A program made the position numbers and the translations under genes. A stretch of DNA of 64,000 bases from the NCBI RefSeq assembly GCF_004010195.1, contig NC_057755.1, forward strand, positions 3,743,462 to 3,807,461. Reading direction: 5' to 3'. The first letter of the stretch is position 1. Every line of letters begins with the position of its first letter. The stretch comes from Chiloscyllium plagiosum. Its lineage: Eukaryota. The notes beneath the pieces are model-generated. The model worked only from the letters and a program-made list of their open reading frames with translations. It did no database searches and was not told where the DNA came from. Positions 1 through 64,000 of the stretch are shown here, one piece after another.

Positions 1-760
1 CAAAGTTGCCAGCCAAGTGGATAGCATTGTTAATAAAGCATATTAAGTGTTTTGGCTTTCATGAACAGGGGATAGAGTTTAAGAGCCATGAGGGTTTGCT
101 GCAGCTCTACAAATCCCTGGTGATGCCTCACTTGGAATATTGTGCCCAGTTCTGGTCGCCCTACTTTAGGAAGGCTACAGATGCTAAGTGGATAGCATTG
201 TTAATAAAGCATATTAAGTGTTTTGGCTTTCATGAACAGGGGATAGAGTTTAAGAGCCATGAGGGTTTGCTGCAGCTCTACAAATCCCTGGTGAGGCCTC
301 ACTTGGAATATTGTGCCCAGTTCTGGTCGCCCTACTATAGGAAGGATACAGAGGCTTTGGAGAGGGTGCAAAGAAGGCTTACCAGGAGATGCCTTAACTG
401 GAGGGCTTGCCTCATGAAGAAAGGTTGAATAGGCTCGAACGTTTCTCTCTGGAGAGAAGGAACAAGAGAGGAGACAATATGGAGGTCAAAAGCCAGAGAC
501 TTTTCCCCAGGGCAGGATTGACTGATACGAGAAGTCATAGTTTGAAGATATTAGGAGGAAGATATAAAGAAGACGTCAGAGGTAGTTTTTTTTTTAACAG
601 AGAGTTGTGAATGCATAGAATGCGTTACCAGCGCTGGTAGTGGAAGCAGAGTCATTGGGGACATATACGCGACTGCTGGACATGCACATGGATAGCAGTG
701 AGTTGAGGGGTGCGTAGGTTGTTACTATATTTTACATTAGGATTAACTGAATAGCCTCAG
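1..760 (+). mobile_element. CR1/HER1-type LINE 3' fragment with internal 171-bp tandem duplication
   Basis: CR1 ORF2 C-terminal motifs LYKSLVRPHLEYCAQFWSPY, LERVQRR, RLNRL..FSLERR; degenerate frames. Confidence 0.9.
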
Positions 761-1124
761 CGAAATGAAGGGAATCACTGAAAAGAATATCAGATGATGT
801 TTAGACATTAATGGGACTGATAGTGAGTGAAATAATGTAAGTTTTGATCTTTGGAGACAAGTTATAATTAACATTTGAGACCCGAGAGGATCAGATTAAG
901 CCAATCTTTGGGGTATTCAAACATGTCCTTAAATGTCAATGATGTTACATCATTAAAATAAACCTGATGTCATCATCCATTTGTTTGAAATGATTAAAAA
1001 ATAAAGAATGATCACAGTATCCCACTGGAGTTACCACACAACATAAAATGATATCCCTGGAACTATGTCAATTTCATTAGGTTGCCAGCAGAAGGAAGGA
1101 AGGGCTTGTTCAACAAACAAGAAA

Positions 1125-1191
1125 ATGCATTATGCTAAGCTAGTTTTTGCTAAAGTGTTCTACACGATCCTTGTAATGATTGGTATTCCCG
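1125..1191 (+). CDS. GPR139-like: Exon 1 of GPR139-like class A GPCR (MHYAKLVFAKVFYTILVMIGIP + 1 nt)
   Basis: ATG at 1125 in aaaATG context; 22 codons forming the N-terminus and start of TM1; strong donor G|GTAAGT at 1191/1192; phase 1 matches the acceptor at 10530, giving ...IGIP-V-SLVTIVFLARGKCGLS. Not in the ORF track because it is short. Confidence 0.85.
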
Positions 1192-1279
1192 GTAAGTCTT
1201 GTAAAAACTTATGCCATGAAAATCTCTGTATGTAAAGATAATTATTTCACTCTATGACTGATAATTGTTTTATTTCCAT

Positions 1280-2080
1280 TTAGCAAGACAAATCCCAATG
1301 CCAGACGATGCTGTCCTCATTTACTGAGTTTAAAACAATTAGTTTGTCGATTAGAGGATTCCTCAGTAATGTGCAGCACTGCCTGTTCCTCTATACTTTG
1401 CAGAATGGGTATGCTCTGAGGCCACACTGATGGGGTTTGGCTGAGCTCTGGCCCTGGCTGGTCCAGACAGAGAGCACACTCTCTCTCTGTGGGAGTTCAA
1501 ATCCTGCTATAGGTCAAATGGCTTTTATAACAACCCATCTCTCAGTGATACCTGGTGTTTCCCATTCCTTGATGTGAAGGGATTGTGTTGGTGGATCTTG
1601 CTCAGGAAGCTCGCCCCAAATGGAAGCCTAGATACAACAGGTGGGCAATGGATGGATTAAGTATGTCATAATGGATGATATGTGAGGATCAGCAAGGATA
1701 GCTTAAACCATTTTGTGTGTTTTCTTTGGACAGTGGGATTCTGGTAACATGATATTTGTGATGACAGATCGCTGAGAGGGGTGTTGAGCACAGGGATACA
1801 GTTATGATGTGTATTGTTGAATTATTTAACCGTCAAAAACACTTGCGGGTTGAGTTACTTGTAAACATATACGCAATGCTGTGCTGCAGAGTTTAATAGG
1901 ACAATCTCTGAGATCTGGAGAGTACTGGCAGCTGCTCTCCCACAGAGGATCAAACACCTGTGGCCAATAAGATATTTCCTACTTTGCCCTTTGTTCCTGT
2001 TATCATTTGATGATCCCCCAACGATAATGGTTTATGTGATATTCCTCCCATGACCATTCATTTGGGAAAATTATTTTGAT
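1280..2080 (+). mobile_element. Highly decayed LINE (Tx1/L1-like) RT remnant
   Basis: Only vestigial resemblance (gatggggtttggctgagctctggccctgg, similar to DGLxxELxxLW; atggatgata near 1672); no open frame. Confidence 0.25.
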
Positions 2081-2102
2081 TTAGGCAATCAATTTGGATA
2101 AG

Positions 2103-2119
2103 ATTTATTATTTTATTAC

Positions 2120-2153
<34 letters not shown>

Positions 2154-2162
2154 ATTATTATT
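2103..2162. repeat. (TTA)n microsatellite, possibly the (TAA)n tail of an old minus-strand LINE at about 2165-2500
   Basis: Direct reading; adjacent minus frame contains EYCTPW, like the LINE C-terminal EYCxxxW motif. Confidence 0.8.
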
Positions 2163-2998
2163 TTGTTGAAACTCACATATTAGACACGGGCACCCTGGAT
2201 ATATTTGTAGATCAATTTACTGTGAATTCGTAATGTTACACCATGGAGTGCAGTACTCCGTCAACGTTGTGAGCTCTGTTATTGTACCTGGTCGACAGAG
2301 TTCAGAAGGGTGGAGATTGGGTGGCATAATAGGACTTTTCTCTGATGAAAGACAAGTTGGATTGTGGTGACTGATGTGTGATTTCGGATATTTGACATTG
2401 TTGTGTTGCTCCAAGGGTCCAATCAGGATCAAGAACATGCGGCCATACAGAGTGACAGTCATACCCAATGCTGTGCGCTCCATTTGTCCTGATGTTCAGG
2501 TCTGAAGGACTCGGCGAGTTGGAAACTGTATCAGGGTCACCAGTTCATTCATAGTCCATCAGCAGCGCACTGCTGAAAGAATATGAACCATCTGTCTAAA
2601 CTGATGCAGCAAAATACCCTTTGCCTCATGGTGCGGGACATCACTGCAGTAATTGTCACCCGGGATGGCTGTGCAAACAGTGATTGTGGTTTCCAGGAGA
2701 GGTAACTCATTGCAGGTCACATTTGGATTCTAATTGACACCAGACTCTTTCATGACAATTGAGGGATCAAAATTAAGTTGATGGTGAGAGTGAGGTAGTA
2801 TTGAAGGGACTTGCTGTTGCTCGCTCGTACGTGGAGGTTTATAAATGTTTGCAGTAATGATAATACTGAGCTGTTCACTCCCACAACACATTGTAAATGT
2901 CAGGGCTGCTGCACTAACACTGCTGGCTGAGACATAGCTGCTACAGTGTGTTTTACATCAGGGAAGTATCACAGTGGATCTAACTCATTGATACAATA

Positions 2999-3288
2999 GG
3001 GCAGCACGTTGACACAGTGGTTACCACTGCTGCCTCACAGCGCCAGAGACCCGGGTTTAATTCCCGCTTCAGGCAACTGTCTATGTGGAGTTTGCACATT
3101 ATCCCCATGTTTGCGTGGGTTTCCTCCCAAAAATGTGCAGATTAGGTGAATTGGCCATGCTAAATTGCACGTAGTGTTAGATGAAGGGGTAAATGTCGGG
3201 GAATGGGTCTGGGTGGGTTGCTCTTTGGAGGGTCGGCATGGACTTATTGGGCCAAAGAGCCTGTTTCCACACGGTAAGTAATCTAAAC
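2999..3288 (+). mobile_element. HE1-type tRNA-derived SINE
   Basis: tRNA-like head (cagtggtt...gggtttaattcc, A/B boxes), tgtggagtttgcacatt core, CR1-like tail gggccaaagagcctgtttccacac..taatcta. Confidence 0.88.
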
Positions 3289-3940
3289 TGCTGTGTCTTC
3301 AATTCCAAATTGCTTCACTGGAAGGTAAATGCAGTCGATGGAGTTTTGAGTGATAAATAAATCGAATTTGATATCTGACAAGACTATATGAGATTCAAGG
3401 CATGTGTGTTATTGCGATAATGCCAAGGGTAGTATATACAAAAGAGTGAGTGTTCTGGGGCACGAGCATTCTGTGATAGGCTATCTTGGAATTTTTCATT
3501 CTTCTTTTGAAGTTCAATCTGTACTTCCCCGGAAGATCCTGCTCACTGATGTCACATGCTATCTGAATGCTGATCTATTGCTGTGTATTTAATGCCTGAC
3601 TACTGGGCAGTGGGCTTGGGCAGTACGAGTTCCAAATATGGGATATCAATGTACGCAGTTAACATTTAAAAACTATCTGTATGGTGCATTTCCTAAACTC
3701 AGGAAAGAAAAGAACAATGCATGTAGCTCACAGGCACTCTGCATGATCCAGTGATTATCTGGAATGTTGTGTACCGTTGATCCAGATCTCCAGGAATCAC
3801 TCTGAGTTAAGGTAGTACTGATCATGGAGTTGTACTGAATGGAGATCACGAACCTCAGGCTGGACCCTGACGTTACCGGAAGGAAGTGTCATTGTAGAAT
3901 TGTACTCTGTGTGGGATTAGGAACTTCACAAACACAAACC

Positions 3941-4343
3941 TCTGACCCAGTATTCTTTCTTTTCTGCGGGTATCTTTAAATGCAGCATTATAATAAGTGT
4001 GGAGCACTGACAGGAGACTGGCAGCTCCAATTAGAAGTTCACTGTAAACTATATACCATGAGGGTCAATAGCCTGAGGGAACCCCCCATTCCAGTGAAAA
4101 TGTGAATCAGCAAGCATCTTTTAATTCGAATGTTACCGAGTCTGACCCAGTATTCTTTCTTTTCTGCGGGTATCTTTAAATGCAGCATTATAATAAGTGT
4201 GGAGCACTGACAGGAGACTACTGGCAGCTCCAATTATAAGTTCACTGTAAACTATATACCATGAGGGTCAATAGCCTGAGGGAACACCCGATTCCAGTGA
4301 AAATGTGAATCAGCAAGCAGCTTTTAATTCGAATGTTACCGAG
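3941..4343. repeat. Tandem duplication, 200/203-bp copies
   Basis: tctgacccagtattctttct...gttaccgag at 3941-4140 and again at 4141-4343, differing by a 3-nt indel and a few substitutions. Confidence 0.95.
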
Positions 4344-5959
4344 TGTGGGTTCCTCGCCAAAGGGGAACAAACAACCCCAGTGTCCAAGTGTTACTGGGAG
4401 CATCTATAAAAGTAAAATTACACTGAGTGAGGTTTACTAACTAGACAGGAACAACTTACTCCAATAGCTTTGCACAAGGAGGAGCGTCTCTGACAATAGT
4501 ATTTAACTGTTTGTGGGGAACTGAATGAAATTGAATATCTGACCTCAGTAGGAACTAGGATGATAATGATATGAGCCATGCAGTGCTTCAATTATATTTC
4601 CTTCCTTGTTTCTGATGGAGCTGTAAGTGTTGTTTGCAGATATACAATTTATTGAAACTGGAGAAATCTTACTAGTTGGTTGTTTCTATTTGGTGCTAAG
4701 TTTACAAAGTGAAATCTCCCATTGGAGATGAACAGCTGTGATATTTTTTCATAAAGGAAAATGGCAGAGCAGCAATGTGAATTCAGTAAAATACTTTATG
4801 GACATATTTTATTGACTCAAATGATAGTTTTGGTATTGATTAAACTTCCAACAAGTTTAGGACAAGCTCTGGGATATGGCTATGCTAATTTGTTATCTGT
4901 ACATGAATGAGGGTGGATGTAAAGCTGGCAATGTTTACATCTGTTTCTGTTTCGAATTGTTGACATCTGTCATTCACAATGTTCCACTGATTGCTGCTGC
5001 TAACTTTGTGATGTATGACCTCCTTTAATGGAAGAGATTTTGATGTGGATTGCGCATCAATCAGTTTGAAGACAATATTTAAAAATAAAAATACTAATGG
5101 TATTTGGAATAAAGATGTCTGCATCAACAATTAACTAACTTTAGTACCTGCAAAATGACGAGGATGTTTAATAATTGATTTGGTGAGCACCACATGGAAT
5201 TAACAGTCCAGAATACAGACCATTTAACACAATGAATTCATGTACCATACGAGCCTCTCTTTTAAAAAGAATTCTAATCCAGAATGAGTATTCCACATTA
5301 ATGAACTCCAGTTGCTGTCTGTCTCATGAGTGGAAATATAATTTCCATATTTGTATGACAAACTCCTTTATAGTCTTTCTACATTTGCATACTCGATATC
5401 ACTAATACAGTTCACAAGTCCATTTTCCAGAGTTGTGAGCGTTTCCTTTCTTTTATTTTGACAATGACAAACATTTTGACTTTTCCGGGTGTCCAAACTC
5501 CATCACTGTGTGGGTTTTTTGGACCATAACCTCTGAGCTTCCAATGCAGCCAAATGTTAATTCTGTCAGGTGTCAAACTCTGCATTATCTGTTTCTCCAT
5601 CAGTTGTGCCGGTCTTTACAATTACATTTTAATTCCTGAAAAGTAATGTTCAGCTCTTAAATATGTGAATTATGAACGCATATTCACAATAAGGAGCCTT
5701 TGAAAAACTGAACTCAGTGAGATAACAACTCTCTGTGCTTTTATCCTGATTACAGGTGACGATGGTTCTGCCTGTTGGAGGTTAATCATCTCAACCGTCA
5801 TATATCACGACAGGAATTCCACAGCCTCTTTCCTAAAACCAGCTGCCTCATCAGTGTGCTTTCATCCGACATAATTTCAAAATTAGAGAGGTTCGCTTCT
5901 GATTGTGTATGTTCAGCACCATTTACAACTCCTCAGATAATGAAGAGGATCACATCCAC

Positions 5960-8025
5960 ACACAGAACATCCTAGTGCAGTACACGCCCTTCGGCCCGCA
6001 ATGTAGCGCCGATTTGTCAAGCCAATCTGAAGCCCATCTAACCCACACTATTCCATTCTCCTCCAGATAAATATCTAATCACCATATAAGTGCACTTAAA
6101 GTTGCCGAATTTACCACTGCTGCAGGAAGGGCATTCCACACCGATGCTACTCTTGGAATAAAGAGCTATCTCTGACTTCTGACCGATATCTATCACGCCT
6201 CAATTTAAAGCTATGTCACCTTGTGCTTGCCATCACCATCCGAGGAAAAATAATCTAAGTCGCCACCCTATCTAATCCTCTAATCATCTTGTATGCCTCT
6301 ATTAAGTTACCTCTTATTCTTATTCTTTCTCAAAAAAAAAAGCCTCAAATCCTTCAGGCGTTTCTTATTAGACCTTCCCTCCATACCAGTCAACATCCTG
6401 GTAAATCTCCTCTGCACCGTTTCCAATACTTTCACATTCTTCCCATAATGCAACAACAAGATTTGGATGCAATACTCCAAGTCCGGCTACACTAGAGTGT
6501 TGTACAGCTCAAATATGACCTCATGGCTCCGCAGCTCAATCCCTCTCCAAATAAAATCTAACGCCATCTTACTGACTCTATCAATCTGGGCGACAACTTT
6601 CAGGGATCGATGTACTTCGACACCAAGATCTCTCTGCTCATCTACACTACCAAGAATCTTACCATTAGCCCAGCACTCTGCTACTCCTCCAAAGTGAATC
6701 ACCTCACAGCTTTCTGCATTAAACTCCATTTGCTACCTGTCAGCCTAGCGTTGCAGCTTATCCATGCCCCTCTGTAAACTGCAACATCCTTCCAGATTGT
6801 CCACAATTCCATGGAACTTTAGTGTCATCCGCAAATTTATTAACCCATCCTTCTACGCCCTCACCCAGGTCATTTCTAAATATGACAAACAGCAGTGGCC
6901 CCAAAACATATCCTTATGCTACACCACTACTAACTGAACTCCAGGATGAAGATTTTCCATCAATCACCACCTTCTGTCTTATTTCAGCAAGCGAAATTCT
7001 GAGCCAAACCGCTAACTCACCCACAATGCCATGACTCCGTATTTTCTGCAATAGCCGACCATGGGGAAACTTAACAGAAGCATTAATGAAGTCCATATAT
7101 ACCACCTTAACCGGTTTTCCCTCATTCACCGGTTTGGTTACTTTCTTGAAGAACTCAATAAGGTTTGTGAGGCATGACCTACCCTTCACAAAACGTGTTA
7201 ACTATTCCTAATCAACGTCTTCCTTTCTAGATGATTAAAATCCTCTTTCTTATAACCTTTTGTAACATTTTAACCACAACCGAGATAAGGCTCACTGGTC
7301 CATAATTACCAAGGTTGTCTGTACTCCCCTTCTTGAACAAGGGGACAATATTTGCTATCCTCCACTCTTCTGGCACTATTCCTGTCGACTATGACGACAC
7401 AAATATCAATGCCAGATAATCGACAATGTCCCAACTAGCTTTCCATAGAATTCTAGTATGAATCCCACATGGCTCATGTAATGTATCTATTTTCACACTT
7501 TCCAGAATTGCTAACACCTCCTCCTTGTGAACTTTAACCCCGTTCTAGTCTAATGCCCTGTATCTCGGTATTACCCTCAACAACATTATCTTTTAATGTG
7601 AGAATACTGATGAAAACTATTCATTTAGCACCTCTCCCATCTCTTTGGACTCCCCACACAACTTCCCACTACTGTCCTTGATTGTCCCTAATCTTACTCT
7701 AGTCATTCTTTTATTCCTGATATAGGTATCGAAAGCTTTAGGGTTTTCCTTGATGCTACCTCCCAAAGACTTTTCATGTCCTCTCCTGACTCTTCTTAGC
7801 TCTCTCTTTAGATCCTTCCTGATTAACCTTTAACTCTCAAGTGACCCGAACTGAGCAATCACGTCTCATCTTAACCTAAGTCTCCTTCTTCCTCTTGACA
7901 AGAGATTGAACTTCTTTAGTAAGTCGTGGTTCCATCGCTCGACCACTTCCTCCCTGCCTGACAGGTACATTTTACTCAAGGACATGCCGCAGCTGTTCCT
8001 TGAACAAGCTACACATTTCAATACA
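5960..8025 (-). mobile_element. CR1/HER1-type LINE, about 2 kb, degraded RT region
   Basis: Minus frames GRSCLTNLIEFF, VVYMDF..A..K.PHGRLLQK, MEFNAESCEVIHFG, QRDLGV.VHRSLKV. Confidence 0.9.
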
Positions 8026-8029
8026 GTGA

Positions 8030-8795
8030 GATAACATCTAGTTTGGGCTTATAATTGACAGGAACCAGGCAATGCTCAACAACAGTAAAAATTACCTGTC
8101 TCCCATTGGCTTACTCTGACATTGTCATCGCTGAATGCATAACTGTCAACAACTTGGACCTATCATTGTCCAAGAAAATGACAGTGTCCAGCCATACAAC
8201 TGCTGTAGCCTCAGAGGCGTGTCAGTGACACTGACAGTTGTGGTCATAATCTCCCTCCCTGCCTATCCAAACCAGGTCCACCAGCCACACAGCATACATC
8301 AAGATGATATGGAATGCTCTCCATGTAACCGGCTGAGTGCAGCTCAAATGCAGTAGTGCGTGCAACACTCACACAGCTGCACATTGTGCAGGACAAACAC
8401 TAAATGGATCAGCTTGTGAAACGTCACACTCAGTACTCACTCTATTCACTAATGACACGCATAACCAGCAATGAAAACCACCTACAAGATGCACACTAGG
8501 AATACATCAACTCTCTTTCAACAGCTCCTCACAAACATGACCGATGGCAGCAGATGCATGGAAACACCATCACATGTAAGTTCTCTTTCAAGGTAGATTT
8601 CATTCTGACTTGCAAAGATATCACCATTCCCTCACAGTTACTGGGTAAACATTCTGCTACACTCTCCCGAAAACATTGTGGGTGTTCCTGCACTCCAGAA
8701 AATGCAAATATTCAAAAAGGCACCACAAAGATGATTAGAGCTGGGCAATGAACACTGGCCTGGTGACTAAAGCTCACATTCCACGTGAACATTTA
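8030..8795 (+). mobile_element. Second CR1-clade LINE family, 3' fragment
   Basis: gcagatgcatggaaacaccatcac and gggcaatgaacactggcc 3' motifs shared with copies at 15270-16670, 45700-46295 and 58400-58840. Confidence 0.65.
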
Positions 8796-9274
8796 AAAAT
8801 GAAAACTACTCTCACATCTGCAAGAGGATATCCCTGAACCCGAGGGATGATTAGTGACCAGGGGAATTTCCAGATGGCAGAGAGCAGGAGAAATATCAAG
8901 GTGAAAGTCTGGATGCTTGGTGCTGAGATTCTGTTGAATTTAAGGCATCATCTATTCCAGTGTATCATCCGTGTCATAGTTTATTTTTTCTGAGTCCAAT
9001 GAATTTCCGAACTCTTTCTGGCCTCAAAGCCAGGTGACAGATCCTTCTGTTTCTTTTGTCTAGTAGTGGTCGATGCGTTGATATTGCATACTCCAGTTAT
9101 CTACACTGAGTTGAGTGTGTAGGATTCCTTGTCTTGAAATGTAGATCAATTTTGGGAATTCAATATTTGAGACAATGCACTCTGCATGGGGTTGTTAAAA
9201 CACCAGGGAGTGGTCTAAGAAGTGGACTTTCATATGTACCGGGGGGTTGGCTGTGTATTGGGCAGCTCCACTTT

Positions 9275-9642
9275 ATTTTATTCATTAAAGGGATGGGGGT
9301 GTGGCTGGTTAGATCAACCCTTACCACCATTTCCTCATTGCCCAGAGGGCAGGTAAGAGTCAACCAGGCTATTTTAGGTCTGGAGTCACATATCGGCCAG
9401 ACCAGATAAGGATAACAGTGGACCCTCCCTAAAGGGCATTAGTGAATGGGATGATTTTTTTTCCCCCAACAACTGATAGCTGTTGTATTTTCATACTTCG
9501 AAATTATCCATCTAGATTATTTTTAAGTTGAAACCCCACGATCTGCTATGGCAGATATTGAACCCCGTTCCCCAGAAAGTTGCATCAGTTTCTGAATTAA
9601 TAGTGATTAACAGTGATAAACTTATTAGGCCATTACTTCCCC
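9275..9642 (-). mobile_element. SacSINE1-like SINE
   Basis: Reverse complement matches the copy at 37483-37808 (cactaatgccctttagggagagg, ctggtctggcc..tgtgactccagacc, gactcttacctgccctctgggcaa). Confidence 0.75.
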
Positions 9643-10530
9643 TAATCTTTCGCATTTTGCCAAAACCCAGAGACATAGCTAAGTAAGAGTATACTGTTTG
9701 GGTCTCTTAGAACAAGGTGCGGTCTAATTCTGGTGATGTCCATGGAGAGTACTGATTGAACGATAGGGATTCATAGCTCAATGTATTCTCTGAATCTGGA
9801 AGGAGGATCTCTATTCACAAGGAGAGGAGCTTTGTTTAGGTGAGGGCTGTGGAGTATAGTCTTGCTTAGGTGGGGTGGTGGTGGTGGGGACTGGAGACAC
9901 CACACCAAATGTTGAAGTTCTTATGATTGCAGTGTTTATCCAATCTGATACACGGTGGTTGGATTCACTGGTAAATATCTAGATAGCTCAGATTGCCAGG
10001 GTGTTCAAAGCAAGGGACGCATTGCCCTATTACTTGTTTTTTTTTAAATATTTTGGAGACCATCCATTCCTAGATATTATGGAGTTATTGAATGCCCTGT
10101 ACTGTCGTTCATATCATGTTGATGTACAATTCTAGGGGCAATCTCAATTGTGGAGGCTCCACAGGAATTTTGTCATCTATATCTATGCCATTCTTTGTTT
10201 TACTGATCATGCATGTCTTTGTGTGCATATTATGGTCTTATGGATAGCTCCAGCCAGTGGGAGTAACCTCTAATGCTGCTGAAATCAACCGCTGTCAACC
10301 CCAATAACATGTGCATGACTGTGTTTGGGGAGTAATCTGCTTCTTATATTCTTTACTATGTCTTTTCAAAGTGCAAATGATTCATTTCAAGAGTTCAGAT
10401 TCTGTAAACTTCATATGACATGGAACAATTATCTTTGTGCTAAAATCCATCACGTACAGTTTGGGCTCAGGCACAGAAATGTTTGACCAGTAACTTCAAG
10501 TCTCTTTTTTACCGTTTCTCTTTCTTACAG

Positions 10531-11417
10531 TTAGTCTAGTGACAATTGTCTTCTTGGCTCGGGGCAAATGTGGTCTTTCTTCATGCAGCAATCGCTACCT
10601 GGTGGCCATGGCAGTGTCTGATCTACTGTTCATTGTTTTTGAGGTTGTCCTTCTTCGATTTCGATCTTATTATTATCCACGGTGTTTTTTGGATATCACT
10701 CCTGTTTGTTGTGTTCTCTATGTCCTGAGCTGCTTGACCATTGATTGTTCTGTGTGGTTCACTGTTGCTTTTTCTTTTGATCGATTTGTCGCCATTTGTT
10801 TTCATCAAATGAAATCTCAGTATTGCACAGAGAAAACTGCAATGAGGGTTCTAGCAACTATTTGTATTTTCTTTTCTATAAAGAACATTCCCAATTACTT
10901 TCGATATAAATCTAAAGAGATCATCAACAACGTTCCATGGTCATGTCGTACCAGATCCAGTTATTATAATGGCCTTCATTGGGCAAGTTTTAAATATTTT
11001 GAACATTTTTTAACACCAATGTTCCCATTCACTTTCATTCTCTTTCTCAACGCTCTGACTGTCAGACACATCACCGAGGCCATGAAGGTGCGGAAGGGAC
11101 TGAGGTGTCAGAAAAACGCAGATAATGATCCAGAAATAGAGAGCAGACGGAATTCTGTGATTTTACTCTTTTCCATATCTGCCAGCTTCATGCTTCTCTG
11201 GTTGATGTATATTTTATATATCTTTAATGTCGGTCATTCCATGTATCACACTGTTTTTCTTCTATTTCTACAAGTTGCATTAATGCTGCGGAACCTAAGT
11301 TGCTGCACAAATGCTTGTATTTATATGGTGACTCAGAAAAACTTCAGAGACCAGTTAAAGTATGCAGTGAAATACCCAGTTATAAAAATAATTCAATTGT
11401 TGAAAAAATCCAAGTAA
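10531..11417 (+). CDS. GPR139-like: Exon 2 of GPR139-like class A GPCR (TM1 end to C-terminus; whole protein 317 aa)
   Basis: Polypyrimidine tract and ttacag acceptor ending 10530; uninterrupted ORF with hydrophobic TM segments, YLVAMAVSDLL (TM2), FSFDRFVAIC (DRY-like), PMFPF..LNALTVRHI (TM5), DPEIESRRNS, SCCTNACIY (TM7 NPxxY variant); stop TAA at 11415-11417. Family-level call, not orthology. Confidence 0.92.
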
Positions 11418-13904
11418 CTGAGAGCCAACATTAGCTGGGACAAAAGGAGAAGGAGGATATAATAACATTCCTTTTTAAATGGACAAGGAATGAATCCATC
11501 TGAGAGGCAGAATGAAAGAGACTGGAGGGGAAAAGCCAGTGTAAAGTGCTATCAGCAAGAGCAACAGTTTGGAGAAAGCTGCACAGCAAAACATAACCGA
11601 AAGAGGAGCTAGATGTGCACAGAAATACATTCGTCTCAAATAACCCGTTCTCAGTGAGTGAAACAAGTACAAATATAAATGAATGAAGGAAAGTATCATC
11701 ATTCACTGCAGGTCAGAGTGGGAAATGCAACAACAGGCTCCAGATCTACTCTTCCTCAATGACTTCTCTGATTCACTCATCTGAACAAAAGTTAAAAAAA
11801 GAGAAGTTTCCTATAATGAAGATTAAATGACATACTGTAAAAAAATGTCTTTTGTTTCCAAATGTATTTCAGCAATACTTAACTTTGTCTGTTTCCATTC
11901 AGTTCCCCCTGCCCTGATGCTGACACCACTCTCTTTTTTTATTCGTTCCTTTCCATGAATCAGTTGCTGTGTTGATGGGAAATCCGGGGCCCAGTCAGAG
12001 GGCTCGATGGCAGGTGGGATGTGAGGCTCGGGAATAGGGTTGAATGTGACAGGTGAGCCTTAGTGCTTCCATAAAAAAAGTTATGTCTCTTAATGCCTCA
12101 GGAAGAACCCTATTTCCATTGTAGCTTCATACAAAGGGTGTGATAAATTCAAAAAGATATTTATACCATCATGAAGAATTGTTTCCTGCTGAAAAACAGC
12201 TCTGCAATCCCTGTCTCAGCTCATAGTTGGTGAAATATTGTTATCACTGCATCCTTTATATTCCATTGCCAATTTCAGCTGGATACCAAATTATAAACTC
12301 CATGTCTTTATTTTGTCCAAATTTCTTCTATCCTCCTAGTTTGCATATTCCAACAGATCCCAATGTTCCCTGGTCATCTGCTGACTGCAAGATCCAACAC
12401 TGACACATTGTCCTCCAAATTCCTGATTGTCATTTTTCACTTCTGGATTCAAAATCTTCCAGGTTCATCCAGTGATTTCTTCACTATTTTGGACTGGTGT
12501 TAATCTTGTTTTATAAACTCTCTACGAAAGTATTCGATATTCTCCTGTGCTGTCAATGTTACCATCTTGTTCGTTGGTGAAATTAGTTGCACGTCGCTTT
12601 GCGGTAAGTCAAATAAAATGGCAGATAAGAATGCCAAAAACAAGAGTAAGTCTGATGATTAAGAACATTTGGGACCCAGAAACACATTACCCTGAAACTG
12701 AACAGGGACGGAGAGAATATGAATGCAGCCTTCCCTAGAAGCCACAATCCCCCTGACATTCCCAAGCCATTCTAATCCAATTTGTCACCTCCCCAACAAC
12801 ACTCACATACTTATTTGTGAGGAAATTAATTCCAGTCTTGCCAACATGTAAACTGTCCACCTTGTTGAGGTCCAGACTGCTTCAGGGCCGGCCCCAATGC
12901 CTCAAGAACATGCTGCCTGCCCTTCTGAACCACCCATGTTGTCAATCATTCAATTATTCCACTTCTATTCCACAGCTATGCCCGCTGTATCTGTGTGATG
13001 ATTAACTGCCGAACCGTCTCTTTGTTCATATAACACACTGTGGTGCTCTTACACCTCTTATTGTGACTGAACGGTGGTCAGCAGAGGATGAAGAAAGTAT
13101 TGACTTTGTTGCTTGTGTCGCTAATGGTGGCGGGGTCCATCACTGCCGATGGAGTCGGGAGACCCTGGCTATCGGTGGGAGGTAGGCGTGTCTTTCAACG
13201 GGAAACTCTAGCACGGAGAACCCTGGAGGATCCTCAAGGCGGCCAGGCAGTGTTCGAGGTCCGAGGGCAATACTGTCCACATTTCCAGTTCAATTTCTGA
13301 AGGAATTCGGAAGAAGTCAGAGCGGACTGGAAACATGAACTCTGTTTCTCTCCCTGTCTCTGCACAAATGCTACCAGACCCGTTGAGTGGATCCATCAGT
13401 TTCTGGTTCAGATTTCCGATGCCAAAGTATTTAGCCGTTCAACTGTTGAGATATGAAAGGGGTGGGTGGAGGTGAAGACGGTTGGCGTGGGAAAACCCGA
13501 CGAGGCCATTCAGCTTTCTCACCTGGTGCTGCTGTCACACACGTGTCTGTCTGCAACAGCTAAGCTTCATTGGGTGACATTTGTAATCCCCCCAGTCTGT
13601 CGGTACCACTGTAACCTTTCACTGTCTAAAAGCTTTTCTGGAGATTTGTGGCTCTCAGGATTTGGATTCCTGCACATGATGTGAACCATCGTGAGTCAGA
13701 ATGCTTTCAGCAGATGAATTCCATCCTAAATTCTTCCAATCCTCGCTCCCTCTGTCCTTCTAACCAAAGCTTTTGTGCAATGCTCTGCTCACAGCTCCAA
13801 TATCTGATGGTGTGTCTCATTGACAACCCCATCTTCTTTTCTGTAGGTACTATGTCAGATATCCCAGGCATTTATTTTTTCCACATTCTGTCCATACGAC
13901 AGTA

Positions 13905-14390
13905 ACAGATACAGGCAGAAGTAGGACATTGAGCCCATTGAGTCTGATGTGCCACTTAGTGAGATCGTGGCTGGTATGATCATCATTATCTCCCACCTTT
14001 CTTTCCCCCTATTCGTTACTCTCCGTAATAATCAAAAACCTATTTGAATGAACCAGCCCTCACATGACTCTGGTTAAGAGCACCACAGAACAACTACTCG
14101 CTGAGAGAATAAATTCCTCTGCATTTCTCTCTTAAATCAGCTGCCCCTTATCCAAACAAGGATGCCCTCTGGTCCTAAGTTCTCCCACAAGGAGGAACAA
14201 TGTTACCGTATCCACCCTGTCACATCACGGAATAATCTTCCATGTCCGAGTCAGGCGTTATCTCATTCTTCTAAACTCCAGTGATTACAGATTCAACCCT
14301 ACTTATTCCGTTTTTATAAGGCAGTCCTTCCCTACTGTGATCAGCCCTGCTGTATCTTCTGCGCACTGCCTCCAATGCCGGTATCCCCAC
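13905..14390 (-). mobile_element. CR1-type LINE 3' fragment
   Basis: Minus frame ALEAVRRRYSR...GLPY; CR1 3' UTR at the left end. Confidence 0.75.
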
Positions 14391-15024
14391 TTCATTTCTC
14401 TTGTACAGAATGTTGGAATCTGCAAAACGGGGAGGGACGCAGAGTGTTGGGGGAAAGTTGAAAAAGACCATTCCAGTCTTGCCGCTCCGTGTGGCTTAGT
14501 TCACTCAGACTGCTTGGCCCGAAGGTGATTTTCTGCTTCGTCAATAAGGGAGGCATTCAAAAGGAACATTAGACTGTTAGCAAGATAAACGCTGTTTGCT
14601 AGGAGGGGAGGGTAAGGCAGAGGTTTGGCTGGACGGAATCGAACTAGAAGGCATGTACAATGGATGTGTTGGCCTCCCTTGTGCCACAACATTCTCTCAT
14701 TCTGTGCTCTCTCTCCCTTTTGCCTGGAGTAGGTATAGCCTTCAACTGGGGCAAAGACAGTGGGAGATGCAACTGAGCGCATATACAGAGAATGAGGTCG
14801 AAACAAATGGGAAATGTCTCTTTTTCTTCAAGTGTTGCAAGGCCACGTGAGATCCACCTGGGGAAGCGTGACCAGTGCAAAGCTCTGCGTGATGCCAAAT
14901 GCAGTCTCTCTCGATTGTGTCTCTGTCAATTAGCGGCTAGCCCATTGCTTCCTGTGTTGTTTTGAATAAAACTCACTGCATTCACTACCACTTCTGTTTT
15001 GTGCTCATTTTTCATGGAGAGGGA

Positions 15025-15270
15025 CATAGAGTCACACAATAATGGAAGATGCCCTTTGGCTCATCATATCCTTATTCTGAGAGGAAGTGCATCTAGTCCT
15101 AGACTCTCCCTCAAGCAGAATTCCCTGTCAAGTCCCCTAAGAATCTTCTATGTTTCAATAAGGTGCCATCTAATTCTTCTGAACACCAGTGAGTACAGGC
15201 CCAACCCTCCTCACCCTCTCCTCATAAGACAGTTTCTCTATTCCTGGGATCAGTCTGGCAACCATCATAA
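15025..15270 (-). mobile_element. CR1-type LINE 3' fragment
   Basis: RLIPGIEKLSYEERVRRVG in minus frame. Confidence 0.75.
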
Positions 15271-16670
15271 TGTCAGAGCAGGGGTGTTTGGTGTAACCAT
15301 CACTGAATCTCTCACTCTTAACATCCTTGGGCTCACTAATGACTGGAAACTCAACTGACATCACCAATAACAACAATGGTTACAAGAGCAGGTCAGAGGC
15401 TCGGAAAATTGCGGCATGCAGCTCATCTCCTAACTCGCCAAAGTCTGTCTCCAATAAACAAAGCACAAGCCAGGAGTGTGATGCAATGCTTCCCACTGGT
15501 GTTGCTGACTGCACCTCCAACAATACTCGAGAAACTTAACACGATTTAGGAAAAGCATTCCGCTTGACATTCACAAATATCCACTCTCTCCACCAGCGAT
15601 GCTCAGTGATAACAATGTGTATTGTCCAAAGGATAAACTAGAAATTCATCAAAGAGACTGAGGTAGCATCTTCCAACAAACTTACCAGATTGAATACAAT
15701 GTGGGAAAGTATGAAGTCTTGTACTTTGGTAGGAAGAATCGAGGCAGGGAATATATTCTGAATGGAGAGAAAATTCAGAACTCTGAAGTGCAAAGGGACT
15801 TGGGAGTCCTAGTCCAGGATCCTCTTAAGGTTGACTTGCAGGTTAAGTCAGTAGTTAGGAAAGCAAATGCAATTTGACATTTATTTCGAGAATACTAGAA
15901 TATAAACGCAGGGATGTACTCTAAGGGTTTCTAAGATTTTTTTCCAACCACATTTAGATTGTTGTGAGAAATCTCAGGCCCCATACCTTACGAAGGATAT
16001 ACCGACCTTGGTGCGGGTCCAGAGGAGGTTCACGAGAATGATCTCAGTAATGAAAGGCTGCATCTATGAGGAACATTTGAGAGCTCTGGCTCGATAAAGT
16101 TTAGAAGGATCAGCGGAGATCTCATTGAAACACGTAGAATACTAAAAAGATTGGATCCAGTGGATATTCGGAAGAATTTGCCTTGAGCAGGATGGATGAA
16201 GACCCGAGAGCATAGCTTTAGAGTAAAGAGAAGACCCTTTGGAACGGGGAGAGTGGAAACTTCTTCAGCCAGAGAATGGAGAAACTACGGAATTCATTAC
16301 CACAAGAGGTTGTGGAGGTTAGATCATTGAGTGTATAGACAACAGAGGTAGATAGGTTCTTGGTTGTTAAGGGGATCAAAGATAATGGGGAGAAGGCAGG
16401 AGAATGGGGTTGAGAAACTTATCAACCATGACGAAATGGTGGAGCAGACCTGATGAGCCGAATGGACTAATTTCTGTTCCTGTGTCTTATGGTTTCATCT
16501 AGAAGGACAAGGGCAAGAGATGCATGGGAACACACACCGTCTGCACATTGCCCAGCAAGACGTTCACCATCCTGTCTTGGACTGCAACAGTTAAAGAGCT
16601 TACCTCCCACCTTCCCAAGGGCAACTAGGGACAGGTAATAAATGTTGGGCTGCACCCATGAGCGAATTGA
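15270..16670 (+). mobile_element. Second CR1-clade LINE fragment split by a nested CR1 (about 15685-16495)
   Basis: Outer element stops near cttacca (15687) and resumes at catctagaaggacaagggca (16496); inner segment has CR1 motifs (QRDLGVLV, RVQRRFTRMI) and its own 3' UTR. Confidence 0.75.
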
Positions 16671-17300
16671 AAATCAAACATCCCTCCCCGTCCGCGCATT
16701 CTAGATATCTCCTCTCTCCACTGCACCCCACCCTCTGGGTGAAAGAACATTTTCTCAAATCCCTACTAAACCTTCTACTAATCAATTTAAATTGCTCCCC
16801 CCCACCCCCCAAGTTACTAATCCTTCGACTAAGGGCAGCAGATTCTTGCTATCCACCCTGTCTATGTACCTCATGGTCTTAACAAGTTCCCCTTCAACCT
16901 GCTCCACTCCAAAGAAAACAACCCAAGTTCATCCAGCCTCTATTCATCCAGCCTGGGTCCTGGTGAATCTTCTCTGCACTCGCTGCAGTACAATCACAGC
17001 CTTCCTATAATGCGGTGACCAGAACTGCACACAGTACTTCAGCTGTGGCCGAACTAAATTCAGATTCAGCTCCAATATGACATCGCAGATCTTATAATCC
17101 ATGCCTTGACTGATGAAGGAAGTGTTCGATTTGCCTTCGTACCTCCCCATCGGCCTATCCTGACGCCTTCATGGATGTTCAAACACCCTAAGATACCTCT
17201 TACTCTCTAGTCCCTAGCAATTCGTTGAAATCTCCCTTGTCTCGTTACTTATTCCAAAGTTTATGATCTCAGGTTTATCAAGATTAAATTCGATCCATCA
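16670..17300 (-). mobile_element. CR1-type LINE fragment
   Basis: LVRPQLKYCVQFWSPHYRK..LQRVQRRFTR in minus frame. Confidence 0.8.
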
Positions 17301-17709
17301 CTACTTCTCCTTTGTATTGTTGGTTTCCCTTATTTTGAGAGAGAGGAAGAGAGACAGAGAGAGAGAGAGAGAGAGGGAAGATCAGAAAATGGCAGGGCCA
17401 CAGTTGATTTGTCAAGTATCCAAGGCTGTTATTCTGGCAGGGTTATGGCTTGCAGACTTCATGGCACAGGTTGGAATGTCACCTTTCCTGTGGATAATTT
17501 CACTGTAGCCCTGCCATTAGGTGTGTGCACCCTGAGTGCTGCTTAGCCTGGAAAGTCACCGATATTGATCCCAATCTCGGCCTCATAGCTTTGACTCAAA
17601 ATCAGCAGAGATTCAAGTCGACATTGCAACATCCCCATCAGATGATATTGCCCTCAGTGTGAAGAGGCATACTGTAACACACAATTTCGAATGACCCAGC
17701 ATGTAGTAC

Positions 17710-19260
17710 GAAATCATAGAGATCTCCAGCACAGAAAAAGGCCCTTTGCCTCATTGGATCTGCACCGGTTGAAAACAAGTGCAGAAGTAATGTTCTTATT
17801 CAATCATGGGATATGGGCATCATTGGCTGGACCAGCATTTATTGCCTTCTGGAACTGACCAGAGACAGTTAGAGTAAAAGAACATTGACATGGGTCTGTA
17901 CATGGATTTCAGAAGCAGTGAACCATTTCCCCAAACAATCATCAACAGTTTATGGGAGCCATTAGACTCTCCAGTCCATTATTTTTCAAAGCCACCACTT
18001 GCTGAGGCTGGATTTGAACCAAAGTCCCCAGCACCCTCCCCTGGTCTCAAGGTTAACAATCCTGCAATGATACCACGAGGCCTTCACTTCCCCAGCAATT
18101 AAATCCTCTTCTAATCTGATTTTCCAGCATTTGGCCCAAGGTCCTGCATGCCTACGTAGAACTGCACAGCAAAGGAACAGATCCTTTGTCCCACCATATC
18201 TGTGCCAACTATGATGCCATTCTACTCGAATCCCCTGCCCATTTACATTTCTGTCTAAATGCTGCTTTAACTTTGCGATCGTATCTCGTTCAAAAACCTC
18301 CTCACACATTGTGTTCCAGGTGCTAACCACCTTCTTCGTAAACGAGCTGTTCTCACACACCTCCTTTAAATCTTTCACCTCTCACCTTAAAATTATACTC
18401 CCTTTTGTTTAATAACTCCATCATGGGATGAAGACTCTATCTGTCCACCACCTCCACACCTCTCATAATTTTATACATTTCTGTCAAGTCGTCCTCAGCC
18501 TTCAATGCTGCAGTGAAAACAATCCGAGCTTGACTAACATCTCCTTACATCTAATCCAATCCAATCCAGGCAACATCCCGGTATACCAATATTGCACCCT
18601 ATCTGTAGCGACTACAAGCTTCCCTTAGTGTGGCGACCATTACTGCACAAAGTGCTCTGAAAGTGGTCTCAGTAAAATCTGATACAGCCACAACATGCTT
18701 GGTTGACCTCATGCCCCAACCATCAAAGCTGAAGGCCTTCTTTAAGACCTTATCCACTCATGTTGACACTTGCAGGGAGATATTTACTTGCCTCCCAACA
18801 TCCCTCTGTCTACTTTCCTCCAAATCCTTCTTCAATGTGGTGAAGGTTTCTGCCACAACATCCTTACAGGCAGTGAGTTACAGATTTCCACTTGGTTCTC
18901 TTTAAGAAAAACCGACATGCTCTCTAAATCTTCCTCCTCTTGCTGTAAATCCATGCCTCCGGTCATTGACGCTGCAATCAACGGAGATAGTTTTTCATTT
19001 CCTGTCTACATTGTTTGTGCCTATCATCATTGATACTTTCTATCATGGCCGCTATCAATCTCCTCTGTTCTGTGGAGAACAAATCCATAAGTGAATCGCT
19101 TCAGCTCGGGCAATATGCTGGGCAAACACCTCTGACCCCACCCCGTGTACTATCACATCCCTCTGATGTTATGGATTCCAGAAGTGCACACGATACTCTC
19201 ACTGTAGCCGGAGCAACATTTTATGCAGTTCCAGCAGAATAGTTCTCAGTGTCACCACGT
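17710..19260 (-). mobile_element. Cluster of decayed CR1 3' fragments with a nested SacSINE1-like SINE (about 17797-18073)
   Basis: FTKKVVSTWNTM.EEV...TIAKLKQHLD motif; SINE body matches 9275-9642. Confidence 0.65.
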
Positions 19261-19439
19261 CCGATTCAATTCATTGGTGAAGCCCAAAAGGACTGTCTGA
19301 CACTGGGTCAGAACCCTGAGCAGCTGAGCAGGAGGCTTGCAGAATATCGCTCTTCCCACTTGGAATCGTGGTTCTGGTACAGTCTGTCAATCGCTGAGGG
19401 GATAGACCACACACAGGACTTCACCTATAGATCCCGAGG

Positions 19440-19900
19440 TCACTAAACCCATCTTGTTTATGTGGAACTTCTAGAGGCAGACCCCAGATTTGAAGGGACA
19501 GTCTTGTGAGGAGCGGTTGAATAGGTTCGCTTGGTACTCATTGAAGATTGGAAGAATGACAAGCAACTTCAATGAAACATGAAAGTTTTTTTTATTGGAG
19601 GACTTGACACGCTGAATGCAGATAGGTTGTTTCCTCTTGTGGGATAGCTTAGGACGAGAGGACATCACCTCAGAATAAGGGGTCACCCAATTAAGGCAGA
19701 GTTGAGGAGGAACTTCTTCTGTCAGAGGGAGTATGTCTGTGGAATTCTTTACTACAGAGGGGTTTCGCCCCTTAAACACTTTCAAGGCTGTGAAAGAGAG
19801 TTTTTGAATCAGGAAGGGAATCGAGGGTTCTGGGGAAAAGGCAGGAAACTGGATTTGAAGATGATCAAATCAGCTATGATCTCATTGAGTGATGGAGTTG
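19440..19900 (+). mobile_element. CR1-type LINE 3' fragment
   Basis: gaggaggaacttcttctgtcagagg (RRNFF.QR), tcagctatgatctcattgagtgatggag 3' UTR. Confidence 0.75.
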
Positions 19901-20299
19901 TCAGGATGGGAACTCCGTCTACAGTGAGAATCTCAGCTTTGAGTTAGGGAGAACAAAACATCACACAACACTCTTGGGGGTGACCTCACAAACTCCCTGC
20001 ATAACTTCAGTGCGACATCCTGACCTCTGAAGTCCAACCCTCTTGCAACGAAGGCCAACATTTCGTTGGCCTTCCTAAAGGCTGGGTGCAGTTCGAGCAG
20101 GGAGCAAACTGTTGCTTCACAATGTGGGCAAGCTTCCAAGCAGCTTCAAAAGATGGTCAGACAGGGTGGCGGCTGGGTCTGCTTCAGAGGTAAATATTAA
20201 CGTTCCTGAGAAATGTGTAACCATTGGGAGATAACTGGTGGTGATTTAACCGACGTGTCACCACGCCTCAGGTTAGAGGAGAACATGAGAAAGTGGGAC

Positions 20300-21550
20300 C
20301 TGCATGATATTAATAACCTGTAGCAAAGAAGTGAACGTTCAGTGACTAAAATTGCAGACGACCTGACAAGAGGCAGAAAGGTAGGCTGCAGGAGATATGC
20401 AAACAATTCAGAGAGTTTAATCTGTGAGCAAAATGTTTACAAATTGTGGAGAAGTTGGGAAGACATAAGGTTGCTCATCTTGGAAGGGAGAAAGAAAGAG
20501 TAGAATATTGTACAAAAGGAGAAAGCTGCAACATAAAGACACTTGGGAGGGTGGATGTTGGGGAGGTTGCTTGTGCATGAAATGCAGAAAGCTACCATAC
20601 AGGGGCAGTAGGTAATCCGGAGGGTTAATGGAATATTGACCTTTATTTCACAATGGCTGGAGTATAATAGTAGGGAATTCTCAGTGTAACTGCACCTCTT
20701 GCAGGTGATATCACACCTGCAGAAGATTAGATTGGTAACATGCCCTTCGGCCCAACCAGTCCAAACCTACCCTCTGAAGAGTAACCCACGCAAACCCATT
20801 TCACTCTGACTAATGCACCTAGCACTATGGGCAACTTAGCATGGTCACTTCACCTGAGCTGGACATCTTTGGACTGTGGGAGGAAACCAGAGCACACAAA
20901 GAAAACCCACGCAGACGTAGGGAGAATGTGCAAACTCCACACAGACAGTCTCCCGAGGCTGGAATCAAACCTGGAACTGTGGCAGCAGTGCTAACCACTG
21001 AACCAGCGTGCCACTCAAGTGATACAAGCAGCTTTTTTCTCCTGATTTCAGGAAACACGTCATTATTGAAAGCATATCACAAAAGGTACACTAGAAAGAT
21101 TCTTGGCATGGAGGGATTGTCTTATGAACAAAGGCAAAAGCGGCAGAAACTCTATTCACTGGAGTTTAAAAGAATGAGAGATGATCTCACATGATACATA
21201 CAAGATTCTTAATGGTAAATGCTAAGAGGATATTTGCCCATATGGGGAGTCAAGGACCAGAGTGTCAAAATAAAGGATCTCCAATTTCAGTCTGAGATGA
21301 GGAGAAATTTGTTTTCTAGCAGGATTATGAACATTTGGATTTCCTTACTGCAGATAGGTATGAGGGTTAGAATCCTCGTGGATATTTAAGACGTAGATAG
21401 CGATATGCTTGATTAGTTGGGAATGAAGATTTAAAAATAAAATGCAGGAAAGCGAATCTAAGGACTTTTGGAACAGCCATGATCCTGCTGATTAACCGAT
21501 AAAGCTTGAAGGACCAAATGGCCTACTTCTTATCCTATCTCTTGTGATTT
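20300..21550 (+). mobile_element. CR1-type LINE fragment interrupted by an HE1 SINE
   Basis: GMEGLSYEQR..LYSLEFKRMRDDL; 3' UTR gaaggaccaaatggcctact. Confidence 0.75.
20724..21013 (-). mobile_element. HE1-type SINE
   Basis: Reverse complement of the 2999-3288 element (agaatgtgcaaactccacacagacagtc). Confidence 0.88.
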
Positions 21551-22604
21551 CATCGTGGCTGGTACAAGTATTGTTAGCATACCTTCATTCTAAGTATCAC
21601 TCTGCTCTAAAATATAGTCACCCAGCCAGGAGAGCTACCCAAACCTTACATTGATGCAATAACAATGATATGAAGATGGCAAGCTGAAGGATTGTTTATG
21701 AATGGTGATACATAAGAATAAAGCAAGGTAAACCCAGGGAAAACTAGTTGACGAACAGAAAATGAGAGTGTGAGTGAAATACTCAAGAGGGAAAAGTAGA
21801 GTGTGAGAGAGATCGGAGAGAACAAAATGACCAGGTAGAAGCAGCGAAATAGAGATAAGCAGACAGACAGGGAATAAAGGGAGAGACAGAGGGAAAAGCA
21901 GAGTGTAATGTTGAGAATGGGACAGATTAGGAAAGGAACAGAAATAAAGGAAATAACCGAAAGCACATTTCAGAATCGCAGGATGTCTCAGAGTGTTGGC
22001 CAGGCAACTAATGAGTGTGATCACTGTTTCAAAGAGTCCAGCTCCTCAAGTTCGCAACAAAATGTCAACTCGTTCACTCGAGGGTTAGTTATTAATGCCA
22101 AAGCACTGGGGGTAAATCCCGAGGTCTGCTTCCAAGAAACGTTTGAGATTGGGGGAGGTTCAGTAAGCGGTAGGGAACTGGGAGAAGGCTGGGTTGGAGA
22201 ATGAGGAAAATTGCTTTCAAAGTTGGTTCACTATAACCTACCATGTGAAGGCGGGGCTGGAAGCTTACTCAGTTGTGCCATACAGCGATAGAAGTAGCTA
22301 TGTAATCGGAAAGGGTAGTCACAGCAGAACAATAAGGGAAGGGAAGCAATGTTGTAAGTATAATCTCCCAGCCCCTTTTAAAGATCCAAACGCATCACTC
22401 TGTGAAGGGTTACAATGGGTTCAAACACAGACTGCTACAAGTTTTCTCACGGCAATGATGGCCTCAACATACAGCAGCCATGCTTAATGCTGAAGAAAAC
22501 ATTGCTGCAGTTTTAAATCTGATTTTATGCTTCCTAGTGTGATGTAGAGATGTGGGAGATGTTTGCTGTGTGAGTCTGTATGTGTTATTGTGCAAGTATG
22601 ATAG

Positions 22605-22970
22605 GGAGAGCTGCCGGGGCTGAGGGAGTTTGCATAGATGGAGAGGGGTGTTGGGGCTGGAGGGGGTTACAGAGATTGGGAGGACTGTAGGGATTGCAGA
22701 AGGTGACAGAGATAAGGAAGACAGTATGGTCAGGAAGTCGTTACAGAGATAAGGAGGGATGTAAGGGCTGGAGGGGGTTACAGAAAAGGAAGTTGTTGAG
22801 GCTGAAGGAGGTTACAGAGAAAGGGAGGGGTGTAGGGCTGGAGAGGATTGCAGAGACAGGGAGGGAGGTCAGGGCTGGAGGAGGTTACAGAGATAGAGAG
22901 AGTGTAAGGGCCACAGGAGGATACAAAGATAGGGAGCTTTAGGGGCTGGAGGACGCTGTACAGATAGATA
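22605..22970. repeat. G-rich minisatellite, about 35-37 bp unit (ggggctggagggggttacagagataggga...)
   Basis: About 10 degenerate copies containing ttacagaga; a related array lies at 52690-52990. Confidence 0.85.
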
Positions 22971-23859
22971 GGTCGACCAGTATCTTCCTGAAAATTCCTT
23001 GTGACAGATCTGGAAAACGTGCTTTCCTTTCACACAGCAATGTCGGCATTACTCCATCAGATAATTTTGTATGTAGCCAGTTTTCACATCCAATTACATT
23101 TCCCTAACTCTGACGTCATCCCAATCGTTCTGCATTTCAGTGTTCTTTTATTTCTCCCGTTCTTTTCTGAGATTACATTGTCACAATTTCCAAAATAAAG
23201 GCACAGTTCTGGCAACAGGAAACGACAGCAAAGTGGATATTTGGCTGACATCTGGGATCTGTGATGCTGTGGACCCCTCGAGAGGAGGTCAAGATGGGTC
23301 ATCCATTCAACATTTCTGGCTGAAGATTGCTGCGAATGCTTCAGCGTTATCTTTTGTACTAAACTTCTGGGCTCTACGATCATTAAGGATGGGCATATTT
23401 GTGAAGCCGCATCCTCCAGTGAGTTATTAAATTGTGCATCACGAATCCTGACTGGCTGCGGCAGGGTTACAGAGCTTAGATCTGATCTGTTGGTTGTGGA
23501 ATCTCTTAGCTTAGTTCCCGCCATAGACGTGCTATTGTTCCTTTTATAGGAATAAAGTCAAATACTTAAATTCCAGAAATAGGTTTTAATAAGTGGATTA
23601 AATGGGGCTCGCGCATAATTCAGTGCTGTACAAATAAAATAACAAGATTTCGAATATTTAATGCAGCTTACTTTGCATCCTATTTTGTAAAACCATATTC
23701 CATGATACATGCACAACTTTTATAGATTAATTTACAGAACGTAATAATTGGATTACGATTTTTGTTTAAAGAAATACTGACAGCTACATTGTATTTCAAA
23801 TACACGGAGTGCAAAATGAAGCATCACGTACAGATTGAAAGTGCTTGGAGATTTCATTT

Positions 23860-24135
23860 TCACCCCCTGCTGTCCCTGTCCAAGAAGTGTTTGATGGGCC
23901 AGTGGTAGAGAACATTTTATTTTCAGATCAAACGAGTCAAAATAATTTTCCTCTGTTTTTTAACCTCTTGCTGTCCCTGTCCCGGGATGTTTGACGGGGA
24001 CAAGTCTGAAGGGACTTTACTTTAAATTTAGTTTGATTTCAAACAATTAGATGAAATAATAGTCTGTATTTTAACCCTTTGTTGTCCCTGTGCTAGTAGT
24101 GTTCGACAGCCATGGAAGTGAGTGAACGTCATTTT
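23860..24135. repeat. Three degenerate tandem copies of the tgctgtccctgtcc..gtgtttga..ggg repeat
   Basis: Motif recurs near 23868, 23969 and 24080 (about 100-110 bp spacing). Confidence 0.75.
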
Positions 24136-25454
24136 TATTTTCAAAGAGTGAAAGAAACTTTATTTTGAGTTCAAAACAGAAACCTTTGAATTCCAAATAA
24201 TCGGGAAAACCTTACTTTTATGTTTTAAAAGAGCAGATTGTTTACTGTGAAATAATATATGAATAACCACATTTCAACACCTGTACTGCAATTTAGAGAT
24301 GACTGATGTAGCAGTAATGGAAGAACAAAGCATCATTATCTTCATCCTCACGGTCGCAATCATTATTTCAGTATCAATATTGATTGCCACACAGTGGAAA
24401 AAAATCTCGTAGAAAGGATCATTCACTAGTATCGAGGGAACTTTGACCAGCAATCGTCTTCCTAATATCGATACAATTGAAAACGACAGCTGCAACATGC
24501 ATGCAGTAACAGGTACAGGCACCACACCTTGTTATTGAACATTGTATTTTCTGGAGATTTTATCTAGTTTCTTTGAATTCAACCAAGTTCCGTTCATGCA
24601 CATTTGCAGACGTTGCTGTATTTAATTCTGAACTTGTGATATTTCACGTCCAAAAGAAAGATTATTGTTGAAAACTCTTTTTGTGCTTGATGCACTCTCT
24701 GACTCTGTTCAATTTCTGACAGAAAGACACACACCACAACACGTGAGTTGCATTGCCAAGCTTTGTGCCAGTTGTTTACATGTCATTTTCAATCCAGAGG
24801 AAAGTCATGGAAGAATATACTTTTTTATTATTTTGGGATTTTCTAGATATGGTTGAATCAGAAAGACAAATCATCCTCGCAGATGGGTTTTGAATGACTA
24901 GAAATCATAATCCTTCCTTCCCAAATTCCCTTCCCACACGAGAAAGGGCCCGCTAAATATGTGCATGCACCATTTAAAAAAACCACTTAGCGAGTTGGTG
25001 ATGATGTCAGAAAACATAGGTTTTAAGCATCAAGGTCAAATTTGATATTTTCTTAATTTATTTGCATGCACCCTTGAATTAGTCTGATTTGTCTACATTG
25101 AGAGTTGCCATTTGATTTTATTGAAACTTTTTATTCATTTCTCATGTTCATTATCGTTTTAGCATTTATTGAAAGAATGGTGAACAGTCTTCTCACAATC
25201 TCTGGATGTGAAGGTTCTCTATCCATGAGAGGAAGCCGCGCTGCACCCTGGGAGAGGTGGAGACGCAATGGTGGTCTGCATCGTGATGTCACTCAATGTG
25301 ACTGAGCTCATTGGGGACTGGAGGTTCCCTGCTTCACGTCTCTCTTTATCGGTATTTCTGATTTGGTGAGTTACAGCACAGGAATAGGTCCTTCCATCCA
25401 CCAAAACTGACGCCTTTCTAAACTAAATAACTTATGCCTTCACGCAATCCATAT

Positions 25455-26075
25455 CTCTCTGTCTCTCACCCTGTCTCCCTCGGCTCTGTCTCTCTCTCCC
25501 TCCCTATCTCTTTTTTCCTGTCTCTGTCTCTTTGCCTCTTTCTCCCTACCTCTCTCTTTAAGTCTGTTACTATTCCTATTTGTCTTTTTGCCCTCTGCAC
25601 ATTCTGAAATTGACACCCCTCAAACAATATCCTCCCCAACTCTGCCTCTCAGTTTTTTCACTCGCAAATGTTTTCATATCCTACAATGGAGATTCCCATA
25701 ACATTTGTAGTTCCGCAAACTTGCACCCTCAAATTTTGATCTCTCCCACAACTGTCAACCACTCAAAAATGTTCACCCTCAGCATTCCTGATATTTTGCC
25801 TCTTCATCTGCCCCACAAATTCTGTCTCTCACAAATGTTGCCCCCTCAAATCTTGATTGTTCACAAATGTTCACCAGCAACCAAAATTTGCAGCAGCCCA
25901 AGTGAACACCCTTCCAATACTTGCCCTGTCAAAAATTGTCTCCCATCTTTGGATCCCCCTCCCACCTTATATTTAAACATTTGTTCCCTAAGTTTTGACC
26001 CCATGAAATTATGTGGAACATGAATTTTGTGACTGTCACCTCCAAATTTGCCCTCCCTCAAAAATTGTTCCAAAC
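25455..26075. repeat. CT-rich tract followed by a degenerate minisatellite (cccctcaaaatttg-like, about 20 bp)
   Basis: Direct reading; the ORF at 25580-26023 is low-complexity. Confidence 0.7.
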
Positions 26076-27671
26076 TGTGATGTTTGCCTGATCACATAAA
26101 CATGTCTGTACTGAAACAATAATCTCTTCTTTTCTCAAACTCTCAATTATCCCACAGGGAATAGACCACACATTCTGATAGAGACCCCAATGTTATTTTT
26201 TGAGTTAAATTCCTGCCCAAACTCAGCGTCTGATGAATCTTCACATCTAACCACCCTATCAACTCACCTTGTCTTTATCCACATAGACATAACTTTCTTA
26301 TACCTCATCATTAATCTTTGGATTTTTCAACTTCCCTGTATTCGAACACTTCTTCGCCTCTGTATTTTTGAAAAAGTCATTCTTACTGGCTTGTCCCCAG
26401 TGGCCTGTTTGCTCTGATGATTTTATTGCTATAGTGATTTGATTCTACTATCCTTTCTGTCACACGCTGGCTACACAATGTACCTTCTATTATTAACTCC
26501 TCCTTCTTCTTAACTCACCAAATCTCTTCTCTTGTGAGCATTTTAAAGCTCTTGTGAAATCTCTAGTTATGGCACCTAGCAGGACACTTAACTAAGGGAA
26601 GGTCACGTGATCAGAGTCCAACAGCAACGATCCTTCTGTCTGCTTCAATTGGAAACAATTTCCTACGCCAGTCTTTGCAACAGGAATTAAAAACTTTGAT
26701 CCTATTTACCCCATGTCTATGTATTTGTACTTCGTTAGTAATCAGGAGATTATGACACTCTGGCGTTCTTTTTTCATTTTAATCGCTAGTTGTTCTTACC
26801 TTACAGCTTATCACTGTTATTGATTTCAAATATATATCTATAGGCTGAGGAAGACATTGCATCGAGTTCCTTCACATCCCACTCCAAATTAATCACAAGG
26901 GTGGTGTCTTGATGAGAGGCATCTGGGAGGAAAGATTGCCTTTGAGACGCATGTTCGGGCACATGATGCAATAATGATGCCCTTAGCTGTCATGTCACTC
27001 ACGACCACAGCATTCCCTTTTAAATATTTAGCTTTAATGGCTATTTAGTTCCCTCAAACTCAACCTCTCGTTTCGCTAAAAAGGCGTATTCGCCGATAAC
27101 ATTGAAAATTGCGGGGCTCACACTTAACACTGCTGCTGCCTGTGTCTCACAAACTATTTGATCGCACTAACTTCCTGACCATGAAACGAATATGAAGTGC
27201 CTCTGGAACGGGGCATCAAAGCTAAATGGACCTGTGAATGCAGGTTACCCTTCCTGAGCACAGGGCATTGTCCGAAATCTGATTCAAAATCATTACCACG
27301 CCGCAGAGATTGCCTCCAGATGTTTCTGTGGATTGCACAAGTTCATGCACTCTATAGTTGCAACACATCACCCACCCTGAATTTTTCATGATATTTTTAT
27401 TCAACTGATTAACTCTCAACAACGGAAACGTTATTTATTTGAATTCCTTGAGTTAATAATCATCTTGAACATTACAAAATGTACCTTTTTATTGACAACT
27501 GCATTGGTTGTTAAATAACTTGAACGATACATTTAATATAACACTGACGTTTCACCAGTACCAGTTCAGTCTACAGTCTCTCATTCAAAGCGGGATGCCT
27601 TCAATCTCAATGAATGGGCACGTCACTGCACAATCACTGAGCTGAAATACTCTGCATCCAGTGTAGCTGCA

Positions 27672-27765
27672 GGGCTCTTGTGATGCAATGGCAGCGTCGG
27701 CATCTCTGAGCCAGATTGATCAAGACCCACCTGCTCCAGCGGTGTGTTGTAACACAAAACCTGAT
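27672..27765 (+). mobile_element. Short tRNA-derived SINE remnant
   Basis: ggctcttgtgatgcaatggcagc (A-box-like) ... tcaagaccc (B-box-like). Confidence 0.5.
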
Positions 27766-27839
27766 TTTCTGCAATGTAGAAGCCTGGTTATGCAGCAAAG
27801 TTTCAACTGCTGCTGGAGCCTCCAGTCAGCTGCGATTAT

Positions 27840-28692
27840 AACGTGGATCTTGATCAGATGGGCCAATGGGCTGAGAAGTGACATATAGAGTTTAATTGAG
27901 ATAACTGCGAGGTGTTGCATTTTGGGAAAGCAAGTCTTAGCAGGACCTATACACTTAATGATTAGGTCCTAGGGAATGAACAAAGAGACCTTGGAGTGCA
28001 GGGTCGTAATGCGTTCAAAGTGGAGTCGCAAATAGATAGGATAGTGAAGAAGGCGTTTGGTATACTTTCGTTTATTGATCAGAGTATTGAGTATAGGGGT
28101 TGGGAGGTCATGTTGCAGCTGTACAGGACATTGGTTAGACCGCTGTTGGAATATTGCGTGCAATTCTGGTCTCCTTCCTATTGGAAGGATGTTGCAAAAC
28201 TTGAAAGGGTTCAGAAAAGATTTACAAGGATGTTGCCAGGGTTGGAGGATTTGAGCTCTAAGGAGAGTTTGAATAGGCTGGGGCTGTTTTCCTTGGAGTG
28301 TCGGAGACTGAGGGGTGACCTTATAGAGGTTTATAAAATCATGAGGGGCTTGGATTGAATCAATAAACAAAGTCTATTCCCTGGGGTGAGGAAGTATAGA
28401 ACTAGAAGGCATAGGTTTGCGGTGAGAGGGGGAAGATATAAAAGGGAGCTAATGGCCAACGTCTTCACACAGAGGGTGGTACGTATATGGAATTAGCTGC
28501 CAGAGAAAGTGGTCAAGGTGAGTACAATTGCAACATTTAAAATGAATCTGGATGAGTATATGAATGGGAAGGGTTTGGAGGGATATGGGTCGGGTGCTGG
28601 CAGTTGGGACTAGATTGGGTTGGGATATCTGGTCGGCATTGACGAGTTGGACCAAAGGGTCTGTTTCCGTGCTGTACATCTCTATGACTCTA
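27840..28692 (+). mobile_element. Relatively young CR1/HER1 LINE 3' fragment
   Basis: 120-aa open frame LYRTLVRPLLEYCVQFWSP...LERVQKRFTRMLPGL...RRLRGDLIEVYKIMRGLD; tail ctctatgactcta. Confidence 0.92.
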
Positions 28693-28971
28693 ACACCTCT
28701 TTTGAGAAAGAAGGGAAGACGATAAGTTGATTTCCGGATAATTGTCACTGCCTCAAAATCTCGATTAAACAAGCTTGTTCGATTAGGTCAGTTTTTCAGA
28801 TCAAACTTGTCTAACTTCTCATCTAAAACATCACTTAGGAAAAACATAGTTCTGATATCTCATGTATCCCACAGCTTTGGATATCATCTGCATTCTTGTC
28901 TTATTGTCCGTGTGCTTCCTTTGTAGAAAGTATGGCAGCATAGATTTGAGCGTAACATGGCTCAAATGACT

Positions 28972-29287
28972 GGTGTGCTAGCTCGGTGGTTAACATTGCT
29001 ATTTCACAGCCCGCGGGTCCAGGGTTCGATTCCAGTCTCTCAGCGACTTTGTGGAGTTTGCACATTCGCCCCATGTTCCCTTTGGTTGTTCTGGTTTTAT
29101 CCCACATGCCGAAGATGGGCTGATGTAGTTGAATTGGCCATGCTAAATTGGACATAGTGTTCAGGCGTGTAGGTTAATTGTATTAGTCATGGGAAATGCA
29201 AAATAATAGGGGAGGGGAAGGGTTCTGGATGAAATCCCCTTTGTTGGGTAGAATGCCCTGTTTCCACACTGTAGGGATTATTTGAGA
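28972..29287 (+). mobile_element. HE1-type SINE
   Basis: ggttcgattcc B box, gtggagtttgcacatt core, cctgtttccacactgtagggatt tail. Confidence 0.82.
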
Positions 29288-30369
29288 TTAGCAGCACTGT
29301 AACTGTGGAGCTTTTTTTTCTCTCATTCACAGGGAGAGAGAGATGCTCCAAAATCTTGGTCAAGCTGACTATAGTTAACGAATAGTCGGGGAGTTAAAAG
29401 AGGAATGCAAGGTCGATTGATGGAGCTTTGTCACAAGGATATTATGGAGGTTGGAGTCCTAAACACTAGGCTGTTTCCTAACAAAACTCGTGAATTCTCA
29501 AGCCAAACTTGGAGGAGTATACCTGGCTTAGAGGTTTCATTCGTCAGATGAGATTAAAGAATTGGATGAACAAGGATTCAAAAACACGGATCACAATTTT
29601 GAAAGCTGGAATTTGTTGGAAGTGCAATAAAACACAGCTCAGAAAACTGAGTGATGATTAGTGAACTTCTTTAGGGAGAGCTAACATTGTGATAAACACT
29701 AGAAAAGGTGATTTCATGTTCATGGAGAGAGGAATGTGCTCGTCTAATTTGACTGGAGGAGCAAGACAAACTATGTGAATGGTGGCTTCTTACGCTGATG
29801 AAATAACACAAGGCCAATCCTGGACGAGGTTGTGAAAATGTACGAAGGCAGTTCCAAAAAGATGTGAAATATGTGAGTGAGTTGGTCAGAAACCAATCTG
29901 TAATTGGCACATGATACAAAGCTTCCAAACGTTCAGACATGTTTTCCAGTGAGTCGATTGGAGCCAGTATCTGGGTATTCAAATTTTGAGTGAATGCGAA
30001 AGTTATGTAATGTCCTGTAATCAGTTGCCAAATATTTAATTAGCATAAATATTTGCTCTGCCAGTACGTAATTGTCGTTAAGAAATCTGAGTGTTAGGAA
30101 GATTTCAGGAGACCAGAGAAGTGTCAGGGAGTTAGATGTTTACGTTGCTTATGCAAATATTGAAACTTTTAATTTGTTGCTGAAGTCTCTGAGGAGTCAG
30201 TAACTACATGTGGAAAAGGACATGATGAAAGAACAATCGTCAAGACCAATAGCTGAATAATAAGAAAAGAATGGATTGCAAGAGAATGTCGAGAGGAATT
30301 GAGACTAAGTACAAATTGTGAATTCGTTGGATGACAGAGGAATCATTTCGCAACAGACTCGTCATGTGA

Positions 30370-30890
30370 TGTTTTAGCTTTCATTAGCTGGAGGATTGAG
30401 TTTAAGAGCCGCGAAGTTATGCTGCAGCTCTATAAACTCCTGGTTAGACCACATTCGGAATATCGCATTCAGTTCTGGTCGTCTCATTACAGAAAGGATT
30501 TGGAAGAGTGAGAAAGGGTGCAGAGATTTTCCAGGATTCTGCCTGGACTGGAAGGCATGTCTTATGAGGGAAGGTTGAGGGAGCTGGGAATTTTCTCAAA
30601 GAAGGATGAGAGGTGACATGATAAATGTGTACAAGATGATGAGAAGCACAGGTACAGTGGATAGCGAGAGATGTAAACTAGGGCTGAAATGGCTATCAGG
30701 AGTGGGCATTATTTTAAGGTGATTGGAGGAAGGTTTTGTGAAGATGTCAGAGAGGAGTGGGTGCGTGGAACTTACTACCAGCAGTGGTGGTAGAGTCAGA
30801 TACCTTAAGGACACTTAACTGACCCTTGGATAGGATAAAAGGTTCAAAGGGCATTATTGTGCTGTGATGTTTTATGCTCAACGTTCTATT
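30370..30890 (+). mobile_element. CR1-type LINE 3' fragment
   Basis: atgctgcagctctataaactcctggttagaccacat...gttctggtc. Confidence 0.82.
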
Positions 30891-31599
30891 CAACCACGTA
30901 CAAAGCAGTGGTAAGGTTTAGAAGGTTAAACATGGAAAGTCTACCTTTGACCACAAACAAACTGTAATTTGCAAAGGATATGACTTGAGAGGAACAATTT
31001 TGCTACTTTATCAAATGTGCAAAATTGACTAGGGACATTCAAAGTGGGGATGAATCTCTGTAAAAGCAGACAAGTGTTATAGACAGAGTTCACATTTTCC
31101 AGATTAAAATTGTAGTTTGAATGCCGGGCATCAATTTTTAAGAATGATCAAGATGCAGTTCAGACACTGTATTAGGGAACATTAGATGAAATAGCAGAGC
31201 GAGGTAGTGTGAGGACATGAGAATTAATCCAGTGGAGGTGGGAGTGTATATGTCATAGTTTGACTTTCTTTCGGTATTCTCAATATCACAGTGTGTCCTA
31301 TCTCCACTGTCCTTTTGGGTTTTCAAATCCAAGCATCTGTGTAAACCCCATTGTGAATAATCTTACAACCTTTTCCAGTTCCAGGACACTTATTAAGTCC
31401 CAGTTAAGTTGTTTGTGATGAGCCAACGCTATCATGTAAGAGTTACACCTCTGACGTGCATCTATTGTTTGCTTAAATTGACATAGCTAAATGCAATCGG
31501 TGCACTGTTCCCATAAGAGTTAAAATTCCTGCTGAGTAGGTTTGAGGTTAATGTTAAGTTCACGGATAGGGAAAACGAGAGCTTGTCTCTGAGTTGCTC

Positions 31600-32122
31600 T
31601 CACTTCTTTTGTTTATTTATTAATTGAATAACTCTCGTAAATTGATATTTCACTGCACTCTTCATCTCATTTCTGAATTTCTCCTGTGTTGCCACATAAA
31701 TGAATGTGTTTGTGCAGCAACTTAAGGTCCGCAGCATCCAGCCAGCTCTTTGAACTTTATAAAATGCATCATTGTGAACATTGCCTGTGAGGGAATAGAA
31801 GACATTTATAACATAGAGCAGCCATGGAATTATGAAGCTGCCTGATATTGTGAAGAGCAAAACCATAGATTTTCTTCAACTCTCCATCTCTGGGTCATTG
31901 ATATTTATCCTTTTGTTCTGCCTGCTCAGTCCCAATCGGAATTGACTTACCACCAAAATATATCGGACCGTCAGAGCATTCAGCAACAAGATGGAAAGAA
32001 ATGGGAGTAATGGGGTAAATATCAAATCAAACCAATCAAATCCTACACAACCAGGATCGGTATCAGAACCACGGCACATTGTTGACTATCTTTCCAGGTT
32101 CAAACGTAAAGTAGAAGGGGAT
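31600..32122 (-). pseudogene. Truncated GPR139-like paralog (TM4 end to C-terminus)
   Basis: Minus strand reads IPFYFTFEPGKIVNNVPWF, then a frameshift/deletion, then TDPGCVGFDWFDLIFTPLLPFLSILLLNALTVRYIL...NDPEMES*RKSMVLLFTISGSF...LSCCTNTFIY...AVKYQF. Collinear with the protein at 10539-11417; in-frame TGA at 31876-31878; 5' half absent. Confidence 0.9.
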
Positions 32123-34197
32123 AAAAGGGTTGCAATAGTAGTTTGGAAAACTGACCACTACACCATTGAAGTCAGGCGCCAAATTGAAGACACGTCCTCC
32201 TACCGCCCCCTCGACAATACCCCACCCCACCCATTACCAAACCATCATCTCCCAGACCATACACAAGCTCATCACCTCAGGAGATCTCCCACCCACAGCT
32301 TCCAACCTCATAGTTCGGGAACCCCGCACCACCCGATTCTACTGCCTTCCCAATATCCACATACCTGACCACCCCACCGACCAATTGTATCAGCCTACTC
32401 CTGCCCCACCGAACTCATCTCCACCTACCTCGATACTGTCCTATTCTCCCAGTCCAGGAACTCCTCACATACGTTCGAGACACCACCCACGCACTCCACC
32501 TCCTCCAAGACTTACATTTCCTCGACCCCCAATGCCTCATCTTCACCATGGACATCCAATCCCTCTACACCTCTATCCGCCATGACCAGAGCCTCCAAGC
32601 CCTCCGTTTCTTCCTCTCCCAACGTCCCCAGCAGTGCCCTTTCACTGACACTCTCATTCGTTTGGCTGAACTGGTCCTCACCCTCAACAATACTCCTTTG
32701 AATCCTCCCACTTCCTCCAGATGAAAGTGGTAGCCATGGGCACCCGCATGGACTCCAGCTGTGCCTATCTCTTTGTAGTCTACGTATAACAGTCCAACTT
32801 CCATAGATACACCGGCACCACTCCCTACCTCTTCATCTGCTATATTGATGACTGCATCCACGCCACCTCATGCTCCCACCAGGAGGTTGACCAGTTCATC
32901 AACTTCACCAACTCATTCCACCCCGACCTTAAACTCATCTGGACCATCTCTGACACCTCCCTCCCCTTCCTGGACCTCTCCATCTCCATCAATGACGACC
33001 GACCTAACACAGATATTTTTTACAAACCCACCAACACCAACAGCTACTTGAATTACACCTCTTTCCACCTACCTCCTGCAAAAATGTTATCCCCTATTTC
33101 CAATTCCTCCGCCTCCGCCGTGTCTGTTCCCACGAGGACCAGTTCCACCACAGAACACACCGGGTGGTCTCCTTCTTTAAAGACTAATTTCCCTTCCCAC
33201 ATGGTTGAAGATGCCCTCCAATGCATCGCATCCATGTCATACATCTCCGCCCTCAAACCGCACTCCTCCAATCGCAGCAAGGACAGAACCCCTCGATCCT
33301 CACCTTCCCCCTATCAAACTCCGCATAAACAGTATCATCCGGCAACATTTCCGCCAACGACAAATGGACACCACCACTACGGATATATTTCCCTCCCCAC
33401 CCCTTTCCACTTTCCGCAAAGACCGTTACCTCTGTGACTACCTGGTCAGGTCCATGGCCCTCTGACAACCCCCGGCCCCAGCACCTTCACCTGCCACCGC
33501 AGAAATTGCAAAGACTGGGTCCACGCCTCCCTCCTCCACCTCCATTCAAGGCCCGAAAGGAGCCTTCCACATCCATCAATGTTTCAACTGCACATTTACC
33601 AATGTTATTTATTGTATCTGTTGCTCCCGATGCGGTCTCCTTTACATTGGGCAGACTGGACACCTCCTCGCAGAGCGCTTTAGGGAACATCTCCGGGACA
33701 CCCACACCAATCAAACCCACCGCCCCGTGGCCGAATATTTCAAACTCCCCCTCGCACTCTGCCGAGGGTATGCAGGTCCTGAGCCTCCTCCACCGCCACT
33801 CCCTCGCCACTTGACGCCTGCAGTAAGAATGCCTCATCTTCCACCTCAGAACTCTTCAACCCCAGGGCATCAATGTAGACTTCATCAATTTCCTCATTTC
33901 CCCTTCCAACACCTCACCCCAGTTTCGACTTGCCAGCTCAGCACCATCGTCATGACCTGTCCTACCTCCAATCTTCATTCCTACCTATCTGCTCCACCCT
34001 CCTCTCCGACCTATCCTCACCTCCATCCACCTATTGTACTCTTAGCTACCTTTTCCGCAGCTCCACCCCTCCCATTTATCTCTCTACCCTAACTACTCCC
34101 TGCGTCATTCCCGATGAAAGGCTTTTCCCGAAATTTTGTTTTTCCTGCTCCTCGGATGCTGCCTGGTTTGCTGTGCTTTTCCAACACCACTCTAATC
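32120..34197 (+). mobile_element. Penelope-like element, 5'-truncated (RT, GIY-YIG endonuclease, terminal repeat), frameshifted
   Basis: DKRVAIVVW, FYCLPNIHIP, RPIVSA, FTMDIQSLYTSI, VAMGTRM, YIDDCI, LPFLDLSISI; GIY-YIG NVIYCICCSRCGLLYIGQTGHLLAERFREH at about 33600-33690; terminal cctgctcctcggatgctgcct. Confidence 0.92.
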
Positions 34198-34329
34198 ATG
34201 ACATAGATTCATACAGCACAGAAACAGTGTTGGGTCCAACTTGTCCATGCCGACCAAATTTTCCAAACTAAAGTGACCCTTTCCAACATTATCTGGGCAT
34301 AGGTCTTTAATCTCTTTTGGTAGCCTGAC

Positions 34330-35425
34330 GGTGCATGACGTCTAACTCTGGGCCTCTCACAAAATATTTACTATTTGTTTCACGTACTTTTTAAAACACC
34401 ATTCTGATCGTGGTATGTAGGGGTATCGCAAGCTGCCAATGTCTTCACTGCTGTTAAACAGAAGAGTACTTTCCTCGACTCTTTGGAATTCAAAGGTCTC
34501 CCAACTCTCGAACTCAACATAAAGGTCGTTCAGTTCTGAAAATAAAGAATGACTTCCCTTGACTCTGTCCATCAGGGTAGGAACAACAAGGAATGAAAAT
34601 GTACAATAAACCTTCCTCTGTTCATTCAAAAAAGAAAGTAGGCAATCAAAAAAATCAATTTCCCCTCATTTCTGACCCCGTTGAGCACTCTCAGAATACG
34701 GATGATGAGGGTTTAAAATTCAGACAAAATGTCTTCTCATTGGAACAGAATAAATAAATTCGGGTCCCCTCACCCTGGGACAGACGGGTGTGCCAGGCGT
34801 TAAAATAAAAGTGTCCTTGATTCTTTCAATGAGTCCAAAATATCCTAGGTCTCTGACACAACAGGCAAGCACATGTCCCCCTCTCGGTTGACTTCCTCAG
34901 AGTCTCTCTGTACCCCACCACCCATTGTTCGCTCTGGCTGGAGAACACCTGGCTGATGGGCCAATTTCCGTTTGTCTGCCGGTGCCATCAGTTTCTCGCT
35001 TAAATCCTGGCTTTCATGTGGGGTATTTATCCGGTTAAATCATGGTTCAGACAAAATTCTGAGGATACCAGGCCGGTGAATTTGACTTCAGAGGAACCAA
35101 TGATCATTTCTTATCGAATGTCATCCAAGGATGGCAAGTGTTATTTAGTTCCTCCTTGAGACAAGTTAAAAAACTCTAACTGGAATGTTATGAATGAATT
35201 TGCCCAGATATCCCACAATATCAAAGCGATCAAAACACTTTGAACACAAGTTAGTACTAATGCAAAACAGTCTCAACGTTATTAGGAAACAAGGTACAAT
35301 ATCTTTTTCGATACAACAATACTATCTCCAATTCTAATCAGACCCTTAATCTTTCAATACTTCTCGAGTTTCTTGTAGATTTACGTGGCTACTCTCTTTT
35401 TCTCAGTCCCTGTGGAACTACAAAG

Positions 35426-35458
<33 letters not shown>

Positions 35459-35471
35459 ATTTCTCACTGTG

Positions 35472-35523
<52 letters not shown>

Positions 35524-35830
35524 GATGGTCAGTGGATATCTGCCTTACGCCATGCTAGTTTATTCAGAAGATTGGGCGATAGGTGATCCGTAATTTTATA
35601 TCTTTTAGATGGTTTTCCGGAACTCTCTACTTTTCTGACCAGTCAGGGAGACATGCTCAATAGTTTGAAACACTGTCAATCATTTGACTGGCCTACTACT
35701 ATTTGTTTCTTTGTGCAGAAGGATCCCTGCCTTTCTGTCTGTGCCGTTCTCTGATTGGTGGATAATTTGTTGGGGATACGTCTGCCCAATATAACTGCTG
35801 GCTTTTATATTATGCAAAAGACATTAGCAC
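34330..35830 (-). mobile_element. Possible degraded LTR element (LTR about 35140-35830 plus leader/gag remnant)
   Basis: On the minus strand, in order: CCAATCAG (35750), TATAAAA (about 35595), (AG)n, end ...TAACA at about 35142, then GC-richer leader-like DNA. No clean PBS or ORF. Confidence 0.3.
35428..35521. repeat. (CT)n microsatellite, two tracts
   Basis: Direct reading. Confidence 0.95.
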
Positions 35831-37482
35831 CCGGCTGTCCTGCTTGCACTGTGTCTTGATACTAAAGCTCATTCTATGAGATATGTTTGAGTTGAAGGGA
35901 TCAAAGAAAAACATCGGACCCCTGATTCAGGTCCACAACACCCTAAAAAAATCAAGACAATATATGGCATCTATTTATAAATATATCTCATCAGCATAGA
36001 CAACATTGACAGATGATGCCATTTTTGTACTTAAAATAGAAGACATCAGAAGCTTAAGTAATGACAATGAGATTAATCTCAATAGATAAGAAAGAAATTG
36101 GAATTCATATTAAAAGTAGAAGCTGAAATGCATGGAGATCCCATAATATAATGAAACATGAGTAGGCTGGGCACATATTCCAAAGGGAAGAATTACTCTT
36201 GATCGAACTACTTGGGCGAACTAAATAAATCCCATTCGATAAACAGTATATGGAACCACTGAAATTTAATTACCTTCTAAAGGTGTTTGATAAGGCACCA
36301 GTTAGCAGGCACATGAGCAAGGTCAGAGATTTGGATTCAAGATTGGATCGCAAACTAACAGTAAGAACAGCAAAGAGAAGGGGTTTACTCAGACTTGTGA
36401 AAATGATTAAAATGGATTCCAGAGGAATGTGCAGTGGACCAATCGCAGCCAATTTTCTGAGTGAACTGTCCCTTCGTTCACAAGCCAACTCACTGAAGTA
36501 AAGTCTAAGGTGACACATTCCCAAAGCCATTAGTTTATACTGTGTGGCCTCTATGGGGATATGAACTTCGCAATGTCGCTTGTTTTGTTTTATATCATAT
36601 TTTGAACAAAGAGATTACGACATTCAAGAAGTTATTTTTGTGAGATTTTTACCCGAATTTCAACGTGATTACCCCAAGGACATGGGACTTGGAAAGAAAT
36701 AAGTTCTTAATTTCCCATCTGAATTCACACTGTTACAACAGATTTTCCAACCGATGGAAACCCTCAACTCATGCCATTACCTTCGACTGGTCATTTCAGT
36801 GTTCAAGAAATATCGTGCATTAGATTGTGACCATTCTGTAATGAATGTCTGAACAATGGAATGCCAGAATAGGAGCTATGTAACGTGCTTCAAACCGTTA
36901 AATTGTATTATTCAGTACTTGTATTTCAGAGCTTTGAGCATAACTCTCAGGACTTTTCCACTCGCCTTTGGCATATAGTTGTCCTTGCGTGCTATCGATA
37001 CTAAATGTTGGGTTCCTCGCCACTGTGAAGGCTGCTTGAAATACCCGCAATATAGGTGCAGTGGTTGGGTTAAACCATTAATAAATTAAGTAATTGAATT
37101 CTGACTGATGCATTGTTTATCTCGCAGTGTCCTTCCACAATCGATAAGAGCATAAGATATTGGAACAGAAGCGGCCCATCCGGGCTGTACCTTCCAATGG
37201 TAAAATCACAAAGTTTCACCTGCAGGTTTAACTGTGTCCATTAGATGAATGACGAGGGTAGATTTCTGTTTCGTCTCGGCTTGCACAACTCAATTTACTG
37301 ACTGCCTTTACTCGATGCAGCAAGAGAAATTAATATTCTGACATGGCAGAAAACTTCACCAAGTTTTCTTTTGGTGCTTTGTTGAGTCAGCCATTATTTG
37401 TTTGTTTCTCTCTTTCGAAATCTGACAAAGGAACCACAGTGACTATCTTTAAACAACAGTGACTCAAGTCAGCAGGGGATGC

Positions 37483-37808
37483 AGTAACTTTTGTGGTATT
37501 ATTGCTAAACTGTTAATTCAAAGACCAGGCAATATTCTACGAACCTTGGTTTGAATTCCACCACAACAGATGGTGGAATTTGAATTCAATATAAATGTTG
37601 ATTAAGAGTCTAATGATGACCCGAATCTGTTGTCAGTTGTCAGAGCAACCCATCTGTTTCACTAATGTCCTTTGGGGAAAAAGAAATGCCAACCGAACCA
37701 GTTCTGGCCTGCAAACCCACAATAATGTGGCTGACCCTTAGCTGTCCTCTGGGCAAAATTGGGATACACAATAAATATTAGTCTAACTAGAAATGCCCTC
37801 CTCATGTG
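37483..37808 (+). mobile_element. SacSINE1-like SINE
   Basis: ggtttgaattccaccac (B-box-like), gatggtggaatttgaattcaat, aagagtctaatgatgac, actaatgtcctttgggga, aataaat..tagtc tail. Confidence 0.78.
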
Positions 37809-37809
37809 G

Positions 37810-40520
37810 ACTCCCCCACCCTAGGGAAAATATACATTGGGTACTCACCCTATCCATGATTTCATAAACCTCGATAAGTTCACCCATCAGTCTCTGACAT
37901 TCTAGTGAAAATAACCCCAGCCTACTCAGCCTCTCCCTGTAGCTCAAACCTTCTATCCCTTACCATCTTTTTGGATCTTCTGTGCACCCTTCCAAGTTTA
38001 ACAACATCTTTCCTATAGAAGGGAGACCAGAATTGAATGTAGTATTCCAAAAGTGGCCTACGCAGTTTCCTGTACAACTCAACATGACATCATAACTCCG
38101 AACTCAATACACTGACCAACAAAGGTAAGTGGACCAAATGCCATATTCACTACCTTGTCTACCTCTGACACTGCCTTTAAGGAACGATGAACCTGCACCT
38201 CCAGATCTCTGTGTTTAGCAACATTTCCTAGACTCCTACCATTAAATTTATAAATCCTGCCTTGATCTACCTTATCAAAATTCAACACCTCACACTTGCA
38301 AGTTAAAATCCATCTGCCACTCCTCAATTTAGCTGATTAAGGCCCCACTGTACTCTGAGATATCCTTTTGCACTGTCCACTGCAACAACAATTTCGATGT
38401 CATTTACTTTCCCTCCCTCCTGCGGTTACATCTAAATCACTTGCATACATGATAAAACGCAGTGGACCCAATACCAATCATCGTGGTACACAGCTGGTTA
38501 CAGGCCTCCCGTCTGGAAAAAAGACCCTTCACACACCATCCTTTGTCTCCTAACTTCAAGCCGGTTATGTATATAAATGGCTAGCTCGACCTGGATTCCA
38601 AGTGACCTAATATTGCTTAATAGTCTACCATGCAGGACCCTGTCGAATACTTTGCTGAGGTCCATACGGACACACTCCAACACTCTGTCTTCAACAATAT
38701 TCAACAATAAGACTCTACTTATTCAGACACGATTTACCACATACTAAGCAATGTTGACTCCCCTAATTAGTCCTTGCCTTTCCCACTACGTGGAGATCTT
38801 ATCCCTCAGAAACGCTTCCAACAGCTTACCCACTACTGATGTCAGCTTTGAAACGTGTGCCGCTAGGAAAGCACAGCACGTCAGGCAGCATCCGAGGAGC
38901 AGAAGAATCAACATTTCGGGAATAAGCCCTTTATCAGGAATGTGGAGAGGGAAGGGGGCTGTAAGATAAATAGATGGGTGTGGTGTGGCTGGGAGGTAGG
39001 TAGCTAGGAAGGCGATAGGTGGATTCAGGTGGGGGATAATAGTGATAGGTCGGCAGGGAAGGTGGAGTGAATAGGTGGCAAGGAAAATGGACAGGCGGAA
39101 CAGGTCAAGTTGGCGATGGCGAGTTGGAAGATTGGATTTGGGATGAGGTGGGTAGAGGGCAGATTTGGAAACAGTCCCAAGACGGAATATGGGGTGTTCT
39201 TCCTCCAGTTGTCAGTAGCTGGTATTTGACGGTGGAGGAGGCCTAGCACTGGCATATCCTTGGGGAGGGAGAGAGAAATTTGAAGTGGTCAGCCGCAGAA
39301 TAGTGGGATTGTTTGGTGCGTGTGTCCCACAGATGTTGGGCTTATGCTCAAAATCCTGCTCCTCGGAAGCTGTCTGAGCTGCTGTGCTTTTGCAGCATCA
39401 CACTTTTCAACTCTAACTCTCCAACATCTGCAGTTCTCACTTTCGCCACTACTGATGTCAGGCTAACCGGTCGATAGTTCCCTGATATTTACTTATCAAC
39501 TTTCTTAAATAGTAGCACCACATTAGCCAACCTCCAGTCTTCACAGCATCTCACCCATGGCTATCAATGACGCAAATATTCCAGCAATAAGCCCAACAAT
39601 CACTTTCCTATTTTCCCACAATGTTCTGAGATACATCTGATAACATCCTAGGGATATATCCACCTTTATGAGGTTTAAGACATCTAGCATCTCCTCCTCT
39701 GTAAATATGGACACTTTTCAAGATATCGCTGTTTAATTTCTCCATGTTTTCCTTTTCCTACCTGTGTCCATACTGACACGAAAACTGCTGTAATATCTCA
39801 CTCATTTGCTGCGGTTCCACACAAAGACGACCTTGTTATGCTTTAAGGGCCCCTATTCTCTACCCAGTTGTTCTTTTTTTTCCTTAATGCATGTGGTTTG
39901 GGTTCTCCTTAACTCTATTCGCCCTTACACTCGTCCAGGGATTCACTCAATCCCTGCTCTCTATAACTGTCTTATGCTTCCTTGTTTTTCTTCTACAGAG
40001 CCTCGGTTTTTCTAGCCATCCAGCAATCCTTACAACTACCATCCTTGCCCTTCACATTAATAGGAATATACTGTCTCTGGAATCTCATTATCTGCCTTTG
40101 AATACTTCCCACTTTCCAATCACCCTTTTACCAACAAATAACTTGTCCCTATCAACGTTTGAAAGTCCTTGCCTAATACCATGAAACTTGGCCATACATC
40201 AATGTAGAATTTTAACTTTTAGTTCCTTTAGAAATTTTCCATAATTTTTTATAATGAATAGAATTATGATCAGTAGCCCAAAATTGGTCCTCCACTGATG
40301 CCTCAGTCATCTGCCCTACCTTATTTCCCAAGAGAAGGTCAAGTTTTGCTCCTTCTATCATAGGGTCATTTACATGCTGAGTAAGAAAACTTTCTTGTAC
40401 ACATTTAACACATTTCTCTCCACAGAAGCCCTTAACACTATGGTAGTCCCAGTCTATGTTTGCAATTTTAAAATCCCATAACATTGCAACCCTAACATTC
40501 TTACAGATATCTGTGATCTT
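37810..40520 (-). mobile_element. Long CR1/HER1 LINE (endonuclease to C-terminus) interrupted by a Penelope insertion
   Basis: Minus frames DFKIANIDW, QESFLTQHV..P...AKLDLLLGN, TDHNSI (APE), MDLSKVFDRVLHGRLLS (RT), DLEVQVHRSLK. Confidence 0.88.
38846..39445. mobile_element. Penelope-like insertion with inverted terminal segments and a 16-bp target-site duplication
   Basis: 38850-39335 is antisense to the 3' end of the PLE at 32120-34197; 39338-39445 is the sense terminal repeat; ccactactgatgtcag flanks both sides (38830-38845, 39446-39461). Confidence 0.88.
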
Positions 40521-40909
40521 ACAAATTTGTCACTTACTCGTGGTGGTGTACGGATCAATTCCAGTAAGGTGATCATCCCTTTGTTGCACAGGCAAAGCGC
40601 ACAACTAGGACGCAGATGCAGTTAGTTGTCGTGGTAGCTCGGATACAATGTTTGCTGTTTGTTCCATACCATGCAATTCTGAAAGAACTGTGCAGCATTT
40701 CAGCCACTGAACAGTAAAAAAATGCCTCATTTATATTTAACATTGCAATGCAGTAACGATGAAGCCTTCTTTCATTGTGTGCAGCTTGTTTGCAAACCAC
40801 CATTCTGGAAATAAATGGATGTCAGTAGGCAATCACTAACCAACGAGATTGACCAGCTCAGAAATTCTGTGTCATTGGTCATGGGTTCTGTTGGTCCTTT
40901 TAGTTTCCC

Positions 40910-42312
40910 CAAGGTACGCTATTGCACAAAATATAGAAGCATGGAATTGCAAGTGATTTAAACATTTTGGATCAGAAATTGGCTGATTGATGGGAAATGT
41001 TCACCCTGGAGTTCAGTTACCAGTGGTGTACTGTAAGGATCTGTTTTGGGGCCACTGCTGTTTGTGATTTCCATAAATGACCTGGATGAGGGCGAGAAGG
41101 ATGGGTTAGTAAATTTGTAGATGACACTAATGTCACTGGAGTTGTGGATAATGTAGAAGGATGTTGGAGGTTACAGAGGGACATAGATAAACTGCAGAAT
41201 TGGGCTAATAGATGGCAATTGGATTAATATGGATAAAGTGTGGAGTGATTCACTTTGGAAGGAGCAATGGGAATGCAGAATACTGGGCAAATGGTGAGAT
41301 TATTGGTAGAGTAGATGAGCAGAGAGATCTATGTCCATTTACATAGATCCCTGAAAGTTGCCACCCAGGTTGATAGGGTTCTTAAGAAGGCATACAGGGT
41401 GTTAGCTTTTACTAGCAGAGGGATTGAGTTTCAGAAGCACGAGGTCCTGATGTAGCTGTACAAAATTCTGGTGCGACTGTAAATGGAGTATTGCATACAG
41501 TTCTGGTCACTGCATTATAGGAAGGATGTGGGAGTTTTGCAAAGGGATCAAAGGAGATTAGATTACTTACAGTGTGGAAACAGGCCGTTTGGCCCAACAA
41601 GTCCACACCTACCCACCGAAGCGCAACCCACCCAGACCCGTCCCTCTACACTTACCCCGTCACCTAACACTATGGGCAATTTAGCATGGCCATTTCACCT
41701 AACCTGCACATTTTAGGATTGTGTGAGGAAACCCACGCAGACACGGGGAGAATGTGCAAACTCAACACAGTCAGTCACCTGAGGCAGGAATTGAACCCGG
41801 GTCCCTGGCGTTGTGAGGCAGTGCTAACCACTGTGCCACCATACCACCCTTAATTGCTAGATTTACTAGAAAGTTGCCTGGTATGGAGGGAAGGTCTTAC
41901 GAAGAAAGGTTGAGGGACTTGAAGCTGCTTTCGTTGGAGAAGAGAAGGTTGAGAGGTGGTTTAATTGAGATATATAAGAAAATCGGAGGGTTAGATAGGA
42001 TGGATAATAAAAGCATTTTTTCCTCGGATGGTGATGGCTAGCACGAGGAGGCATAGCTTAAAAGTGAGGAGTGATAGATTTAGGACAGATGTCAGAGGTA
42101 GTTTCTTTACTTAGAGAGTAGTAGGGGCGTGGAATGCACTGCCTGCAACAGTAGCAGACTTGCCAAATTTAAGGGCATTTAAATGGTCATTAGATATTCA
42201 TATGGATGAAATTGTAATTGTGTGGGTTAAATGGGCTTCAGATTGGTTTCACAGCTCAGTGCAATATCGAGGGCGAAGGGCTTATACTGCGCTGCAATGT
42301 TATATGCTCTGT
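40910..42312 (+). mobile_element. CR1/HER1 LINE fragment interrupted by an HE1 SINE
   Basis: GSVLGPLLF, SKFVDDT (RT catalytic FADD variant), MEYCIQFWSLHYRKDV. Confidence 0.88.
41555..41849 (-). mobile_element. HE1-type SINE
   Basis: gattagattacttacagtgtggaaacaggcc tail and gaattgaacccgggtcc head, antisense. Confidence 0.9.
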
Positions 42313-42314
42313 TT

Positions 42315-42790
42315 TGTCGTCGATCAGACTAATCTTCGGGTTGCACCTCCTACCACACATTTGGCAGGTGCTTCCAGGAGGTGGAATTGCTCCTTGGCCT
42401 CGAGATCATTGGCATTCTTTTCTCCAGTTCCCTTTCTGTACTTCCTCTTGCCAATGCTGTTCTCAAAGAATTGTGCCTCTTCGTACAAGAGCTTCATCCA
42501 AGTCAGTTTCTTCTGAACTAGGGTCTCCCTCACATTGAACAGCAATGTTGCATTTCTCAAGAGAAGCCTTCAGGGAGCTTTTGAAATGCTTCCTGTGTCC
42601 CCTTCTCGTTTGAGTGTCTTCCATAAGCTGGGCAAATATGATCTGCTTTGGCATTCGGAACTCAGGCTTCGTGGACACATGGCTGGCCCAACAGAGTTTG
42701 AATGCAAAAATGGTAATATTCAAGAGACGGATAGTTCCAAGGATGTTCCATTTAACCGTTCCAAAGTGTTAGTTATATTCAGTGCTGCGT
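42315..42790 (-). mobile_element. RTE (BovB-like) LINE C-terminal fragment
   Basis: CWASHVSTKPEFRMPKQIIFAQL...RRGHRKHFKSSLKASLEKCNI, matching the RTE motif RWAGHV.RM...R.PK.....L..G.R..G...KR.KD.LK. Confidence 0.78.
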
Positions 42791-43103
42791 AGAAACGCAA
42801 TCAGGACTTATCCCAAGCTTTTAAATTGAACACTTGACATACACTGTCAGTAAGACAGCTCCAGAATCACAATAAGAGTAAGAAATAGCTAAGTCCCTGA
42901 CTCCAGAGTGGCTGAACTATGTGAAATTGATATGAAAATAGTATGTTAGATATGTTGGCTAATAGCTTTCTCAATTAACTTTATAAATTCATGCGACGTT
43001 AGCAATGTGAGGCTTCATCAATCCGGGAATGATTACAAGTAACAGTAAAGTTTATTAGACAGGCTGGTGAGCATATACTATCACAATGCGGGTCTTGCAA
43101 TTA

Positions 43104-43443
43104 GAGCGGCACGGTGGCTTAGTAGTTATCACCGCTGCCTCACAGTGCCAAGGACCTGGATTTGATTCCAACCTCGAGCTACCCTCTATGTGGAGTTTGC
43201 ACATTCTCCCAGTGACTGCGTGGGTTTCCTCCGGGTGGTCAGTTTACACCCACAGTCCAAAGATGTGTAAGTTAGGTAAACTAGCCATGCAGTCCAGAGT
43301 GTGCAGGGATGTATAGGTTAGAGATATTAGTCAGGGGAAAGGTAGAATAATAGGGTAAGGGTTTGGGTGGGGCACTCCTCAGAGGTTCAGTATGGACTTG
43401 TTGGGCCAAATGGCGTGTTTCTACACTGTAGAGACTCTATGAT
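43104..43443 (+). mobile_element. HE1-type SINE
   Basis: gcggcacggtggcttagtagtta head, tgtggagtttgcacattctccc core, cacactgtag..ctatgat tail. Confidence 0.85.
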
Positions 43444-43589
43444 ACATTAAGTCGAATATTTACTGAAGCAGTCCCATAATCACAGGCGGAGGGACTGTTT
43501 AAGATGAAACCAGACAGATAATTAATTAAACATTGTAAAAAGTGGCACAGCAAGTGAAAGGTCATGGCTGATATGTGTGGTTTATTCTG

Positions 43590-45055
43590 TTGCCTTATAA
43601 GGAAAAGCTAGACCTATGTCCTCCAGAGGTCAGAAAGGTCAAAGGTGACGTAATTGAAACATGAAGGTATTTTGACTGCATGAATGATGAAAGAATGATT
43701 CCCCTTATGGGAGAGTCTAGAACTAAGAGTCAATATTTTAAAAAGGGAGGCGGGGGGGGGGGGGGCACCCATTTAGATCCGAGAAAAAGAAACGATTTTT
43801 TTCTCTCAGACGGTTGTGTTTTTGCAATTCCCTTCCTCAAAATACTTTAGGCGGAATCTTGCAATATGCATAAGGTTGACATGGACAGATTCTTGGTAAC
43901 CAAGGGGATATGTTACAACATATGGATAGCAATCCAAAACAAACCAGTCTCATTGTATCTCGAATCAAAACATTAAACAACCCTCAAAATAGCTGAACTG
44001 TTCCGACTCAGACCTGATAAATAACAGATCTTGGTCACCAAGTTTACAAATTAAATTAACAATTCATTATCAAAAATAACGGTAGCCGAACCAGAAAAAC
44101 AAAAAAAGGCAATCTAATTAATGTCTACGATATAAGTCCAATTGACTATGCTACTAAACTGCCACTGACACACTGACAAACCGACACAATTAAACCAGAA
44201 ATGAAAATCAAAGAACCATAATTTGCCAGCTGCAATAACCACTTCAATGATTAGTATCAGGTCTTTATCGAATACTTGAACGATTGATTTTATGACATGC
44301 ATGTTGGAACGTAAACTTTGCTTGAAAGTGCTAAAGTCACCAATCAGTGCAAACATCTTCGGCAAATCTCTGCAGACTTTTTCATATTTCTTACACACTG
44401 ATTCTGACCCATTCTAATCTTAACAATTTCCAACAAGTTGATAACTGGAGTATAACTAGAGAGAACCTAGTCCAGAAGCTTCTAGAGGAGAAATTGCCTC
44501 CTGCAGTCAGAATCTGTTCACTCTTTGCTATTTTCTTCTCCGTGATTGACTTGTCAGCACTGGTTTCCTCCTGTGATTGACAAGCTCCTTGGATGCTGCC
44601 TGAACTGCTGTGCTCTTCCAGCACCACTAATCCAGAATCTGGTTTCCAGTATCTGCAGTCATTGTTTTTACCTCAAATACAATATCCAACCAGCTTTCAG
44701 TCCCTCAGCATAACAGCATCTCAGTGCCAACTTGTCTGCCGTGTGCTCCCAGCAGTAATTAGCCTGAAGTGTCTTTCCAGATCAGTTCCCACCAGCAAAC
44801 AGTTTTTTGTTCATCTTTTTTTCGGAAAAAAGTTGCTTTTTAAAGTTCAAGGTTCAATTCTTAACTTCGACTCTAAAGCAAGAATGAGATAAATAAAAAA
44901 AAAGGTAGTGAGGATCTCAAGAGGTGAAAAATTATCATGGGATATGCAGGAATGTAGAGTTGAAGTTAAAAAATCAGGCCAGCCATGACCTTATCGAATG
45001 ACACAGCATGTTTGAGTGGCCGAATGGCTTATTGTCGTTTCTTTTTCATAAGTTC
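43590..45055 (+). mobile_element. CR1 3' fragment split by a roughly 1-kb insertion (about 43911-44918, possible solo LTR) that contains a short PLE terminal piece (44590-44672)
   Basis: CR1 stops at ttcttggtaaccaaggggata (43910) and resumes at about 44920 (gcaggaatgtagagttg..cagccatgaccttatcgaatg); insert begins TGTTAC; ggatgctgcctgaactgctgtgctcttccagcaccac matches the PLE end. Confidence 0.55.
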
Positions 45056-45699
45056 CTCCTGACACTGTTTTTGAAATGAAGCATAGTCACATGACTTTGA
45101 TATTGAGCATCAGACGTCACAATGGAAGATAAGGCTCACATAGATGGAGATAATATGCCCCTGATAGGATATGAAGTTGGAGCTTGAACATACAGGACTG
45201 AAGTTTGGCTGCAATATCTATGCGATTGATTCCTTCGTTTTTATGAAATGAACATATCTATCCTCAGCGTTAATTCAGGTCTGGATTCCACCAGTGATTT
45301 CAGGTCTCTGTCCCCTTCTGCTGAACTTATTTCCCCACGGCCTGGAAAACAGCAAATGAGCAGATTGACTCAGCTTCCATGTTACTCAATGTTTCAACGA
45401 TGTTGCCAACACCACAAATTAAAACGATGGCACATTAAAAATGAACACATGTTACTCACCTAACATGCACTAGACTCCTGAAGGTCAGTATGAGATGGTG
45501 GAATGCAGGGACAGATTGGTCTGTGAAGAATTTTGATTCTCGGGACAGAGCAACCAGGGACCAGTTTACACTGAGTGCTGAGGTGAAATCTTTAGCACAA
45601 TCATCTGTAAGATAGTTTTCATCCAAGCTTGGATCTAAGGAAGAGAAATAACATGAATCATTACAAGTAATTGACATGCCATCCACCACACTAAAAGTC

Positions 45700-46295
45700 C
45701 ATTCAATTCACAAATGACGCACACTGACAGTAGAATGGAACATTTACAAGTTGAATTGATCAACTCCACCGTCACCATTGACTGTTCACAAGGAACAACT
45801 CAGAACTGTGATCTAATAATTCCCACTTGCCTGGTTGGACGCAGTTCCAACAACACTAAAGAAGCATGGATCAATCCAGAACAAAGCTGGCAACTTGACT
45901 GGCACCACATGCACAAGCATCCACTCCCTCCACTCAGTAGCAGCTGTGCGAATGATCTACAAGAAACACTGCAGAAATTCACCAAAGATCCTTCGACAGC
46001 ACTTTCCAAGCTTAGACCATTTTTAGCTAGAAGGATAAGAGCTGAAGATACATGGGAAAACCAGCTCATGCATGTTCACCTCCAAGTCACTCACCATTCT
46101 GACTTGGGAATATATGGTTGTTCATTGAGTGTTGTGTCAAAATCCTGATATTCCCTCCTTAACTGCATTGTCAACCTACAACGCAGACTGAAGTGGTTCA
46201 AGAAGAAAGCTTGTCACCACCTTCTCGAGGGCAACTGAAGACGGGCAACAAATGCTGGCCCAGACACCAACACACACACTCCACAAGTGAATTTT
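45700..46295 (+). mobile_element. Second CR1-clade LINE family, 3' fragment
   Basis: caccaccttctcgagggcaactgaagacgggcaacaaatgctggcc terminus. Confidence 0.75.
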
Positions 46296-46569
46296 AGGAA
46301 ATCACAAGTATATTTCAACAGCAACTTTAAAAATCCTGACACTCTGCAACTGGAATAACTCGCATGTTAGTTGGTAGTGTGCTGCAACCAGCCCCACTTG
46401 CAGATTTTTGGCCTGGGCATCAGAGCTTGGAAGTAGTCCATCCGGCGTGAATGCTCATTCTGGAGCAGCTCTAACATTTGTATAAGATTTCAATCAATCA
46501 CCTTTTGATTTTTTTTTCCTTTCTGATTTTGAACACACTTTTGCATTTGCTTCGTGTGGACAATTGTGG

Positions 46570-46995
46570 AATCATACCGTACTAAAGAGGCTTTTGGGCC
46601 CATAAAGACTGCACCACCAACTACATACTACGAACAACGACAACGTTTGTCCCACTTTCCAGCACCAAGTCCATATTCTTGAATAGTATGACACTTCAAG
46701 TGCTCATCTAACTTGTGAGGTTTCCCACCTCAACTGCCCTTCACAGTGCACTCCACCATCCTCTGCCAGAAAATATTTTTCCTCAAATGATTTTTGAACC
46801 TCCTGCCTTTCAATTTGAAATTATGCTCCCTTGTTACTGATTCTTCGATTAAGAGGTGCAGCTGGTTGCTATACACCTTATCCATGCACTAATTAACTTC
46901 ATTCACCTCAATCATGACCCCCCTCAAACCTCTCTGCTCTAAAGAAGATAAGATGAGTTTATCTAGCCTCTCTTCATTGCTCAGAGATTTCATCT
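46570..46995 (-). mobile_element. Decayed CR1 3' fragment
   Basis: Antisense CR1 3' motifs (ccttatccatgcac, cctctctgctctaaagaa). Confidence 0.65.
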
Positions 46996-47374
46996 GATCC
47001 CAATACTCTGCAGGGATAATTATTGTGTTAAGCAGTAATGGATTCACCTATTCCCAGTCTGCTGTCCTATGAGAACAGCAGCTTTTAGTGTTATCCCTGC
47101 AGCAGATGTTTTGGTCATTCAGAGTTCAGCTGGTTGACATTACTATTGCAGGTCAATAGAAAAATGACCAATATGGCTGAGTTGCCTCGATGTAAGTTTG
47201 CTGTGGTAATGAATGCTATCTTTCAAGTCCCAGATCCCCGACTCCCAATATCCAAAAAGAGTTTCTTTCACATTTGCAATAACTCTGCCTGAAGGGACAA
47301 TCATCTTTCATAGATTAATCCCAGCAAGATGAATTTCGTTGTCTCAGGCACTGACAGCTGAGGAATTTCATTTA

Positions 47375-47560
47375 AATTAAAGTCACCATGATCATCAGGG
47401 AGAGGCAATTGATGGTGGTGTAAACTGAGAGACACCACCCTCAGCCAAGAAGGGTATTCCTTTAATAATATCTTCAGCTGGTGTGGAATTGAACCCACGT
47501 TGATGGTAATGCTCTGCATTACAAACTCGCTGTCCAGTCAAGAAAGCTAAAGTGACCCAA
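47375..47560 (-). mobile_element. tRNA-derived SINE of a further family (partial second copy at about 20220-20320)
   Basis: Minus strand tttagctttcttgactgga...gtgggttcaattcc; tggtggtg..taa...accac..ctcag segment shared with 20236-20272. Confidence 0.6.
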
Positions 47561-50500
47561 CAACTGTACAGTGTGGGCATAGGCCTCTGAGTCAGAGGCC
47601 AGAAAAATGACTGTTATTGCTGCACCTACATCACGCGGCTGAATCACTCTGGAGATATTAGCTGCCAAAAACGATGATATGTCATATTTATTATTAACAT
47701 TATTTATCCTAATAACTATGTATCCTATCATATCCAGTTATGAAACACAAAAATACTATCATCTCATAGTTACCGTAGATCCTGTAATTTGCATTCTGGT
47801 TCTTCAGAAATGCAGAAAATATTCTTAGTCCTGAATCCCGCAGATTGTTGTAACTCAGGTTCAGATTTTTTCACCGATGTGTTTATGTTGAGAACAGAAG
47901 AGAGATCCAAGGCACAAGGGTCCGTGAGATAGCAGAAAAAGAGGGTTGAGAAAGGGATGGAGAAGGAGACAGAAAAGCATCGGTGAAGTGGTAGCATTTC
48001 CTTATCTTGATAATGCTGTCAATAAGGTACAGTGACTAATGTCTGATTAGTAGATTTGCAACACAATCATCAAAGATGGTTACTTACTGAAGATCTTGTA
48101 TTCTACATTCTGAGTGCCTTAAAGCAACAGACAGAGACTTGATTCCGACATCTCCCAGTTTATTAATACTCAGGTTCGATCTGTTAATGATCGGTTTGCA
48201 CAGAGAGCAGAGGCGAAATCCACAACACAAGATTCAGTGAGAGCAACAGATTGCAACCTGGTGATCAGCGAATTGGAAAAATAAGAGAATTGGCAGGAAG
48301 ACTGAACAATTAATACACTGTCATTGATGGTGATAAGAATGCAGTATCTTTTAGAAAATTTGATAATATATTAACATACAATACTAAATTATGCCAATTC
48401 CGATTTTTAACAATATACTCAATGGTGGACGACAGATTATTCCAAACAGAGTTTCATATGATCTGGTACTCACTCCAGTTTCTGTATTTTACACTCACGC
48501 TCCCTCAAAGCTGAACACAGTAATTTCAGTCCTGAGTCTTCTAGTTCATTATCGCTTAGCCAAAACACAGGAAGACAAAATGAGGAAGAAAGATCACTTA
48601 ATTATCAGTTAACATATACCTTCACTATCGCAGATATAGGAAAATAAGGAAAGCATTCACTCTTTAACTACTCTGTTGTGTTATTCAATTTAATGAATTA
48701 CAGTCAGTTCTGATTTAATGCACGATTTCTCTTGCAATTTTCCGTTTTAGGAAAATCACACAATTACAGCGCCTTTTAAACTAATGGGTTCGGAAGCATG
48801 TTATATCTAATACAGGTAAGGAAGGATTGCATTCTACAAATAATGGTTTAATTTCTTCCATCATATTAAAGCAAATATAATTATAGGAAAGACTGTATTG
48901 GTTTGGGAAAGCATTATTTTTTTTTCATTTAGTGTCATTTCCTGCTGACAGGTTTGTTCAGTTTTTCCAATGTTCTCTGCATCTTTGTTGGTCGTACCAC
49001 CATTAAAATAGTTATGACTGGTCCATAACGTGTGAAATTCTGATCTCATTCGCAATTGAGTGTGGATCATTCATGAAATTCAAGGGTAGGCCTGGGTTAT
49101 TTCTTATATATTGTAAAACCATCTCCTTACAGTAACGCCTCTTCCCCCCTTACTTTTCACCAGTGTAAGAAGCTCAGATATTACTCTGTCAAGAAAACAG
49201 ATATTTTCTTAACCTTCTCCTAATCTACCAGTCAAATTCACCCCATGGACTAGTGCAGAGTATGCACCATATTGTATTTATTCTCCCGTCCGTACACTTA
49301 CTCTCGTTCAGCTCATATATTTCATGGAATCCAAATTGCAAATGCCTCTCTCCCTTGTCGAGCTGAACTACCTCTCCTCCGTGGTCCCATGTCTGCGATA
49401 ACAGTCCTTTCACCTCAGATCTGCAGACCTCCCTATCAAGGGTGTTTCCACCGCATCTTTCCTTAATAAGCCACTGTTGACAAACTCTTAATCCTGATTC
49501 ACTTTATGATCTGAAACACAGTTGTCCCCTCTCAAAGCATTGCACATTTTTATTCCATTATTCAGTATTCCTGCTTCCAACAACAGGACTAAGACGGCTT
49601 TTGTCAACATAGAAATGACATTCCATATGGCTATGACAACGATAAACTCATGCTACTCGTTCTTTCCGAAAGCCTGCAGCAGTTCACACAGTTTGAATTG
49701 ATTGCTCTCCACCAGTGTAACACAAACACCATTTCACTGAGTGATACTGCACTCATATGGTAAGATTTGCTGAATACGCTCAACCAATACTTCTGGTATT
49801 CCACCAATAGTTGCCATTTCAAAATCTTTTTTCTTTGCCCAAAATCGTGCTGCCACGTTGGGTGATCATCCAGAAAAAAAAAGACATCGATTTCCACACA
49901 TCAAGTTTAATGGCGACAAAAACCTGTCACTCACCATCACCCCTCGACCTTTCCATGCTCTCTAAATTATAATGTAACACTGAATTCTTGTTCAAAACTA
50001 GCCAAATGGTGTCCATGTTAGCTTTTAGAAACCTATTGACAAGGAAATCTATATTCCTTTGTATGTTTGCACTTACCATGAGAAATAGTTGCAACCCTTC
50101 CCCCCTACCAAAGTGAATAACCTCACATTTTCAATTTTTTTCTGCCATTTGGCATGTTTTTGCACATTCACTAAGTCTGTTCAACTCCTCCTGGAGCAGC
50201 TTTAAATTATACTCACAACAATTGCAAAGATGACATTTGATCCTCACCTCCAATATATTTATATAAGAGAGAGAGAGAGAGAGAGCGCGCACTGGAAACG
50301 TTTTTTAAGTATATCATTAAAAATAATATATTTCCTAACCAAAATAGGAGACAGTTTTCCAAATGTATCAGTGTAAATGCCCCTGGGGCTAATTGTGATT
50401 AGGTTCAGCGGCTGAGCGGTGCAATTTCCCTGGAAGTCTAAGTATTGCTCATAGTTTGCATGGTAATGTATTATGACATTTAAGTGTATTTGTGGACAGC

Positions 50501-50749
50501 AATATATTGCCCATTATTTTACCCACTGTTACTTAAAGATATCATGATAGTGTGATTCCTATTTCAAGAATCCCCAACTGGCAAAACAGCCTCCCAACAT
50601 ACAGTCTATCCAGCCCTGTTCGAACTTTATACATTCAAATCATATCCCCATCAATGCTCAAAACTCTAGTGACCACACGATCCAATTGAACCAAGCCCAC
50701 CTCATTTGGGAGTACTGCCAATCTTGGTATCAGCCAGTGCATCCTCGAT

Positions 50750-51470
50750 GGGTCAATGGGCTAAAGAGTGGCAAATGGCATTTCATTTGGATAATGTGAG
50801 GTATGACATTTTGGCAAGACTTACACAATTAAAAGTAGGGCCTTTGGTAGTATTGTAGAACAGAGAAACCTAGGGCTTCAGGTACATAGTTCTTTGAAGT
50901 TTTCATCACATATAGACAGGATGGTTACACAGGCATTTAGCATGCTTGCCATCATTGCTCAAGCACTTTGAGGATAGGAGTTGGGGTGTCATGTTGAGGT
51001 TGTACAGGACGTTGGTGAGGCCTTTTCTGGAGTACTGTGTCCGTTACTGGGCACCATGTTATAGAAAGGATATTATTAACCTGGAGAGGGTTCAGAATAA
51101 ATTTAGCAGGATGTTGCTGACAATGGAGGGTTTGAGTTATAAAGAGAGGCTGGATAGACTTGGACCTTTCTCACTGGAGAGTAGGAGATGATCTTACTGA
51201 GGCAGATAAAATCATGGGGCATATCGATAAGTTGAATGGCAAATGTCTTTTCCCTCAGGTGGGTGGTTTCGAGACGAGAGGCCATATTTTTAAAGGGAGA
51301 TGAGAAAGATTTAAAAAAAAGATATGAGGGACAACCTTTATTCACAGAGAGTGGTTCTGCGTGGAATAAGCTTCAAAAGGAAGTGATGGATGTCGGTACA
51401 GTTACAATGTTTAAAAGACATTTAGATAAGAACATGAGTAAGAAATGCTTAGAGGGTGTTGCGAGCAGCA
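50750..51470 (+). mobile_element. CR1/HER1 LINE 3' fragment
   Basis: LYRTLVRPFLEYCVRYWAPCYRKD..LERVQNKF. Confidence 0.88.
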
Positions 51471-51687
51471 AAAAATAGCTAATGGCTAATACAGCTGGAC
51501 ATGGCTGACAGTTAGAGCACTTGGGAAAAAAATTGCTTAATGTAGTCTTCACAAGTAGAACAATTACCGCTCTGTATAATCAAGGATATAGAATGTGTAT
51601 GTGCAGTTGCTTACGTAGATAAGAGTATTTCATACTAATTAATTACTTCTCTTGATTTATTTAATCAATCTATTACAACATTAAGAA

Positions 51688-51954
51688 TAGGTTTTAGTTA
51701 CCATTCTTCAGATAGTCACAGTTATGCATTCCGAAGTAGTTATAGATCCACATATACACATGACTATAAACGAAAAAAAATCACTAAACGCGTTAGAGGA
51801 AAAGATTCTAACCAGTTTCTTAGGTTTTAGTTACCATTCTTCAGATAGTCACAGTTATGCATTCCGAAGTAGTTATAGATCCACATATACACATGACTAT
51901 AAACAAAAAAAAAATCACTAAAAGCGTTAGAGGAAAAGATTCTAACCAGTTTCT
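51688..51954. repeat. Tandem duplication, 133-bp period
   Basis: taggttttagttaccattc...ctaaccagtttct starting at 51688 and 51821. Confidence 0.95.
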
Positions 51955-52689
51955 AACAGCAAAAGCAGCCTCCGTATTATTACAGGGAGCAACAAATACA
52001 GCAATTAGCAGACATTGGAATGTGAATTTATTAGGCAAAGAATTCTAATAGTAAGTGTAACCACATACTTTTATTGGAACTGATCGAAATTTGATATTTT
52101 GCATATCCTGTAGTGAGAAATTTAAAGGTTCCTAGAGTTCTAGGCAAGTATCCAATTAATTGGCAGTTAGCACAGTGCTATTATCATATCCATTGTGAAC
52201 AGGCTCAGGAAGAAAGATAAGGAAGTCGGGGAAAACTTCATGAAGGACCTCGGGGTGACCACAAGGCTGTCCATCCCTTTGTTGCTCAGTGATATGATTA
52301 GCTTCATTGAAAACACACTGAATTTGCTGTTACAAGCTTGAACTGTGTAAGATGCTGTACCAGAGAGCCAATTACATAGGATAACTCAGCATGGCTGACC
52401 TTTAGAAATCAAGGGAGGGGATGTGTGTGCTCTGAGTTTAAAGTCTATCAATTAAGCCATTCTGAAGCTTTTTGTGTGCCTTACTGTACTGAGAATGAAG
52501 CTGTACTGAAAATACAGGTCACCTGAAACCTCCCCACGACATGAACTCTCGTAGGAGAATGTGAGATCTAACAGAGGGATGTGGACCAAGCGCAGGCAAG
52601 TGCGCCTAGTTCAGTTTGAGATTATGGCAAACATAGACTGATTGGACAAAATGGTCTGTTCCCATGTTGTATGACACTATAATAGGTTA

Positions 52690-52990
52690 TGGAGGGTTGT
52701 TGGGCCTGGAGAGGTTACAGAGATAGGGAAGGGTGCATGTGTTGGAGGAGGTCAAAGTGAAAAGAGGACTTTGAAGACACTGGAGGATTGTACAGATATT
52801 GGGTGTGTTCTAATAGCTAGAGGAGGTTTCAGAGATAGTTCAAAGTGCAGGGCGGCAGGAGGTCACAGAGATATGTTGAAGAGTAGGGGAAAGGAGGGTA
52901 CAGAGATATGGAGAGGTGTAGTGACAAGACGTGGTTGCAATGGTTGGGTGTGATATAAATTCGGGAGTGGGTTACAGAGATAAGGAGGTA
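52690..52990. repeat. G-rich ttacagagata minisatellite (same family as 22605-22970)
   Basis: About 8 degenerate units. Confidence 0.75.
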
Positions 52991-53829
52991 TTGAGAAAGT
53001 CTGTAGCCTTAAAACTTGTATTTAAACATTTAGTCTAAAATATAATGCTGAATTATAGAACACATTTACTGCAATAGAAAATAGACAGACAGGAAGGCTT
53101 AGAAAAAGAGGGGGACTTATACACAGGGACACTTAGGGTCACCAAGGGATAATAAGATGCCGTAAGTCGGTAAGAATATTTGCCTTAGCATCGATGAATC
53201 TGTGTGAACAGGACACCAAGTGATAACATTCACAGCCGTTCTCTTGTGAAATTAATTACAGTGTTTGAATCTAACCTTGAAATGAAACTCGGTATTATCA
53301 AAAGCTTTGTAATTAACGATCAGATGTTGTTAATTATAAAGCATTCTTATTATCCCTGGATAGCAGGGCAGACACAGAGAGAAAAAAAAAGTGTTTGCTG
53401 ACTTGAGAGTTCAGAAGGACACTCGAGAGAGAGACCATTTTAGTGCTGAGGCTGTTGGAACCAGTAGAAAATTAACTCTTAGTGCTTATCTGCTATGGAT
53501 TGAATTTAATTCCATTTTGGGACTTTGATGATATTGAGTAGCCACTACTGGTTATTAAATACAAACTCTGTAAAAGGTAATATTGATGAAACCTTAACTC
53601 ACTTGCGGTTCTTGCAGATGACGCTATAGACCTTACAGACTACCCCACTGTCAATTCTATCTCATCTTATTTGAATTTGAATAACAACTTAAAAAGAAGG
53701 CATGTTTAATTCCAGACTAATTGATCGTTTTAAATATAACCTTGCAGTAACATTTCAACCTCAGATACAGAATGATTCTGTGCTTAAGATAAAAAAAAAA
53801 TCAGGAAGCTGCTCCCAGCTTAAAATTAC

Positions 53830-54390
53830 TCATAGAACATAGAACAATACAGCGCAGAACAAGCCCTTCGGCCCCAATGTTGCGCCGATCTGTGAACTAT
53901 TCTCAGGTCGTCCCTCTACACTATCCCAAAATCATCCATGTGCTTATCTAAGGATTGTTTAAATCTCCCTAATGTGGCTGAGTTGACTGCATTAGCAGAT
54001 AGGGCATTCCACACCCTTACTACTCTCTGCCTAAAAAGCTTTCCTGTGATACCTGTCTTAAATCTATCGCCCCTCAATTTGTATTTATGCCATCTCGTAC
54101 AAGCTGACGTCATCATCCAAGGAAAACGTATTTCACTGTCCACCCTATTTAATCCTCTGATCATCTTGTATGTCTCTAATAAATCCGCTCTTAACCTTCT
54201 TCTTTCCAATGAGAACAGACCGAAGTCGCTCAGCCTTTCCTCATAAGACTTTCCCTCCAGACCAGGCAACATACTGGTAAATCTCCTCTGCACCTTTTCC
54301 AATGCTTCCACATCCTTCCTGCAATGGGGCGACCAGAACTGTGCGCAATATTTCAAGTGAGGCCGCACCAGCGTTTTGTGCAGTTGCACC
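53830..54390 (-). mobile_element. Young CR1/HER1 LINE 3' fragment
   Basis: 157-aa open frame LVRPHLKYCAQFWSP...RVVRVWNAL...FKQSLDKHMD; (ttctatg)n tail on the minus strand. Confidence 0.92.
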
Positions 54391-54483
54391 TAATATTGAA
54401 GAGATTCTGACACAATCTGTCAGGAAACCATATTATGGTGAAAAGATTTCCCTCCTTGCTTAGAAGCCATTTTGTAAAAGAAT

Positions 54484-56660
54484 GAGCTCTATTCTGCTCT
54501 GTGGGACTTCATTGGCCAGGGCCTGCTGGAGGTGTATGTCAGTATGCTTCTGGCAGGTACCATGAGAGAATCCATGAGGAAACGCATCATCTCCCTCATT
54601 TACAAGCGGAAGGGGGAGAGGAAGAAAATCAGAAATTGGAGACCAAACTCACTGTTGAATGAGGATTTCAAAATCTTGACAAAGGCCATCACCAACCGGG
54701 TCAGGTCTGCTCAGGGATCGGTGATACACCCTGACCAAACCTGTGCTGTACCGGACAGGAAGGTCGCTGAGAGTCTCGCACTCCTCAGGGATATGATTGC
54801 CTACGTGCAAGGCAGGGGGCTGGACACCTGCCTCATCAGCCTGGGCCAGGAGAAATCCTTTGACAGGATATTGCATACATACATGAGAGATGTTCTCTCC
54901 AAAGTGGGCTTTGGGGAGGGAATCTGCAATTGGATCAGACTGCTCTACACTAACATTGTCAGTGCAGTCTCAATCAATGGGTGGGAATCAGAAAGTTACC
55001 AGTCAGATCTGGAGTCAGGCAGGGCTGCCCTCTCTCTCCTGCCTTGTGCATAGAGCCATTTGCCGAGTCCATCAGGAAGGAAGCGATCCTGAGAGAGGTG
55101 ACTATTCCTTGCAGCAGGAGCTAGCAGGTTAAGGCCTCCCTGTACACGGATGACGTCGCTGTGTTCTGCGCGGATCCGCTGTCAGTGCACAGACTTATGT
55201 GCGTATGTGACCAGTTCGAATGGGCCTCGGTGGCCAAGGTCAACCGAGGCAAAAGCGAGGCTATGCTCATCAAGAACTGGACCGAACAATCCTCCTTCCC
55301 CTTCACCGTCAGGACTGACTACCTGAAGGTGCTGGGTATATGGTTCGGAGTGGCTGGGGTGTGCACCAAGTCTTGGGAGGAGCGTATCGGGAAAATGAGG
55401 CAGAAACTGGCAGATGGAAGCAACAATCTCGCTCCATCGTGGGAAAAAACCTGGTCATCAGGTGTGAGGCACTGTTAGTGTTGTTATATGTTGCACATGT
55501 CTGGCCTATTCCCAGAACCTGTGCCGTTGCAGTTACCTGGGCCATCTTCCATTTTACATGGAGATCAAAGATGGACTCGATGAATAAGGATCTCGCCAAC
55601 GGGGGGAAGAAAAACACACCCAATATCACCCTTACCCTGGTGGCCACCCTTGTATGTGGCTGCATCAAGTTGTGCATGGATCTCCGGTACACAAACACCA
55701 AGTGTCACTACGTACTGAAGTACTACCTGTCCCCAATGTTGCGAAGGATGGTCCTGGCCTCGCTGCTGCAGAACGCTCCGAGTTGTTGGACCATTCCGTA
55801 TCACCTGTCCTTCATGGAGAAATTTATGAAGAAAAACACTTTTGAGTCCATCAGGAAGTGATCAGCACGTCGAGTCCTTGAGACCCTTCGGGAAAAGGAG
55901 AGGGCGGATCCTGTTGTGCTTTTCTCTGGGCAGACTGTCAAAGTCATTTGACAAAATGTCTCATCGCCAGAACTTTTCAACAAGCACCAAGACTTAACTT
56001 GGCTAGTGGTGAGAAGGGCTCTGCGTGTGAGATCCTTTACGCAGGCCCGGACTCTCTGCTGCATCGCACACTGCCCTCGAGGCAGCTGTGGAGGAGACGA
56101 GGCTGTCACACACCTCCTTCTGGAATGTGGCTATGCAAAGGGAGTCTGGAGAGGAATGCAGTGGTGTTTGTCGAGGTTTTGACCCGAGCTGCTCCGTAAC
56201 GCTACGGTCTGTTCCCCGGGATGCACACCGAGACAACCATCAACTGTGCCTGGAGGATCATCAACTCGGTCAAAGACACTCTTTGATCTGTCCGAAACGT
56301 GTTGATCTTCAAGCTGAAGGAGTTGACCACGATTGAGTGTTGCAGACTGGCACATTCCAAGGTTCAGGACTATGTGTTGAGGGATGCGTTGAAGGTTGGG
56401 GAAGCTGCTGCCAAGGCGCGGTGGGGAAAGACCACCATGTAACATCTGCCTGCCAAAGAAAACAGGCAGCCCACTCAGTAAGTGGGCTCCGCTGACGCCT
56501 CAGCAAAATACATGGATGGTAAATTTACAGACCTGTATATATCAATGTTTAATTACGATCTCTGTATGTAAAGAAATGCATTGTGCGCCTATGAATGGCA
56601 CCACCAATTGCATAGATAATCAAAATATTTTATGAATAAAGTATATTTTTTAAATAAAAC
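54484..56660 (+). mobile_element. Tx1/L1-clade LINE, 5'-truncated, frameshifted
   Basis: NWRPNSLLNEDFKILTK, SLGQEKSFDRI, GVRQGCPLSP, YTDDV, YLKVLGIWF, C-terminal CPRGSCGGDEAVTHLLLEC zinc finger; AATAAA at 56635 and A-rich end. Confidence 0.9.
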
Positions 56661-57221
56661 AATATCAGACATGCGAGCTGTGCAAGGTTACCTGATGACA
56701 TCTCCCACTTAATTTATGCTGGTACTTCTTTATAGGAACTTATCTTGCCAGCAGATGCAGAACTCAGCTGGATTTGTTTTTCCAACCTGATGGTTAGCTC
56801 AAGGCCTGTAAGCAGTGATCAGCAAGTGCACACAAACCTGTCAATTAGCTTTTCTTCCTTATCAATTATTGCCTTTCACTGTTCTCTGTCGAATTAAGAA
56901 CATGCAATTTCTTTTCAAACTTTTGTATAAAGGAAGTCACTTTGCACGGGTACATCAGAGTAGCCTGCTTGGGCACTTGAAGAGCTGGTAACCTACACTC
57001 CTGGGTGATTAGAACCCAGCTCGTTTGGCTGAAAGGTATCAGTGTGATATAACAGTGATACAATTAGTGAAAAATGGGGATGATTACATTAAATCAAACT
57101 GACTGTAAGAGGCTTTTATTCCAGACTTCAAACGAGTATGATCGCCGGGACAAACCAAGAGGGAGGCTCATGGACCTGAGTCCATAAGGGATTCCCTTGG
57201 CCTGCAAAATCACCACGTTAA

Positions 57222-58245
57222 GTGCTGCAGGCGCTCAACATCAGAAATGGGATGCCAGCAAGACCAAGCAGCTTTACAAAGCACAGTGCGGCAGGTATTA
57301 ACAATCAGAAATGGGATGCCAGCAAGACCAAGCAGCTATACAAAGCACAGTGCGGCAGGTATTAACAATCAGAAATGGGCTGCCAGCAAGACCAAGCAGT
57401 ATTATAAAGCACAGAGCTGCAGTGACTCATTATTTCCCCCAAGCAGCTATATAAAGCGCAGTGTTGCAGGCCGTCAGCATCAGAAATGGGACATCAGCAT
57501 GACCAAGCAGCTATATAAAGCACAGTGCAGCAGGCCCTCAATATCAGAAAAGGGGTACCAGCATGACCAAGCATCTGCAAAAACACAGGTAATAAAAATC
57601 AGAAATCAACTGCCAGTGTGACCCAGCTGCTGACTTTCAACTGGTGCAGTCCAGGGGGAATCGACTTTTCAATTAAAACAAAGCATTGCAAAGGCCACAG
57701 GTCGTTGTTGACACGGTGTGATTTCTGCCCAGTGCACACGCTTCAGGCCCTGAAATCAAAACTGAGATACAACCATGACCAAACAGTTACATACAGCACA
57801 GTGCTGCAGGCCCTGAATATAAGAAATGGGAAACCAGCGTAATGCAGCATCTGATTTAGAACTGGTGCAGACCAGGTGAACCCGACTGTTTAATTAAAAC
57901 AAAGCACCACAAAGGCTGCAGACAGGTATTTTGACAGGATGTGATTTCTGCCCAGTGCACGCGCTTCAGACCCTCAATATCAGAAATAGGATACAAGCAT
58001 GACTATGCAGCTCTCTAAGGCATGGTGCTGCAATTCCTCAATAGCAGAAATGGGATACCAGCATGACCAAGCAGCTGTATAAAGCACAGTGCTGCTGGCC
58101 CTCAATATCAGAAATGGGATACCAGCATGACTAAGCAGCTGCATAAAGCACAGTGCTGCAGGTCCTCAATATCAGAAATGGGATACCAGCATGACCAAGC
58201 AGCTGTATAAAGCACAGTGCTGCTGGCCGTCAATGTCAGAAATGA
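57222..58245. repeat. 64-bp tandem satellite with a duplicated internal spacer
   Basis: Unit atcagaaatgggataccagcatgaccaagcagctgtataaagcacagtgctgcaggccctcaat; cagaaa recurs at 58045, 58109, 58173, 58237; a roughly 110-bp spacer occurs at about 57641 and 57862. Confidence 0.92.
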
Positions 58246-58399
58246 AAGAAGCAAGTTCAGAGAAATTCAGCAAATGTCACAGTGCCCGTGAAGAGAATGA
58301 TAGAATTTTGTGTTTTGAGGCCAATATAACTCTTCTGAAAAGGAGTCTTGTTGGACTAGAAATATTAATTCTCTTTCTCCCTTCGCAATCGTCCAAGAC

Positions 58400-58840
58400 C
58401 TGCATTTATGATAAAGTAGCCAGTTTGATTGGTACCATACCTACCCACATGCGGTCCATCGACTACCAATGTTCAGTGGCAACATTATGTATAATTGCGA
58501 ATACGCACTGCCAAAATTCACCAATGCTCCTTAAACAGCTCCTTAAACGACTGATACCTTCCTAAAGACAAAGATAGTTGATGCATGGGAACACCTCGAA
58601 CTGTATGCGTCCTCCCAAGCCACTCATCTTCCTGACTTGAATATGCCTTCATTCAGAAAAGATGCCATATCCCAATGGACCATAGAGCAATCCCTCTCCC
58701 ACCTCCCCTTCACACAACTGACCGATTGTCCCTACACTGTCAGGACTGTAGGGACACAGGAAAGCAACTCCCATCACATTTTCAAGGGCAATAAACTCTG
58801 ACCCAGCCATCAAAACCCAAGCCTCCTTCATTAATTGATG
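58400..58840 (+). mobile_element. Second CR1-clade LINE family, decayed 3' fragment
   Basis: gatgcatgggaacacc, atcacattttcaagggcaataaa. Confidence 0.6.
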
Positions 58841-58939
58841 AAACACACCTGAACAAAACTTTTTGACAGCCAATATTATGACTACCAGAAAATTCACATA
58901 AATGTACCCGTAAAATTTTGGATATGTAAGCATTTGGCA

Positions 58940-59530
58940 GATTGCAAGGTTTGAGCTCAGGCTGAGGTTTAGGGTATAGATTTGCTCGAGGAGCTGTAGG
59001 TTTGATATCCAGACGTTTCATTACCTGGCTTGGTAACATCATCAATGACGACCTCCAACTGAAGCAAAGCTGTTGTCTCTTCCTTTCTATTTGTATGTTT
59101 GTCCTGGATGGGATTTCTGGGGTTTGTGGTGATGTCATTTCCTGTTCGTTTTCTGAGGGGTTGATAAATGGTATCTCGATCTATGTGTTTGTTTATAGCG
59201 TTGTGGTTGGAGTGCCAGGCCTCTGGGAATTCTCTGGCATGTCTTTGCTTAGCCTGTCCCAGGATAGATGTGTTGTCCCAGTCGAAATGTTGGGTCTTTT
59301 TTCATCCGTGTGTCGGGCTACGAGGGAGAGAGGGTCATGTCTTTTCGTGGCGAGCTGGCGTTCGTGTCTACTGGTGGCTAACTTTCTTCCTGTTTGTCCT
59401 ACGTAGTGCTTGTGAAAGTCCTTGCATGGAATTTTGGAGATGATGTTGGTTTTATCCATGGGTTGTTCTGGGTTTTTGAAGTTTGTTAGTTTTTGTTTGA
59501 GAGTGTTGGTGGGTTTGTGTGCTATTTGGC
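58940..59530 (-). mobile_element. Penelope-like element of a second family (GIY-YIG plus terminal repeat)
   Basis: NIISKIPCKDFHKHYVGQTGRKLATSRHERQLA (GIY-YIG); downstream hammerhead-like core. Confidence 0.85.
59008..59050 (-). ncRNA. Minimal hammerhead ribozyme remnant in a PLE terminal repeat
   Basis: Minus strand TTGATGA-T-GTTACC-aagcca-GGTAAT-GAAA-C-GTC: core CUGAUGA with one substitution, 6-bp stem II, GAAA, GUC cleavage triplet. Confidence 0.7.
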
Positions 59531-59835
59531 AGATTCTTTCAAGTGGCGACTGACTGAGTATGAGAGTAAGAATGAGAAAGAGAGAGAGAGAGCGAGAGAG
59601 ACAGAGAGTAAGAAAATGGGCGTGACAGTTGCTGAATTCAGTTCAACCTCATTTTCACTACAATGTAATGCATTGAGCAAAGAACTATGCTGACTGAATT
59701 TTCTTCTCAAAGGTTCTAAACTGTGAAGCTTTTTCAGACAGGGCTATCAGGAAGTGGTTAGTCCATGTCGCAAGTCATAAAATCCCTGCTTCTAAAAGCA
59801 GGAATAACCTCTTGGTCATGTGACATTTGTGCAGA

Positions 59836-60740
59836 CATAGAGTCATAGAGATGGACAGCATGAAAATAGATCCTTCAGTCCAACCCGTCCACGCCGACCA
59901 GATATCCCAACTCAATCTAATCCCACCTGCAGGCACCTGACCCATATCCCTCCAAACTCGACCTATTCACATACCCAAACAAATGCCTCTTAAATGTTGC
60001 AATTGTATCAGCCTCAACCACTTCCTCTGGCAGCTCATTCCATACAAGTACCATGCTCTGCATTAAAAAGTTGCCCCTTAGGTCTTTTTTATATCTTTCC
60101 TCTCTCACCTTAAACCTATGCCCTCTAGTCCCGACCCCAGGGAAAAGACTTTGTCTATTTATCCTATCCATGCCCCTCATAATTTTGTAAACCTCTATAA
60201 GGTCATCCCTTAGCCTCAGACTCTCCAGGGAAAATAGCCCCAGCCTGTTCAGCCTCTCCCTATAGCTCAAATCCACGAAACCTGGGAATATTCTTGTAAT
60301 TTATTTCTGAACCCTTTCAAGTTTCACAACATCTTTCCAATAGGAAAGAGACTAGGATTGCAAGCAATATTCCAACAATGGCCTAACCAATGTTATGTAC
60401 AGCTGCAATGTGACCTCCCAACTCCTGTACTCAATACTCTGACCAATAAAGGAAAGCATGCCAAACATCTTCTTCACTATCCACTACCTGCACTCCTAGA
60501 TCTCTTTGTTCAGCAACATTACCTCGGACCCATCCATTAAGTGTATAAGTCCTGCTAAGATTTGCATTTCCAAAATGCAGCAGCACTCATTTATCTGAGT
60601 TAAACTCCATCTGCCAATTGACCATTCTGGTCATGATCCTATTGTAATCTGAGATAACCTTCTTTGCTGTCCACTGCACCTCCAATTTTGGTATCATGTG
60701 CAAGGTTATGAACTATATCTCTTATGCTCGCATCCAATCC
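59836..60740 (-). mobile_element. CR1/HER1 LINE 3' fragment
   Basis: LSYRERLNRLGLFSLE..RLRDDLIEVYKIMRGMDR; ctctatgactctatg tail; same subfamily as 27840-28692. Confidence 0.92.
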
Positions 60741-61025
60741 TTGTGTCTCAGATGTAAATATAGTTCTCGTGATCTAAGATTGGTCAGTGTTTGTGCTCGA
60801 GAGGAATTAAACATAATGCGTGTGCCAACAATGCAGCAAATCGCTTATTGTCATTGCAATGAGAGTGTGTTCTGTAATCAGCACTGAATCTGCAGTTGGA
60901 TTAGAAGAGTATTGTTATCTCAGATGTAAATGTTGTGTAACACAAGTATCAGGACAATACAGTAACTCCTAGAGTGAGTAGTTTTACGTTCAAACCGGCA
61001 ATGTTTGATTACTGTTAGAGTAAGA

Positions 61026-61322
61026 ATATGGTGGTAAAGTTGTTAGTGCTGCTGCCTCACAGATCCAGGACCCTGGGTTCAATTCCAGCCTCAAGAAACT
61101 GTGTACGTGGAGTTTATACATTATCCCCTTGTCTACATGAGATTCCTCTAGGTGCTCCGGTTTCTTCCCAAAATCAAACGATGTACATGTTAGGTCCATT
61201 AGTCAGGGATAAATGTAGAATAAGAGGCGGGGGGAATGGGTCTGGTTGGGTTACTTTTTGGAGGTATGGTGTGGACTTGTTGGGCAAAATGCCCTGTTTC
61301 CACACTGTAGGGATTCTATGAT
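61026..61322 (+). mobile_element. HE1-type SINE
   Basis: gttagtgctgctgcctcacag, gggttcaattcc, cctgtttccacactgtagggattctatgat. Confidence 0.85.
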
Positions 61323-62104
61323 ATCAAATGTACTGATTTGAAAGAGATAGGAAAGAGACCTTGATCAAGAGCTGGTTGAAGGCTATCTGTCTGAGAAGAG
61401 CTCCCACCACCTGTGGAGATAGACTCACTGTCAGTACTTCAAAATTTCAGTTTCCAGTTGTAAATATTGTCTTAATGAATTATCTAATGTTATTGTCAAC
61501 TCTTTCTTTCAATGTGCAGCGTATAAAACAACCTATATTTGTTAACAAGATTATAAATGATGCAACTATTTCGTTGAAGCAATTGACTCCCTGGAGGTTT
61601 GGCGCTAGAATTAGAACCAGAATTAGATTTTATTGTCGCGTGTTCTGAAGAACAGTAATATAAGAGTACATTGAAAAATGTACAAAATCTCCATTCTCTT
61701 CTACCACCTTAGTTACAAACCCAAAATTAAAGGAACAGCAGAAATAACAGAAAGCCAAAAGGCAAGCAAAGCATCCTGACATTAAAGTTTAAGGCGTTTC
61801 TCCACAAGTATGTTTGAAACCATCAATGCAGGCACACGGACCCAGCCACAGCCTGGAGTCCTGGTCAGCCTGCGAGTCTGAGAAGGAGCTGCACCAACCA
61901 CCTTAGACCGTCAGGAGCCCACTGCCATTGCACGCACCTCTCATTGCTGTGCAGATGTCACCGATTTACCCAAAGCAAAAGGCTAACCATGCTCTTACTA
62001 AGAGAAAGCACACATAATCTTGACAGGCCAATCACTGTGCATCACCTGTCTATCCACTATCTGTGTCTGGAAGAGCTTTATACATTCTGGAATATGAACA
62101 TAAT

Positions 62105-62647
62105 TGTGGGATATAGGTAAAGCACTGTTGCTTCTGCAGCCGTAATTACTTCTGCAAGGTGATGAGCTAACCTAAACCATTGTATAATTGATTCAGCCAA
62201 GAACTGAGATAGCTAAAATGTGCATACAAAGATGAAACCCTAAAGAGGGAATACATAATTGCTTCTGCTATGTAATGGACTAACTTACACAACTGTATAA
62301 TTGTTTCAGCAGAGAGCTGAATTAGCTAAAATGTGATTGCAAACAATGGAACATTTAGATTTAGATTACTTTACAGTGTGGAAACAGGCCCTTCAGCCCA
62401 AAAAGTCCACACCAACCCGCAAACCACCCATACCCCTACATTTACCCCTTACCTAACACTACGGACAATTTAGCATGGACAGTTAATCGAGAGAGACTCA
62501 ATTAAGCTGTATAAATTGTGGAGAACTTTTTGGATCAGTGTGCCTTCTTGTTAGACACCTGTCTTGCAATAACGTTTCAATAAAATTCGCCGCTTCAGAA
62601 TTTGACTCACACTGAAATTTATTGATGCATGAGCTTTGTTTCTCACA
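62105..62647 (+). mobile_element. ERV 5' LTR (with an HE1 3' fragment inserted at about 62354-62478)
   Basis: TGTGGGA...TCTCACA imperfect inverted termini; duplicated U3-like motif (about 62180 and 62292); TATAAA at 62510; AATAAA at 62579; followed 3 nt later by a PBS. Confidence 0.8.
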
Positions 62648-62650
62648 ATT

Positions 62651-62668
62651 TGGGCGCTCGTCTGGGAT
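62651..62668 (+). promoter_or_regulatory. Retroviral primer binding site, tRNA-Pro
   Basis: TGGGCGCTCGTCTGGGAT matches the MLV-type PBS-Pro TGGGGGCTCGTCCGGGAT at 16 of 18 positions. Confidence 0.88.
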
Positions 62669-62950
62669 GTCCATCATCGCCAGCAGGGTAGGCAACGTCG
62701 ATAGCTGGAAAGACACGTCCTTGTTCCTTTTAGAATAGTCCTGTGTTCCTAGGCGGTGGATTCCCCTTCTGGTTGACAGATTGAGATCCAATGAGAGTCT
62801 ATCTGAACCAGGCGAAAGGGTAGGCACAGGGAAACATCGAGCCAGGCAACTCTGTGCACGGACCAAGAAGGAAAATTGACTTTTAAGTACTGCCTTTGTG
62901 GCTGGGATTGAGTTCTAGTAGTTAGCAAGAGGCTAACGAAGGAACTCAAT

Positions 62951-63275
62951 ATGGGCTGTGCCGAGGGTAAAGAACATGTCTACGGGGAAAAAAAAAGAAA
63001 ATGGAGTTGGAGGCAGGGTCCCTGACACCATACCTCCAGAAATCCCACTATTGTGGAATTGAAAAAAAAAATGTACAAGGGAAAAAGATAAGATAAAGAT
63101 GATTAAATATTGTTGCTTTGCATGGACTAAGGAATCCATTCTGCATACCGCCGTGTTCTGGCCAAAGTACGGATCTGACGATGACTGTGTTTGTAAATAT
63201 TTGAATTTATATGTAAACAGAAAACAGCCTTTCAGTCAGGAGGAATCGGATTCTGCTTCATGTCGGAAGGGCTAG
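62951..63275 (+). pseudogene. gag: Degraded ERV gag matrix (class I, HERV-I/HERVIP10-like)
   Basis: MGCAEGK..., frameshift in an A-run, then PDTIPPEIPLLWN*KKKCTREKDKIKMIKYCCFAWTKESILHTAVFWPKYGSDDDCVCKYLNLYVNRKQPFSQEESDSASC; lies about 280 nt after the PBS. Confidence 0.82.
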
Positions 63276-63355
63276 TAGCTGAAGAGCTACTGAGGGTACA
63301 CTTCGTAACTAAATCATGGTCAGACATCCAGAAATAGATTCTAAAGATGGAGGGG

Positions 63356-63356
63356 T

Positions 63357-63410
<54 letters not shown>
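63356..63410. repeat. (GT)n(GA)n compound microsatellite
   Basis: Direct reading. Confidence 0.95.
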
Positions 63411-63414
<4 letters not shown>

Positions 63415-64000
63415 AAGAGCTGCACAGCTAATAGAAAGCTTAGCCCTTTGTTTGTTGGTGATTGAATGTTTGTGCTTTGTTGAGCTTGAGATCCGGGACT
63501 GTTTTGAATCTGATTTCTATTATGGAAATTTAACATGATTTCTTTTAAGGTTAAGGATTTTACAGTGATTATGAAATGAAATGTTTACTCCTGTTCTTTA
63601 ACAGGTCACGACTGTAACTAACTAATCAGTTTCTAACTAATCTCTTTTTTTCTTTACATAAAGGCCAACCTTGTTCGGTCTCAGATCAGCTTAATACGGA
63701 GGAAAACAACATTATAACTTTTTTTGTGTTTCAGACCCATTTGTTTCCACTTAATTTTAAGATTGATGTGTTTCATTGATTATTATAATGTGCTAGCCTT
63801 AGCCTTATTCAGAATGTCCCCTACCTCAATGACAGTTGAAGTTTCAGTTCAATATTGGATTGTAATAAGTCCAAAAAAGATCGTATGGTTAATATGTGTG
63901 ACCTTGGATTCGGCCATTTTTCATGCATTAAAATTTTTTTTTACTTGAATGGACAACTCCTTTTAAGGCAGCTCCGGTTATTTCGCGATTTAGAGTATTG

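What the first reader, a model, noticed from the sequence alone, without database searches (positions are those of the whole stretch)
62105..63275. HERV-I/HERVIP10-like endogenous retrovirus (LTR, PBS-Pro, gag matrix) in an apparent shark genome, absent from the ORF track
Seen: TG...CA LTR with inverted termini, TATA and AATAAA, a 16/18 tRNA-Pro PBS, two GGTAGG donor-like sites in the leader, an MG start, and a broken frame with IPP..PL, MIKYCCF.WTKE.IL....FWPK.GS..D.VC..L..YVN.K.P.SQEE. Knowledge: this motif string matches my recollection of HERV-I/HERVIP10-group Gag matrix, a class I lineage reported across distant vertebrates including sharks. Inference: such recognisable similarity in matrix, normally a fast-evolving part of Gag, suggests cross-class transmission rather than co-descent since the shark-amniote split. 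Homology appears to end after matrix, so the provirus may be internally deleted.
Basis: partly seen in the sequence, partly recalled or inferred. Interest (0 to 1): 0.75.

Follow-up and report, generated by a model that had tools for sequence, protein, structure and literature searches.

The report
Dead HERV-IP-like retrovirus relic in shark
This is a broken, many-times-copied remnant of an old retrovirus in what is probably a shark genome, related to human HERV-IP and to snake and bird elements; such relatives in sharks, and the idea that they jumped between vertebrate classes, were reported long ago, so it is a clear new example and not a new principle.

Summary
The anatomy is real: a 543-nt LTR (62105-62647), a proline primer-binding site, a leader and a broken gag. 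The matrix piece hits 138 proteins (best E 3e-21), among them shark, ray, snake, bird and HERVIP/HERVADP-type Gags, and a natural relative folds like MLV matrix (Z 11). Two corrections. First, homology does not end after matrix: the end of capsid follows at once (63266-63358, other frame), so about 0.65-1.3 kb of gag is missing. Three contigs of other copies, in two organisms, cross the same junction, which fits a deleted, helper-dependent subfamily that was copied many times. The tree gives modest support instead: with this element, shark and ray Gags are rejected as one group (AU p 0.0005-0.03), without it they are not (p 0.28). Its sister group is unresolved; snake elements score among the best. 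A human-ERV-like element in the lemon shark, with cross-transmission proposed, is already in print. No pol, env or 3' LTR is available here. Verdict: new member of a known kind, low to moderate interest.

The parts
62105..62647 (+). 5' LTR, 543 nt with the SINE insert, about 416-420 nt without it
   Evidence: TG...CA inverted ends, TATA and poly(A) signals, PBS 3 nt behind it; contigs of organisms B and C stop or start matching at 62102-62103 (records 20 and 12)
62143..62343 (+). Tandem duplication in U3: 62143-62230 and 62256-62343, 78% alike; enhancer-like repeat (function inferred)
62361..62484 (-). 3' part of a roughly 300-nt SINE inserted antisense into U3 after integration; not viral
   Evidence: 77-79% match to the 3' ends of copies at 41558-41695 and 3149-3287; at least 7 related copies in the window; summed contig depth in the millions
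62510..62515 (+). TATA box
   Evidence: 69 nt before the poly(A) signal
62579..62584 (+). Poly(A) signal, 63 nt before the LTR end
   Evidence: a small RNA read peak from other copies in bin 62546-62612
62651..62668 (+). Primer-binding site for tRNA-Pro
   Evidence: 16/18 to the canonical site, 17/18 to a variant listed for a HERVIP chain
62669..62950 (+). Leader, presumed packaging region, with GGTAGG at 62687 and 62819 (donor function untested)
   Evidence: multi-copy in organisms A, B, C
62951..63272 (+). gag matrix, broken: Met-Gly start at 62951, a change of frame before about 63010, a stop at 63060-63062 with a short gap against relatives; stop-free piece 63063-63272
   Evidence: 138 hits with E<=0.001; tblastn of relatives; fold of a natural relative matches MoMLV matrix, Z 11.1
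63263..63275 (+). Deletion junction: end of matrix abuts the end of capsid; relatives have 218-437 residues between these points
   Evidence: crossed by contigs of other copies (records 7, 8, 24)
63266..63358 (+). gag capsid C-terminal scrap, about 30 codons, other frame, stop at 63335-63337
   Evidence: profile of 5 relatives' capsids: best of 1278 tiles, E 4e-6; 5 of 17 long Gags hit it at E<=0.001 on the whole window
63357..63411 (.). (GT)n(GA)n microsatellite at which the recognisable viral sequence ends
   Evidence: sequence
63412..64000 (.). Unassigned T-rich DNA; no nucleocapsid, pol, env or 3' LTR match found; may or may not belong to the element
   Evidence: 0 Pfam families in 6 frames; 0 hits of 17 Gag, Gag-Pol and env-bearing relatives at E<=0.05; no second LTR in the window

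Best explanation
A dead copy of a class I (gamma-like) endogenous retrovirus of the HERVIP/HERVADP-related lineage in an elasmobranch genome. Shown: LTR, proline PBS, leader, matrix, a deletion of most of gag, a capsid scrap, many related copies, and the same junction in other copies. Inferred: an exogenous retrovirus of this lineage entered the germ line; one derivative lost the middle of gag but kept the cis signals (LTR, PBS, leader and 5' gag) that are needed to be packaged and reverse-transcribed; intact proviruses supplied the proteins and copied it to many sites. This copy then decayed (SINE in U3, frame change, stops, microsatellite) and makes no Gag. The lineage has most likely changed host class at some point, because shark and ray members do not form one group against amniote members, but donor, direction and date are open. 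Odds: family identity about 0.9, copying of the deleted form in trans about 0.6, some cross-class transfer in its history about 0.65.
For: Identity. Deletion. Shared junction: X1 records 7 and 8 (depth 50 and 65 against 12-19 for contigs of this locus; 20 and 23 other letters in 178) and X9 record 24 (depth 37; 30 other letters and 8 gaps in 227) lie across 63263-63275 with more than 50 letters on both sides. Copies at other sites: X14 record 12 starts matching at 62103 with 107 unmatched letters before it. Family transcribed in viral sense from other copies: RNA run X21, reads differ from this locus at 55 of 55, 61 of 61, 66 of 66 and 28 of 29 at four listed sites. Tree incongruent with hosts: AU p 0.0005 (34 rows), 0.026 (26 named rows), 0.015 (mixture model).
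Against: No pol, env, 3' LTR or target-site duplication could be examined; class and group are normally defined on RT. The contigs across the junction are short (180-219 nt) and do not show their flanks, and the upstream flank is itself present in several copies, so segmental duplication can also spread one deleted copy. With matrix alone, one elasmobranch group is not rejected (p 0.098); without the window row it is not rejected (p 0.28); the window paired with either of two Chiloscyllium lineages is not rejected (p 0.29 and 0.17). The window row has only about 92 residues and carries post-insertion decay; trees are unrooted. Summed contig depth is not a copy number.
Confidence: 0.7

Rival explanations
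1. Same virus, but the deleted form arose once in the chromosome and was spread by segmental duplication, not by packaging and reverse transcription.
For: The upstream flank has several diverged copies in all three organisms (tables 2, 3, 8); junction contigs do not show flanks.
Against: Summed depth on LTR, leader and gag bins is mostly ten or more times that of most flank bins; a contig of organism C joins the LTR start to other DNA; a flank-like contig of organism B stops matching at 62102.
Confidence: 0.2
2. No jump between classes: several lineages of this virus group are older than the shark-amniote split and were inherited or re-infected within each class; matrix is simply well conserved.
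For: Matrix is about as conserved as capsid in this family; at least four elasmobranch lineages exist; elasmobranch rows without the window can form one group.
Against: The window is as close to human-type and snake Gags (55-64% in the core) as to the nearest shark Gags (56-65%) and closer than to ray Gags (40-54%); no teleost or amphibian among the hosts named; Xu 2018 found frequent host switches and scattered cartilaginous-fish ERVs.
Confidence: 0.3
3. A specific jump between snakes (or other squamates) and sharks founded this family.
For: Matrix-only tree: sister to Thamnophis and Notechis elements, 91/86; capsid scrap scores best with Naja and Notechis (17/25, 16/27) among the 20 proteins compared.
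Against: The grouping is not starred, falls to 90/7 with unnamed rows and is open in the matrix-plus-capsid trees; window with HERV-like rows is not rejected (p 0.35); the closest sequences include unnamed ones (P0182, P0002, P0004).
Confidence: 0.2
4. Artefact: mammalian DNA or a mis-assembly in the window.
For: Many of the protein hits are unnamed records from metagenome assemblies, where host contamination is common.
Against: A 642-nt contig with 4 differences crosses the flank-LTR border and a 320-nt contig with none crosses LTR, PBS and leader (the run may be the window's own sample); a SINE of this genome sits inside the LTR; the family is in three organisms; identity to HERVIP is only about 60% in protein.
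Confidence: 0.02

Closest known systems
HERVIP (Repbase HERVIP10F/LTR10) and HERVADP (HERVP71A/LTR71), supergroup HERVIPADP of Vargiu et al. 2016, PMC4724089
   Same: Matrix motifs (33 of 55 core residues to the HERVIP consensus, by eye); proline PBS, the first listed PBS of HERVIP; A-rich gag (35% A).
   Different: Outside both groups in every tree; other host class; middle of gag deleted; pol, env, zinc finger and ISD markers not present to test. 'HERVI' in that paper is another group (supergroup HERVERI).
Lemon shark (Negaprion brevirostris) ERV close to a human ERV, Herniou et al. 1998, as cited by Han 2015 (PMC4422223); HERV-I-related viruses across vertebrates, Martin et al. 1997 (title only)
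   Same: A human-ERV-like class I element in a shark with cross-transmission proposed; avian HERV-I-like elements called probable horizontal transfers (PMC1224870).
   Different: I recall those as pro-RT PCR fragments (recalled; neither paper was read), so no overlap with this gag piece can be compared.
Gag-like predicted proteins of Chiloscyllium plagiosum, C. punctatum, Narcine bancroftii and Hemitrygon akajei (for example XP_043534218.1, XP_072423017.1, XP_069793707.1)
   Same: Same matrix and Gag_p30 capsid family, already in public shark and ray annotations.
   Different: Only 40-65% identical in the matrix core: other lineages, not this family.
Snake ERV Gags of Thamnophis sirtalis (XP_013925307.1), Notechis scutatus and Naja naja
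   Same: Best named hit of the matrix piece (64%, E 4e-19) and best scores for the capsid scrap.
   Different: Sister relation not strongly supported; the Naja protein has a different N-terminus.
Moloney murine leukaemia virus matrix, PDB 1mn8
   Same: Top fold match of a natural relative (P0009): Z 11.1, rmsd 2.8, 80 aligned; the first ten rows are all retroviral matrix or Gag N-terminal structures.
   Different: 20% identity; no Pfam matrix family matches the window piece.
Non-autonomous, internally deleted ERV subfamilies such as mouse ETn or IAP I-delta-1 (recalled, from no call)
   Same: Cis signals kept, coding part deleted, the same deletion in many copies.
   Different: Copying in trans is inferred here; helper and flanks are not seen.

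Membership tests
Class I (gamma/epsilon-like) ERV | LTR with TG...CA ends followed by a tRNA primer-binding site | tested here: met
Class I (gamma/epsilon-like) ERV | Gag with gammaretrovirus-type matrix | tested here: met
   window piece hits Gag N-termini; relative P0009 (54% to the window piece) folds like MoMLV matrix, Z 11.1. The window's own 70-residue model was poor and matched nothing.
Class I (gamma/epsilon-like) ERV | Gag_p30-type capsid | tested here: met
   scrap matches the capsid ends of relatives that carry PF02093; Pfam on the 40-residue scrap alone gave nothing
Class I (gamma/epsilon-like) ERV | RT clusters with gamma- or epsilonretroviruses | not testable with these tools
   no pol in the window; no genome held
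Provirus (complete) | Second LTR and target-site duplication | not testable with these tools
   no second LTR within the window; the window ends 645 nt after the last viral match
HERVIPADP-related lineage | Matrix motifs specific to HERVIP and HERVADP among HERV consensus Gags | tested here: met
   (long runs in that file are cut in storage)
HERVIPADP-related lineage | PBS for Pro or Ile (HERVIP) or Phe (HERVADP) | tested here: met
   Pro. PBS type is an unstable marker.
HERVIPADP-related lineage | One zinc finger, GPY/F integrase motif, ENRiALD-type ISD in env | not testable with these tools
   markers listed; these regions are not in the window
HERVIP group proper | Falls inside the HERVIP clade in a Gag tree | tested here: not met
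   HERVIP-like rows form a starred clade (99-100/97-98) without the window; labels given by eye from the published consensus
HERVIP group proper | LTR10-type LTR | not tested
Non-autonomous ERV subfamily | Same deletion junction in several diverged copies | tested here: met
   3 of the 24 listed contig pieces cross it, in 2 organisms; 60075 further pieces were not shown
Non-autonomous ERV subfamily | Deleted copies have different flanks and paired LTRs | tested here: inconclusive
   LTR copies with other flanks exist, but cannot be tied to the deleted form with short contigs

The most novel reading that the evidence does not exclude
This family is a separate cross-class jump between squamates (snakes) and sharks, distinct from the other three or four HERVIP-related lineages of sharks and rays, and it then spread in the ancestor of several related shark species as a gag-deleted, helper-dependent subfamily that is still transcribed. 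It would date and orient a land-sea transfer of a gamma-like retrovirus into a class from which one survey reported that clade absent.
Probability: 0.2. Interest if true: 0.55.

Novelty: new member of a known kind. Interest (0 to 1): 0.27.

Why it matters
Modestly. It adds one more lineage to the HERVIP-related retroviruses of sharks and rays, and it is the row that breaks agreement between virus tree and host tree in this small data set. Xu 2018 (PMC6001957) describes the gammaretrovirus clade as limited to amniotes, and a 2016 review (PMC4977317) reports none in teleosts, so a well-dated shark family close to snake or human elements would help settle where gamma-like retroviruses began and how often they crossed from land to sea. 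The locus itself is inert and too short to settle this.

Tried and rejected
No result: Pfam on 4 gag pieces (0 families); PDB by sequence (0 hits; 1 chance hit at E 0.32); word-index search of the X-read matrix against longer proteins (40 candidates, none scored); ESM Atlas (no usable hit); own genome (none held); tRNA scan and Rfam on the window (0); earlier findings by sequence, words and near place (none); fold search with the window's own 70-residue model (best Z 3.7); metagenome and viral contigs (2 and 1 weak loci; not retroviral on checking); no RNA holder listed. One search was a faulty tree (capsid block set wrongly) and is disregarded; one search replaces it. Rows dropped: P0126 (broken gene model in matrix); N-termini of 8 rows and capsid columns of 8 rows were blanked because they lack that part. 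Rejected readings: homology ends after matrix; matrix similarity alone shows recent transfer; GGTAGG sites as shown donors (no splice joint from them among the listed joints); contamination; the small word shares of organisms B and C as evidence of the same locus (they equal about the SINE's share of the stretch). Dating by LTR pair was impossible. A paper search for the SINE's name gave nothing useful, so its name (HE1-type, recalled) is unverified.

Full report
1. The observation. The sequence at 62105-63275 is as described. The LTR runs from TG at 62105 to CA at 62647, with 6 of the first 7 bases inverted at the other end; TATAAA is at 62510 and AATAAA at 62579. Three bases behind the LTR lies a 16/18 match to the proline primer site. 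It is the only site in 64 kb, on either strand, with fewer than 5 mismatches, and 60 Markov resamples of the window gave none with 2 or fewer. The motif I used was recalled, then confirmed in the Vargiu 2016 supplement, which also lists a variant in a HERVIP chain that the window matches at 17/18. The two GGTAGG hexamers are present but common (27 in the window, 18 expected). The gene is absent from an ORF track simply because it is broken: a Met-Gly start at 62951, a change of frame before about 63010, a stop at 63060-63062, then a stop-free piece of 70 codons.

2. What the protein is. Pfam, PDB sequence search, a word-index search and the ESM Atlas found nothing. A full HMMER search of 1.84 billion representatives with the 70-residue piece gave 138 proteins at E<=0.001 and 42 at E<=1e-10, best 2.6e-21. 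All 23 that I first read are Gag N-termini, and 5 of 17 scanned carry Gag_p30 further on, 3 of them plus one more above the curated cut-off or near it. I looked up 30 of the 138; 12 name a host: 5 elasmobranch (Chiloscyllium plagiosum twice, C. punctatum, Narcine bancroftii twice), 1 snake and 6 birds. Two further searches added Notechis, Naja, Hemitrygon, more Chiloscyllium and more birds. In the HERV consensus file of Vargiu 2016, MIKYCC occurs once and FWPK three times, in the HERVIP and HERVADP Gags; the window core is 33 of 55 identical to the HERVIP consensus (counted by eye). Six unnamed hits were labelled HERVIP-like or HERVADP-like by eye from these consensus lines; their hosts are not on record. 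That the domain is matrix was tested by fold: the window's own piece lacks the first helix and gave a poor model with no match, but a natural relative (P0009) gave a good model (pLDDT 81) whose best match is MoMLV matrix (Z 11.1, rmsd 2.8, 80 aligned), followed by nine other retroviral matrix or Gag N-terminal structures (Foldseek agrees).

3. The deletion. Directly behind matrix, in another frame, 63266-63358 matches the C-terminal end of capsid. All 5 of the 27 longer relatives that reach that far hit it in the targeted comparison; a profile of their capsids, built without window sequence, ranks it first of 1278 tiles at E 4e-6, the next unrelated tile at 1.4. Relatives have 218-437 residues between the two points (9 proteins), so about 0.65-1.3 kb is gone: the proline-rich spacer and most of capsid. 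A (GT)n(GA)n run follows at 63357-63411. The last 589 bases match no Pfam family, none of 17 Gag, Gag-Pol or env-bearing relatives, and there is no second LTR in the window.

4. Copies. I laid 4 of the 24 listed runs on 61340-63335 at 80% likeness. In organism A, contigs nearly identical to this locus have depth 12-19; one crosses the flank-LTR border (642 nt, 4 differences), so the insertion is real, though that run may be the window's own sample. Summed depth over LTR, leader and gag bins is 850-25,000 in A and hundreds to thousands in B and C, against mostly 90-750 on the flank of A: a multi-copy family in three organisms (summed depth is not a copy number). Three of the 24 listed pieces cross the matrix-capsid junction with more than 50 letters on each side: two in A (depth 50 and 65; 11% and 13% different from this locus) and one in B (depth 37; 13% and 8 gaps). 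So the deletion is older than many copies. A contig of C starts matching at 62103 with other DNA before it, and a flank-like contig of B stops at 62102, which confirms the LTR edge. In the RNA run (2% read) reads cover matrix at depth 29-63 in the viral sense, if the library follows the usual strand rule, and differ from this locus at every read or nearly so at four listed sites: other copies are transcribed, this one is not shown to be.

5. How it most likely works. Shown: cis signals intact in outline, gag deleted and broken, many copies, shared junction. Inferred from general retrovirology: a deleted genome that keeps LTRs, PBS and packaging leader can be packaged and reverse-transcribed by proteins of an intact provirus, and so multiplies (about 0.6). 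The rival is segmental duplication of one deleted copy (about 0.2); the flank does have several diverged copies. This copy is inert as a gene.

6. Transmission. In this family it is not: over 54 pairs among 11 relatives, matrix core identity averages 49% and capsid 52%, and matrix is equal or higher in 21 pairs (the matrix block was trimmed to its core and many rows were found by matrix, which favours matrix). The tree is a better test. Matrix alone (20 named rows, 82 columns) puts the window beside two snake elements at 91/86 and does not reject one elasmobranch group (p 0.098). Matrix plus capsid rejects it: p 0.0005 with 34 rows, 0.026 with 26 named rows, 0.015 under the mixture model. Without the window row it is not rejected (p 0.28), so this element is what breaks the host pattern. 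But its sister is open: pairing it with either of two Chiloscyllium lineages (p 0.29, 0.17), with both (0.067) or with the HERV-like rows (0.35) is not rejected; only pairing with the ray-plus-shark lineages is (0.015). These are several tests on about 92 decayed residues, in unrooted trees, and old parallel lineages could give the same pattern. I put some cross-class transfer in the lineage's history at about 0.65 and a snake-shark jump at about 0.2.

7. Host. Shark or ray is inferred from CR1-like LINE ends and a SINE that I recall as the shark HE1 type (recalled, not verified; one search found no paper), and agrees with unchecked AI notes on the same genome. I had no search left for a host gene. 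About 0.9.

8. What is known. Han 2015 (PMC4422223, whole text) states that a lemon shark ERV closely related to a human ERV was reported earlier and thought to come from cross-transmission; the source, Herniou 1998, is not held, and of Martin 1997 I saw only the title in reference lists. Jern 2005 (PMC1224870, passages) notes avian HERV-I-like elements as probable horizontal transfers. Vargiu 2016 (PMC4724089, passages and supplement passages) defines HERVIPADP and its link to avian ChiRV1. Xu 2018 (PMC6001957, passages and section 9) finds cartilaginous-fish ERVs scattered through the tree and frequent host switches, yet describes the gamma clade as amniote-only. The bioRxiv preprint 10.1101/2021.11.23.469661 (passages) reports gamma-related class I ERVs in anamniotes, names ERV-GA.a-Cpu and 46 orthologous ERV groups in Chiloscyllium; its supplements were closed and may already hold this family. 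PMC11089739 (passages) counts 2018 clade I RT loci in 6 chondrichthyan genomes. PMC4977317, PMC12287698, PMC10435555 and PMC3230843 were seen as passages. Searches found no paper on a shark-snake grouping or on this deleted subfamily; the library lacks most subscription journals.

9. Verdict. A real, dead, gag-deleted member of a known vertebrate-wide lineage: it works like a defective class I ERV, is related to HERVIP and HERVADP, and is not a member of HERVIP itself. New member of a known kind; interest 0.27. The boldest reading left open, a separate squamate-shark jump followed by helper-dependent spread, has probability 0.2 and would deserve 0.55.

Noticed in passing
window 10494-11417 +: Intronless 307-codon frame for a rhodopsin-class GPCR (7tm_1, E 7e-16); looks like the orphan receptor family that I recall as expanded in sharks.
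   Followed up: partly
window about 31950-34100 +: Broken Penelope-like retroelement: RT-like frames and a GIY-YIG domain at 33466-34089 (E 8e-5).
   Followed up: partly
window 54478-55861 +: Broken Tx1/L1-like LINE with RVT_1 (E 2e-10).
   Followed up: partly
window 27876-28692 +, 59838-60619 -, 53916-54389 - and others: Many CR1-like LINE 3' ends, 73-85% alike.
   Followed up: no
window 57158-58290: Array of a 64-nt tandem unit in two blocks.
   Followed up: no
window 22617-22936 and 52702-52950: Purine-rich minisatellite with a 37-nt unit.
   Followed up: no
protein P0148 (Chiloscyllium punctatum, XP_072441898.1): Predicted protein runs from Gag straight into what looks by eye like the end of an env transmembrane region: possibly another internally deleted ERV of this lineage, or a spliced gene model.
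   Followed up: no
proteins P0003 and P0187 (Thamnophis, Notechis): Long Gag frames of 593 and 697 residues with a repeated, lengthened spacer between matrix and capsid in two snake families; could be young or co-opted.
   Followed up: no
protein P0206 (Naja naja): Capsid of this lineage behind a different N-terminal domain: a possible recombinant Gag.
   Followed up: no
window 61340-62104: The upstream flank is a low-copy repeat with 12-17% diverged copies in organisms A, B and C; no match elsewhere in the window.
   Followed up: partly
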